64,000 nt of DNA from NCBI GenBank assembly GCA_965153355.1, contig OZ231126.1, positions 3,844,001-3,908,000 on the forward strand, in the 5' to 3' direction. Numbering within the stretch: position 1 is the stretch's first letter; each line of letters opens with the position of its first letter. Positions 1 through 64,000 of the stretch are shown piece by piece. The stretch comes from Flaccisagitta enflata. Lineage: Eukaryota. The notes beneath the pieces were generated by a model. It saw only the letters and a list, made by a program, of their open reading frames with translations, did not search any database and was not told the origin of the DNA. A program made the position numbers and the translations under genes.

Positions 1-225
1 GCAACTTCCACACTATTTCATGATAGAACCATTACATACAAGGTCATTGCCTCAATTGACCATATTGGTGAACAAATTGTACAAGGACATTACGTAGCAC
101 ACATCAATCATCAAAATCAGTGGTTTCGTTGTGATGATGATCGGATTGTTCCCCTTGGAGCTAACTCACATGAACCAACAGCCAACTCTTACATAATTCT
201 TCTACAGCTACAAAATCAGCGGTGA
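1..225 (+). CDS. 3' end of an ORF or exon encoding a ubiquitin-specific protease (peptidase C19)-like His-box
   Basis: Frame 1 reads ...YKVIASIDHIGEQIVQGHYVAHINHQNQWFRCDDDRIV...NSYIILLQLQNQR* (TGA at 223-225). This fits the USP pattern H-x-G...GHY...W-x-x-x-D-D-x-x-V...Y-x-L. Truncated by the window edge. Confidence 0.75.
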   Translation, partial: ATSTLFHDRTITYKVIASIDHIGEQIVQGHYVAHINHQNQWFRCDDDRIVPLGANSHEPTANSYIILLQLQNQR

Positions 226-1090
226 TTGCAATCATTAACAATTGTCTGTTTTTGTATTTGTTCATTAAGTGTTAACAACTGTCTGGAAACCTATATGTAT
301 TTAAGCGAAAACAAACTTGATAGTATGTGGTCCGTTTTATCTGTTGGTCTGTTTGTCCGGAGGCCCTAGGTGTTCTACAGGTTGATTCGCTGAGGCAGTT
401 GAATTTTAGACAAGCAGCATATGAGAAAGAAAAATTTTTTTAGCCCATGCTACTGCCACCCTCATGTAATCGAGGATATGACAACCTGACCTCCACGTGG
501 TGGGGCTCGTGCGAAGAAACGGAGTTTGAAAGAAGAACTTCATTTCTTTTACAAAGAGAGCACCGCTAACACATATTCGCTTCATAACAAAATTGAATTA
601 ACGCAGAACTAACTTTTTCATCCTAAAAATTTTTCTTAAAATCATTTTTCTTTTAAAAACAATTTTTTCTTGGATCACCAATTTTGGGCAATCTAATAGC
701 AACTGTGCATAAAAAAAAATCAAAAGCAGAAAAAACCAAAAAAAAAAAAAAAAAAAACAAACCACTGGGCAAAAAACCACTCTCATTTACAACTTTTTTC
801 CAGTCGGCGAGAGCCGCCTTTATTGGTAGATATAATGATTTGACGCTAAAACGTTATTTTCCAAAAAACTTATCACTTAACCTTATATTTTTTGCCTTTA
901 AGTACTTCTTTTAGCTCAAGTGATATGTTAGTTCAATCCTTTAGATGCGTCCATCTCTATAAGAGGCTTTGTCCGTCCGCTACACGGTTATTGCTGATTG
1001 CTATCTGTCACGCTGCTTGAAAACAATCGTAAAATGTTCGCAAAGTCGATTTCATCATTTTAGGTTCTGTTATAGGGCTGATGCAATGTT

Positions 1091-3523
<2,433 letters not shown>

Positions 3524-3584
<61 letters not shown>
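3524..3584. repeat. (GA)n microsatellite
   Basis: Perfect dinucleotide tract. Confidence 0.98.
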
Positions 3585-3586
<2 letters not shown>

Positions 3587-3742
3587 TTTGTCTGTCTGAG
3601 CTTATCAGTTTTAGTAAGAATGTCATTAACGAGCAAAGCCGCATGTGGACGCATCGTTGTACCCCCGGGTACTTGTTCACTAATGCGTTGTAACTCTTCA
3701 CTTGGAATAAAGAAGTGGTCAATACTTTTCAGAAAAAGGTAA

Positions 3743-4581
3743 GTGACCCAATTTACCCCACCTAGATGGGGTAAAATGGGTCACCTACTCGTTTTTAAAA
3801 AGGGGTGGGTTGCAACATTTTTTTCAGACAAACAGAGAATTTATGTTGTGTGCCAAAAATTGGCCCGTGAAAAATATATGTAGTCATCATGTGAAAAAAA
3901 AACAACAGAGCAACCGTCGCACGCTCCATCTTACCTTTACAAGATTGTGCATGACAACAATTACACATCATCACATAAAACATGGTTGAATACAGTTACA
4001 CCAAGAGTACTTTCATAACTGTTCCATTTTATTTTTATATTCGTGAATGAAACGTTTGCTCATGGAAAAAACAACTGATCAGACGAATAGACATAACCCC
4101 TTACGGAGATGCATATGGTCATGGAAGGGCAGAACCTTGTAGTATACTGTTACAGCCCACTTTGAAATGCCTTATCTCATAGCGTGACGTCATGAAGTAG
4201 TAGCATTATATGACGTCAAAGCGTGGCGTAACTATGTGGCGTCATGGCGTGGCGTAACGGCGTGGCGTGGCTACGGACTGTTGGTCAGCAAGTGTTGGCG
4301 GGTGTTGTTCAGCCTCCGTGGAAACTTGGCCATGAGACCCAAGTTTCCACGCCACGTATGTACGTCACGAAACGATTTCCGTATTTGCGGGCTGTTTATC
4401 GAGAGCAAGACTACCAGGGGTTGCCCCCCTCGCGCATTTCTTGGAGGCAATTTTCTTTTTTGTGGTAGTAGAGAAAACACACATTGTCCATAATCAATCA
4501 TAAGATTCTTCATTTTAATAAAAACTTAAAAGATGTTAAGAAAAAAATCGAAAAAGTGACCCATTTTACCCCACTTCACCC
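3743..4581. mobile_element. DNA-transposon remnant with repeated GTGACCCATTTTACCCCA motifs
   Basis: Near-perfect palindrome of the motif at 3743-3784 and another copy at 4556-4573 ending ..cttcacccta. Confidence 0.45.
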
Positions 4582-5340
4582 TAAATTTCTTTTGTTTGTG
4601 ATTGTTCTGCCTAGTTTTGTTTCCACTTGTTTTCATTTGTTTTTTATCAATTTCCATGTACGTAAGACAGCATCCCCCCAAAGGCAACATTTGTGTTTCA
4701 AAGAGGGTCAAAATGGAAATTTTGAATTAATGGAAATAGAAAAACAAGTGAAAAAAAAATGATTCAAATAGCTCAGACATAATATTTAAAAGAAAAATTT
4801 GCATTTATTTAGCAAGAAGGATCAAGTTTAGCCAATGTTACTAAAATAAATTTATTGAAAATTTCTACTTTTTTCATTTTTGGTCACTGATTACCGACAT
4901 GGCTGGTCTAAATTCTAAATCTATTAAAAATGAAAATATTAAAAAACAAAGAACATAGTTCTCTTCTCAAATCGATTACAGAGAGAACTATGTCTTTCAA
5001 ATGCAAAATTTCCCTGTGTATGGCTTTCTTAGAATTTAGACCACAGAGAATGAAAAAAAATGTAAGCAGAAATTTGCTAACAACCATCATTTTCATGCTG
5101 GTTTCCATGTGAATTGCATAGTTCTAATTACTTTTTAGGTCAGAATATGATAAAAAGGTATACACCAGGTGTCTTTAGAGACAAAATATCTATTAAAAGC
5201 ATTCCAGCTTCATTATCGTCCTGATAATGATGCAAAAAGTATGGTGAAACACTTAATTTTCCTTCAAAAATTCGCTGTCGTAATGTTTTCCACTTGCAAT
5301 TTTGAGGCACAATCTTAATATTTCTGTTGTTACAATGGAT

Positions 5341-5495
5341 AAGGCCGGATACACGGCAGGACAGTCGCGGACTGTTGGGCAGGAGCAGTAATGCAAAAAC
5401 CGCTCGCAATTCAGAAATGTGATGGACGGATGGACCAACGGATGGGCGGACCAACCGACACGGCAAGGTGTAGAGTCGTGTGTCCGAGACTGAAA
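5341..5495 (+). mobile_element. Helentron-associated/DINE-1-like short element (family AACAAGGCCGGATACACG...AGTCGCGTGCACGCGACTAAAA)
   Basis: Family 5' motif, internal GACG/GACC microsatellite and degenerate 3' palindrome. Many related copies in the window. Confidence 0.7.
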
Positions 5496-5611
5496 ACAAT
5501 CCAGTCCTGGTGACATCCAACAAAATATAAAGAAAATTCAATTTTGATCTAGAGAGTGCCTCTGTTTTGAGTTTCTATGGGATTGGTTTATGATTTTTCA
5601 ACCTACACCGT

Positions 5612-6548
5612 CTTTAAATCAAAATGGCAAATAGTAAACCTTTGTAGCTCCGTCATTATTAGTCCAAAAGCCTTGAAATTTTTAGTGACTATTGGTAACA
5701 ACTGACGTTTTTGCTATGCCAAAACTCAGAATTTGATACTGAATAGTTTGGGGTCAGTAAAACAAACATGGAATATGCCCAATTTTTAGGGCTGAATCTT
5801 TTTTCCTTGTCTTGTTAAAGAAGACTTGTCTTCATCAATATACAGATGTCAAAAAAATTGAGCTAGAACTCTGGGGTTGGTCTCAAATGATAGGAAATTT
5901 TTCAGAGATTACACATATACCAAAATTTTTTCAAAAAGTTGGAAATATTTTTAGGTTATCATCTGTTTTTGACAATCATTGCTAAAATCCAGACTGTCAA
6001 TCATTTGAAAATCATTCAAATCTTCAAAAATACAAAAAAATAATGAAACTTTTAAGCAGAACTTAAATTCATGAGTTGTAACTCTTCATTTAAGACCAAC
6101 CCCAGGGTTCGAGCTTGCTTAATCAGTAAAAAAAAAATAAATAAAAAGAGATTCTTCTATGTTTATCTGGGACATATTGATTTTTAGTCACATGCTACGC
6201 GACTCTACACCCCGCATAGTCGTTCCGTCGGTCCGTCCGTCACACTTTACTTTTTTGGCGTTAATGGGGGTTTTGGCCTTATTGCTCCTGCCCAAATGTT
6301 CAACTGACCTCAATTATGGCCCCTGCCCACCCGCACGCGACTGGGGTAGCCGTGTATCTGGCCTTGTTTTCCAAAAAGTTGATAACTTTTCAATGCTTTA
6401 ATGACCCCAAACTATTCAATATCAAAATCTGAGTTTTGGCATGACAAAATGATCAGCTGTTAGTAACATTCACTGAAAATTTGAAGACTTTTGGGCTAGT
6501 AGTTTTGGAGCTACAAAGGTTTACTATTTGCCATTTGGATTTAAAGAT
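5612..6548. mobile_element. Foldback/MITE-like element with long diverged inverted repeats
   Basis: 5612-5760 (aaatggcaaatagtaaacctttgtagctcc...) is the reverse complement of 6400-6548. A short element is inserted at 6181-6367. Confidence 0.7.
6181..6367 (-). mobile_element. Helentron/DINE-1-like short element
   Basis: tttttagtcacatgctacgcgactctac...cgtgtatctggccttgtt is a reverse copy of the family. Confidence 0.75.
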
Positions 6549-7054
6549 TTTTTTTGCCCAAGGTTATCCTCACATTCTCAACAAGCACCAAAAAAATCAT
6601 TTAATCGGTTTGGTTTTGTATTCATATTAGATAATTTGAGAGCAATATGTTTAACTGCAGCCTTCAATTTTTTCAACAATCAAAAAATTTGTAAAAAAAG
6701 TGATCTAACGAGGCCAAGCAGAATGATTTTGGTCAATCCGTTTAGATTTGAGAGCTTTTTAAACATATATTGTCCTTTGAAGGTTTAAACTGAAAACCTC
6801 AAAATAAGATCTTGGTAAAATGACAGTTTCTCTTCAAAACGCTGTCAAATGAAAATGGTTTGAGCTACTGACCTCTGCTTGGTCTTGAATGGTAGATATT
6901 TTGTCATAGTTTGTTGATCTGCTTTCATTTTTGAATTGGTTATTGCAGTTTAGCTGCTATAATGATGGTTAGGTGTCCATATATTTATTTCCTAGATAGT
7001 AGCCCCTGCCCTTTGATCTCCTGCCCTTTGATCTAGCCCTTACAACTACTGCTC

Positions 7055-7272
7055 ATGCCACTGCCGCCGCCACCTCCACAAAAGGAGGAAATGATAACTG
7101 CCCTATACACCACTACTACCACCACTGCTGCTGCCTCTGCTAAAGCTGCTGCCTTTACCATCAAGCTACTGCCCTCATCATACCCACCACCACACCCGCC
7201 GCCTCCACATAGGCTGCTTCCTTTATCTTTATTGCCGCCGCCGCCGCTTCAATCATGCTACTGCCCTCATTA
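7055..7272. repeat. GCC-rich degenerate minisatellite (also at 8205-8460 and 11120-11285)
   Basis: Recurrent ccgcctccac(a/t)..ggctgcttcccttatc and ccatcaagctactgccctcat units. Confidence 0.75.
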
Positions 7273-7445
7273 TACAGGATGTCTCCCGTCAAAAGTGACC
7301 AAAGAAAACGATGTAATTCTGCAATGGAAAATGATAAATTGAATCTGAAAAAAGTGTTGTAAAGCTCTGTAAAAACGATTTTATCTTGTTCTGATTGGTT
7401 TCAACCTTTTATCTTTTTTGCCCCTATTTAAAACGCATTTTAAAA

Positions 7446-7600
7446 AACAAGGCCGTATACACGAGCCGAAGTTTCATGCGGGTGGGCAGGAGCGGCTAAA
7501 AAGCTAAGCGAAGCTAAGTGTCACAGACTGACAGACCGACAGACCGACAGACCGACAGACCGACAGAGTGGGTTGTAGAGTCGCGTGCACGCGACTAAAA
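7446..7600 (+). mobile_element. Helentron/DINE-1-like short element
   Basis: aacaaggccgtatacacg start, (gacagacc)n, and perfect terminal palindrome agtcgcgtgcacgcgact followed by aaaa. Confidence 0.8.
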
Positions 7601-8721
7601 ACACTCATTTTGAAAAGTGCATTTATGCAGTTTTTGCATTTTCTAAGCAACTAAACCTTTAATCTTGAAATCAATGTCATTTCAAAACAAATTGAGCTAA
7701 ATCTGTGGGATTGGACTCATATCAAAGCTAATTTCAGAAATTTTATGAAAATGTTGTAACAGATCTAGTCAAAGCATATCAGATCAAAGAATTTACTTTT
7801 TCTTTGCCACTTTCAAAGTTTTGCTTTAAAAAGAGGATTTTTTTGAGTCGCTTAAACTAGTCCAAATACTAATGTAAAACAAAAATTCAAGTACATATAC
7901 AATCTACATTGAATTTAGATCAATCTTAGTCCAAACCTTGAATTTTTTCCTGATTCCATGAGCGAATTCATTGATTTGAAGTTCAAAAACTCTTAAAAAT
8001 CAACAACTTTCTTCTGAAATATGGAAAAAAGCTACTGTTTCTTTTTTTTTCTCAACAAAAAGTAGTCATTCCTCATAGGCTTTGAACCAAACAGCAAAAA
8101 ATCGTTTTTAAAGTGCTTTCTGAAACCGTTTTCAAATTTGATTTACCATTTCTAAAAGCAGACTCGTGTCGTTTTCTTTTGTCACAGTTGGCGGGAAACA
8201 CCCTGTACTCGCCGCCGCCACTGCCGCCTCCACTCAGGCTGCTTCCCTTATCATTGTTGTTGCCACCGCCGCCGCCTCCATCAAGCTACTGCCCTCATTT
8301 TACTTGCCGCCGCCGCCGCCACCTCCACATAGGCTGCTTTCCTTATCTTTATTGCCAATGCCGCCTCCACTCAGGCTGCTTCCCTTATCATAATTGCTGC
8401 ACTGCCGCTGCCTCCATCAAGATACTGCCTTCATCATACATGCAACCGCCGCCGCCTTCGGGTGTGTCAATAAGACACTAATTACAAAACACTTACCATT
8501 TTTATTTTTTTCAATTTCAATCATCTTCCGTTTTTTTAGCGCGAGTAAAGATTGTCAAAAATATATATACTTTTAGCGACTCTACCCAGTTTTGTTGAAA
8601 ATGAGACTGATATATCATTCAAACAAGGCCAACACCTATAAGTCGCGTGCAAGACTCTTGATACAATCTTTTTTAATTGACTCAATCAACAGAAATTAAT
8701 GAATTTACACAAATGACTGTC

Positions 8722-8935
8722 AGGATGCAATGTCGGGACGCAATGTCGGGACGCAATGTCGGGACACAATGTTGTAACCCAATGTCAGGACACAATGTCG
8801 GGTCGCAATGTCACGTCCCAATGTCGGGTCGCAATGTCAGGTTGCAATGTCAAGTCGCAATGTCAGGTCGCAGGGTCGGGTCGCATTGTCAGGTCACAGG
8901 GTTGAGTCGCAATGTCGGGTCGCAATGTCGGGTCC
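8722..8935. repeat. 12-bp minisatellite (gcaatgtcgggt-like unit)
   Basis: Visible degenerate tandem units. Confidence 0.9.
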
Positions 8936-10690
8936 CTAACTTAGGGCCCTAATCAGCGGGTCCCTAACTGGGGTCCCTTTAACTCGGGGGTCCCCAACTA
9001 GGTTCAAACCAGTCCTTAACTCGGGGTCCCTTAACTAGAAGGTCCTTAACTAGGGTTTGTAACTAGGGGTCCCTAACTAGAGGGGTCCCTTGTGGGGTTC
9101 CCAATCAGAGGGGCCCTAAAGGGGGTCCCTGGGTCTGAGGGGTCCTGCAAGGGGTCCCTAATTCAGAGGTCCCTAAAGGGGGTTCCTAACTAGAGGGTTC
9201 CCTTGGGGGTCCCTAACTAGAGGGGTCCCAAAGGGGGGTCCCTAACTAGAGGGGTCCCTAAAGGGGGTCCTTTCCCTAACTAGAGGGGGTCCTAAAGGGG
9301 GTCCCTAACTAGAGGGGTCCCTAAAGGGGGTCCCTAACTATGAGGGTCCTAAAGGGGTCCCTAATCAGGTCCCAAGGGGGTCCTTACTAGAGGGGTCTCT
9401 AAAGGGGGTCCCTTACTAGAGGGCTCCTAAAGGGGGTCCTTGACCAGGCCCTAAGTAAAGTCCAACCAGAGGGGGTCTCAAGGGGGTTCTAACTAAAGGG
9501 GGTCCTAAAGCGAGTCTCCACCTGAGGGTCTCAAAGGGGGTCCCTAACAAGAGGGGTCCTTAAAGGAGGTCTTTACTAGAGGGCCCCAAAGGTCTCAATT
9601 AAAGTCCTTGAAGTGGGTCCTTTAATCAGGGGTCCTAAGGCACCCTTACTAGAGGGGTCCCTAAAGGGGGTCCCTAACTAGAGGGGTCCCTAAAGGGGGT
9701 CCCTAACTAGAGGGGTCCCTAAAGGGGGTCCCTTACTAGAGGGGTCTCTAAAGGGGGTCCCTTACTAGAGGGGTCTCTAAAGGGGGTCCCTAACTAGAGG
9801 GGTCCCTAAAGGGGGTCCCTAACTAGAGGGGTCCCTAAAGGGGGTCCCTAACTAGAGGGGTCCCTAAAGGGGGTCCCTAACTAGAGGGGTCCCTAAAGGG
9901 GGTCCCTAACTAGAGGGGTCTCTAAAGGGGGTCCCTAACTAGAGGGGTTTCTAAAGGGGGTCCCTAACTAGAGGGGTCTCTATATGGGGTCCCTAACTAG
10001 AGGGGTCTCTATTGGGGGTCCCTAACTAGAGGGGTCTCTAAAGGGGGTCCCTAATTAGAGGGGTCTCTAAAGGGGGTCCCTAACTAGAGGGGTCCCCAAA
10101 GGGGGTCCCTAACTAGAGGTCCCAAAGGGGACCCCACTAGATGAACTTCTAAAGGGGGTCCCTAACTAGAGGGGGTCCCTAAAGGGGGTCCCTAACCAGA
10201 GGGGAAGTCCCTAAAGGGGGTCCCTAACTAGAGGGGTCCTAAGCAGTCTCCCTAACTAGAGGGGTCCTGTGCGGGGTCTCTTAACCAGAGGGGTTCCTTG
10301 GGCAATAGTCTTTAACTAGAAGGGTTCCAAGTGAGTCTCCACTAGAGGGGTCTGCAAGGGTCTCCACCAGAGGGGTCTTTGGGCAGTCTCTTAACTAGAG
10401 GGGGGTTCTACAAACCTTAATTCAGAGGGGCCCTGTAAAGGGGTTCCTCAACTAGAGGGGTCCTTTGGGGCGGGGTCCCAATTAAGAGTGGGTCCCCAAA
10501 AGGTCCCAACTAGAGGGGTCCTCAAGGGGTCCTTAATCAGAGGGGAAGGTCCTAAAGGGGGTCCCTAACCAGAGGGGCCCTCAAAGGGGGTCCCTAACTA
10601 GAGGGGTCCCCAAAGGGGGTCCCTAAGTAGAGGGGTTCTCTAAAGGGGTCCCTAACTAGGGGGTTCCTTGGGTTCAGGGGGTCCTCAACT
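8935..10690. repeat. 29-bp tandem array (TCCCTAACTAGAGGGG-TCCCTAAAGGGGG)
   Basis: Homogeneous at ~9650-10100 and degenerate toward the edges. It lies between a family start (aacaaggcc, ~8622) and a family end (agtcgcgtgcacacgactaaaa, ~10825). Confidence 0.95.
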
Positions 10691-11284
10691 ATATATGTAA
10701 CTAATTATATATATAACTATATATATAAAAAGAAAAAGTGGAAAAAGGGGACGGACGGACGGACGGACGGACGGAGGGACGGACCGACAAAGCGGAGTAT
10801 AGAGTCGCGTGCACACGACTAAAAATTATGATTTTTTTTGTTACTATTTCTTTTTATAAAAAGTAAGATATTTTGACCAATTCTTTTTGGATTAAAGAAT
10901 AGGATAAAAAATGGGTTCTGATTTTTATTCTTATGATCAAGAATCCCGGTGCAAAACCAGCTGCACTACAATATACAAATTAGGGGCTAAATGGAGATTT
11001 GAAAAAAACGGAAGATGAATGAAATTAGGAAAAACAAAAATGGTAAGTACCTTAGAATTAATGTCCCAACACTCCTTGATGATGACAATCTGATCAAAAA
11101 AGTTTTTTAAATTTTGACACACCCGACCGCCGCCTCCACTCTGTCTGCTTCCCTTATCATTATTGCCGCCGCCGCCGCCGCCTCCATCAAGCTACTGCCC
11201 TCATCATACTTGCCGCCGCCGCCGCCTCAAATTATGCTGCTAGCCTTATCTTTATTGCCGCCGCCGTCACCGCCTCCACTCAGG

Positions 11285-11610
11285 CAGAAGAGGAGGAGGA
11301 GGAGTGGAGGAGGCAATGAGGCCGCTGCGGCAGCGGCGGCAGCAGAGAAGGAGGAGGGATGCGGCGGCGGCAGAAGAGGAGGAGGGGAGGTGGCGGCGGC
11401 AGCGGTAGCGGCAGTGGCGGGAAGGAGGAGGAGGAGAGGGGGAGGAGGAGGTGGTGGCGGCGGCAGTGGCGAAGGAGGAGGTGGCGGCAGTGGAAGAGGA
11501 GGAGGTGGCGGCGGCGGGGAGGTGGAGAGGAGGAGGAGTTGGTGGCAGCGGGTAGGAAGAAGAGAGGAGGTGGCAGCAGAGGAGGAGGTAGGAGGCGGCA
11601 GCAGCGGAGA
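11285..11610. repeat. GGA/GGC low-complexity tract
   Basis: Trinucleotide-rich sequence; overlapping ORFs are homopolymeric. Confidence 0.85.
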
Positions 11611-12400
11611 TGTCTTTTTTCACTTTAATATTAAGGAAGTTGTGTGGCAGCATGGGAGGGGGCGACAGAGCTGGTTGGGCAGCAGTGGCGGAGGCGGCGA
11701 CTGGTTGGGGGCTATAACAGTGGCGGCTGTGGCAAACCCACTTATTTTTGAGTCAAGTTTGAGACAGACCACTGGGAGTCATTTTTCAGTCGATTTCGCG
11801 TCATAAAAATTTTCGCGTTACCTACCTACATACAGACCTTCCTTCCTACGGACACACCCTCTTATAGAGTCGCCTAGGCAGCGACTAAAAACCGAATCTT
11901 TTTATTTGCCATTAGAGTAACTTAATCAGTCAGTGAACAAAACAATATAGGTTTATTGGGAAAAAAATTGAAAAATGTTTTTCAATTTTTTGAGTCCCAG
12001 GCAAGGAATTAATGTTACCGTTTTTCGCTTGAGCCAATTTGAGAAAGATGAGTCAGAACTACGCTCGCCCGTGGCTGGGGTTAAAATTGATACAGGATGA
12101 AAGAGGGCACTTTTTTAAACCTTCTGAAAAAATAGCAGGGAACTGTCGGCCCAATACCTTACGCGCTATGAATTCTTTAATCTTTTTTTATCTTTTCACA
12201 TTTTCCAAAATTTTCCCAAATTTTGGGCCCCATGTAAAAACAAAAATAAGTTCAACAGTCCATGCCAAACTTTTATGACCAACCAACTGACCAACCAACC
12301 AACCTACCAACCAATGGACGGACATAGTGGGGTATAAAGTAGTGTAGCACGCTACTTAAGAAATATTTTTTACAAGTTCTGGTGCTCCATCTTGGTGCTC

Positions 12401-12542
<142 letters not shown>

Positions 12543-12605
12543 GGCGCATGAAGCAAAATGAGAGAGAAAAAAAGAAAACTAGAATAAGGAGTGAGAGGGA
12601 ATTGA

Positions 12606-13345
12606 AACAAGGCCGGATACACGGCTACCCTAGCTGCGTGCGGGTGGGCAGGAGCAGTGCTGAAGAAGGTCACAAGGGCATCTGGGCAGGAGCCGTATGC
12701 TCAAAAACGCCATAAAAGTAAAAAGTCGCAAAAGCGTCAGATGGTCAGCGGTACCCGTTGCCCCTAGGTTATTGTATGTTAGATGTGACGGTTAGAGGGG
12801 CAGCGGCCCCAAAGGAGCCGATGATCTCTGCTGAGTGAGGATTTTTGCATTGAGGCTAGGATACAAGACTCGAGGCCAGGATTTGAGCTATGAGGCTTAG
12901 ATCTGAGCCATGAGGCTGGAATTTGAGCCATGAGGCTGGGATTGGAGACATGAGGTTAGGATTTGGGCCTCTGGGCTAGGATTGGAGCCTTGAGGCTTGG
13001 GTGAGAGCTTTGGAGCTACTATTGGAGCCTTGAGGATTGGATTGGAGCATCAAGGCTGAGATTGGAGCCTTTGGGCAGGTATTAGAGCCTAGGGGCTGGG
13101 ATTAGAGCCTTGAGGCTGGAATTGGTGCCTCAAGGCTAAAATTTAGACTTCAAAGCCAGGGGAGGGGACGGAAGTGGGGAAGAAGGAGGAGAAATTTCCC
13201 CATATCTGTGAAAGCATATGTCATCGGCCCCTTTGGGACCACTGTCCAAAAGGGGACCGACTAACCAACCAACCAACCAACAGAATAATCGACCGTGCGA
13301 CAGACCAACATAGCGGGGTGTAGAGTCGTGTAGCACGCGATTAAA
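12606..13345 (+). mobile_element. Composite of Helentron/DINE-like elements with an internal ~20-bp tandem repeat (tgaggctgggattggagcct, 12850-13160)
   Basis: Family start at 12606 and family end at ~13345. A nested unit is bounded by the inverted gcagcggccccaaagg..gatga / tcatcggcccctttggg motifs. Confidence 0.65.
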
Positions 13346-14095
13346 AAACAAAAACAATCTTAAGATTTTTTTCTGGTTGGCGAGAGCCGCCTTTACATGT
13401 ATATAATTGGGAGAAAAGTTGAAGTCAATCCTTGACTTTTTGAAGTGTTTTAGAGAAACATTTTTATTTGCTTATCAAAAAGTTAGGAATCCCATCCAGC
13501 TGATTGTGGCTTCAAATGAAATCAATATGGAATATAGATTCTGTAATTTTTTTTTGGTGCCAAGCAAAGCGTTCTACAACATATATTTTTTTAGTTACGA
13601 CCAAGGCCGGGCGACTCATATAGGGTATTATATGGTGATAAGTAGGGATGTGGAAGCGATTGACCACTTCCAATTTAGAGAATGGGATAGCTACTAGTAT
13701 TTAAACTGTAAAATGGAAGCGGAAGCGGTGGAAGCAGCATTAAAATCAACCGCTTCCACATCCCAAGCATTAACAATACTTAGTATAAAGTATAGGGTTT
13801 AACCAATACTTACTAAGGGTATTGTTTTTTTATATATAATACAGTAAAACTTTTTTGAAAAAAAATAGTGAAACATTGAATAAGAAGATTAATCTAAATT
13901 AAAAAAGTCAGGGAGGGATATGCTGAAGAAAAATAATGATTAAACAAAGGTCAAATACAATAGTGAAAAATAAAAGTAGGAAAAAACAGACATAAGTATG
14001 GTGAGGAAGAAGAGGATAAACTGTATTAAGTATTTTATTAGTAAAAAAAAATGCAAGACCGCCCAAGCTTGGTTATGACTTTTCAAAAAAAATTT

Positions 14096-16567
14096 TTACA
14101 AAAAATTCATAGAGTCGGATTCCTCCTCGTCGGTCGCCGCGCCTTTGTCGTCGTCGCCGTCGCCTTTCGATTGTTGATGTTGTTGAGGACGTGGTGGCGG
14201 AGTTTCCTCCTCTTCCTCCTCTTCTTCGTCGTCGTCGTCGTCATCCAAATCGATTTCGTCTGGATTCTTCTCTCGTTCTTTCCTTTCGGCTTCTTTCTTC
14301 TTTTCCTCTTCGCGAAGCCGTTTCGCTTCCGCTTCCGCTTCTTCTGGACGCGGCGCTGCGGACGCGATCGCCGGCGCCATCGCTGTCGCTTCCGCCTTTG
14401 CCATCGCTGTCGCCTCCGTCTTCGTTTCGACCGTCGCCGTCGCCATTCCCAGTTCCTTTTGCAGCTGCGGCAACTCCTTGGAAACAATCTCGGTGGGCAA
14501 GTAACTGCCGAGTTGTTGTTGCTGTTGCTGTTTGGCCGCGTTTCCTCCTCTCTTTTCGTACTGCTCGAATTGTCGCATCATCTTCATGAGTTTCTTTTTC
14601 ATCTCGGTTTTGTTGTAGTAAGTCGGATGCGGCGGAGGCGGCATTCCCGCGTTCTTCCACTCGGCGTACGCCTGCTTGTTGTTGGCCATCAACTCGCGGA
14701 TGACTTTGGGCCAACGACGTTCCTGCTGTTGTTGTTGTTGTTCCTCCCATTTTTTACCGCCCGTCCTGCGTTGTTGCTGCTGCGGATCTTGCTCCGCCGC
14801 TGCGGTGGCTGCTGTACCTGCGGAATTATTGTGAATACCACCTTCCCCACCACTAACAATATTATTACCATCACCACCGACGACGACGACGGAACCTGAA
14901 TCATTATTGGAATAACCGGCAGAAGAAGTCGACAAATTATTTTGAACACTAGCATGATCGGCGTTATTGTAAACAGTAGTACGATATTGGTTATCATTGA
15001 GTTTATTATCCGCTTGATACGCGTTGTATGGAACTTCTCCTTGCGGTGGTGGTCCTCCTCCGAGCTTGGAGGCGATGAAAGCCCTGACGGCGTCTTTGGC
15101 GCTTTGGACGTTGGATTGTGTCGTCGTCGACGCTTCTTCGGATGTTATTCTTCCGACGGCGGCGGCGTTGTTGGCGTTGTTCTCTTGTCCTTCCCACGCG
15201 GCTTCGCTTCTGCCGGCTTTGTAGTAAGAATAGCGTCCGTGATCGGCTTCTTCTCCAACAGTTGGCGCCGGTGGCAGTTCCATACTCAGTCTCTGCGCCA
15301 AACGCTTCGCCGTCGGAGGAATCGAAGTCGTTTCCGCCGATCCCGATTTCGAGGAGGCCATGTCGGCGTTTCCGGTGGCGGTCGCCGTCGGATACGCCGG
15401 CTGTTGTGGAGGCTGACCGGCGCCGGCCGATGACGCGGTGGCGCCCGTGGCTGGAGTAGGGGGGAAATTGGGAGGGGGACGGGAAGGGTCGAAGGGGAGA
15501 GGGGGCATGGGGGGCATGGAAGGCATGGTGGGCATCGGCGGGGCGCCGGATGATGATGATGAACCGGCGGCGGCACCGGCGGGCGTCGGACCCAAACCGA
15601 CGTTGCCACCGGCGGTTTGAGTGAGATGCTTGGTGATGATGCCGTCACCAATCTTGAGAAAGTCGGCGAAGGAAACAACGCGATGACCGTCGAACACTTT
15701 CATCGTCTTGTGGGCGTCGGTGCACGTCTGCGTGGTTAAGAGGGATGAGAGAGAGGAAGAGATGAAAGAATGGTATATAACAATGGTACATAACGGTTAT
15801 GGTAGATATCTATAGAAATCTCATTCTTAAAAGGAAATTTAGCATACAAGCCACGGATATGCAGCCACATAAGGATAGAGGCTTATTACAATTATATACT
15901 GAAAAGTCCTTCTCAACGAAGCCTCGTTTTATTGTAAACATTTTATCTAGATTCAGGCGATAAACGAACAATCAGCCGCGTAGTACGATTGCAGTCGGAA
16001 CATCTGGCAACGACCACTTAGGTCAATGAATATAAGATACTAACCTGACAGAGGAAGGTTTTGCAGTCGGAGCATCTGGCAACGGCGACTCCCGACTCTT
16101 TGCAGGAAGTGCAGACGATGATGGAATTGACGGCCGCCAACAACTTGGGATCCAGATTCCCGCCGCCCGTGGAAGAGGCGGACGCGGCGGCGGAGGCGGA
16201 AGCGGTCGTCGACGGCGAGGCTGCAGTCGCCGCTTCCTCGATGGCAGAAGATTTGTAGACTTCGCCGCGAGGAGGAAGATCTTCAACGCCGACTGAGGGG
16301 AAAGCAAAAAGAGAGAGATGAGAGGAGGAATTGATCGAAAGAGACTTGTGTGCGTGTGCGTGTGTGTGTGTTGAGAATTGAGAAAGGAACGAAACAAAGA
16401 AAAGAAGGGTAGCAAGAAAAAAAGAATAAATGCGAAAGAAAGAAGGTGAGAGAAAGAAGGAGGGTGAGAGAGAGAAAGAAGGTGAGAGAAAGAGAGAAGA
16501 TGAGAGAAAGAAAGGTGAGAGAAAGAAAGGTAAGAGAAAAAAAGGTGAGAGAAAGAATTAAGGTTAG

Positions 16568-16598
<31 letters not shown>

Positions 16599-16907
16599 AA
16601 TAAAGAAAGAAAGAAAGAAAGAAAGAAAGAGAAAGAAAGAAAGGGAGAGAAAGAAAGAAGGGAGAGAAAGAAAGAAGGTGAGAGAAAGAAAGAGAAAGAA
16701 AGAGAGAGAAAGAATAGAGAAAAAGAAGGAGAGAAAGATAGAGAGAAAGAGAAAAAGAAAGAAAGAGAAAGAAAGAGAAAGAAAGAGAGAAAGAGAAAAA
16801 GAAAGAGAGAAAGAAAGAAAGAGAAAGAAAGAAAGAGAAAGTAAGAAAAAGAAAGAGAAAGAGAAAGAAAGAAAGAGAGAAAGAAATAAGGTGATAGAAA
16901 GAAAGAG

Positions 16908-16954
<47 letters not shown>

Positions 16955-17116
16955 GCTAAAGAAAATGAAGGCGAAAGAAAGAATACATAAGAAAGAAAGA
17001 AGGCGAGAGAGAAAGCAAAAGAAAGAAAGAAAAAGAAATAGAAAGAAAGAGTAATAAAAAGAAAGAAAGAAAAAGAGAATGAAAGAAATAAGAGAACGAA
17101 AGAAAGAGAAAGAAAG

Positions 17117-17147
<31 letters not shown>

Positions 17148-20100
17148 GATCTTAGCGCTGGATAAAATTCAATTACGTTATCCTAGTAGATTTACCCGTG
17201 TCATCCTTGACAGGCGTGGCTGATCTGGCGTCGTCGAAGTCGTCCATGGAATTTTCTTCACCCGGTGGTCCCACATCCGACGACACGCTGTCCCTCGATC
17301 TCTCTCGCTCGGACGCCGACGACATGTTGATGCCATCCGGACCGGAACGGATCGTCAAACCCACGCCCGAGAACAACACCGTCGACGTGGGAGGCATGGT
17401 AGCAGCCGCCGGTGGACCGCCGGAAGAGACGATCGGCATGAAGCCGCCGAGAGAGGGCGGGATCGGCGGTATGGGTGGGCCAGGAGGGTAGATGACGGGA
17501 GGAGGACCGGTTGGTGGAGGCGGAGTTTGATCGCCTGAAGAGGAGAAGTTGCTGATTCCTTATTATGTCGAGAATCGGTATGTGGTCATTCAAATTGAGT
17601 CATAAACACAAGCAGACACACACACAAACACGAGACACATACAGACACACAAACAAAGCGACACAAACAAAGAGAAACACAAACACACAGACACACAAAC
17701 ACAGAGACAAACACGCGAAACATACAGATACACAAACCAACACAAAAACCAACAGACACACAAACCAACACACACACAAACCAACACACACAAACAAACA
17801 GACACACTCATTAATACGTGTACATCAACAGACGCGCACATACCCACACATTCAAATGTACCCCAAACACACGAACCTTTGAGCAATCCCGGAGGTGGCA
17901 TTGGGGGCGGAGCCAAGTTCATAAACGGCGGCAATGGCGGTGGCCTCGGGGGTGGCTGGACCCAGCCCGCGACGGCGGGGGGCATGGGCGGGGGCGCCGG
18001 ATAAGCCGGGGGCATTCCCGGTATCGGCGGTGGCCCGCGAGGAACGGGGGCCAACATCTGGGGCGCCGGTGAACCGGTCTTCTTCCCGTGTTCCAACTGC
18101 GCCAACTTCGCCTCCATGTCTCTGTTAGACGGAAATAAAACGAATGAAAAGAAATAACACACTTCATTTCAAATCATTGAAAAAGCATCTAAGAATATCA
18201 AATCAGGTTCCTCCGGAGCAAACAAATGCGTACTAGGACTGCCGTCACATACACGTTAGCCTACAGACGCATCGTCACTATCATTTTGCAACGTTGGCAA
18301 CATTGCATCATTTAAGGCACGCTCAAAGATGATGAAATAATTTGCCCATTTGAACAACATTTCTGTTTTGTTTTTTTTTTTTTTTTGGCGCGCGGCCCAC
18401 CTCTCCCTCCCATAAACACATTGTTACATCTGATCAGCTGAATGCCTTGAGAACCCCAATTTGATCATCAGTCTTCTTACAACTAGACAGAAGGAGAGCC
18501 AACTTGGCTCTTTAAGAAACTTGGAGGATTACCAATTACCATGACTGACCTGAGTGCTTGCGCTCCTAAATCTTCGAATTCTCTGTCCCTTTCCCTGTGT
18601 CTGTCTCTGCTGCTGCTGCCGCCGTCTCTTCGATCTCTGTCTTTGCGATCCGATCTCGATTCTCTTCTTTGCAGCTTCTCCATCTCACGCAACGCTTTCT
18701 CCTTGACTGATTCCGCGCGACGCTCCGCCTCACGAGCTTCGCGACGACGACGATCGCTCTTTTCCTGTTTTTGATGTGAAAGAAACAAAGTTATTCAAAT
18801 TCTATCTAGTCCACGAATACATGTAAGAGGTCCACGAATACATGAGATTACTAGATTGCGCTCTAGTTACATGGGGTTGAGTAGTAATGTTGTCCAATTT
18901 TCATATGTATATGATCGATCATTGCAATTTGACTTTCATTCTGTTAATTGCAGTTAATCTACAACTAACGAATCGTGTTTCATTTAAATACTTTAAATAG
19001 TTTAATAGAAATTATGTCTCAATGATTGGCTTTTCCTTAGTCATTTTGCTGCTAGCTTAGACTGGCTTTAAAGAATATCCTTTAGAATAACCATAGCTGC
19101 AATAAAAATGGCCGATTTTTGAAATGTCAAGGTCTGTTAAGGAACTACACTATTTCAAGGAGAGGAGGCAGCAAAAGTTGTAGAACTTATCGGAACATAG
19201 AAAAATTCATAACACCTGGAAAGCCCTTCAAAAATCTTTCATTTGAAAGTCTTGTGGGACAACTTAATCATTGAATATGCAACTGAGAGTATGATTAGCA
19301 AAACGACTCAATTTTGGAATTGCCCATGGTAACTTTACAAAGCTCCATAAAAATCACAGAGGCGTTGCCCGATATTGATAAAAATTAAATTGATATTGGG
19401 GCAAATACATGTCAACTGGCACCTGAAATTTCATCAAAATCGATTAAGATCTTCAGTCACTTTTACTCATTTAATGTTTTCCAGAAAATCCGAGTGACAA
19501 ATTCGGCCATTTTTTCTTGAGGTGGCAGTTTAGTTAGCCTTTAATCTGTCATATTTTCTTAAAGAATAGAGAAAAATTTGCTGCATGGACTCAAACGAAA
19601 GATATTTTTGATGTCTTTCTACGCTGCATGAATTTAAGTATGGTTTCAAGAATCTTTTGACCAAAACCTGTGCTCAAAGCTGTTGAAAAATCAGTCATTT
19701 TTTTGGCCCTTGTGGTTACACTGACATTTACAAACATAGCGCTGGTGAATACAGATTCGGACGGAATTAAAGATGTTATATGTCACTTTCTAACCCACCC
19801 CACCCTACAGACCAAACTAAAAATGGTAGAGACTTGAAATTTGGTATGTAAAGTCACTGGGGGAGTACTTTTGGGGCCATCAGAGGGATTTTTGAATTTT
19901 CGCCCCTGAGCGGAGATATAGGGGTGGGGTGGGGCAACCCCCGAGGGTTGAAGAATCTGAAAAAATTTTTTTTTGAATTTTTTTTATTTTTTCAATTGCA
20001 TGTGTTGTATCAAGCTTTAGTGAACATGCAAAACCAAAAATATTTGTAAAATTCTGATTTTAAGTGATTTTAAAGGTATTTTTAGTAGTTTAAAAGTATT

Positions 20101-23100
20101 TTGTTTAAACTTTTAAATGTGTATTATTTTATATATTTTGAGAATTATTGATGGATTTTTAGAATTGTATAAACTATATCCAACTAGTACAACCAAAAAA
20201 ATTTAAAAAATTGAAAAAAAAATTTCAAAATTTTTAGACCCCCAGGGGTTGACCCACCCCATCCCCATATCTCCGCTCAGGGGCGAAAATTCAAAAATCC
20301 CTCTGATGGCCCCAAAAGTATTCCCCCAATGACTTTACATACCAAATTTCAAGTCTCTACTGTTATTGGTTTGGTCTGTAGGGTGGGGTGGGTTAAAAAG
20401 TGTCATATAACATCTTTAGTTCCGTCCGAATCTGTAATGCGTGTTGTTATCTCAAGTTTGTCCTAAGTGGTGGTCTATAAATCTCTCTCTGATAGCAATA
20501 ACTAAACAGATATAAGTTAATACTTTGTAGGACAGGAGGATGAAGGACAACATTACGTTGCATCTTACTCAATCCGCAAGACCGGATACAGGGACTCGAG
20601 GAATGCGTTTGCTGTTGATTTAGGTCGAGCGAATTCTGCGACTAAATGAATATTAAGTACTGTTCGATCGAGTAGATTGAATACTACGCGTATAAAAAAT
20701 GACACAAGACCCGATATGAATAATCATTGAATAACAATCGGGTATAGACCCAACGCAAGCCTTCTTTTGTTTTTTAGTTACGGACACGGAACTCTAGGAA
20801 GCTTTTTTCCTTTATGCTCGTGTTAATAATACATTTTTGATGCTGCAGTTGTTTTCGAGTGTAGGTAGGAGTAGAGTAGGGGGTGGGAGTGGGGTCAGGC
20901 TGGCCCTGCCCACCTGTCCGCAACGATATTGAGACCCCGCGTCACATATTCTAAGTGGTTTTCCCAATTCTGAGACTGATCAACGCGCACATTGCATACA
21001 AATCTCGTGATTATTTTGAGTCCAGGCCTACCTTTAGTGCAGTATGATATTAACTTACCATATCTACCTTCTGTGTATTCTTTTTCTCCTTCACCTGAAT
21101 GAGTGATCTCTATCGCCGTCTCAAGTCGCAATAGCCTCAAACTTACCTTTTCCTCCTTCTGTCTCTTCTTCTTCTCCTTGGCCTCCTTGAGGGATTCAAT
21201 TTCGGCTTCGAGCGCTCTCATCCTGTCGTGGGCTTTGCGGACTTCCTCGTCGGTTTGATCCTCTTTATCCTCGGGAGCAGCCTCGGGCTTCTTGGAAGAA
21301 GACTTGGATGATCGCTGAGAAAAGAACAAGTCAAAGAGAAAGTCAAGGTCTTCGAGTGTTTACACCAAGTTGTGCAAGGTTTCTTTTTTTTCTTCTGAAA
21401 ATAAGAAAGAGAACAATTATCAATTGCAATCTTATTTATTAATCTTTCATTGGTGCGCGGGACAATGATCTGCATTAAGCTCTGTATTGAAGCACGCGCC
21501 GCCGCCGCCGCAGCAACAACAACAGCCAGAAGACGGACTATCGATGGTTCGGGAAATGAGAGAATTTTTCGCGGAAATGCGGGACGCCCTTGGTACCAGG
21601 CGTCAAGAAGAACAACAACCGGGAGAGCGTTAACTTCCCGGAATGGGATGGAATGGGATGGACAGTGTTTGTTTTGTTAGGGGTGGAAAAATGGTTAAAC
21701 TGTGATGGACTTTTTTGGGAATGTAGATTGTAGTAGTTTTCGTCTCCAAGTCAACAGGCAAATTGCCTTTCTTATTTGTAGTATTTGAACTAGAACTTGA
21801 ACTAGAACAATTGAACATTGTGCGTTCATTCAACTCTACACATGTAATCTGCTTGAGCCCTGCGCGGTTCCCCCATCATTTTTTATTATGTATTTGAATA
21901 TAAAACTCATTTCATTTCAAATCACAGTCGACGTTGCAACTCAAGATAAAAATATCAGTAGGTTTCCCAGAAAATGAAAAAAATGTACGGTTGACCAAGT
22001 CTCCCAATTTGTACATGGTTGAACAAGTCTCTTATACGTATCTTGACTACGGATCAAACGGTAAGAGAAATGCCGCTGAAATGACGTTATTTAAATAGCC
22101 AAACTCAAAGAAATGCATTCTTGATTCGCTCATTAAAATCACGCGCACACTTGGCCGAGGAGAGAAATCGGGTAAAACATTTCCCAACAACATAAACTAA
22201 ATAGACAAACTAATTAGCAAGGCACGCAAGTTGGTGGACTTGACTGTTGACTGCTCATTTGTAATCACCTTGGAGGAAGAAGACTGTGGCTTGGCCGGAG
22301 ATGACGCCCTCTTCGACGACTCCTTGGCGGGTTTTTCTTCCGACTTGACGGGCAATTCCGACGACGACGACGACGCAGCCGCATCCGGTGGAGGCGCGCT
22401 TGACTTCTCTTCCACAACCTTGTCGGGTTTCGTCGCCTTGGCGGCGGTGGCGACATCCTCGCTGATGGCAGCGGCAGCGGGTGGACTTCGGACTGGCGAA
22501 TCCTGATAAGAGAATTACGCGAAATCGAAGGCAGATTGATGAGAGAGATGCTTAGGGCTGAAAAACGTTTTTTTTTTCTAATGCGGATGAGCACCTCCGC
22601 TCTAAGGCGCGACTGCTAAATATTTAGGCATACCCGCCGTCAAGGTATAGAAATTGAAATCCCATAAAAGGATTTGTAGTTGTAATGAAGACAACAAGGC
22701 AGCATCACTTTTGAGGTGTTAATTTATCCAGTTCTTTGATTTTGATATGCGGTATGGTGAAGCTTTGCTGTTTACACATTACATACACAAATACATTCAT
22801 TCGCACCTGTACGGGCGTTCCGACCGACTCGGGTAGTTCACCCTCTTCTTCGCCTTCATCAGAGCGCGATGCTCCTGAATGAAAATAAAGCGATGCATAT
22901 TAGGTGATGCTTACAATGACTTAATATATTCGCCACATTAAAGCACTTGCAGGAACAAATATGTGTCGGTAAGTCATGAAAAGGACACAGCTTGCGATAC
23001 ATGTTCACAGGTGTGTATTGTGTAGATAAGCAATGAAAGGAAAATGCTTGCGATACATGTATACTGACGTGAAGGTAAGCACTAAGCAATCAAAGGATAC

Positions 23101-24596
23101 CGCGATAACTCACCACGATCGCTGGCGTTATTGTCCCTCTCCTTACTCCTCTCTTCTTTAGGGCTTTTCGATCTTTTCTTATCCTTCTTTTTACTCTTCT
23201 TGTCTTTAGAAGGGGATCTTGATGATCTTTGCTTGCGTGATTTGTCTCCACCTCCGGAACCGGAACCGCGTTCTTCCGGGCTTGTGGCGTTGTTGGCGTT
23301 GGATTTGTGGCGGTGGTCGGAGTGATGGCGCGAAGAGGAGGAAGAAGCGTGTTTGCGACCGGGACTACGAGACGAACGCTGACGGTCTTTATGGCTGATG
23401 TAAAGGAAAGAGAGAAAGTAGGATAGAATGAGAGGAAGAAGAGAGTCGAGAACATGGCAGGAAGTGTAAGTTGTAACGGCGTGCTCCCCTGCTTTCGATT
23501 TTCTTACCCGCGTCGCGTTACAAAATCTATGATTTTCGTCCCTATATGACAATAAAACAGTGTTTTTAAAGTTTAAATGGCGTTTTACTAATCAGTTTTT
23601 ATGATTTGGTACAGCCAAAGGTCTTGTTTTCCCCAAATTTTCTTTTTTTATCTTTTTTTCCCCTACATTTTTCCCTCATCTCCAAACCCTTTGATTATTT
23701 CCCCCCCCCACGGGGAGGGGGGGGGGAAACGTAGAACAATATAGAGGCCTGGGAAAGAGTCGAGAACATGGCAGGAAGTGTAAGTTACGGCGTGGGATTT
23801 CCCACTAGACAAAAACAGATAGAGGCAGGAAAACAGAGAGACGATCTGACAGAGGAAAAGACACTTAGGTAACATTAATTGGCATAATCAGAACTTCATT
23901 GACAGCTCAAATACTACTGCCTATGAACGTAATGCGTTGGTAATGGTACAAAACTCACCCGCGATGTTCTTTTGCATCGGGACTCAGGGATCGATCTTTA
24001 GTCTTCTTCGTCGACGTCGAATCGGACGATTTCCGCTCTTTGTTGTCCTTCTCTTTGTCCCGTCCACTACGATCTTTGTCCTTCCTCTCCTTGTCCCGCT
24101 CTTTGTCCTTATCTCGCTCTTTGTCCTTGTCTCGATCTTTGTCCTTTTCACGATCCTTGTCCTTGTCCTTGTCCCGCTCTTTATCTTTGTCCTTTTCCCT
24201 GCCGCTCTTCTCTCCCGATCCTCGTTCTCGCGACGACCTCTCCTTTCTGGTCGGTGGAGGGTCCCAACGAGGATCATAGTAACCATCGGATTCCTCGTTT
24301 TCTTTGTTGTTGGAAGTGATCTTCATGACGATGGATGATTTGGCGCCGGGGGCTTTGCGGCGTTCATCGCCCGTCGACGAAGTGTCGTCGTCGTCGTCGC
24401 CATCGTCGTCTCCGTCGACACGATCCTCTTCCTCTTCGGCGCCGGATCGATTCTCTCCTTCCTCGCCGACTTCGCCCTCCTCGGCGTCGTCATTTCCTCC
24501 TCCTCCTCCTCCTCCTCCGCCAGAGCGACGCTTTTTGCCATTACGGCGTCGCGACGAAGATGATTCGTTGCGACCGCGCTCTCGACTTCCGCTTTT

Positions 24597-24629
<33 letters not shown>

Positions 24630-25858
24630 GCCGCTGCTACGACGAGTCGGACTCGGATTCTCTTCACCTTTCTGTTGTTGTTGTTTTTGTTCCTGTTCTT
24701 CAGAGGCGAGTCGTTTTCGCTTCAACTTTTCGCTCAAATCCCGAACTCTCTTCTTCTTCCTCTCCAACCGTTCCTCATCTTCATCGTCTTCATATCCCTC
24801 TCTATCCTCTTCCTCTTCTTCTCGATGTCTTCCACCCGATTTGCTCGTCGACGACGAGGACGACGACGGTCCTCCTCAGCAGGCGCATCCGACGCCGAAG
24901 ACGAGGCCGTCGAAGTCTTGTGGACTTTGCGGGGTTCTTGTCCGTGCGTCGACGCGCTGACGGTGATGCTGTCCACTTTCCGCGAAGAAATGGACACTTT
25001 GCGCACTTCCTCTCCATTTCCACCACTTCCTGCGGAAACAACAACGGCCGGCGCGGTGACGGTGGCGGCGGCGGCGGCGGAAGAAGAGGAGTTAATCGTC
25101 AACGAGGACGGTCCTTTGCTCTCTTTGACGTACTCTCCGTCTTCTTCGGACTCGGACATTTCTCTGCTGCTTCCTAATGGAGAAGCGGATGACAGAACTT
25201 TGGCCACGGCGTCTTTTAGACTGTCTTTGAGGTTGCGCAAGTCGACGGGTTTGCCGTGGACGTCGACCACGTCTTTGGAAGGGACGTTGGAGGAGGAGGA
25301 AGACGAAGCGGAAGCTGCGGTAGTCGTCGAGACTGTCGCCGCTTCTCCATGATGGGCCTTGAGCTTCTGTCGTAGATCGCCCGGTTCCAAGGCCTTGGTC
25401 GATTCTTTATCCCTTCCTCCTCCTCCTCCGCCTTTGCCATCGCCGATTCTGTCCATGACGGCGCCGACGCGTTTCAACGGATGATCGACGCCGCGATCGT
25501 TGGCGCCGCTGTTGCGACTTCCGCTGGCGCCACTTCCACCTCCCATCACCTCCAAGTCGTTGAGATTGATGTCTCGACCATCTTCGCCGCCAAACGGATC
25601 GTCGCCGTCGACGTCATTTTCCGGATTGTCGCGATCCAAATAATTGTACTTTTTGCCACCGCCGGCGTTTCCTCCTCCTCCTCCTTTGCCGCCGCCGGAA
25701 GACGACGCCGGAAATTTATCGGCGTAGACGGATTTGTCTTCGCCGCTGCCGGAACTCCATCGGCCGCCGAAGTAACCGCCACCGCCGTTACGGCTTTTAC
25801 CACCACCTCCTCCTCCTCCTCCTCCACCACCGAGGCTGTGACGATTGCGATGACTCAT
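14096..25858 (-). CDS. 10-exon gene for a ~1776-aa low-complexity RS/KE/Pro-rich protein with one type-1 B-box zinc finger
   Basis: Phase-consistent GT-AG exons: 25858-23959 (needs +1 nt near 24877), 23394-23114, 22874-22807, 22502-22269, 21314-21147, 18764-18550, 18121-17877, 17534-17196, 16292-16045, 15727-14096. The B-box [40 protein letters not shown] spans exons 9 and 10. Confidence 0.85.
16440..17150. repeat. Intronic (GAAA/GA)n purine tract
   Basis: Directly visible; lies in intron 8 of the B-box gene. Confidence 0.95.
17600..17870. repeat. Degenerate (CA)n tract
   Basis: Directly visible; lies in intron 7. Confidence 0.9.
19752..20434. mobile_element. Tc1/mariner-type MITE with long TIRs and TA TSD
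   Basis: ta|cagattcggacggaa...ttccgtccgaatctg|ta. The arms are reverse-complementary over more than 200 bp. Confidence 0.9.
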
Positions 25859-27660
25859 TTTCGCATTGACGTCGTCGTCGTCGTCGTCGTCCCACGAAAC
25901 GGAGGACGGAAAAACACCTTCGTTGTCGTCGTCTTCTTCGTTCGCCCTTCGCTACGAAAACGCGGGAGATGATGTCACTCAAGTCGGCTCATCTCGAGAT
26001 ACACACGAGACCCGTCACGCCGTCACGCAAAAAGATAAAATGTCCCAAAGTCGGTGTGGCCCAGATGCACAGCTCGACAGGTGCAATACACACGAGACGA
26101 GAGAGATGCGGAAATCACCGAGTCAATGACACACACACACACACAATAACACACAGAAATTGAAACGCCACGGCAAGAAGAAGAAGAACGTGTACGCGGG
26201 GAAATCTTCCACAAACGAGATATCAAAACCACGGAGCGCGTAATGTGTGTTGAGACGCGATGGCAAAAACTTGGCCAAATTAACAGAAAACATGGACGTT
26301 ATAGCGCGAGAGATTGAATTGAAACTGAGTTTGAAGCGAAAAAATGCCCCCGCCCCTAACTATCTCTTGCAAAGGAAAAAGATTTCGTTTTGTATATATA
26401 TGAACTACTCTAACTTTCTCTTTAGGTCGGTAATGCTTTTGCTGTGTGGTTGTTGGTTGTATATCGAACGGAAACCGCGAAAGTCACCTTTTTTGACGGT
26501 AAGATTTTAAGTATGCTTTTGAGTCTTGTTAAATGAGTCTTTTTTATAAATGATAAGGTTTCTCGAGATTTGTTACAGTGTTTCAAACCCGTTGCTGTTG
26601 GTTGTTGATGGTTATGCAACGGCTGAGGAAACTAAATTCAGCCACCTGTGATGGAGAAAGAGATGATCATGATAACAAATTCACTGACAGGTAACTAAAA
26701 AGCTTACACGTGATTAAAACACGACGGAATCGATTGTAAATTGCGATTAAATATGGTTAGGTAATGGAAAGATGAGAGAGATAGTTTACGTGGCTTCTCC
26801 GATTAAGTGAAGCGCGAATTTGAGAATGGCGTTTAGAGAAAAAGAAGATCATAAACTTAAACCTGTAAGTTTACTGACACATAACCAAAACGCTTGCACG
26901 TGATTAAAACACGACGGAATTGATTGCAAACATGGTTAGTTAATGGAAAGATGGGTTTAAAGTCAATTGTCACGTAATAGAGATAGTTTACGCGGCTTCT
27001 CGGATTACATAAAGCGCGAATTAGATTTGATTTTGGTTATGGTGTTTCATGACCTCGGCGATATCAAAAACAGAAAGCAAAGTGTAAACGTTCGCGTTGC
27101 TATATAGCGAGAACAAAGGAAAAACGCCCGTATACATATCGATGATCGGTCAAAGAAAAGGCGTTTGTTTTCGTTACTAGTCCCTTTTTTTCCACACCGG
27201 CCCAATCGTGAGAGAGCAGAAAAGACACGCTTTCACCCCAAAGCGGAACAAAGGAAGGGAATAAGGGGAGAGAGAAAGAGAGAGAGACGGGAAAGCGATA
27301 CAAGGTGAGTACGATTATGGCCGAAGGGAGAGAGAGAGAGAGACAACGCGGGACAATGAGGAGGAAGTGGAGGTGGAAAGGAGGAAGACCGAGACGAGGA
27401 GGAAAAGGAGGAAGAGGAGGAGAGAACATCAAAAGAAGCGGAGGAGGACGTGGAGGAAGACGGATGGAGAGAGGCGAGCACGAGGGGAGGATGAAGTTGT
27501 TCGAATGGGGCTCCCTCTAAATCCTCGATTGTCTCTACGTAGCATCTGAGGGCAAAACAAATGACGAATGTAAAATGGTTGAGAAACTTAGTTGAGGCAA
27601 TTGCAGATGCTGAGAGGGAAAGATAAGGATATGAAAAGGTGTAAGAACTAAGATTAGCCG

Positions 27661-27988
27661 CAGGGTGGCAGAAACAGGGGCACACTTGGCTCATTGTGCC
27701 CCGGAACTATAGCTCAAAAGTCGGACTTACATATTTGATGACGGAAAAAATCGAGGAAAAGAAGAGAAAAATAAGAGGAAAATGGAAGAATCTGAAGGAT
27801 TAATAGGGTTTTAGGTTTGATCACTTTTTATTTGACATGAGAACTCTTAGTTTCTATGAAATTTAAGGTAAGATGCAGAAAACTAGTAGTTTTATGCAAT
27901 TTTTACAAAATAAGTTGATTTTTAAAAGTCGGACTTATAGAGCTGCGAAAATTTGTGCCTCGGACCTATAGAATTTTCTGCCACCCTG
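27661..27988. mobile_element. hAT-like MITE
   Basis: 14-bp TIRs cagggtggcagaaa / tttctgccaccctg. No clean TSD. Confidence 0.65.
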
Positions 27989-28201
27989 GGATTAGGAATG
28001 GAGAGATGTAGGGTTGGAAAGATGTGGCCATGTGGGAAGACAAGGACAGGAAGATGGAAATATGAAAATCTATTAAAGATGAAGATTAACACACAGATCG
28101 GTAAAGTAAGGAACAGACGGATTGGTGAAGTTTATGAACAGATGGACTGGTACATGGAAAAGTGATGTGTGAATCGTTACACTAGGATACGCAAAGGGAA
28201 T

Positions 28202-28816
28202 CTATCTTGGTCGGTCGACCCAACCTGCTTTTAGGCGTATTATGCAGCTTAATGACCAACCTCTTAATGAAAACTTGCTTTTATCCCGACCCTTGGGAGT
28301 TTTCTTGACTTTGTCCCAATAATCCAAGATTTCCTTCTTATGAGTTCGGAATTTTTCCTTGTTCTTTCGTTTTTGTTCTTCTGATGTGACCATCTCCGCT
28401 TCGCAAATAAAAAGAGACTTCCAATGGCAGGGATAAGAGTACCACGTCCATTCAGGCTGAAGAAAATGAACATGAATTCACTCAAGGCAATAATCAAGTA
28501 GGTCCCATAGAGCACTTTAACGATCGACCCACCTACCGACCAACACGGTAAGTTCTAGAGTCGCGTGTCCGCGACTAAAAAAAAAGAAAATGGAAAGTGA
28601 ACCGGGAAATACAATTCTTTCACCGAGATGCGTACATACTGTATATTCCTGGATTTACTTGCATAGTGATAGAAGAGTAAAGCTAGCGCTATGTGACTAA
28701 CCTCTTCATTCATGTCATAACTTCGGTTACTCTTTGTCGGGTCAGCGTAGGTTGCCAGATTTATGCAGAAGGGAACAGTATTCATTTGAGCTTCTTTGAT
28801 GAAGGGGCTGTCAAAC
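28202..28816 (-). CDS. Two exons encoding the C-terminal half of a C-type lectin-like domain
   Basis: Exon 28816-28702 (FDSPFIKEAQMNTVPFCINLATYADPTKSNRSYDMNEE) splices in phase 0 to an exon starting at 28456 (PEWTWYSYPCHWKSLFICEAEM...). This gives the CTLD pattern C...W-x-x-x-x-C-x-x-x-x-x-FICE. The 3' end is uncertain. Confidence 0.7.
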
Positions 28817-29799
28817 CTGAAATCAGAGTGAACAAGGTGTAGTACTTGCGTGCTTCGCATAGCAAAAAATTTGATTTTCTTCTTGTCCCACTAACCCAAT
28901 ATGGAGTGAAAAAAATCATGAAGATGACCGTTTTCTTTTTCTCAAAATTCCTTCATCTTCCGTCTTTGTTTTGGCCTTAAAGTTTACTCAGATTTCCCAG
29001 AATTCAGCAAAATCCTGTGTAGTCTTGTCACAAAAGGAACAATTGTTATCTTTAGAAAACCATGATTTTTATGAAAATAAATCAAAATATCAGAGCATAA
29101 GTTACGTAAAAGCTTGTGAAAAAACAGGTTAACAATTCTCTAAAGAGCAGAAGTTTATAAAAGCTAATTCAGAGAAGATCAGCATACTTTTTTATCCCAC
29201 TGCAATATACAAATTAGGCTCTCAAAAACAATTTTCTAAAAAACAGAAAATAAACAATTTTTGATAAAAGGAAAATGGTAAGGGTCCTAAAATTGCCCAC
29301 TCCACATTAGGTAAAGAGGATGAAAAGAAATAAGCAACTTTTGCAATGTGAAGCACCAAAGTGTAGTACTGGTTAATATGTAAGCCTCGCTGATGAACGT
29401 AAAAACGCTTATGTTTTTATGAATGAATGAATGATTGAATGAATGATTGAATGAATGAATGAATGAATAGGATATTTATCGGATAGATGAAAAACTGGAT
29501 GAATGAATAAAAGATAAGCGTGGCGTTGGACATTGGTATTTTGAAAAAAACCTCAGAATTTTTTTTATTTTCATGAATGCGTTACCCATCGATCAACCAA
29601 CCGACGGACAGAGCCTCTCATACAAGTGAGGATGCACTGAGAAAGCAACTTATTGGATCACGCGTACGCGATTGACAGATTGACAGGATAGATTGTAATC
29701 ATGTGTAGTATTGCTACGAAAACAACTATTTGTTTTAGAAAATCATGAAACTTGTTAGAATAGACTAAAATTTCATTGTTTGAATTGTGAAAGTGCTTA

Positions 29800-30957
29800 C
29801 GACATCATGAACCATATCTTGACACTTGTTCCATCACTTTTTTGCATCATTTTTTTTCTAATGAATTATCCATTCTTGACCAAAAATCTGTTTTGACATG
29901 TGCTATCTGAGCCCATTCATACTATTTTAAAGAATCAGTCTTCAAATTGCATGCTTTGTACAGTAAAATTACCTTAAATTGGCAAAATTTTCAAGCAAAA
30001 TCTCAAAAAAGAGTAAGAATTATTTTAAAGAGGTATCTTTACTGCATTATTATCGACACAAATTGTATAACATGGTCAAATTTCTTTTGAGAGGCTGTTC
30101 ATATCTATCTGACACTAGTATAAAACTTTTTTGCCATATGATTTTTAGCATTTTGGATGTCCTTGTCAAGTAACTTTTAAAAAATGTCAGCTGACAATTG
30201 AATTTCAAAAAATAGGATATTTTACTTCGAAAAATTCATTTGAGGTACTTCCTAATAGAGTTTAGTCATGAAATTTGAATGGTAGTCAAAGGAAGCATTA
30301 AACCTTAAGCATTTCAAATTTTATCAAAATTGGTGGATTTAAAGTATCAATTTTGTGAGTTTTTCTATTTCAAATTGCGAATTTTAAAGTTTTTGAAAAA
30401 AAAAATTTTATCCCCTTAATAACAAATCTTGAACGTAGATGAATATTTTGCATTTTTAAAAACGTCAGACCCGAGATAATGTAATTTACTAGTGTCTGAT
30501 GTTTTTGGTTTTTTTAATTTTTCATTTTCTATGCAAATTTGTTATTCAGGGTGCACCTATGTCAGATTCAACAGAAATATAAAAAAAAGGATGTTTTCTG
30601 TTTAGAGTTTTAAATGGGGCACTTCCTAGTGAAGAAAAGTCATGAAAATTATATGGTAGTTAAATGAAGCACCGAACCATCTGCTTATCAATTTTCATTA
30701 CTATAATATAATTTTTGATATCTATTTATGAATTTTTAGATATCTATTTGTGAAATTCATGAAATTAATCATTTTTAAAAGAAAAATCACTAATTTTTTT
30801 TTCTGATGCCATTTTGCATCAATTTTCTCTGAAAACTACCCAAAGTGACATATATTATCAGCCGATAATATCAGGTGAATTATTTATTTTTAGTGAAAAA
30901 CATGATAAATTTTTTGCTCTTGGCGAAACTCAAGTGTCACAATAATTTTCATTGTGT
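29800..30957 (+). repeat. Dispersed ~1.15-kb AT-rich repeat, copy 1 (copy 2 at 50694-51840)
   Basis: Colinear similarity from gacatcatgaaccatatcttgacact to cacaataattttcattgtgtc, with near-identical spurious ORFs in both copies. Confidence 0.9.
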
Positions 30958-33323
30958 CTTACTTAAAAACCAGATCAACAATTCTATAAGGAGAAGAAAT
31001 TGGTAGTAGCTAATTAAAAGTGTCAGCATATTGATTTATCCCACTGCATTATGCAAATAAGTGCCTCAAAATGAATTTGTAAAAAAATGGAAGATGAACT
31101 ATTTTGATAAAAGAAAAATGGTAAGGGTCTTAAAATTGGTCACACTACATTAGGTAAAAAGGGTGAAAAGGAATAACCAATTTTTACTATGTGACAAGTG
31201 CAACAATTCATCCTATAGCATAAGTGATTTGGTCGTATTCTAGCAGGCTCTAATTTGTAAGTTTACTGTTTTCAAACCCACAGCAATTTAGCTGTTGATG
31301 AAACAATTTTATTTAGATTTAGTGACTTAGGCTCGTAGAAAACTCTGGGCTCGCCTGTGGCTGCATCGCATGATGTTTGCTCTTCATGAAACATGAATCT
31401 TAATCAAAGGTGAACCACCATGTCTCAAGAAAAGCTAGAGGAATGCTCGTCTGTCATTGTTTCTCTGAGCGAAGTGCTCCAAGACAGACACACTGACACA
31501 CAAAATGACAGTGTCTTTATAAAAGCATCTTATGGTATTCTTAGTATTTAAACATCAACTGACCCAAAAACCCACATAATTCGCGAGGACTACATAAAAA
31601 ATGATCAGTGAAATCTGTAGACCTCACATTTTACTATCATATGTGAACAAAAGTAGCTTCAATTCATTTAAGAGAAAAAAAAAAGAAAATGGAAAATAAA
31701 CCAAAAAACACGGTTCTTTCACCAAGATGCATATGTAAAGCACCCAACTAGGATATAAGCCTTGAGGCTAAAATCTGGGCCTTTAAGTTAGAACCTGGGC
31801 ACAGGACTTAATTTGAGCCTCAAAGCTGTGTTTTGAACTTCAAAAGCGATTGATGGACAAAGGAGGAGAAGGAGAAATTTCCCATGTAAAAGCAAAGGTA
31901 ATTTGAAAAAAAAAACAAACAGTCAGGGTTCACCAATGAAAATATCTCAATTCTAAAGGTTTTGAAAGAAAAAAAATGTACCGATTCTTATTTTTTTACA
32001 GAGGGGTCCTAAAAAAGGTATAGAATCAGAATATGATACAATATTCATTTTGGTCTAACTTGGGCCAAAAAAATCAGAAACGGTTTTTAGTGCTAAACAC
32101 AGCCACCTATGCTATAAAATCAGCATTTGTGTATAAGATTTTCAAAATTTTTTTTTAAAAACAAATTTCTTGTTATAATTGATATTTCAGTAAGTTTGCA
32201 ACATTGCACTATATGCCTAAGGGGCCTAAAAATGGTTTTAAAAAGCCAAAAAAAAAGGAAATCATTCAAATTTCTTGAAATTTCAAAAAACAAGCATTGG
32301 AAACAGTGTATTTTGGTAAAAAACATGTTAGGTATGAAGTTTATCCATCTGCTAAAAGAAAGGCGTTATCTGTGAAAAATGCAAAACTGCAATATGAAAA
32401 TGAGATTTAAGGTCACCCGGGACCTCTGAGGGCTGCCCCGGCCCTGCCCCTGCCCAAACATACAGAATTCCATCATCCAATCCAAATCTTTCTAGCTTTT
32501 CAGGAAAAGGGAGTAAAAAAATCGATCTTAGACTTCCAAGAGGAACAAGGTCAAGATAGTTTTTGATATGGAATGCTCTCACTCATACGAATACAAAAAA
32601 AATTTTAACTCACCTTGTTCACTATAGACTTTTTGGGGAAAATGACTTTTGTTGACAGTGATGAGACGACCCTTTTAGACCCATTTCTTATATCTACGGT
32701 CAACTTTTCATTTCCTTGATAGCAGAGCACGCACAATTAAAGTCATCAAGTGACAATGACGCTTTTGTTCATGTCCACAACAAGAACGTTATTACTTTGC
32801 ATTGAAAAAAATCACTTGTAGTTATGATTAACCATCCTTTCTTTCAGATTTATCTGCTTTGATTTTTTTTTTTCTTTTTCAATTTTTCCTAAAAAGAGCA
32901 TATTCATTAGGGAGCGACACATGCTGATGACTATGTTTCTACACAAGGACACAGAGGCTGTCAAATTGCCAAGTAAGCCACCAATTCATGTGACAACAAA
33001 CAAACAAATGAACAAATAAACAAACGAATGAATAAAAGATTACATGAACAAACAAACAGATGAATGAACAACGGAATGAATGAACAAATGAATGAATGAA
33101 GAAACAAACGAACGAATGAATGCTTGAATGAAGAAACTAACACGCGGGGAAACAAATGAAAACATATGTCAAATCATTTCAGGTCCAGAGTAAGCGTCGG
33201 CGATCGCGTGAGTCAGATATGTGTATAGATTCGTCTAATCCACTGGAAAGCGACGCTACGTTGGATCTTTCCCGGTATGAGTAGTTCAGCTGCTTTTGTA
33301 CGTTCTCTCTCACACACACACAC

Positions 33324-33364
<41 letters not shown>

Positions 33365-33656
33365 CGCGCGCACGCACGCACGCACACGCATGCATGCAAG
33401 CACACACGCGCACGCTCGTGCATGCACACGCACACACCCACATACGCACACATGCACGCACATGCATGCACATGCGCAAATGCGATTGAAACATCCTTGA
33501 TGATGATGAAATGTGATAACTTGCCATGTAAGTCTATCAATCAGACAATATCTCCCTTGAAAACAGATCTTTTGGCGTTGATGATTATTTTTTACATCAC
33601 TAAGTCCATGCCCAAATGCTTCATTGTTGCCTAAATGCCTACTCACATGCTTTTAG

Positions 33657-33929
33657 GGTAGCCGTGATTCTAAACTTGCTTTTGACGGAGACGCATACAA
33701 AACGCTGGCCATCTCCTTTTTCTCCCATGCACAAAAAGCATGCTACGAGGTAAGCCTTGGCATTGTTTATCAAAACTTTACCATGGTAGTGGCTGATTGG
33801 GATGGAACACCTTTTTGAGTTGTGGGCAGGCTTTGTCCGTCGGTCCGTCCATTGGTATGTCCATCAGTCCGTTGTTTTGTCAGTCTTTCCATAACGCGCG
33901 AGTCAAATGTTGAAGAAACGCGCATTTGG

Positions 33930-33974
<45 letters not shown>

Positions 33975-35002
33975 GCAATACGGCAGTGCTGCAAAGTTAC
34001 ATCACCTTGCAATAACCTACAAGTTGTAGGGTACAACATTAAAAAGAATTTCAAAAAGACAATTTTCAATAATGCAATGCACGGACGGACCAACTGACAG
34101 ACTGACACAGCAAGGAGTACAATCGCGTGTCTGCGACTAAAAATAAGACAAGTGACAATTGTGGTTGCAGAGCCGCACCTTCTTTGGTCAGCGGTACACA
34201 ACATGAAATATGATAACTTGACGTATTGGTCAGTTGGTCAGTCGATGTCTTTTGGAAACGGCTCTTTTGGCGCTTATATTTTTAGTCGCATGCACGCGAC
34301 TCTACACCCCGCTTTGTCGGTCGGTCCGTCGGTCCGTCGGTCCGTCGGTTCGTCGGTACGTCGGTCCGTCGGTACGTCGGTCCGTCCGTCACACTACTTT
34401 TTCGGCGTTTTTTAGGTTTTTGGCCTCACTGCTCCTGCCCAAATGCTTTGCTGACCTCAAATATTGCTCCTGCCCACCTGCACGCGACTGGGGTAGCCGT
34501 GTATCCGGCCTTGTTTCTCATCACTAACTCTGCCCAAATGCCGTTGCCATTGCGATTAGGGTAACTGCGTTTGCACACTTGTTGCTGGAGGGGGGCATCC
34601 AAAGACTGCCGAGGAATGGAAGCAATGTTTCGTAGGTTGTATTGCGTTGTAAGGAGGAACCGAAAAAGGTAAATGAGTATTTCAGTCATTGTCCTCACCT
34701 ACTGACATCCTGTATTCTGTCAAAATGATAGTTTCGCTAAGGATGTGTTTTTAGTAACAACAAATGTTCCCATTAAATTGATTAATCACTTTTTTAGCGT
34801 GAAAACATATCTATGAATTTCAACCTCCTAAGAGGAAGTGAGTGACGTAGATAAGCAAGGCAGTCATCAGAGCAAGCAGAGAGAGCATAGCAAAGTAAAG
34901 CAAGTCAGCTAAAGAACATGGTGACTGAGTGGCCCATTAAAAACCGGACTATCTGTGACTAGAAACAGGCCCCTAGTAATTCAAACGAGCGAGACAGGAC
35001 AG

Positions 35003-35038
<36 letters not shown>

Positions 35039-35040
35039 CA

Positions 35041-35088
<48 letters not shown>

Positions 35089-35575
35089 CGAGCGCGCACA
35101 CACACACGGACAGACCAAGGGACCGATGGACGGACGAACAAAGCCTCTTATAGTCTTGCGTGTCCACAACTGAAATTGTTATGGGGTATGAAATCAAAGC
35201 TCTTATAATTCTAAGGGGGTTTTTCTAGTCAAAGACAATGGCGTTTCTAATGGGCCACTTGGTCGCTCGCTACGTTCGTTCACTCGCACCGCTCACTCTG
35301 ATGACTCCCTTCACAGCGCTCCGCTTCACTATGCTTGCTTCACTCGCTTGCTCCATTCACGGGCTTGCTCACTCATTTTGCTCACTCCCTTGTAAGACCG
35401 TTGAAATTCTTGAAAATGTGTTCACACTGTGATCGCGTTTTACAGGAGCAAACGTGTTTTACATCTTCACTAGAAACACGCCCTGAGTTGATTGAGCAAA
35501 GCGGCATGTATAATATTCTAATTCTGTTTTTTTCTGTCTCTCAGATTTGGATTGGACTGTTTCGATATGCATGGC
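33657..35575 (+). CDS. Candidate plus-strand exons of a second C-type lectin-like gene
   Basis: 33657-33749 (...LAISFFSHAQKACYE|gtaagc), possibly 34560-34631 (...GGHPKTAEEWKQCF), and 35545-35575 (IWIGLFRYAW) after a strong pyrimidine-rich acceptor. All join in phase 0. Confidence 0.4.
34279..34515 (-). mobile_element. Helentron/DINE-1-like short element
   Basis: tttttagtcgcatgcacgcgact, (gtcggtcc)n, ...cgtgtatccggccttgtt. Confidence 0.8.
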
Positions 35576-35870
35576 GTTTGCTTTATTATCATCTCTAAAA
35601 ATATCAACAAACTTGGCTCTAATTAATTCAAAATTACCAAATTTACGCATTGGATTTGGTGATGGGCTTACGACAAAATGATAACGGGAAAAAGAATTTT
35701 AGACTATGGCCTGAAACTTGAAAACGTTGCAATGATTGGAATCTCATTATTTGCTTCTTTTGAACTAATATATCACTTTTTCGTGTGTCAAAAAATCACT
35801 GCCGCAGCCCTTAGGTATCTGTCATTCCATTCTAGTGTTCCCCAACCTTATTGAATGCGGCTGATGTAAC

Positions 35871-36172
<302 letters not shown>

Positions 36173-36988
36173 CACCGTGCTCACGGGCTCACGGGATGGG
36201 CGTGGGCAGGAGCTATAACGCAGGGGGCAGGAGCAGTGATTTGGTAAGCTGGATGCTGTCATGAGGGTGGGCAGGGGCAATAATGTTGGTAGGCAGACAC
36301 CGTTGTGTTGGTGGGCAGACGCCGTTGTGTTGGTGGGCAGATGTTATAATGCTCAGAAATCATTATCTCACCTGATTTCACATTGACCAGAAATTTGCAC
36401 TTTTTAGCCATGAGGGCAGAAGTAAAGATCGATTTTTTAAAAATACTTCCCATCATAACAGAAGGCAAACAAAGACAGGTTTGAACGCGGCAACTCATGA
36501 CCTTATCACTAATTTTTTTTTAGAGAAATTTAAGAAAAAAATGGTCGACCGTCATGGTGGTCTTAAGTTCTATTTTTCAAAAAGTGGCCTATTGAGTGTA
36601 AAAATGTCATTTTTTATGGCAGCCAATGTAGCTCCCATGAAATGTGAGGTTTCTTCATTGTATACGCCATTTTTGAAAAATTGAACTTTAACCACGTTTG
36701 CATATTGCGGTTTTGCGTTTTTCGCTTAGGACATGCCTATTTTTTGTAGAAGATGGATGAAATTCATACCTGGCATGTTTTTTACATAAATACATTTTCC
36801 AATGCTTGTATTTCAAAGATTATAGACATTTGACTGATTTCCTTATTTTTGGGCTTTTTAAAACCATTTTTAAGCCTCATAGGCTAATGGTCCAATATTA
36901 CAAATTCACTCAAATATCAGTTACTACAAGAACTTTGTATTTCTAAAAAAGAAATATTAAAATTCTATACGAAAGTGCAGATATTATA

Positions 36989-38098
36989 CAGTAGATGTCA
37001 TCTAGACTTGGAAATACGGGGGAGCTCATAGCCTGAGTATCAGTATAGTGAGGGGACTGATATTTTGCTGAAACGATATATAGACCCTAAAGGGTTGACG
37101 ATGGGGTATGGCATCCCCCTTTGGCTTACCCTAGAAAAAAAACTTTCAGTATAAGGATCAATCTTTTTTTTTTTCAGAATTTTAGCTTAATCCATTTGCT
37201 TTAAGTGCAAAACCAGGCTAGAATTCGAACCTGGAACCTTTGACTAAATAAACTGATCAGTATAAACCTGGAGTCAAGTCAGTTAACCAATAAACAATTC
37301 CAGAACCTGATTCACTTAAGCGAATTTGATTTAGTATATTCAAAAGAATTTTCTATTAACAGAGCTGCCATACCCCATCGTCAACCCTATAGGACATAAG
37401 CGTTATACACACACAGTTTCATTTCATTCACACAAATGGTAATTAGGATATGAGGGCCCCCGTATTTCCAAGTATAGATGACATCTACTATCTTGGAAAA
37501 AATAAAAGTCCCAGTAAAACAGTATTGCTATTCATTACTGTTATTTCCTGCACAAAATTCAATTTTTTTGTAGAAATGATTAGTTAAGGCTTTTTTGATA
37601 CCAAATATCATTTGTAATCATTTGGGTAGACATAGATGAAGGTTTTTCTAACAATTTTGTATAACAAGTCCCTTGATTTTCTTAACAATTTTTGTTTTTA
37701 GCATTTTCAGATCAAAGTATATTCATTTTGATATAAAATCTAAACGGTTTGAACTAAAAAAATCTGCTTGGCGGCATTAGACAGATTTTTAGAAGCTCTT
37801 TCAAATGGTCACCGATTTTCATATGATTTTATCATGATAAGCCAAGAAAAAGTAAAAATAAACAGGTCAATTTTCCCCCTCATTTTTTGCATATTTTCTG
37901 TTTTTTGTTGAGGTGAACATTTTCACTCTTTTAGCTCTAAAATCTAAACGAATTGAGCTACATAGCTCTGCTTGGCGCCATTTTGAAGATTTTTTCAAGC
38001 TCTTTCTAATGGTCACTGATTTTAATAGGTTCTCTTAAGTTGTTTCATCACAAATTAGCCATATAGGTGGGACTTTTATTTTTTCCAAGATAGTACTG
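36989..38098. mobile_element. TA-flanked MITE with a second MITE inserted in its right TIR
   Basis: ta|cagtagatgtcatctagacttggaaatacg ... cgtatttccaagtatagatgacatcta[insert]tactg|ta. Confidence 0.8.
37488..38093. mobile_element. Tc1/mariner-type MITE, TA TSD
   Basis: ta|ctatcttggaaaaaataaaagtccca ... tgggacttttattttttccaagatag|ta. Confidence 0.85.
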
Positions 38099-39083
38099 TA
38101 GCAAAAGTAGCTGTTATTAGCACTAAAAACCATTTCTAATTTTTTTGGCCCATGTTAAACAAAAACAAACACAACATTCTGATTCTACACACTTTTTAAA
38201 ACCCCTCTGTAAAAAAATAAAAATCTGTACATTTTTTTCTTTTTTTTTTTTTAGAAATTTTGAATGGGGGACCCTTTCCGCTTCAACTTTTTCTCCGATT
38301 AATGCATCATGAAATTTGATGCCTAACTGCCGCTTGATCTTGGTTTTATCAAAAAGCCTTTTGCGTATTGATACACCCGACTGGGACATCCACTCACCCA
38401 TACTTCTCATAATTGCAAACCAAGTCCTCCAAATTTGGAAGCCTGCCTTCCTTTTTCAGGTAAAGACTCAAAGATTGTTCTTCGTAGAAATTACGGTGGG
38501 TTGACATCAGATAACTTTCCTCCATTTCCATTATCCTAAAGTAATGAGAGACAAGATGGAATGCAAATACACAGTTCAATTAAGCACCTTGATTCGATAT
38601 TCATGAGCGTTTTGAGGAGAATGAGCAAAAAGCACGTCTAGCGTACATATGATACCCATAAGCAACACCGATCCTAATTACAACCTAAGTCGCTGATGTG
38701 TGGCCCAGGCCTCGCACCTTCATAGTCGCAATCCACACGAAAGGAACGAATGAATGGGACACCTTTTCCGTGCTGCATACATTTTATATCCATGACAGTA
38801 AATATACATGTATAATTGTATATTATACCTTTTATGTCTGGCATCGCGGCCTTCGACGATGAACTTGTTTGTCCATACATTGAATGGTCTGTCCAAAAGG
38901 CTCATCCGTTGCTGCGGAGTTCCTTTCAAGACATCCCAACACTCACCCGAGAGATCCATAGTTTTCGTTACATCACCTGGACGAGAAAAAGTCGCTCCGC
39001 AACGACAAAATCCAACTTTTGTTTCCCTTCCTTCCATATGTCTCGACTACTACATTAATTTTTAATCACTGCGAGGCCACGAG

Positions 39084-42000
39084 CACAGTGGGCCTTAACT
39101 GGGTATGAGTTTAAAAAAATCCTCAATGGTAGTGACTTGTATGAGTAGGTACAATTTATAGTGGAGAATTGATGTTAACCCTTAAGAAAAAATTTCCCTT
39201 GAAAATTTTTGCAATAATTGTTAAAAAGTATCAATTTTTGTATGTATTTACATATAGATCTCAAGGATACATCAGTTTCAAAATTCTGACTCAAGATTCT
39301 CATTCCTGGTGAAATTTCCAATCGTTTGATAGGTCACACTATATACTTTTATGAAAAAATAAGATTTTTATTTTTTATGCCACAGTTACAAAGATAGCAA
39401 CGGTGGCTTAAAATATGAAAATCTTATTTTTTTGTAAAAGTATTTAGTGTGACCTATCAAATGATTGGAAATTTCACCAGGAATGTGAATCTTGAGTCAG
39501 AATTTTGAAACTGATATATCCCTGAGATCTATTTGTAAATATATACAAAAATTGATAACTTTATCGACTTCTCTGTTGAGGATCCATGTGAAAGTGACCA
39601 CTTCGCTACTGTGACAAGAATAAGATTGAAAGGTTCTTCTAAAAGAATAAGAAAAGAGGTAATTGACTGGCAAAAATTCAAAGAAATTCAACGTCATGAC
39701 GAAGAAATAAACAATTTGAATAAAAAACTGACTGATTTGCAAAAAGAAATAAATTTCATTCATGTAAGTGACGCCTGCGCCAAAATAGACTATGTGGTGG
39801 AAGAAGTGACGATGTTGATTCAAAGATATAAACAATCAGCGACAAAAACAACAAACAAAATTGTCAATAAAAATTTTAGACTTGCTAAAGACACGAGACA
39901 ATTGATAAAAGAGAGAAGAAACCTTTCGACAAAAATAAAGATAAATAAAGATGTTATTGACGTGACAACGCTAAAATCAGAGTTCAACAACCTTACACGT
40001 GAAATGAAAAAATTTATAAAAAGTGACAAAAGAATCCACTTTGAAAATAAAAGTGAGCAAATAAAAACGACAAAAGACGGAGGAAGGAAATGGCGCTTGT
40101 TCAACGAATTGATGGAAAATAATAGAAAAGACAATCAAGCGACAACCCATTTAAAAAGACCAGATGGTAGTGTTACAACAACAACAAAAGAAATAGTTGA
40201 CGAGCATGCACGACGCCTAGCGGCAACGCATCGACCGCCGACTCCAAACCCAGAAGATGCTGCTGCATACGCGGACTTAGAATTGTTCGTCAACGAAAAT
40301 TCGATGCTGCTGAAGCCACAACGACCCACTGCTGAAATAGGAGACGATCTAATTGATAGCGTCTTCAACTACGACCAAGTTGTGGACGCCATTTCCGGTT
40401 TAAAGACACGCACTGCCCCGGGAGAAGACCAAGTCTGCAACGCATCATTACGTAATCTCCAGAAGCGACAAGTAGAGACATTGACGAGCATCTTCAGGAT
40501 CTGCTACATCATTGGGTACTTTCCGCGCTCATGGAAGAGGGCGCGGATACGGATGCTTCCCAAGCCAGGCAAGTGTGCAACTTTATCAGCAAATTATAGA
40601 CCAATATCTCTGCTTCCTAATATGAGTAAATTGTTCGAAAAGCTGATAAAAAAGACACTTGACCTAGCTGACAGACAATTCGACATCATACCGGAAATCC
40701 ATTCTGGCTTCCGAGTCTCTCGCTCTACTCAGGAAAACTTTGTTCGATTTGGAGAAACGATTGCAGCAAACCGGAAGAGGAAGAAGGTCACGATCGCATT
40801 CCTCATGGATGTGGAAAAGGCCTTTGACGTCCTCGACTACAACATCCTTAAGAAGAGGCTCGTCGACGCACCATACGCCCCTAAGACGAAACTCATTGTG
40901 TCATCTTTCATCACAGACCGCACGCTTTATGTCTACGATGGCGACACGATCTCAGAAACTGTGGAAATGTCCGCCGGCGCCCCTCAAGGCGCCATTCTCA
41001 GCCCATCGTTGTATACGATTTGCGCCCACGATGTCCCAATTATCAACGATGAGGATGAAGGAGGCGCGCAGTATGCAGATGACTATCCTATGGGCAACAG
41101 GAAGAAACGCGAGGGAAGCGGTGGCCCATATTGAAAGACGACTCAAAGTAATGGAAAGGTGGTGCGGAAAGTGGAACATTAAACCGGCGACGGCTAAATG
41201 CGAACTAATCATCTTCAGCAACTCAAAAAGAGAAGTAAGACATCAGAGAAAAACTATCGTAACCACAGAAATGAGGCTAAATTCAGCTAAAAATGTAAGA
41301 CTGAAAAAGCGAGATGATTAGCAGAAGAATGTGGCTTAAAACTCATGAACTCGGACTTGAATTAGAAATAAGAGGTTAAATATCTCGGCGTGACTTATGA
41401 TAAAAAGAACAATTGGGAATCGCATATAAAACTGGTAATTAACAAATGCTATCCAAAAGTGTTATCTATCTGTAGATTGAACCGAAAAATGAATTATAAT
41501 AACAGAAAAGATATCTTACATATATTTGAATCACTTATTCTGTCATGCTTTTACTACTCGTCCATGGCTTATCTGAACATGAATGAAAAGAATTGGGCAC
41601 TGATTGAAAACTTTCTCATCAAATCTATTAAAATGATTTTTGACCTGCCATTACAAATGAATGGAGAGAGAGCACGTGAAATTTTCTATCCATGTACTTT
41701 CCGAGAAAAAATAGAGATTCACGCATTGAAGAGAATTGCGGCAATGTCAAACAGTACAACGATTATGCAACATCAAATCTTTAACTGTAGAGATTACGCA
41801 TTTACTGGTTCACGCGATACTATTTTTGAAAGAGCTATGAAAATAAGTGGCATCAATGAAACTATTAATTGTTACTTGTGCACGATGAACTGTGAACATG
41901 ATTGCGTGAAACCTTTTCAAATTGTCACGAAGAAAGTCTTTTGTCCTTTCTCTTACTCCAACTCCCCCTCCTTCCCCTCCCCTTCCTCCCTCCCCCTTTC

Positions 42001-42628
42001 CCGACCTCCCTCCTTCTTTGATTCTTCCCCCCCCCTCCAAAATCCCCCTCTTGCTTCTTATAAATCAAGCAAAATTCCGTAGTCCTGTTGTCCTATTTGA
42101 TCGCGAGAGAAACGTATTGAACCTTGTAGGAAGCCGATTTTAAAGCTTCCTTATCATTATTTTTTAAATGTGAAAATGCGTAGCTAGTAAACATACGCAA
42201 ACCTACACCTGATGTAAAATTCTATTTCGTTTTTGATACCTAACGCGGGCACCGCGACGATCTCCAATGCTACGTCGTCATGTTTGTTATAGATAGAAAG
42301 TTTTTATCAACAACGTAAGTGTAAACATTCACTGATTGTGATATCAAGCGTGTACTATTCATCATTTCGTTCGTCTTATGTTGGAGATTCTGCGATGAAT
42401 ACTGTTGTATTGATGATTGTGTCGGTGAAAATACCTCAAGGAGCCGCCACCGAAGTGGTCTCAGGGTTATGAATAAATCTTTCAATTTCAATGATTTTTG
42501 CAAAAATTTTCAAGGGAAATTTTTTTTTGAGGGTTTACATAAATACTACAACATAAATTATACTTACTCATACAAGTCACTACCACTGGGGATTTTTTTA
42601 AACTCATACCTAGTTAAGGCCCACTGTG
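39084..42628. mobile_element. Palindromic CMC-type (Chapaev/Transib-like) MITE interrupted by a LINE
   Basis: cgag|cacagtgggccttaact ... agttaaggcccactgtg|cgag (4-bp TSD). Palindrome centre at ~39392; the right arm breaks at ~39561 and resumes at ~42490. Confidence 0.85.
39562..42491 (+). mobile_element. 5'-truncated LINE (Jockey/I-group-like RT) with frameshifts
   Basis: ORF 39611-41134 has APGED, WKRARIRMLPKPGK, NYRPISLL, GFR, DVEKAFD, GAPQGAILSP and QYADD. It frameshifts just after YADD and continues with KYLGV and the 41390-42082 ORF. The 3' UTR ends aataaatctttcaatttcaat. Confidence 0.92.
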
Positions 42629-42751
42629 CGAGACAATCTTCATGAAGTGCGCCAAAGCACCTCTATAATAGGCTGTGTCCGTTGGTCAGTGAGTCGGCTG
42701 GTCTGTTGGTCGGGTAACGCATTCGTTCGACGATCAACCCGGCGCACCTTA

Positions 42752-43473
42752 CACTGCTTTTAAAAGAATTCTGAGTGAAAAGTCATATTATAGTGGGTTT
42801 TTCTGCCTTTTTATGTAACATTGGGGTAAGACCATGTAACTAGCAAAAATTGAATCATTCCCCGATCGCTTTTTGAACAATCTTCAAAATAGAAAAAAAT
42901 TTGACCTATCTTTAATAAAAATTCTTGTGAGTTGTATTGACTCAATATTTTATTCCCAATTATTATTCTATGCAAAATTCCCTTTTATTTGATAGGTCAC
43001 ACTACATGGTTTGATATAAAAGTTTTCATGTTTTTAGCCACCATTACTTTTCTGTAACCGTGACTCAAAAAGGCCGGATACACGGCAATCCAGTCGCGGA
43101 TGGTTGGGCAGGAGCAGTAGTGCGAATACCGCTCGGAATTCAAAAATGTGACGGACATACCGACCGACACGGCAAGGTGTAGAGTCGCATGTCCGCGACT
43201 AAAAAGGAAAATTTAAATTCTCTGCAAAAAAAAAGCGTGCGACCTATCATATGAAAGGGAATTTTGCATAGATCAACAATATGGAATCAAACATTGAGTC
43301 AATACAACTCACAAGAATCTACATCGAAAATGGGTTCAATTCTTTTCTGTTTTAGAAAATTACTCAAAAAGCGCTCGGGGAATGATTTTGTTTTTACTAA
43401 TAAATTATTGCACTCTACGGCAAAACCCACCGTTATATGACTTTTCACTCAGAATTGTTTTAAAAGCAGAGTG
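42752..43473. mobile_element. Palindromic CAC-terminated MITE, 4-bp TSD
   Basis: ctta|cactgcttttaaaa ... ttttaaaagcagagtg|ctta. It is nested in one short element (~42655-43498) and contains another (43068-43205). Confidence 0.8.
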
Positions 43474-43961
43474 CTTATTAACCTACTAGGCCTTGTTTAA
43501 AGCTTTACCTCTACCTGACGGTTACAGCGAATCTCTCAACCAGAGATATTCCTATCGAGACTATTGAGAGCATGCATAACAGTAAAATGCATTGCGGCAT
43601 TAACCCCTGTTACATAAATCTGGCACCCTTAACGCAACAAGAGCGAGACAGACCGGCAGACTGATAGAGCAACAGTTGACCCATCTGGGTACCTTACTAC
43701 CCACAATCGAATCGGAAGAAACGAGAACACTATGCAGGCCAGTCGGGTGCGTGGATCCCGACTTAATGTATTCATATTTTTTTTTCTTTTTCCACTACTT
43801 TTTGATTTTTAGAAACATTCGATGATGTGAATCATTAAAATAAAGTAGAAAGAAAATTGCCCAATCAACTCTGAACTGTTAATGATGTCCAGCTTGGATT
43901 GTTCTGGCTGATGGCCCATTTAAAATTCATATTTATACAAAAAAAAAAAGAAAAAAAATAT

Positions 43962-45880
<1,919 letters not shown>

Positions 45881-45967
45881 TTTAAAGCTGTAACTAGTTT
45901 TTCTGCTTAAAAATAAAATGAAACTTTTAACTCTATACAGCTTTCGAGGGTAGAAGGTTAAATCGCT

Positions 45968-45998
45968 TGTTTGTTTTTGTTTCCCGTTGCTTAGCGAC
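45968..45998. promoter_or_regulatory. Putative RFX X-box with adjacent forkhead-type site upstream of beta-tubulin
   Basis: GTTGCTTAGCGAC at 45986-45998 (GTCGCTAAGCAAC on minus) and TGTTTGTT at 45968-45975, ~90-120 bp upstream of the ATG. Confidence 0.6.
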
Positions 45999-46083
45999 TA
46001 AATTTCGACAAGTCAGCAATTCGTCATAGTATAAATGCGAGACTTTCTACGGTGGTGGAAACTAATGTTGTACGCAATCTTAC

Positions 46084-49030
46084 CTTTGCGTCCAAGTAAA
46101 CGACGCCGAAATAGATTTCGAATTCGAAGGATATTACGTACGCAACATATTCTAGAAAACAAATCCAGGTGAGTTTCGACAAGCAAGTTTGTTTCCCATA
46201 CTTATGTTTTATCAATACTTTATAAAGTAACTGTAAAGTAAAGTTAAGTGCTGTAAAGTTTTTTTCCTCGTAATTCAAAGCTTGTAAACATATACTCTTG
46301 AGATATTCCTAATTCTTCAAGTATTTAATCTAGGTTCTTATAAAAAAGTGTACTTTTTGTTTAGATTTGTGTGTGGAGGATCGGGTTGGATACCCCTGCC
46401 CACCCGTCCGCAACGATAACTGTGACCCCGTGTCATTTGTTCACTACTTTTCAGCTCTAGTAGTAGTAGGTAGATGATAAATTAGCACGTCGGTCAACAA
46501 GTAACCCTTCATTAGAACCATTTTCGGGACTCACCTGATTTTGTTTCGACAGTCCTCTTTCCAGTAGTGTAGACATGATGTATCTGGCCAACGTTACAAA
46601 ATACGTTCTCCTCATCGACCTTCCACCCAGTGTTTGGCTTGGGAATCCATAAATAATCGTGAAATTTGAACTCAGGGGTCCCTTTTGCTGTAAGGAATAA
46701 TGTTAGTGTCGATGGCGGGACGAGATATAAGACATACTCCCAAATTCTGAGCCCCCTAATGGTCTATCTGACGATACAGAGCACAGCCACAGACATGCCA
46801 CAAGAAAATTTGCGCAATGATGAAGGCGTGGTGCAGACGTGGTAAAAACTCAAATCAGTGGACCATGACTTCTAATATTGACAACCAATGACTCACGATA
46901 ATTGTATATGCACTTCCTTCCACCGATCCAGAATTCAGCATTTCCATGATAAGTCAAATTGGGGCGTTGTGAGAGTATCCTTTGGAAAACGATAAAAAGA
47001 CAATCTCATTGATTTCATCTGATCATCAACAATCGCAACCCCAAGTCACATCAACGTGCACAGGAACAATTTCAACATCGTTCAGCATTTTGATGGTGGG
47101 AATAAAGATAATTAACCCACCATTTAGAACGCTATCAAGAACGATAATTTACCCACCATCAAGAACACTATCAAAACAACAATTAACCAACCATCAAGAA
47201 AAATATATTCATGTCTATGACCAAGCTCCCGCACTTAATCGTCTTAAATTCGTTCTCTTTCACTCATCAAATTACTTGTGTTGCTCCAGCTTCGTCAGAT
47301 GGCGCGCTACGCGATAAAACTCGTCACCAGTTTCCGGGATGAAAAGATAGCTTTTTTCTATTTTTTGACCTTTTGTACCTAGGAAATAAGTATTGCAACA
47401 GCTTTAGACTCATTTAAAGTCTCCATACAAAGTTTCAAGCAAATTGGTTGAAAAATGGTGAAGTTATGCAAGTCTTTCACTTTTAGGCTAGTAGGCTGAT
47501 TGGGTGGTAGGCTGGTTTGACACGATAGATTGTGTGCATAGATTGAGTTCTTCCATTTAGAGACTCCATACCAATTTTCAACCAAATTGGTTGAAAAATG
47601 TCCAAGTTATGAAAGTTTTTAGTCGCGTGCACGCGACTCTACAACCCGCTTTGTCCGTCGGTCGGTCGATTGGTCGGTCGGTCACACTTTACTTTTATTT
47701 ATGATTTTATTTCTTTGACCTCACTGCTCCTGCCCAAATGTTCTGGTGACCTCAAATATGGCCCCTGCCCACCCGCACGCGACTTTGGTAGCCGTGTATC
47801 CGGCCTTGTTTGCTTTTAGGCCGGTAGGCTGGTTAGGTGGTAAGTTGGTTAGGCCGGTTAGCATGCTCAAATACAAATAAATCACAGACATGTGTTGAGT
47901 CCTTCCATTTAGAGACTGCATACCAAACTTCGACGTAATTGGTTGAAAAATGCCAAAGATATGCACGACGCATAACGCTTTGTCACAAATTATATGATTT
48001 TCTCCCCCATAGAGTATCAAAACAGTTCATTTTAGGATCAAATTGTCAATTCAGTGTCAAATTGTCTTTCACTAGTTAACTCATATTTGTTGATTTAGCA
48101 CTACTAAAAATATCTATTTCCAAATTTTCTTTTTTCCCACTAAGGTCCCCATCCCCCAGTAGGGGGGGGTTAACAACCATGAAAACCCCTGAAACAGATT
48201 TAAAAATTTGAATCAATCAAATGTTCTTTTACTGATGTGACACTTTTGATCATTCTCCTTATTACCTTACTGTACGTCTTTTCCCTTGCAAAGTGGATCT
48301 TCACATCATGCTCCATCACATATAACAGCCTTACTCGCTGTCCTTACCTTTGTTCAACTGGACTTTAAGCTCCTCACATTCCTTCTGTGCATCCCACCAA
48401 AGCATCTTTTCCGCCTATTTAATGTAAGTCAGCAAGATGGTATATCAGTCAGCAAGATGTTAAACAAGCTTGGGTCTGCTAATCTACAGGGAAAGATATC
48501 CCGGACATGGACAATAACACATGGCCCACAATTAGGCGAAAACACAGAGGTGCAAAAGGTACGGAAACCATACTTCTAGTCGGCCCAGTGTGATGAAATA
48601 TTTTACTGTAGTGGTCTAAAGGCTTTGGGACAATACAGTTAAATTCTCATCTCACTGGGCGAGTTAGAAGTATTTTTTCCATGCATTTTATGCCTATATG
48701 TTTCTCCGCCTGGTTGTGGGACATGTGTTATTATCACCCATTTAGGAAATTTTGAATAATCTACACCTTTAACACGAAGGGCAAAATAGGACGAGCTCCA
48801 TTTGATCATTTGAATAAACAAGCCCAAGCGGGCAACAATGCGTCCGTGTGTATTGAATTTGACGCTAAACATTGGAGAATTGTGAGATATTTGGGGACAG
48901 ATGGGGGCGGTTTCATGACAGATCACCCAAACTGAAAACCCTAAAAAAGCTTCAAAATTACAGTCCCCGACTGGGGACTGTAATTTTTGAAGCTTTCTCG
49001 TCGCGTAAACGCGACTCGAGAGATACACTA

Positions 49031-49063
<33 letters not shown>

Positions 49064-49274
49064 CAAAAAGAAAAAAAAAAATTTTTTTCAAAAAAAAAAT
49101 TTCAAAAAAAAAAATTTCAAAAAAAAAAAAAAAAAAAAAAAAATAATTGATGTCCATGACGGGATACCTTAAAGTCCATGACGGCATATCTTAAAGTCCA
49201 TGACGGCACACCTTGAACATTAAACACTGAAGTCCGAGAAGGCAAACCTTGGTCCTTGGAGTCCTTGACGGCAA

Positions 49275-49360
<86 letters not shown>

Positions 49361-52300
49361 CCCCACAACAATAATATATTACTACATAAATAAGTTATCT
49401 CATAAACCAGACTTCAGATTTAAATCGAATTTTGCAGGAGCTGTTTAATTGACATCATTTATCTGTTTACTAAGTTTTAAAAAAATTCATAAACTTTTAC
49501 TATCCTTTGCCCATGAAAACTGCTTAAGTCCTAGTAACATATTACTACATAAATAAGCTAATATCTCATAAACCAGGCTTCAGATTTAATTCGAATTTTG
49601 CAGGGGTTGTTTATTTACTATCCTCTACTTGTATACCAAATTAAAAAAAGCTTCAAAATTACAGTCCCCAATTTTTGAAGCTTTCTGGTTGCGTAAACGC
49701 AACTCGATGAGATACACGACAAAACAGCAATTCCAAAAAAAAATATTCAGTATTGTTTTAATGATGACAAAACTTGATAATGATAACAATAGTGGATGAT
49801 GATGATGACAACAATGAATGATAATGACAACAAAAATCTTTAAAAAGATATTCAAAATTTTTTTCAAAAAAATTTTCAAAAAAAAATTTTTTTAAAATTT
49901 TTTTCTTTTAAGTTTTCAAAAAAATTTTTTTAAAATTTTCAAAAAAATTTTCAAAAAAATTTTCAAAAATTTTTAAAAAAAATTCTTTAAATATTTTTCA
50001 AAAAAAATTTTCAAAATTTTTTCAAAAAAATGAAGTAGTCAAGGATGATGACAGTAGTTGAAGATGATGACAGTAGATAAAGATGATGACAGTAGTTGAA
50101 GATGATGACAGTAGTTGAAGATGATGACAGTAGTTGAAGATGATGACAGTAGTTGAAGATGATGACAGTAGTTGAAGATGATGACAGTAGTTGAAGATGA
50201 TGACAGTAGTTGAAGATGATGACAGTAGTTGAAGATGATGACAGTAGTTGAAGATGATGACAGTAGTTGAAGATGATGACAGTAGTTGAAGATGATGACA
50301 GTAGTTGAAGATGATGACAGTAGTTGAAGATGAGGACAGTAGTTGAAGATGAGGACAGTAATTGAAGATGATGACAGTAGTTGAAGATGATGACAGTAGT
50401 TGAAGATGATGACAGTAGTTGAAGATGATGACAGTAGTTGAAGATGATGACAGTAGTGGAAGATAGTGACAGTAGTGGAAGATAGTAAAGAAAAATCAGA
50501 ATGTAATAAATGAGCAAGTAAAAGAATTTATCAACTCCAATCCTCTATATAAATCCCCTAAGTCCTAGTAACATATTACTACATTAATAAGCTAATATCT
50601 TATAAACCAGACTTCAGATTTAATTCAAATTTTGCAGGGGCTGTTCAATTAATATCCTTTACTTGTATACCAAATTAAAAAAAAATTCACATAAGACATC
50701 ATGAACCATATCTTGACACTCTTGTTCCATCACTTTTTTGCACCATTTTTTCCATAAAATTATCCATTTTTGACCAAAAATCTGTTATGACATGTGCCAT
50801 GTGAGCCCATCCATACTATTTTAAAGAATCAGTCTTCAAATTGCATGCTTTGTACAGTAAAATGATCTTAAAATGGCAAAATTTTCAAGCAAAATCATAG
50901 AAAAGAGTAAGAATTATTTTAAAGAGGAATCTTTACTGTATTATTACCGACACAGTTTGTATAATATGGTCAAATTTTTTTTGAGAGGCTGTTCATATCT
51001 ATCTGACACTGGTATAAAACTTTTTTGCCATATGATTTTTAGCATTTTGGATGTCTTTGTCAAGTACCTTTTAAAAAATGTCAGCTGACAATTGAATTTC
51101 AAAAAATAGGATATTTTATTTTGAAAAATTCATTTAGGGTACTTCCCATTGGAGTAAAGTCATGAAATTTGAATGGTAGTCAAAGGAAGCATTTAACCTT
51201 AAGCATTTCAAATTTCTTAACAATCGGTGGATTTAAAGTATCAATTTTGTAAGTTTTTCTATTCCAAATTGCGAAATTTGAAATTTTTGAAAAAAACATT
51301 TTTCATCCCCTAAATAACAAATCTTGAACATGGATGAATATTTTGCATTTTTAAAAACATCAGACCCGAGATAATGTAATTTGCTAGGGTCTGATGTTTT
51401 TGGTCTTTCCAATTTTTCAATTTCTATGCAAATTTGTTATTTAGGGTGCACCTATGTCAGATTCAACAGAAATATGAAAAAAAGGACGTTTTTTGTTTAG
51501 AGTTTTAAATGGGGCACTTCCTGGTGAAGAAAAGTCATGAAATTTTTATGGTAGTTAAATGAAGCACCAAACCACCTGCATCTTAATTTTCATTACTAGA
51601 AGACAATTTTTAATATCTGTTTATGAATTTTTAAATTCTTATTTATGAAATTTATGAAATTAGTCATTTTTAAAAGAAAAATCACTACTTTTTAATTCTG
51701 ATGATATTTTGCATCAATTTTCTCTGTTAACTACTCAAAATGACATATATTATCAGGTGAATTATTTGTTTTTGTTAGAAAACATGGTGATTTTTTTGCT
51801 CTTGGCGAAACTGAAGTGTCACAATAATTTTCATTGTGTCATAACTTTACTACCCTTTGCCTATGTAAATTGCCTAAGTCCTAGCAACATACTACTACAT
51901 AAATAAGCTAATATCTCATAAACCAGACTTCAGATTTAATTCGAATTTTGCAGGGGTTGTTTATTTACTACCCTCTACTTGTACACTAAATTAAAAAAAA
52001 TTCACATACATTTACTACCCTTTGCCTATGTAAATTGCCTAAGTCCTTACAACATACTACTACATAAATAAGCTAATATCTCATAAACCAGACTTCAGAT
52101 TAATTTTGAATTTTGCAGGGGTTGTTTATTTACTACCCTCTACTTGTATACCAAATTAAAAAAAAATTCACATACATTTACTACCCTCCACCTATGTAAA
52201 CCACAGAAGTCCCAGCTAAATATTACTACAAAAATAATAGGCAAAGGGTAGTAAAAGTTAATGAATTTTTTTGAAAATTGGTACACAAGCTCCTATTGAC

Positions 52301-54168
52301 CTATAAACAACACCAGCAAAGTTTTATGAACTTCTGAAGTCTGGATCAAAAGATATGAGAAGGTTTTAAACGAACAAACAAACGAACGAACAGACAACGC
52401 ATCACTGCTATCACATAGTCACCGACAAAAACTGTTCGTCGGGGACAAAAAAATTCATAAACTTTTACTACCCTTTGCCTATGTAAACTGCCTAAGTCCT
52501 AGTAATATATTACTACATAAATAAGCTAATATCTTATAAACCAGGCTTCAGATTTAATTCGAATTTTGCAGGGGTGGTTTATTTACTATCCTCTACTTGT
52601 ATACCAAATAAGAAAAAAATTCACATACTTTTACTACCCTCTACCTATGTAAACCACCTAAGTCCCAGCTAAATATTACTACAAAAATAATAGGCAAAGG
52701 GTAGTAAAAGTTTGTGAATTTTTCTGAAAATTGGTACACAAGCTCCCATTGACATAATAATAACACTGGTAAAGTTTCATGAACTTCTGAAGTCTGGATC
52801 AAAAGATATGAGAAGGTTTTGCACAGACACAGACAAAGACAGACTAGCACAAACGGGCTATCTCATAGTCCACCGACGAAAACAGTTCGTCGGGGACAAA
52901 AAAATAGCATTTGCTCTGTTTTTTTTTCATAAAGGTAGCTCTTGGGGAGATATTCGAGAATCCCAAAGATTTTTGCTCTTGTACCCATATTTTGGGTTTT
53001 AGGGGTACCATTTTTTTTATTCTTGAATAAGAAACTACAAACATAGAAGAATATTTTTCTAATTATTTTTCCAAAAATTTCTACGCACTGGGTACCCCGC
53101 GGACTACCTTTAGGGGTAAAAACCCCCAAAATGATTTTTTTCGGTTAAATTTTTTTTCCAATAGATTCTTTGGGTTAATACAAGAAGATTGAAACCAAGA
53201 TTGTCCTTTTACTGTAAAAAATGGCTGAGATATAGCTATTTAAAGTACTGGGGGTACTCGGGGGGGGGGGGCAAAATTTCTAACTCCCCTAAAACCCAAA
53301 ATATGGGTCTTGAATATCTCTTCAAGGGCTGCCTTAACACCAAAAAATTGTTTTTTTAGGGTTTTCAGTTTTGGTGATCTGTCATGAAACCACCCATGGA
53401 GGATCAGACGGATGAAACAACGGGTTAACGAGGCTCTCTAACGTTGGTCGATTGCTTGATTCAGTGTAGGATCTCTCCATAGCCTAAAACAGCTGAGAAA
53501 CAGCTTTTGCACAGGCGTAACTAACAGATGGACAAACAGATGAAGAAATGGACGGGTGGACGGATGGATGGAAAGACCTTATAGAGATGCAATCCGCATT
53601 TCAAAATCATTTCCAAGCACTTTTTATGGGTTTCATTTGCATAATTTGAGCCCAATTTACTTGGAAAATCGATATGGACTTGATTAGGGCAATCCGTCAT
53701 CAATGCTGTAGTTGTATAAAATGACTATGGAAGAAATTGTTCTCACAACTACAGCTATCAACTCTATACAACTACATTGATGACAAAGTCTCTAGATCAA
53801 GTCAAAATCAATTTTCTCAGTGGATGGGGCTATTATTATGCGGATGGAACATGAAAGGCGCTTGGAAGTAACTTTTTGTTTCAAATGCCCATATATTGCA
53901 CTAGATCAAATCGAAGATTTGCGATCTCGTAATAGTCAGGTAATAATGATATCTTCAGGTAATAAACATTTTACTTGTTAGGTAATGGTCAACATTCACA
54001 TTGGAGTTTGCTTAGTAATCCCAACGCACGTAAACTTACATTGGGAGTGGCTGCCATCCAGTAGCAATGGACGGTCCCATTTTCATCGTAATACCAGTAC
54101 CAGGGAATATTCTTGTAATTCGCCGGACAGAGAGGAGTAGAATATGGAGATTTATCGTCAAATTGGAG
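46084..54168 (-). CDS. Small exons encoding the N-terminal part of a C-type lectin-like domain
   Basis: Phase-consistent exons: 54168-54040 (..PLCPANYKNIPWYWYYDENGTVHCYWMAATPN), 48414-48348 (AEKMLWWDAQKECEELK..), 47378-47276 (..SYLFIPETGDEFYRVARHL..), 46979-46897 (..AEFWIGGRKC..), possibly 46767-46738, then 46687-46535 and 46151-46084. Further candidate exons lie at ~55120-55425. Confidence 0.75.
47616..47809 (-). mobile_element. Helentron/DINE-1-like short element
   Basis: tttttagtcgcgtgcacgcgactct...cgtgtatccggccttgtt, inserted between two diverged direct repeats. Confidence 0.8.
49278..49358. repeat. (GT)n microsatellite
   Basis: Directly visible. Confidence 0.98.
50044..50483. repeat. 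19-bp minisatellite (GATGATGACAGTAGTTGAA)n
   Basis: About 23 near-perfect copies; the spurious ORF has a 19-aa (3-unit) period. Confidence 0.97.
50694..51840 (+). repeat. Dispersed ~1.15-kb repeat, copy 2
   Basis: Homologous to 29800-30957 and inserted into the 150-bp array. Confidence 0.9.
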
Positions 54169-54602
54169 CTGGAAAGAAAATGGACAACTTGAATTCTCAA
54201 CAAACTCAACACGTTTCCGTGAACCAAATCGCCCAATCCGGTCCGCCATTCATCCAGAGCATGAATCAGAGATGCAGATTCTTTGTCTAGCTACTCTGCC
54301 ACTGCGAGTGACCCCTTCAAGTGACCAAGTGGCGTGAACACGGAATACGATCTAAGGAGTAACGTCATGCCCATGGACAATAGTACATTTCAACCCAAAA
54401 AATTGGAATAGGGACAAGAGCCTTTGGAGCTCTTACTGGTGTGCAATGCGCACCCTTCACAGCTATCCTTAGAATTATCACAAATCCATCTTAACCCCTA
54501 CCAAATGCACATGCAAATGAAGATTACTCAACAGGTCGCCCAAGGGCAATATGTGGTCAGCGATACCCGTTGCCCGGCTTTGCATGATTGTAAATTGGAA
54601 TA

Positions 54603-55047
54603 AGAGGCAGGGCAGCGGCCCCGAAGGGGACGAAGTCCTGTAGAACACAGGTGACTTTCGTTCATTTGTCCGTCCATTCATTTGTCTGTCCACCCCCCCA
54701 GGCCCTCTCAGGCCTGAAATCTGCCATCTCAGGCCTAAAATCTGTCCTCTCAGGCCTGAAATCAGCCCTCTCAGGCCTTGAATCTGAAAGGGCAGATTTC
54801 AGGCGTGAGAGGGCAGATTTAAAGCCTGAGAGGGCAGATTTCAGGCCTGAGAGGGCAGATTCAAAGCCTGAGAGGGCAGAATTCAGGCCTGAGAGGGAAG
54901 ATTTTAGGCCTGAAAGGGAAGATTTCAGGCCTGAGAGGGCCTGGGGGGGGACGAACGAACAAACAAATAAACGGACGGACGGACAAACGAACAAAAGTCC
55001 CCTGTGTTCTACAGGACTTCGTCCACTTTGGGGCCGCTGCCCAAAAA
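54603..55047. mobile_element. Short element with subterminal inverted repeats and an internal 21-bp array
   Basis: gggcagcggccccgaaggggacgaagtcctgtagaacacagg / cctgtgttctacaggacttcgtccactttggggccgctgccc. Units caggcctgagagggcagattt occur in both orientations. Confidence 0.8.
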
Positions 55048-55547
55048 GCGCTCGGTGGATGATTTTATTTGGGCTAGTTCCATGTTATCACACCCCAACA
55101 CTTCACAAAAATGCAGAGAAACCCACTGTTGTATGATTTTTCACTCAGATTTTCATTAAAAGCACAGTGCACCAGGCGTGAATATACTTGAACCATCCCC
55201 TCTCCTGTTACCCACTCGTCGCCAGACTTCATTTCATCTTCTTTGGGGGGGTCGGTATCAACCGTGTTTGGAAAAAAACATATGACCAGGCCGTACACAA
55301 TAACAAATCAACTTAATTACTCGAAGGAAAAATTCATGAGACTTCACTATTTCGGTTGTGCCAACCCTACCTTTCCCATAGTAAAGTATAGGAGCTTCCT
55401 CTTCCTCTTCCTTCTCCCTATTTATTACAATGTAAATAAGGGGTGTGGCACGACTATAAATGATATGATGCGACCCCATTGTCCTTTTGCATGCGTTTAT
55501 TGGGAAAAAGTCGAAGTCAGTCTTCGACTTTTTAACATATTCGAGAG

Positions 55548-56194
<647 letters not shown>

Positions 56195-56409
56195 TTCGAG
56201 AGTAACAGGGTTTTCATTTTCTTATAAGAAAGTTAAAGGTCTCAATTGACAGATTAGTCCTTCAAACAAAATTGACATAATTCTCTTTCATTTGGCGCCA
56301 AGCAGATTACTCTACGACAAATATTTTTTGCATTATAATTTTTTAAAGATTTATTTACAAAAATTAAAATTGATTTTTTTTTTATGATTTTAAGTATGAT
56401 CAATAAGGA

Positions 56410-57183
56410 ATGTATCTATGTTTGTTTGAGCATGGAAATACAAGAAAAGAATATGTTAATTTCAGCAAACCATCAAAAGATAAAAAAGGGGATGAGTGGG
56501 ATTTGGAAATTGATGGCAGGCAAATTCTTGAAGTGGACAGTGGCAAGTTCCTGGGGGTGTATATTGATAAACAGATCTCCTGGCGGGTGCATATTGGTAA
56601 GATCGTAACTGTTGGTATAATTGGAAGAGCCAGGAGGTTTATGGGTGGGCATCAATTGTTTCTTTTGTATAACACAATGGTCCTCCCCCACCTTCAATAC
56701 TGTTTGATTAATTGGGGTAATTTTAGGGGGGATAGAAACATAGGGTTAAGGGATCGGTTATTGTCCCTTCAGAAATGTTTGGTTAGAATAATCTGTGGTG
56801 CAAGTCACATCTCCCATGCTGACCCTTTGTTTGCCCGGTTGAATACACTCAAGGTGGACGACCAATTCACCCAGAGTGTTAGGATTTTTTCGTATAAAAT
56901 GTCCAGGGGTTTGCTACCAGGGGGAATGACTGCCTTTTTAGATAAAGTAGATCATGGTCACTTGACCAGAGGGGCAAAAAATAACTTTTTTGTTAGTCAT
57001 TCAGATCGTAGGTCAATTAGGAGTGTTGCCCCTCAGGTAAGGAATTCTCTGCAAATAGGAATAAAACAGTCTCCTAGCATTGCCTCTTTCAAGGACAGGT
57101 CCAAGTTGGACCTTTTGGCCCCTTATGGGCATTTCTCGTGCTCCGCTCTTGGCTGCCGCTCTTGCGCTGGCTTGCCCGGGTGA
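56410..57183 (+). mobile_element. 3' fragment of a CR1/L2-group LINE ORF2 (RT thumb and C-terminal region)
   Basis: KFLGVYIDKQISWRVHI, LYNTMVLPHLQYCLINWG, LQKCLVRII, HADPLFARLNTLKV. A TTTGCC-rich 3' region follows. Confidence 0.88.
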
Positions 57184-57664
57184 CTTTTTGTTTGGTTTTG
57201 CCTTTTGGGCCCTTTGGCCTACGGCTTTTGGCCTTTGCCTTTTTGCCTTTTGGTTTTTTGCCTTTTGGCCGGTTGCCGTTTGGTTTTTTGACTTTGGGCC
57301 TTTTGCCTTTGGGCCTCTGGCCCTTGCCTTGTGGGTTTTTGCCTTCTGGCCTTTCGCCTCTGGCTTTTTTGCTTTCTGCCTTCTGGCCTTTGTGGGGATA
57401 TGTATGAGCGTGCAGTGGCTCTTTTGCTTGCCTTTTTCTTCCCTCTCTTCTTTCTTTTCTTCTCCATTGGTATCTTGGCTTTTTTTTTTTTTTTTTTTTT
57501 TGTACATATGTTGGGCCTCCTCTGCGGTCTTGTTTTCTCCTGGTTCTTCTGGATCCTGGTTGCCCTTTTTGGGCCTGTATAAATGTTGGGCATCTATGCC
57601 TTTCCTTGGTTTCCTGTTTTCGTGTTCCATATTTTTTGTCTTTTTCCCTCGTTTTCATTCTGCT

Positions 57665-58202
57665 TATAGAAACGCGACAAACAGACAAACAAACCCAAAA
57701 CTGGGCAGGGCATCGGGCAATGGCAGGAATACTCACGTCGTCTCTGAGGATACGGCTCTCTCCAAGATCTGCCACTGGGCAGGGACGTCCTCTACAACCC
57801 AAATGGCGATGAAGCGGGAAGGTCACCCACAAACAAACCTCCCCAAGCAAAAGCTGTAATGTCCGTAGACTTATCACTTACAGAGGCAGTTTCATATCTC
57901 TCTTTGGGCCTCTTTGGGCAAAATATCTCCACTAGAGTCTGGGCTGGAAAAATGGCACAAAAATCAGGATGATAGCATGAGGTCTTTATTGTAGCAGGGC
58001 AGCAGCAAGACCGAATATGAGAATGGACAATGTTCAAAGGTAGGGGATTGTAAGGGGGCAAATGTTGGGGAAGAGGAAGAGGACCCGTGGCGCCACCTGT
58101 AGGGACAAAAGGGAATCGATAAGAGGGCGCCAGTGTAGATCGGGCAAAAGAGCAAAAAAACATGATGGCGGATATGGGCTTTCAGTCTGTACGGGTTCAA
58201 CA
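57665..58202 (-). repeat. 3' LTR (TG...TA termini on minus)
   Basis: Identical by eye to 62809-63346; AATAAA on minus at ~57990-57985. Confidence 0.95.
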
Positions 58203-58216
58203 CCCCTCCCCCTCCC
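58203..58216 (-). other. Polypurine tract
   Basis: GGGAGGGGGAGGGG abuts the 3' LTR. Confidence 0.9.
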
Positions 58217-60983
58217 ACGAGATCGAGGTCCTCCGAGGATCGAACTAGAAAGATTAGAAACGTAACGTTTGATTCGATTTTGTATAGTTAAGCAGTCATC
58301 AAATGTCCCCCACGAATCGCCGGCGACGCGTTGGTAGGAGTCCGGAAACAGTAACGACCGCCGCAGACGACTGATGGACATGATCTAATTTTTATACTGA
58401 CTGACATACCGACTTTCATTTAGATGGATGGCGTTGAATGTATGAATATGTGTGATTTAGCTCGGACTTAAATAGGCAAGCATACAATTCTTTCACTTAT
58501 GCAAGTGAAACTTAATCAGATTATCCTCTGATGCAGAATGACTTGATCTTCCTTAGCTTAGAAGCTCAAAAACACAAACTTATGGCGGTACTGTTGGGCG
58601 CGTCTCAAAACCGGATGAGCCTGGAATGATTGAAGCTCTTTAAACTACAAAACTTAGATTTCAAATCTTTCTTGCGTGAGCATGACTAAGAAACAGACCG
58701 TCTAAACAGCCTGCCACGCGGGACTTTTTAATGCACCTTATCACTGAAATGAATGCCTTTTCATGTGAAATATCGATGTAAAGAGGAGTGACGCCAAGGA
58801 CGGCGCGCCAAAACATTCGTCGTCGTGTAAGTTAGTCATTGTAGATCATTCACCCATCGAATATAAAGAGAAGATGGTCGGCCGAAGAAGAAGATTCGTC
58901 GATATTTCGCTGTCTGATGGAGCAACCCACACATTCATTCCATTTTCAGTTTAAACAAGCTCTGTCGCTTTAGTACAACCACGCAATTCTATGAAATCTA
59001 AAAAGATACTTTTTCATCCCATGACGTTTCCAACCCCGAAGCGGGAGCTCAGTAAAAACGTCATACAATGAATCAAATTAAAACTTATTCCTTAATCCCG
59101 ACAACAAACGGCAACGATGAAAGGGCCAACAATCGCGTTTGTTTTTAGCGCCTGCTTTCCATCACTTCATGATTATTGTCTTTACACAGAGATCTGAGCC
59201 GCGTCAATGTCAATTCTTTTTATCCTCATCAACTTCCCATTTCATTCATTTTTGTATGTATCATTGTATCAATGCCCGATAAAGATCGAAGCCTATTCTT
59301 GACTAAAGCTTACAGAGTGAATGCATGGATGGGGCAGTCGGGCCATTGTTCGTCGACCTCAGATTTTTCTTCTGTTTGCACAGTTTCTGTGACCTGCGGC
59401 CTACGAGCTAAACGGACTGCCAGTGGGTGCTGTAGTGCATTGAGAGGTGGATTCAAGAAAAAGTAAAACTTGCCGGCAATTATCTCGTCAGTCAGCCAAA
59501 TCACAATGCGCATGTCTGAAGGTCAGAGGTTCGAAACTGATTTCGGCTCGTCTTTTAATCACTGTTTTCGTCAGACACCATTGAATATTAGAGATAACTT
59601 ACTTAAATCGTTGCCTTTCACTGGGGTTGAAATTGTCTCACCCATCGAGTCTCTACTGAGACAAATCTGTCGTCACCAGACTGCCAGATAGATTCGACGT
59701 AGTCGGCGTTGAGAAAGAAGCGTCTTGCCGAATCGCGACGACCGGTGGATGAAGAATTTTTGCGTTAACGTCCACGATGAGGAGGACGAAGCGGCGCCGC
59801 TGACGGCGCCGTGAAAGAAGCGGCGTCGTTGGGAAGAAACGATGCTCCAATTCCCGTTCCCCTTTACGACAGAGGAGGGATGAAGAAGTCCCGAAAGTTC
59901 CGACCGTTTTCGCGCTGGCGCCCGAGACGAAGAGAAGTTCGAAGTTGCACCACTGACGGCGCCATAAAGAAAGCGGCGAAATCCAACTTGCCGTGGGAAC
60001 GATAATAACAAATCCCTGAGACCCTTTGGGGTAGTGATAGGGTCAAGGCTGTGGCATCAAATCACGTGAGGCTATTAATTCTGTGATATAGCCCTATTTG
60101 GAAGGAATCTCAGAAATCAACATTCGATCGCTTTAACTTTCCGATGCCCAAATACATTGATCTGCCTCAGTCTCAGGCCTGAATCTCAGAATCTGGTGGT
60201 TCTCACATTTGGCTTAACCACGGCGGGCACATCCGATGAACCGGACGGTAGGAGGGCGTAAAAATCACTGGGATTTCCAACCGCCGCTTCCAAGCCCTCC
60301 GATACATGGCACCACACACCGGGCATCTGTACTTGACCAACTTATTCTTGACTTCACAATCGTTCAATTGAAAACAACAGGTCTCAAACAGAATTGAGTT
60401 CTCATGAAATTGATTACTTAACTGAAATTGCCACTTTTGCCTCCCCTTTCCACGACAAGATGCGTCTTCGTATCTTCGAAGTCGTTGCCTCCAAGGAATG
60501 GAGATGAATAGAACTGTTGTCGTCGTCGTCCTCGGCGCCTTTGCTGAATTCATTTCTTATGTTGATGCCGTTCGAATGTCCTTTCTTTTTCCATTTGACT
60601 TTTTTTTCATTCTCTTTTAAGAACACTGTATTGTGACTTCGCGTCGATTAAATGCGCGAGCAACACCAAAAACCCGTACATGACATTTCGGCACTAATGC
60701 CGACTGAACAGAATGGCTTCTTCGCCTGATAAAATCTGGATTTACTCTGGAGTAATGCTTGATCTGTACAAAATTTATCTCAAAACCGTTGCTAATATGC
60801 CAAATGAGCTAGTCGCTATGTCTCTTACCTATGCAACACCTCCGAAGTAGTTGACCAGAACAATGGGATCCCCTAAGATATATGATACATAAATTTTGAT
60901 AATTTTTTTTTTCTCTGTAAAATGTCACGTCGACGTGTATATACACAGGTTGTATTTACAGATGATAAACGAAAATGATCGTC

Positions 60984-61057
<74 letters not shown>

Positions 61058-61073
61058 GCACGGCTTAAAGTTT

Positions 61074-62033
61074 CTAGTGACGTCGCAACGCTGCGGCGTA
61101 GGCGAGTGGATAAGCTTCCGACGTATTTGGCGGTGAAGTAACAGATTCGTTTCCTTCTGCGGTGGCGACGATAAGCGACTCGAGACGTTGGAATCCGATT
61201 CTCATGTCGTTTTCCAGTTGAGTTATTTTATTGTCAATGAGAGCGTGACCGACTTGCAGTTCCTCGATATCACGCCGATTTCTTTCAATCTCTGGGTCGA
61301 CGCTTGGTGGAAGATATTTTATCAATGCAGTTGAGGAAGCTGCTGCGAGTGTCGTCGGTTCAGAGAAAGGAGACACGGACGCAATTTCTAGTCCTTTTTC
61401 TTCAAACTCCGTTGACTCATAATCAACCGCGAAATTGAAAGCTTCGTCGATATTTAGTTTATCACGTTTGCAGAGGCGTCGTAACTTCCGTTGTAGTTTG
61501 GCGTCTTCGATGCCGCAGATGAAGCGATTAACGAGCTGACGCTGGTATTCGGCGTCGACGGTTTTTAGTTCGGGCTGATAGAGGTTGACGCGTCGGACGA
61601 GTTCGTTTTTGAAAGCGACCATGGTAAGATCTCCCTTTTTGAAACTTTCAGGATTTGAAAGAAAAAGTTGCTTTTCCTCCTCGTTGATGTAAAGCTTCGT
61701 CAATACGTCGTTAAGATCTGTCCAGTCGTTCTTGATGTCATCGTCGAGATTGAGATAGGCTGTCAGCGTTGCACCTGACTCAAGCTTACTCCCAATTAAA
61801 GAACAACACGCGTCGTCGAGTTGGGCAGCGTCATCGTCTCCCTGTTTAAGGCCATGAGCGGCCCTGACATTTTCCCTAAAGTAGACGCTGAATGAACTCC
61901 AGTCTTGTCCGATGGAAAATGACTTACAATTTATTGCTCTGACTGTCGGTGCTGAAGGCGCCGTCTGCGCCGTCTGTTCGTTGTTTGTCAAGACTGTCAG
62001 TCGGGCTAAGATATTGGCCAAACTTTCACTCAT
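61074..62033 (-). CDS. gag: Gag-like capsid protein, 319 aa
   Basis: Uninterrupted ORF in the gag position with Gypsy capsid-like motifs FSIGQDWSSF..YF, RFICGIEDAKLQRKL and IDEAFNFAVDYE, plus a C-terminal coiled-coil-like segment. Confidence 0.85.
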   Translation of the reverse strand: MSESLANILARLTVLTNNEQTAQTAPSAPTVRAINCKSFSIGQDWSSFSVYFRENVRAAHGLKQGDDDAAQLDDACCSLIGSKLESGATLTAYLNLDDDIKNDWTDLNDVLTKLYINEEEKQLFLSNPESFKKGDLTMVAFKNELVRRVNLYQPELKTVDAEYQRQLVNRFICGIEDAKLQRKLRRLCKRDKLNIDEAFNFAVDYESTEFEEKGLEIASVSPFSEPTTLAAASSTALIKYLPPSVDPEIERNRRDIEELQVGHALIDNKITQLENDMRIGFQRLESLIVATAEGNESVTSPPNTSEAYPLAYAAALRRH

Positions 62034-62789
62034 ATTGATTGTCGGAGAATTTTGATAAAATAAAATATATATTAGGCAATCCCAAGCTCCCCAGATGTCA
62101 GAAAATATTCAAAGCGTGAAGGGCGGTAAGAGATCGGTTAAAGCTGATGCAACTCGCTATAGGCAGTAAGAACAATGAGATAAAATGGCGAATATACACT
62201 GTAATGTACAGTTATACAATGTCAAATTGACTTGAAACGAGAGGCTGATGCCAACGGAATAATGAATGTTTGATGATGATGGGTAAGAAGAGATGAAGAT
62301 TGGCGATAAAAGCGGATGATATTCACAGATGAATAAATGAAACGTCTTGCTGTTCTGAGCCCAGGTGGAGAAAAAAAACTTATTGCTTTTGCTGAAATAA
62401 CCTTGGAGATGACGCCTTTTCTTCCTTAAGTTAGATCTGAGTTCTGACTTAACTTAAAAACTGAAATCAAACGATCGGTCAAAGTTACTTTTCCATGCTG
62501 AGTCTACGTCTCGGTGGGCGGCACCGGACACCTTGCGCGTCTTTCTTCCTAGCGATGAAGCACGCCCCTATGTATCATAATCTTTGAGCGGGTTTTGGTG
62601 TTGCTCCCCGAGCTTAGCCCCGACGGAAACTCCTTTGCTCAACAAATGTTGGCCCCACGACTACGGCTGCTCTCAACATGAAACTGAAACTTGTCAGGTC
62701 GATAAATTAATGTAGATTAACTGTGAGAAGGTATCCTTTGAAACGGCTGCGGGCTTAATGGCTCGGGTACGCGCGATAGTGTAACTATT

Positions 62790-62807
62790 CCCGGGCATGA
62801 GGCACCA
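62790..62807 (-). other. Primer-binding site
   Basis: TGGTGCCTCATGCCCGGG lies one base from the 5' LTR and begins with TGG, complementary to tRNA CCA. The tRNA was not identified. Confidence 0.85.
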
Positions 62808-62808
62808 G

Positions 62809-63346
62809 TATAGAAACGCGACAAACAGACAAACAAACCCAAAACTGGGCAGGGCATCGGGCAATGGCAGGAATACTCACGTCGTCTCTGAGGATACGGC
62901 TCTCTCCAAGATCTGCCACTGGGCAGGGACGTCCTCTACAACCCAAATGGCGATGAAGCGGGAAGGTCACCCACAAACAAACCTCCCCAAGCAAAAGCTG
63001 TAATGTCCGTAGACTTATCACTTACAGAGGCAGTTTCATATCTCTCTTTGGGCCTCTTTGGGCAAAATATCTCCACTAGAGTCTGGGCTGGAAAAATGGC
63101 ACAAAAATCAGGATGATAGCATGAGGTCTTTATTGTAGCAGGGCAGCAGCAAGACCGAATATGAGAATGGACAATGTTCAAAGGTAGGGGATTGTAAGGG
63201 GGCAAATGTTGGGGAAGAGGAAGAGGACCCGTGGCGCCACCTGTAGGGACAAAAGGGAATCGATAAGAGGGCGCCAGTGTAGATCGGGCAAAAGAGCAAA
63301 AAAACATGATGGCGGATATGGGCTTTCAGTCTGTACGGGTTCAACA
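62809..63346 (-). repeat. 5' LTR
   Basis: Identical by eye to 57665-58202 and followed by the TGCT TSD. Confidence 0.95.
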
Positions 63347-63366
63347 TGCTGTCTATCTAATTACCG

Positions 63367-63443
<77 letters not shown>

Positions 63444-64000
63444 CTATTGGATACATTAAATCGTTATTGGATAGCGTCGTTTTGGATGTATATGCAGCGG
63501 ATATGGGCCTGTATAGTTGGATGGATTATCGTGGATTATATGGATGGATTATATGGATGGATTATTATGAATGGATTTTGGCTATCGTGATATTAAGGAA
63601 CAGTGGTTCGACATGGCTGATGAACATTATGGAAAGAAGGTTGACGACATCGCTGTCAAAGACTGTTAATATTTTGGTGTTTTGACATTGTATTATTGAT
63701 GATTTTTATTTCTATGTTATTGAAAGTGTTGTTCTACATAGGAGTTGGCTCGCTGTTCCCAATACTTATATGTCTTTTTCTCCCTCTCTTGCAGAAAAAT
63801 GTTTAGGAGCATTGCTGCTCATCTGTGAGGGTGTTTTGGAGGATTCTAGCTAATTTAGCTCACATAGCTCAGTTGTTTTTTTTAATCTTAAATATGATAA
63901 ATGAATAAATATTTCGATACATGTTTAAACAAGCAGATACAAAAATGCATATTAGTGAGCATAACTGCTTATCTGTAAGGGTGTTTTTAAGCATTCTAGC

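Follow-up and report, generated by a model that had tools for sequence, protein, structure and literature searches.

Known LTR elements that keep only gag

LTR elements which code for Gag and lack Pol have been described from plants under the name TR-GAG (Chaparro et al. 2015, PMC4350172). In the excerpted text of that article they carry LTRs, a PBS, a polypurine tract (PPT), a target-site duplication (TSD) and a Gag-only ORF without PR, RT, RH and IN, and they are presumed to be mobilised in trans. The same excerpts give a length limit of 4 kb and a TSD of 5 bp, and report an HMM search which found no TR-GAG in Drosophila. They also quote the definition of the LARD elements, which are longer than 4 kb, have a long non-coding interior between the LTRs and depend on a partner.

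The animal cases are BHIKHARI-1 and BHIKHARI-2 (crestin; zebrafish) and ENS-1 (ERNI; chicken), which are non-autonomous Gag-encoding LTR elements (PMC12067270, in excerpt). These elements are recently active, with polymorphic insertions. BHIKHARI derives from vertebrate lokiretroviruses, and its Gag of 617 aa has a coiled coil at the N-terminus and a tail rich in glycine. A preliminary description of the locus analysed here held that gag-only elements come mainly from plants, which is overstated in view of BHIKHARI and ENS-1 (PMC12067270, in excerpt). No invertebrate case was found in the literature on TR-GAG and gag-only elements, where the TR-GAG titles all concern plants; Repbase and subscription journals were outside the scope of this search.

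Structure of the element

The element studied here spans positions 57665-63346 (5,682 bp, minus strand) of a 64-kb window, by which we mean the whole stretch of 64,000 nucleotides that was analysed. Its parts are the following.

57661-57664, no strand: left-hand TGCT of the target-site duplication, from direct reading of the letters
57665-58202, minus strand: 538-bp LTR, the 3' one when the element is read in its own sense (5'-TGTTG...CTATA-3'); it agrees with the second LTR at 538/538 positions
57985-57990, minus strand: AATAAA hexamer within the 3' LTR, from sequence reading only
58203-58216, minus strand: polypurine tract GGGAGGGGGAGGGG, 14 nt, adjoining the 3' LTR, from sequence reading
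58217-61073, minus strand: non-coding 3' interior, without Pol, Env or any Pfam family
59774-59825 and 59927-59978: imperfect 52-bp direct repeat inside the 3' interior, 77% identity
60987-61057: GA/TC microsatellite of about 70 bp, 17 nt past the gag stop
61074-62033, minus strand: gag ORF, 319 aa plus stop, starting with ATG; 344 aa from stop to stop
61155-61295, minus strand: long C-terminal helix of Gag, residues 247-293, coiled-coil-like by the secondary structure of the model and the coiled-coil proteins among VIA-align matches 33-50
61395-61940, minus strand: predicted two-lobed capsid (CA)-like domain of Gag, residues ~32-213, from the AF2 model and VIA-align
62034-62789, minus strand: 5' leader of about 756 nt, without an ORF matching any family
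62790-62807, minus strand: PBS-like motif TGGTGCCTCATGCCCGGG, 18 nt, starting with TGG, one base after the 5' LTR, from sequence reading
62809-63346, minus strand: 538-bp LTR, the 5' one in the sense of the element
63347-63350, no strand: right-hand TGCT of the target-site duplication; a (CTGT)n(CT)n microsatellite comes next

These data support a structurally complete and very recently inserted LTR retrotransposon. The identical LTRs, the perfect TGCT duplication, the PBS and PPT and the recent insertion had all been claimed in the preliminary description, and they were upheld, the PBS as a PBS-like motif. That description gave no strand for the element, which lies on the minus strand. Direct long terminal repeats with a TSD and a PPT at the 3' LTR are what is expected of an LTR retrotransposon; the canonical TG...CA ends are absent. 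LTRs usually have the form TG...CA, and TG...TA, which is found here in element sense, is a minority variant. Neither LTR boundary can be extended, and the unusual boundaries were accepted because the identity of both LTRs fixes them. The PBS-like motif was assigned by its TGG start and its position alone; no tRNA gene was found in the 64-kb window, and an Rfam search of 57400-63600 gave no match at E <= 0.1.

It should be noted that the dating of the insertion relies solely on LTR identity. For this reason we also considered an old inactive element in which gene conversion or an assembly artefact would have made the LTRs appear young. Nothing specific speaks for it, and conversion would not preserve the intact ORF and the perfect TSD, PBS-like motif and PPT, so that this history appears extremely improbable.

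No Pol was found. RVT, RNase H, rve and aspartic protease profiles gave no match at E <= 1 in the 64 stop-free segments of at least 35 aa on both strands of 58203-62808. The six-frame profile search of 58203-61073 which the preliminary description had proposed was also run, on whole-frame translations with X at stops, and detected no Pol remnant at the same limit. The earlier statement that the remaining ~2.8 kb is free of Pol motifs thus holds for the 2,871 bp past gag, also with read-through of stops. Of the other stop-free stretches that are listed in element sense, none is longer than 129 aa. The element is without the recognisable protease, RT, RNase H and integrase of an autonomous one.

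The probable explanation of the locus is the recent insertion of a non-autonomous LTR retrotransposon which has its own gag and no pol. The model proposes that the element would be transcribed from its 5' LTR and that the RNA would be translated to Gag, which would assemble particles and package the RNA of the element itself. An autonomous relative would supply protease, RT/RNase H and integrase in trans, a relative whose Gag-Pol would have to co-assemble with the Gag of the window and whose integrase would have to accept the LTR ends of the element. Reverse transcription primed by a tRNA at the PBS, and plus-strand priming at the PPT, would then give two identical LTRs, and integration would produce the 4-bp TGCT duplication. 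The complete order of LTR, putative PBS, gag, PPT and LTR, together with the TSD, supports this explanation; the TG...TA end of the 3' LTR is counted against it.

Compared with the elements above, the locus resembles TR-GAG in being similar to Gag only and in having LTRs, a PBS-like motif and a PPT, and differs in its length of 5,682 bp against at most 4 kb, its 2.9 kb of non-coding interior and its TSD of 4 bp against 5 bp (PMC4350172, in excerpt). The label TR-GAG-like given to it earlier is therefore correct for the Gag-only similarity and fails at the 4-kb limit. In size (above 4 kb) and in its long non-coding interior the element is like a LARD, but LARDs have lost all coding regions and this element keeps an intact gag (definition quoted in PMC4350172); it is LARD-sized with gag. 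With BHIKHARI and ENS-1 it shares the flanking LTRs, the non-autonomous state and a single Gag ORF with neither pol nor env (PMC12067270, in excerpt).

The Gag protein and its relatives

The 319-aa ORF has no Pfam hit at E <= 10 and does not reach the Retrotrans_gag (PF03732) gathering cutoff of 24.1 bits. Because of this, separate evidence was needed for its identity as Gag. An AF2 model (pLDDT 72.8) has two all-helical lobes which superpose on solved CA structures, as in the retroviral-type CA fold. When the model was compared to solved structures by VIA-align, the first 28 of 50 matches were without exception Gag-derived proteins or capsids of retroviruses and retrotransposons. At the top stands the Arc CTD (Z 10.4, rmsd 6.6, 145 aligned residues); others are the MOAP1 CTD (Z 9.6, rmsd 2.8, 98 aligned residues), the Copia capsid (Z 8.9, spanning model residues 32-213) and the capsids of MLV, RSV, PNMA2 and dArc1. 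All Z values are below ~13, a range in which helical proteins can match as a common arrangement, and this and the missing Pfam hit are counted against the proposed explanation. The top 12 Foldseek matches are likewise capsids, weak ones with E >= 0.045, and the ESM-Atlas clusters nearest to Gag are PNMA (0.91) and Retrotrans_gag (0.90). A search of solved structures with the family profile gave only coiled-coil noise (E >= 0.028), and two copies of Gag residues 32-296 had an uninformative predicted self-association score of 0.01.

From the match of the model to capsids, and the link of the family to Retrotrans_gag, we take the 319-aa ORF to be a real Gag of the capsid type. The clean 319-aa Gag ORF of the preliminary description is intact, and its identity is upheld by fold and family without a Pfam hit of its own.

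With a profile of the family at least 220 representatives are retrieved at E <= 1e-3, 69 of them at E <= 1e-30; the relatives include 31 at 40-82% identity. In a Pfam scan of 32 family representatives four reach the Retrotrans_gag cutoff (P0058 at 31.1, P0081 at 33.7, P0034 at 25.5 and P0037 at 24.6 bits) and five more match below it. The Gag of the window is tied to Retrotrans_gag (PF03732), as far as homology between the sequences indicates, by transitive homology only. The predicted two-lobed CA fold and the Retrotrans_gag matches of family members are features in common with Ty3/gypsy-type Gag and the domesticated Arc, PNMA, PEG10 and MOAP1. In contrast to Ty3/gypsy-type Gag, the CX2CX4HX4C (CCHC) zinc knuckle is absent from the Gag of the window and from all family proteins (0/172), and this Gag lies below every Pfam threshold. 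The LTRs and the TSD on either side show that it is not a domesticated gene. The BHIKHARI and ENS-1 Gag proteins also combine a capsid domain and a coiled coil without a classical zinc knuckle (PMC12067270, in excerpt). The likeness to BHIKHARI is one of architecture only, compared by description (PMC12067270, in excerpt): the Gag of the window is 319 aa long, has its helix at the C-terminus and belongs to a family linked to Pfam Retrotrans_gag. The host of the element would be a marine animal, vertebrate or not; the data are consistent with an animal.

Three independent database proteins of 326-330 aa (P0001, P0002 and P0003) have 59-84% identity over the alignment to the Gag of the window. 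In the tree the four form one group with an SH-aLRT of 99, and their sister is the long-form protein P0004, also at 99. The C-terminal motif ...AYPL.YAA..RRH is common to the Gag of the window, P0001 and P0002; P0003 has a different end. The tail-less form of Gag is no accident of this copy, given its grouping with P0001-P0003 and the C-terminal motif in common with P0001 and P0002. A tblastn search with 14 long-form relatives found no trace of their P/Q-rich tail downstream of gag. When longer relatives were searched for, only one protein of 562 aa was found, and the best 150 representatives are all at most 550 aa. Gag and Pol are often encoded as separate ORFs, and because of this the absence of fused Gag-Pol lengths says nothing on partners.

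Further gag loci were looked for in several sets of DNA. In the 64-kb window there are no other copies of gag, all 147 tblastn rows lying on the gag ORF itself. Pattern matches to relatives of Gag were obtained in JGI metagenome contigs (589), IMG/VR viral contigs (331) and prokaryote genome contigs (600), and none of them was confirmed by tblastn. The exact 28-nt LTR/PBS junction pattern had no match in the metagenome contigs. The lack of a Pol-bearing partner and the empty result of these metagenome, viral and prokaryote scans are counted against the proposed explanation.

A different view of the intact ORF is that Gag is kept mainly for another role, either interfering with the capsids of related autonomous elements or acting in a host process. 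By analogy it could serve in copy-number control or restriction, or in the host as proposed for zebrafish BHIKHARI Gag. Its intactness in a pol-less element and the persistence of the tail-less lineage at 59-84% identity over the alignment would agree with such a role, and precedents exist: zebrafish development requires the Gag of BHIKHARI-1 and -2 (PMC12067270, in excerpt), and one fold match (9rxy, Z 7.8) is by its entry title an endogenised Ty1 Gag CA-CTD restriction factor. Complete cis signals and a fresh insertion are more simply accounted for by ordinary parasitic mobilisation, and we find this role improbable as the main reason for keeping gag. The two ideas, another role for Gag and a gag-bearing element mobilised in trans, are compatible with each other.

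Copies in the same organism and the origin of the pol-less form

Two DNA runs of the same organism were compared to the element. In run X1, 629 contigs lie on it at 90-100% identity (193 at >= 99%, 205 at 95-99% and 231 at 90-95%); in run X2 there are 801 (244, 268 and 289 in the same classes). The contigs of both runs, 120-614 nt long, cover 30/30 bins of the element, gag and non-coding interior included. As many as 11 different contigs carry the variant at a single position of the interior (59080); in gag the maximum is 8 (61825, 61890). These sequence comparisons support that the element is no unique sequence and has many diverged copies in this organism. TR-GAG elements are to have at least two genomic copies; here many variant contigs lie over gag and interior, none spanning the full length. 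Of the gag-only family claimed earlier, the multi-copy relatives of gag and interior stand, and the fit to TR-GAG again fails at 4 kb. In the poly-A RNA run X9 no read fell on the stretch among 12.2 million, which are ~6% of the run and too small a sample to speak for or against transcription.

The depth summed over contigs does not give a copy number, and related families may contribute to it. With this in mind, the depth of the interior is highest at 62368-62781 in the 5' leader, again not to be read as copy number, and is far below neighbouring bins at 59470-60090. It is 1733-6065 at 60712-60918, far above the 3' end of gag, where the bins 60919-61125 and 61126-61332 have 305-509 and 193-371. 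Such unevenness could also be explained if the copy is chimeric or rearranged. Among the variants listed, the six best-supported gag differences to other copies are three synonymous and three non-synonymous, a sample too small to signal constraint. The uneven interior depth and the 3/6 non-synonymous differences are both counted against the proposed explanation.

The depth data bring in the possibility that the element arose sporadically, by internal deletion or rearrangement, from an autonomous element with gag and pol, in a family that would otherwise be full-length, and that it was either copied one more time or left as a dead end. The loss of pol, through a deletion or a switch of template, may then have occurred at the GA/TC microsatellite after gag, which is a plausible recombination scar and across which the depth changes sharply. 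Deletion variants do arise in the family, as single contigs with internal skips of 48-756 bp indicate, and the gag-only join is displayed by no other copy among the contigs; the join of gag and interior is seen in this copy alone because the contigs are so short. From such a derivative one would, however, expect a Pol remnant or a short 3' UTR, and instead none of the frames of the 2,871 bp that follow gag gives a Pol signal. That the pol-less form itself passed through reverse transcription and integration is shown by its identical LTRs and clean TSD, the interior exists in many diverged variants, and the tail-less end of Gag recurs in the diverged relatives P0001 and P0002. On balance we hold an origin by sporadic deletion to be unlikely.

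Capsid-only LTR elements are already known in plants and zebrafish, and the element of the window adds another member; the finding leaves the picture of how such elements work unchanged. Elements with gag and without pol bear on the question of which functions are required in cis, such as packaging by the own capsid, and which can be borrowed, and they are raw material for Gag domestication (Arc, PNMA, BHIKHARI). The copy in the window is an unusually clean example, with identical LTRs, all cis signals and an intact ORF. Because its Gag is without a Pfam hit, the family of at least 220 representatives is considered to be mostly missed by current annotation and would be useful for transposon annotation of marine genomes.

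It is a tentative idea, which we think more doubtful than not, that the Gag of the window and P0001-P0003 may mark a long-lived capsid-only LTR lineage in marine invertebrates, its tail-less Gag kept intact and pol-less down to 59% amino acid identity. If true, the lineage would persist as a hyperparasite on an autonomous retroelement, or host or partner would rely on its Gag, as proposed for zebrafish BHIKHARI. It would then be an invertebrate counterpart of BHIKHARI with a Gag family which current domain libraries do not recognise.

Structure and surroundings of the element

Two direct repeats of 538 bp (57665-58202 and 62809-63346), found by a repeat search and compared base by base, are identical at 538 of 538 positions and cannot be extended on either side. 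TGCT stands before the left LTR and after the right LTR as the target site duplication (TSD). The element runs from right to left, on the minus strand, because its only long ORF (61074-62033) is a minus-strand ORF. In element sense the LTR reads 5'-TGTTG...CTATA-3', one end being a non-canonical TA. One base past the 5' LTR lies the PBS-like TGGTGCCTCATGCCCGGG, starting with TGG as expected for a tRNA primer-binding site (PBS), and the 14-nt purine run GGGAGGGGGAGGGG adjoins the 3' LTR. The total length of 5,682 bp is divided as follows.

5' LTR, 538 bp, first in element sense
PBS and leader, about 775 nt, after the 5' LTR
61074-62033, minus strand, gag, 960 nt
Region 3' of gag, 2,871 nt, up to the 3' LTR
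3' LTR, 538 bp, last in element sense

The gag ORF has 319 aa from its ATG and 344 aa from stop to stop; the remaining stop-free stretches listed in element sense are at most 129 aa. The preliminary description of identical 538-bp LTRs, a TGCT TSD, a PBS, a PPT and a 319-aa ORF was confirmed; the minus strand and the TA end of the LTR had been missed. Its claim that no pol motifs are visible was borne out by six-frame profile analysis of 58203-61073. Neither of two Pfam scans, one of 64 stop-free segments of at least 35 aa on both strands of the whole interior between the LTRs, the other of the six frames of 58203-61073 with X at stops, gave a match at E <= 1 to reverse transcriptase, RNase H, integrase or aspartic protease. 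The sole Pfam matches in both scans were of low complexity and came from translation of the GA/TC microsatellite (60987-61057), and Rfam gave no match in the element. Within 58203-61073 there is a single 52-bp direct repeat, with imperfect copies; apart from this the region resembles nothing elsewhere in the window.

The window contains several other features.

14099-15796, minus strand, stop-free stretch of 566 aa
24737-25951, minus strand, stop-free stretch of 405 aa
39539-41131, plus strand, reverse-transcriptase ORF (RVT_1, 2.5e-17)
44879-45574, minus strand, beta-tubulin exon (Pfam Tubulin, 6e-47)
56410-57183, plus strand, separate 257-aa ORF that resembles, on inspection by eye, the C-terminal portion of a LINE reverse transcriptase
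57013-57660, low-complexity DNA directly upstream of the insertion site
1093-1196, 3524-3584, 12404-12473, 35871-36046, 55601-55698, 60987-61057 and 63349-63440, GA/TC dinucleotide microsatellites

The beta-tubulin exon is 90-92% identical to animal beta-tubulins; the named matches at 90% or more are all animal and the named non-animal ones lie at 55-88%. Past ...CLRFPG its frame loses tubulin similarity, presumably at an intron. Together with the occurrence of the element's words in marine metagenome runs, these identities agree with a marine animal as host, though tubulin, being strongly conserved, makes the evidence weak. The two stop-free stretches are of low complexity, rich in P/Q/G/S/D/E and without a Pfam family, and probably belong, as large exons, to host proteins that are disordered. 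The LINE-like ORF stops about 480 bp ahead of the LTR element, which thus lies in repeat-rich DNA. In 57013-57660 long open frames overlap on both strands, K/R/E-rich on one and F/L/A-rich on the other. Of the microsatellites, one is within the element, just past gag (60987-61057), and one borders its right end directly (63349-63440).

The Gag protein and its lineage

Pfam gave nothing for the window ORF at thresholds up to E <= 10, and the Gag label therefore required testing. BLASTP gave 31 relatives of 183-516 aa with 40-82% identity to it, and an exhaustive profile search gave 220 family representatives at E <= 1e-3; a threshold of 1e-10 left 144 of them and one of 1e-30 left 69. The gathering cutoff of Retrotrans_gag (PF03732) was reached by 4 of the 32 representatives scanned; 5 more match below it. 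An AlphaFold2 model (23 aligned sequences, mean pLDDT 72.8) is predicted to be all-helical over residues 45-220, followed by a single long helix at 247-293. When it was compared with 48,161 solved chains, rows 1-28 of the best 50 considered were without exception retroviral or retrotransposon capsids or Gag-derived proteins. Such proteins made up 32 of the 50, the others being mostly the long helix matched as a coiled coil.

Structure matches to the window Gag model (for helical proteins, a Z under about 13 may lack specificity)
Rat Arc CTD: Z 10.4, 145 aligned residues
MOAP1 CA-like CTD: Z 9.6
Drosophila Copia capsid: Z 8.9, model residues 32-213
Further matches: MLV, RSV, HERV-K, dArc1, PNMA2, PEG10 and Ty1 Gag

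Foldseek placed the same capsid proteins on top, but weakly (best E 0.045), and the nearest ESM-Atlas clusters, PNMA (0.91) and Retrotrans_gag (0.90), serve as a lead only. Because Z values in this range can mislead, the call is based on three lines of evidence, the relatives, Pfam by way of the relatives, and the fold, and these agree that the window ORF is a Gag. All 172 family proteins retrieved lack a CCHC knuckle, and the model predicts an architecture in which a capsid is joined to a coiled coil and a classical nucleocapsid is missing.

The relatives split by length into short forms of about 320-400 aa and long forms of about 440-560 aa. The long forms (P0004-P0011, P0013, P0016-P0018, P0030 and P0032) have an extra P/Q-rich tail which begins near a conserved LTGGPGY and ends in a FWxEHLEYEPxPxGY...YSYYPxxFQ-type motif. 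The window Gag lineage is without this tail, and no remnant of it was found downstream of the window gag. A tree built from 55 members of the family places the window Gag with three database relatives of 326-330 aa (SH-aLRT 99), P0001, P0002 and P0003, which are 84, 75 and 59% identical to it over the alignment; the sister of this group is the long form P0004 (support 99). A C-terminal ...AYPL.YAA..RRH is common to the window Gag, P0001 and P0002, and the terminus of P0003 differs. Outside this group, short and long forms are intermixed over the tree, requiring 16 changes, no fewer than shuffles; it should be noted that truncation of contigs may account for many of the short entries. Since there is no tail remnant and the protein groups with P0001-P0003, the sequences point to the intact tail-less Gag as a trait of a diverged lineage and not a lesion of the window copy.

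Copies, age and mobilisation

Two DNA runs from the same organism (X1 and X2) contain 0.60 and 0.30 of the sampled words of the stretch, and six marine metagenome runs (X3-X8) contain 0.06-0.17. Contigs were placed on the element at 90% identity or more and coverage was scored over 30 bins.

Contigs placed on the element (total; at >=99%; at 95-99%; at 90-95% identity; bins covered)
X1: 629; 193; 205; 231; 30/30
X2: 801; 244; 268; 289; 30/30
X3 (marine metagenome): 132; 40; 40; 52; 25/30

The bins covered in X1 and X2 include the non-coding interior. One variant position there (59080) was found in up to 11 different contigs, and the gag positions 61825 and 61890 in up to 8. Gag and interior are present in many diverged versions and therefore form a repeat family. 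The placed contigs are 120-614 nt long and none spans the gag-interior join in another copy; within the 64-kb window there are no further gag copies. As X3-X8 hold words of the element, and 132 contigs of X3 match at 90-100% identity, DNA of the family or its host is present in sea water samples.

Summed contig depth, which is not copy number, is high at 60712-60918 and across part of the leader (62368-62781), and low at the 3' end of gag and at 59470-60090 (260-394 in X1 and 11-150 in X2, against roughly 700-3300 alongside). The latter segment, which contains the 52-bp repeat as well as a pair of overlapping frames without stops (about 128 aa), may be confined to some sub-group of the copies. 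Sub-families would account for the uneven depth, as would a chimeric interior or a partner with which the leader is shared. The six best-supported gag differences listed among variants, three synonymous and three not, are too few for a test of selection.

Zero differences across the 538-bp LTRs point to a recent insertion. With a 95% Poisson bound of about 3 differences, K is below about 0.006 and the age below roughly 0.3-3 Myr, for rates that are assumed, not measured, to lie between 1e-8 and 1e-9 per site per year. A recent insertion also agrees with the intact ORF, the TSD and the cis signals. Reverse transcription followed by integration is what leaves identical LTRs and a TSD, and the pol-less form must therefore itself have gone through this cycle; its own identical LTRs and TSD are the strongest argument that it was mobilised in trans. 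No Pol donor was found; scans of metagenome, viral and prokaryote contig collections revealed no loci encoding Gag relatives, and the LTR/PBS junction had no exact match in metagenome contigs. The earlier proposal of a young, non-autonomous, capsid-carrying, multi-copy LTR family was right in kind, with the donor of Pol in trans, a gag-only layout common to the copies and present-day activity all putative.

Relation to known gag-only elements

TR-GAGs were defined in plants by LTR, PBS and PPT, similarity to Gag only, at least 2 copies and a length of at most 4 kb, and an HMM search by the same authors detected no case in Drosophila (PMC4350172). The present element has the coding content of a TR-GAG but is too long (5,682 bp against at most 4 kb); it is LARD-sized, but has kept gag. 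Animal LTR elements with gag alone have been described before: zebrafish BHIKHARI-1 has a single Gag ORF, BHIKHARI insertions with intact Gag are polymorphic among strains, and in chicken the Gag protein ERNI is encoded by ENS-1, which is a variant of ENS-3 and non-autonomous (PMC12067270). In literature outside Repbase and subscription journals we met no invertebrate TR-GAG or gag-only case, and absence is not claimed.

The element belongs to a multi-copy family of LTR retrotransposons; it is young and non-autonomous and carries a capsid gene. What it adds is modest: an unannotated Gag family with capsid and coiled coil, and a diverged tail-less lineage which may represent a BHIKHARI-like story in an invertebrate.
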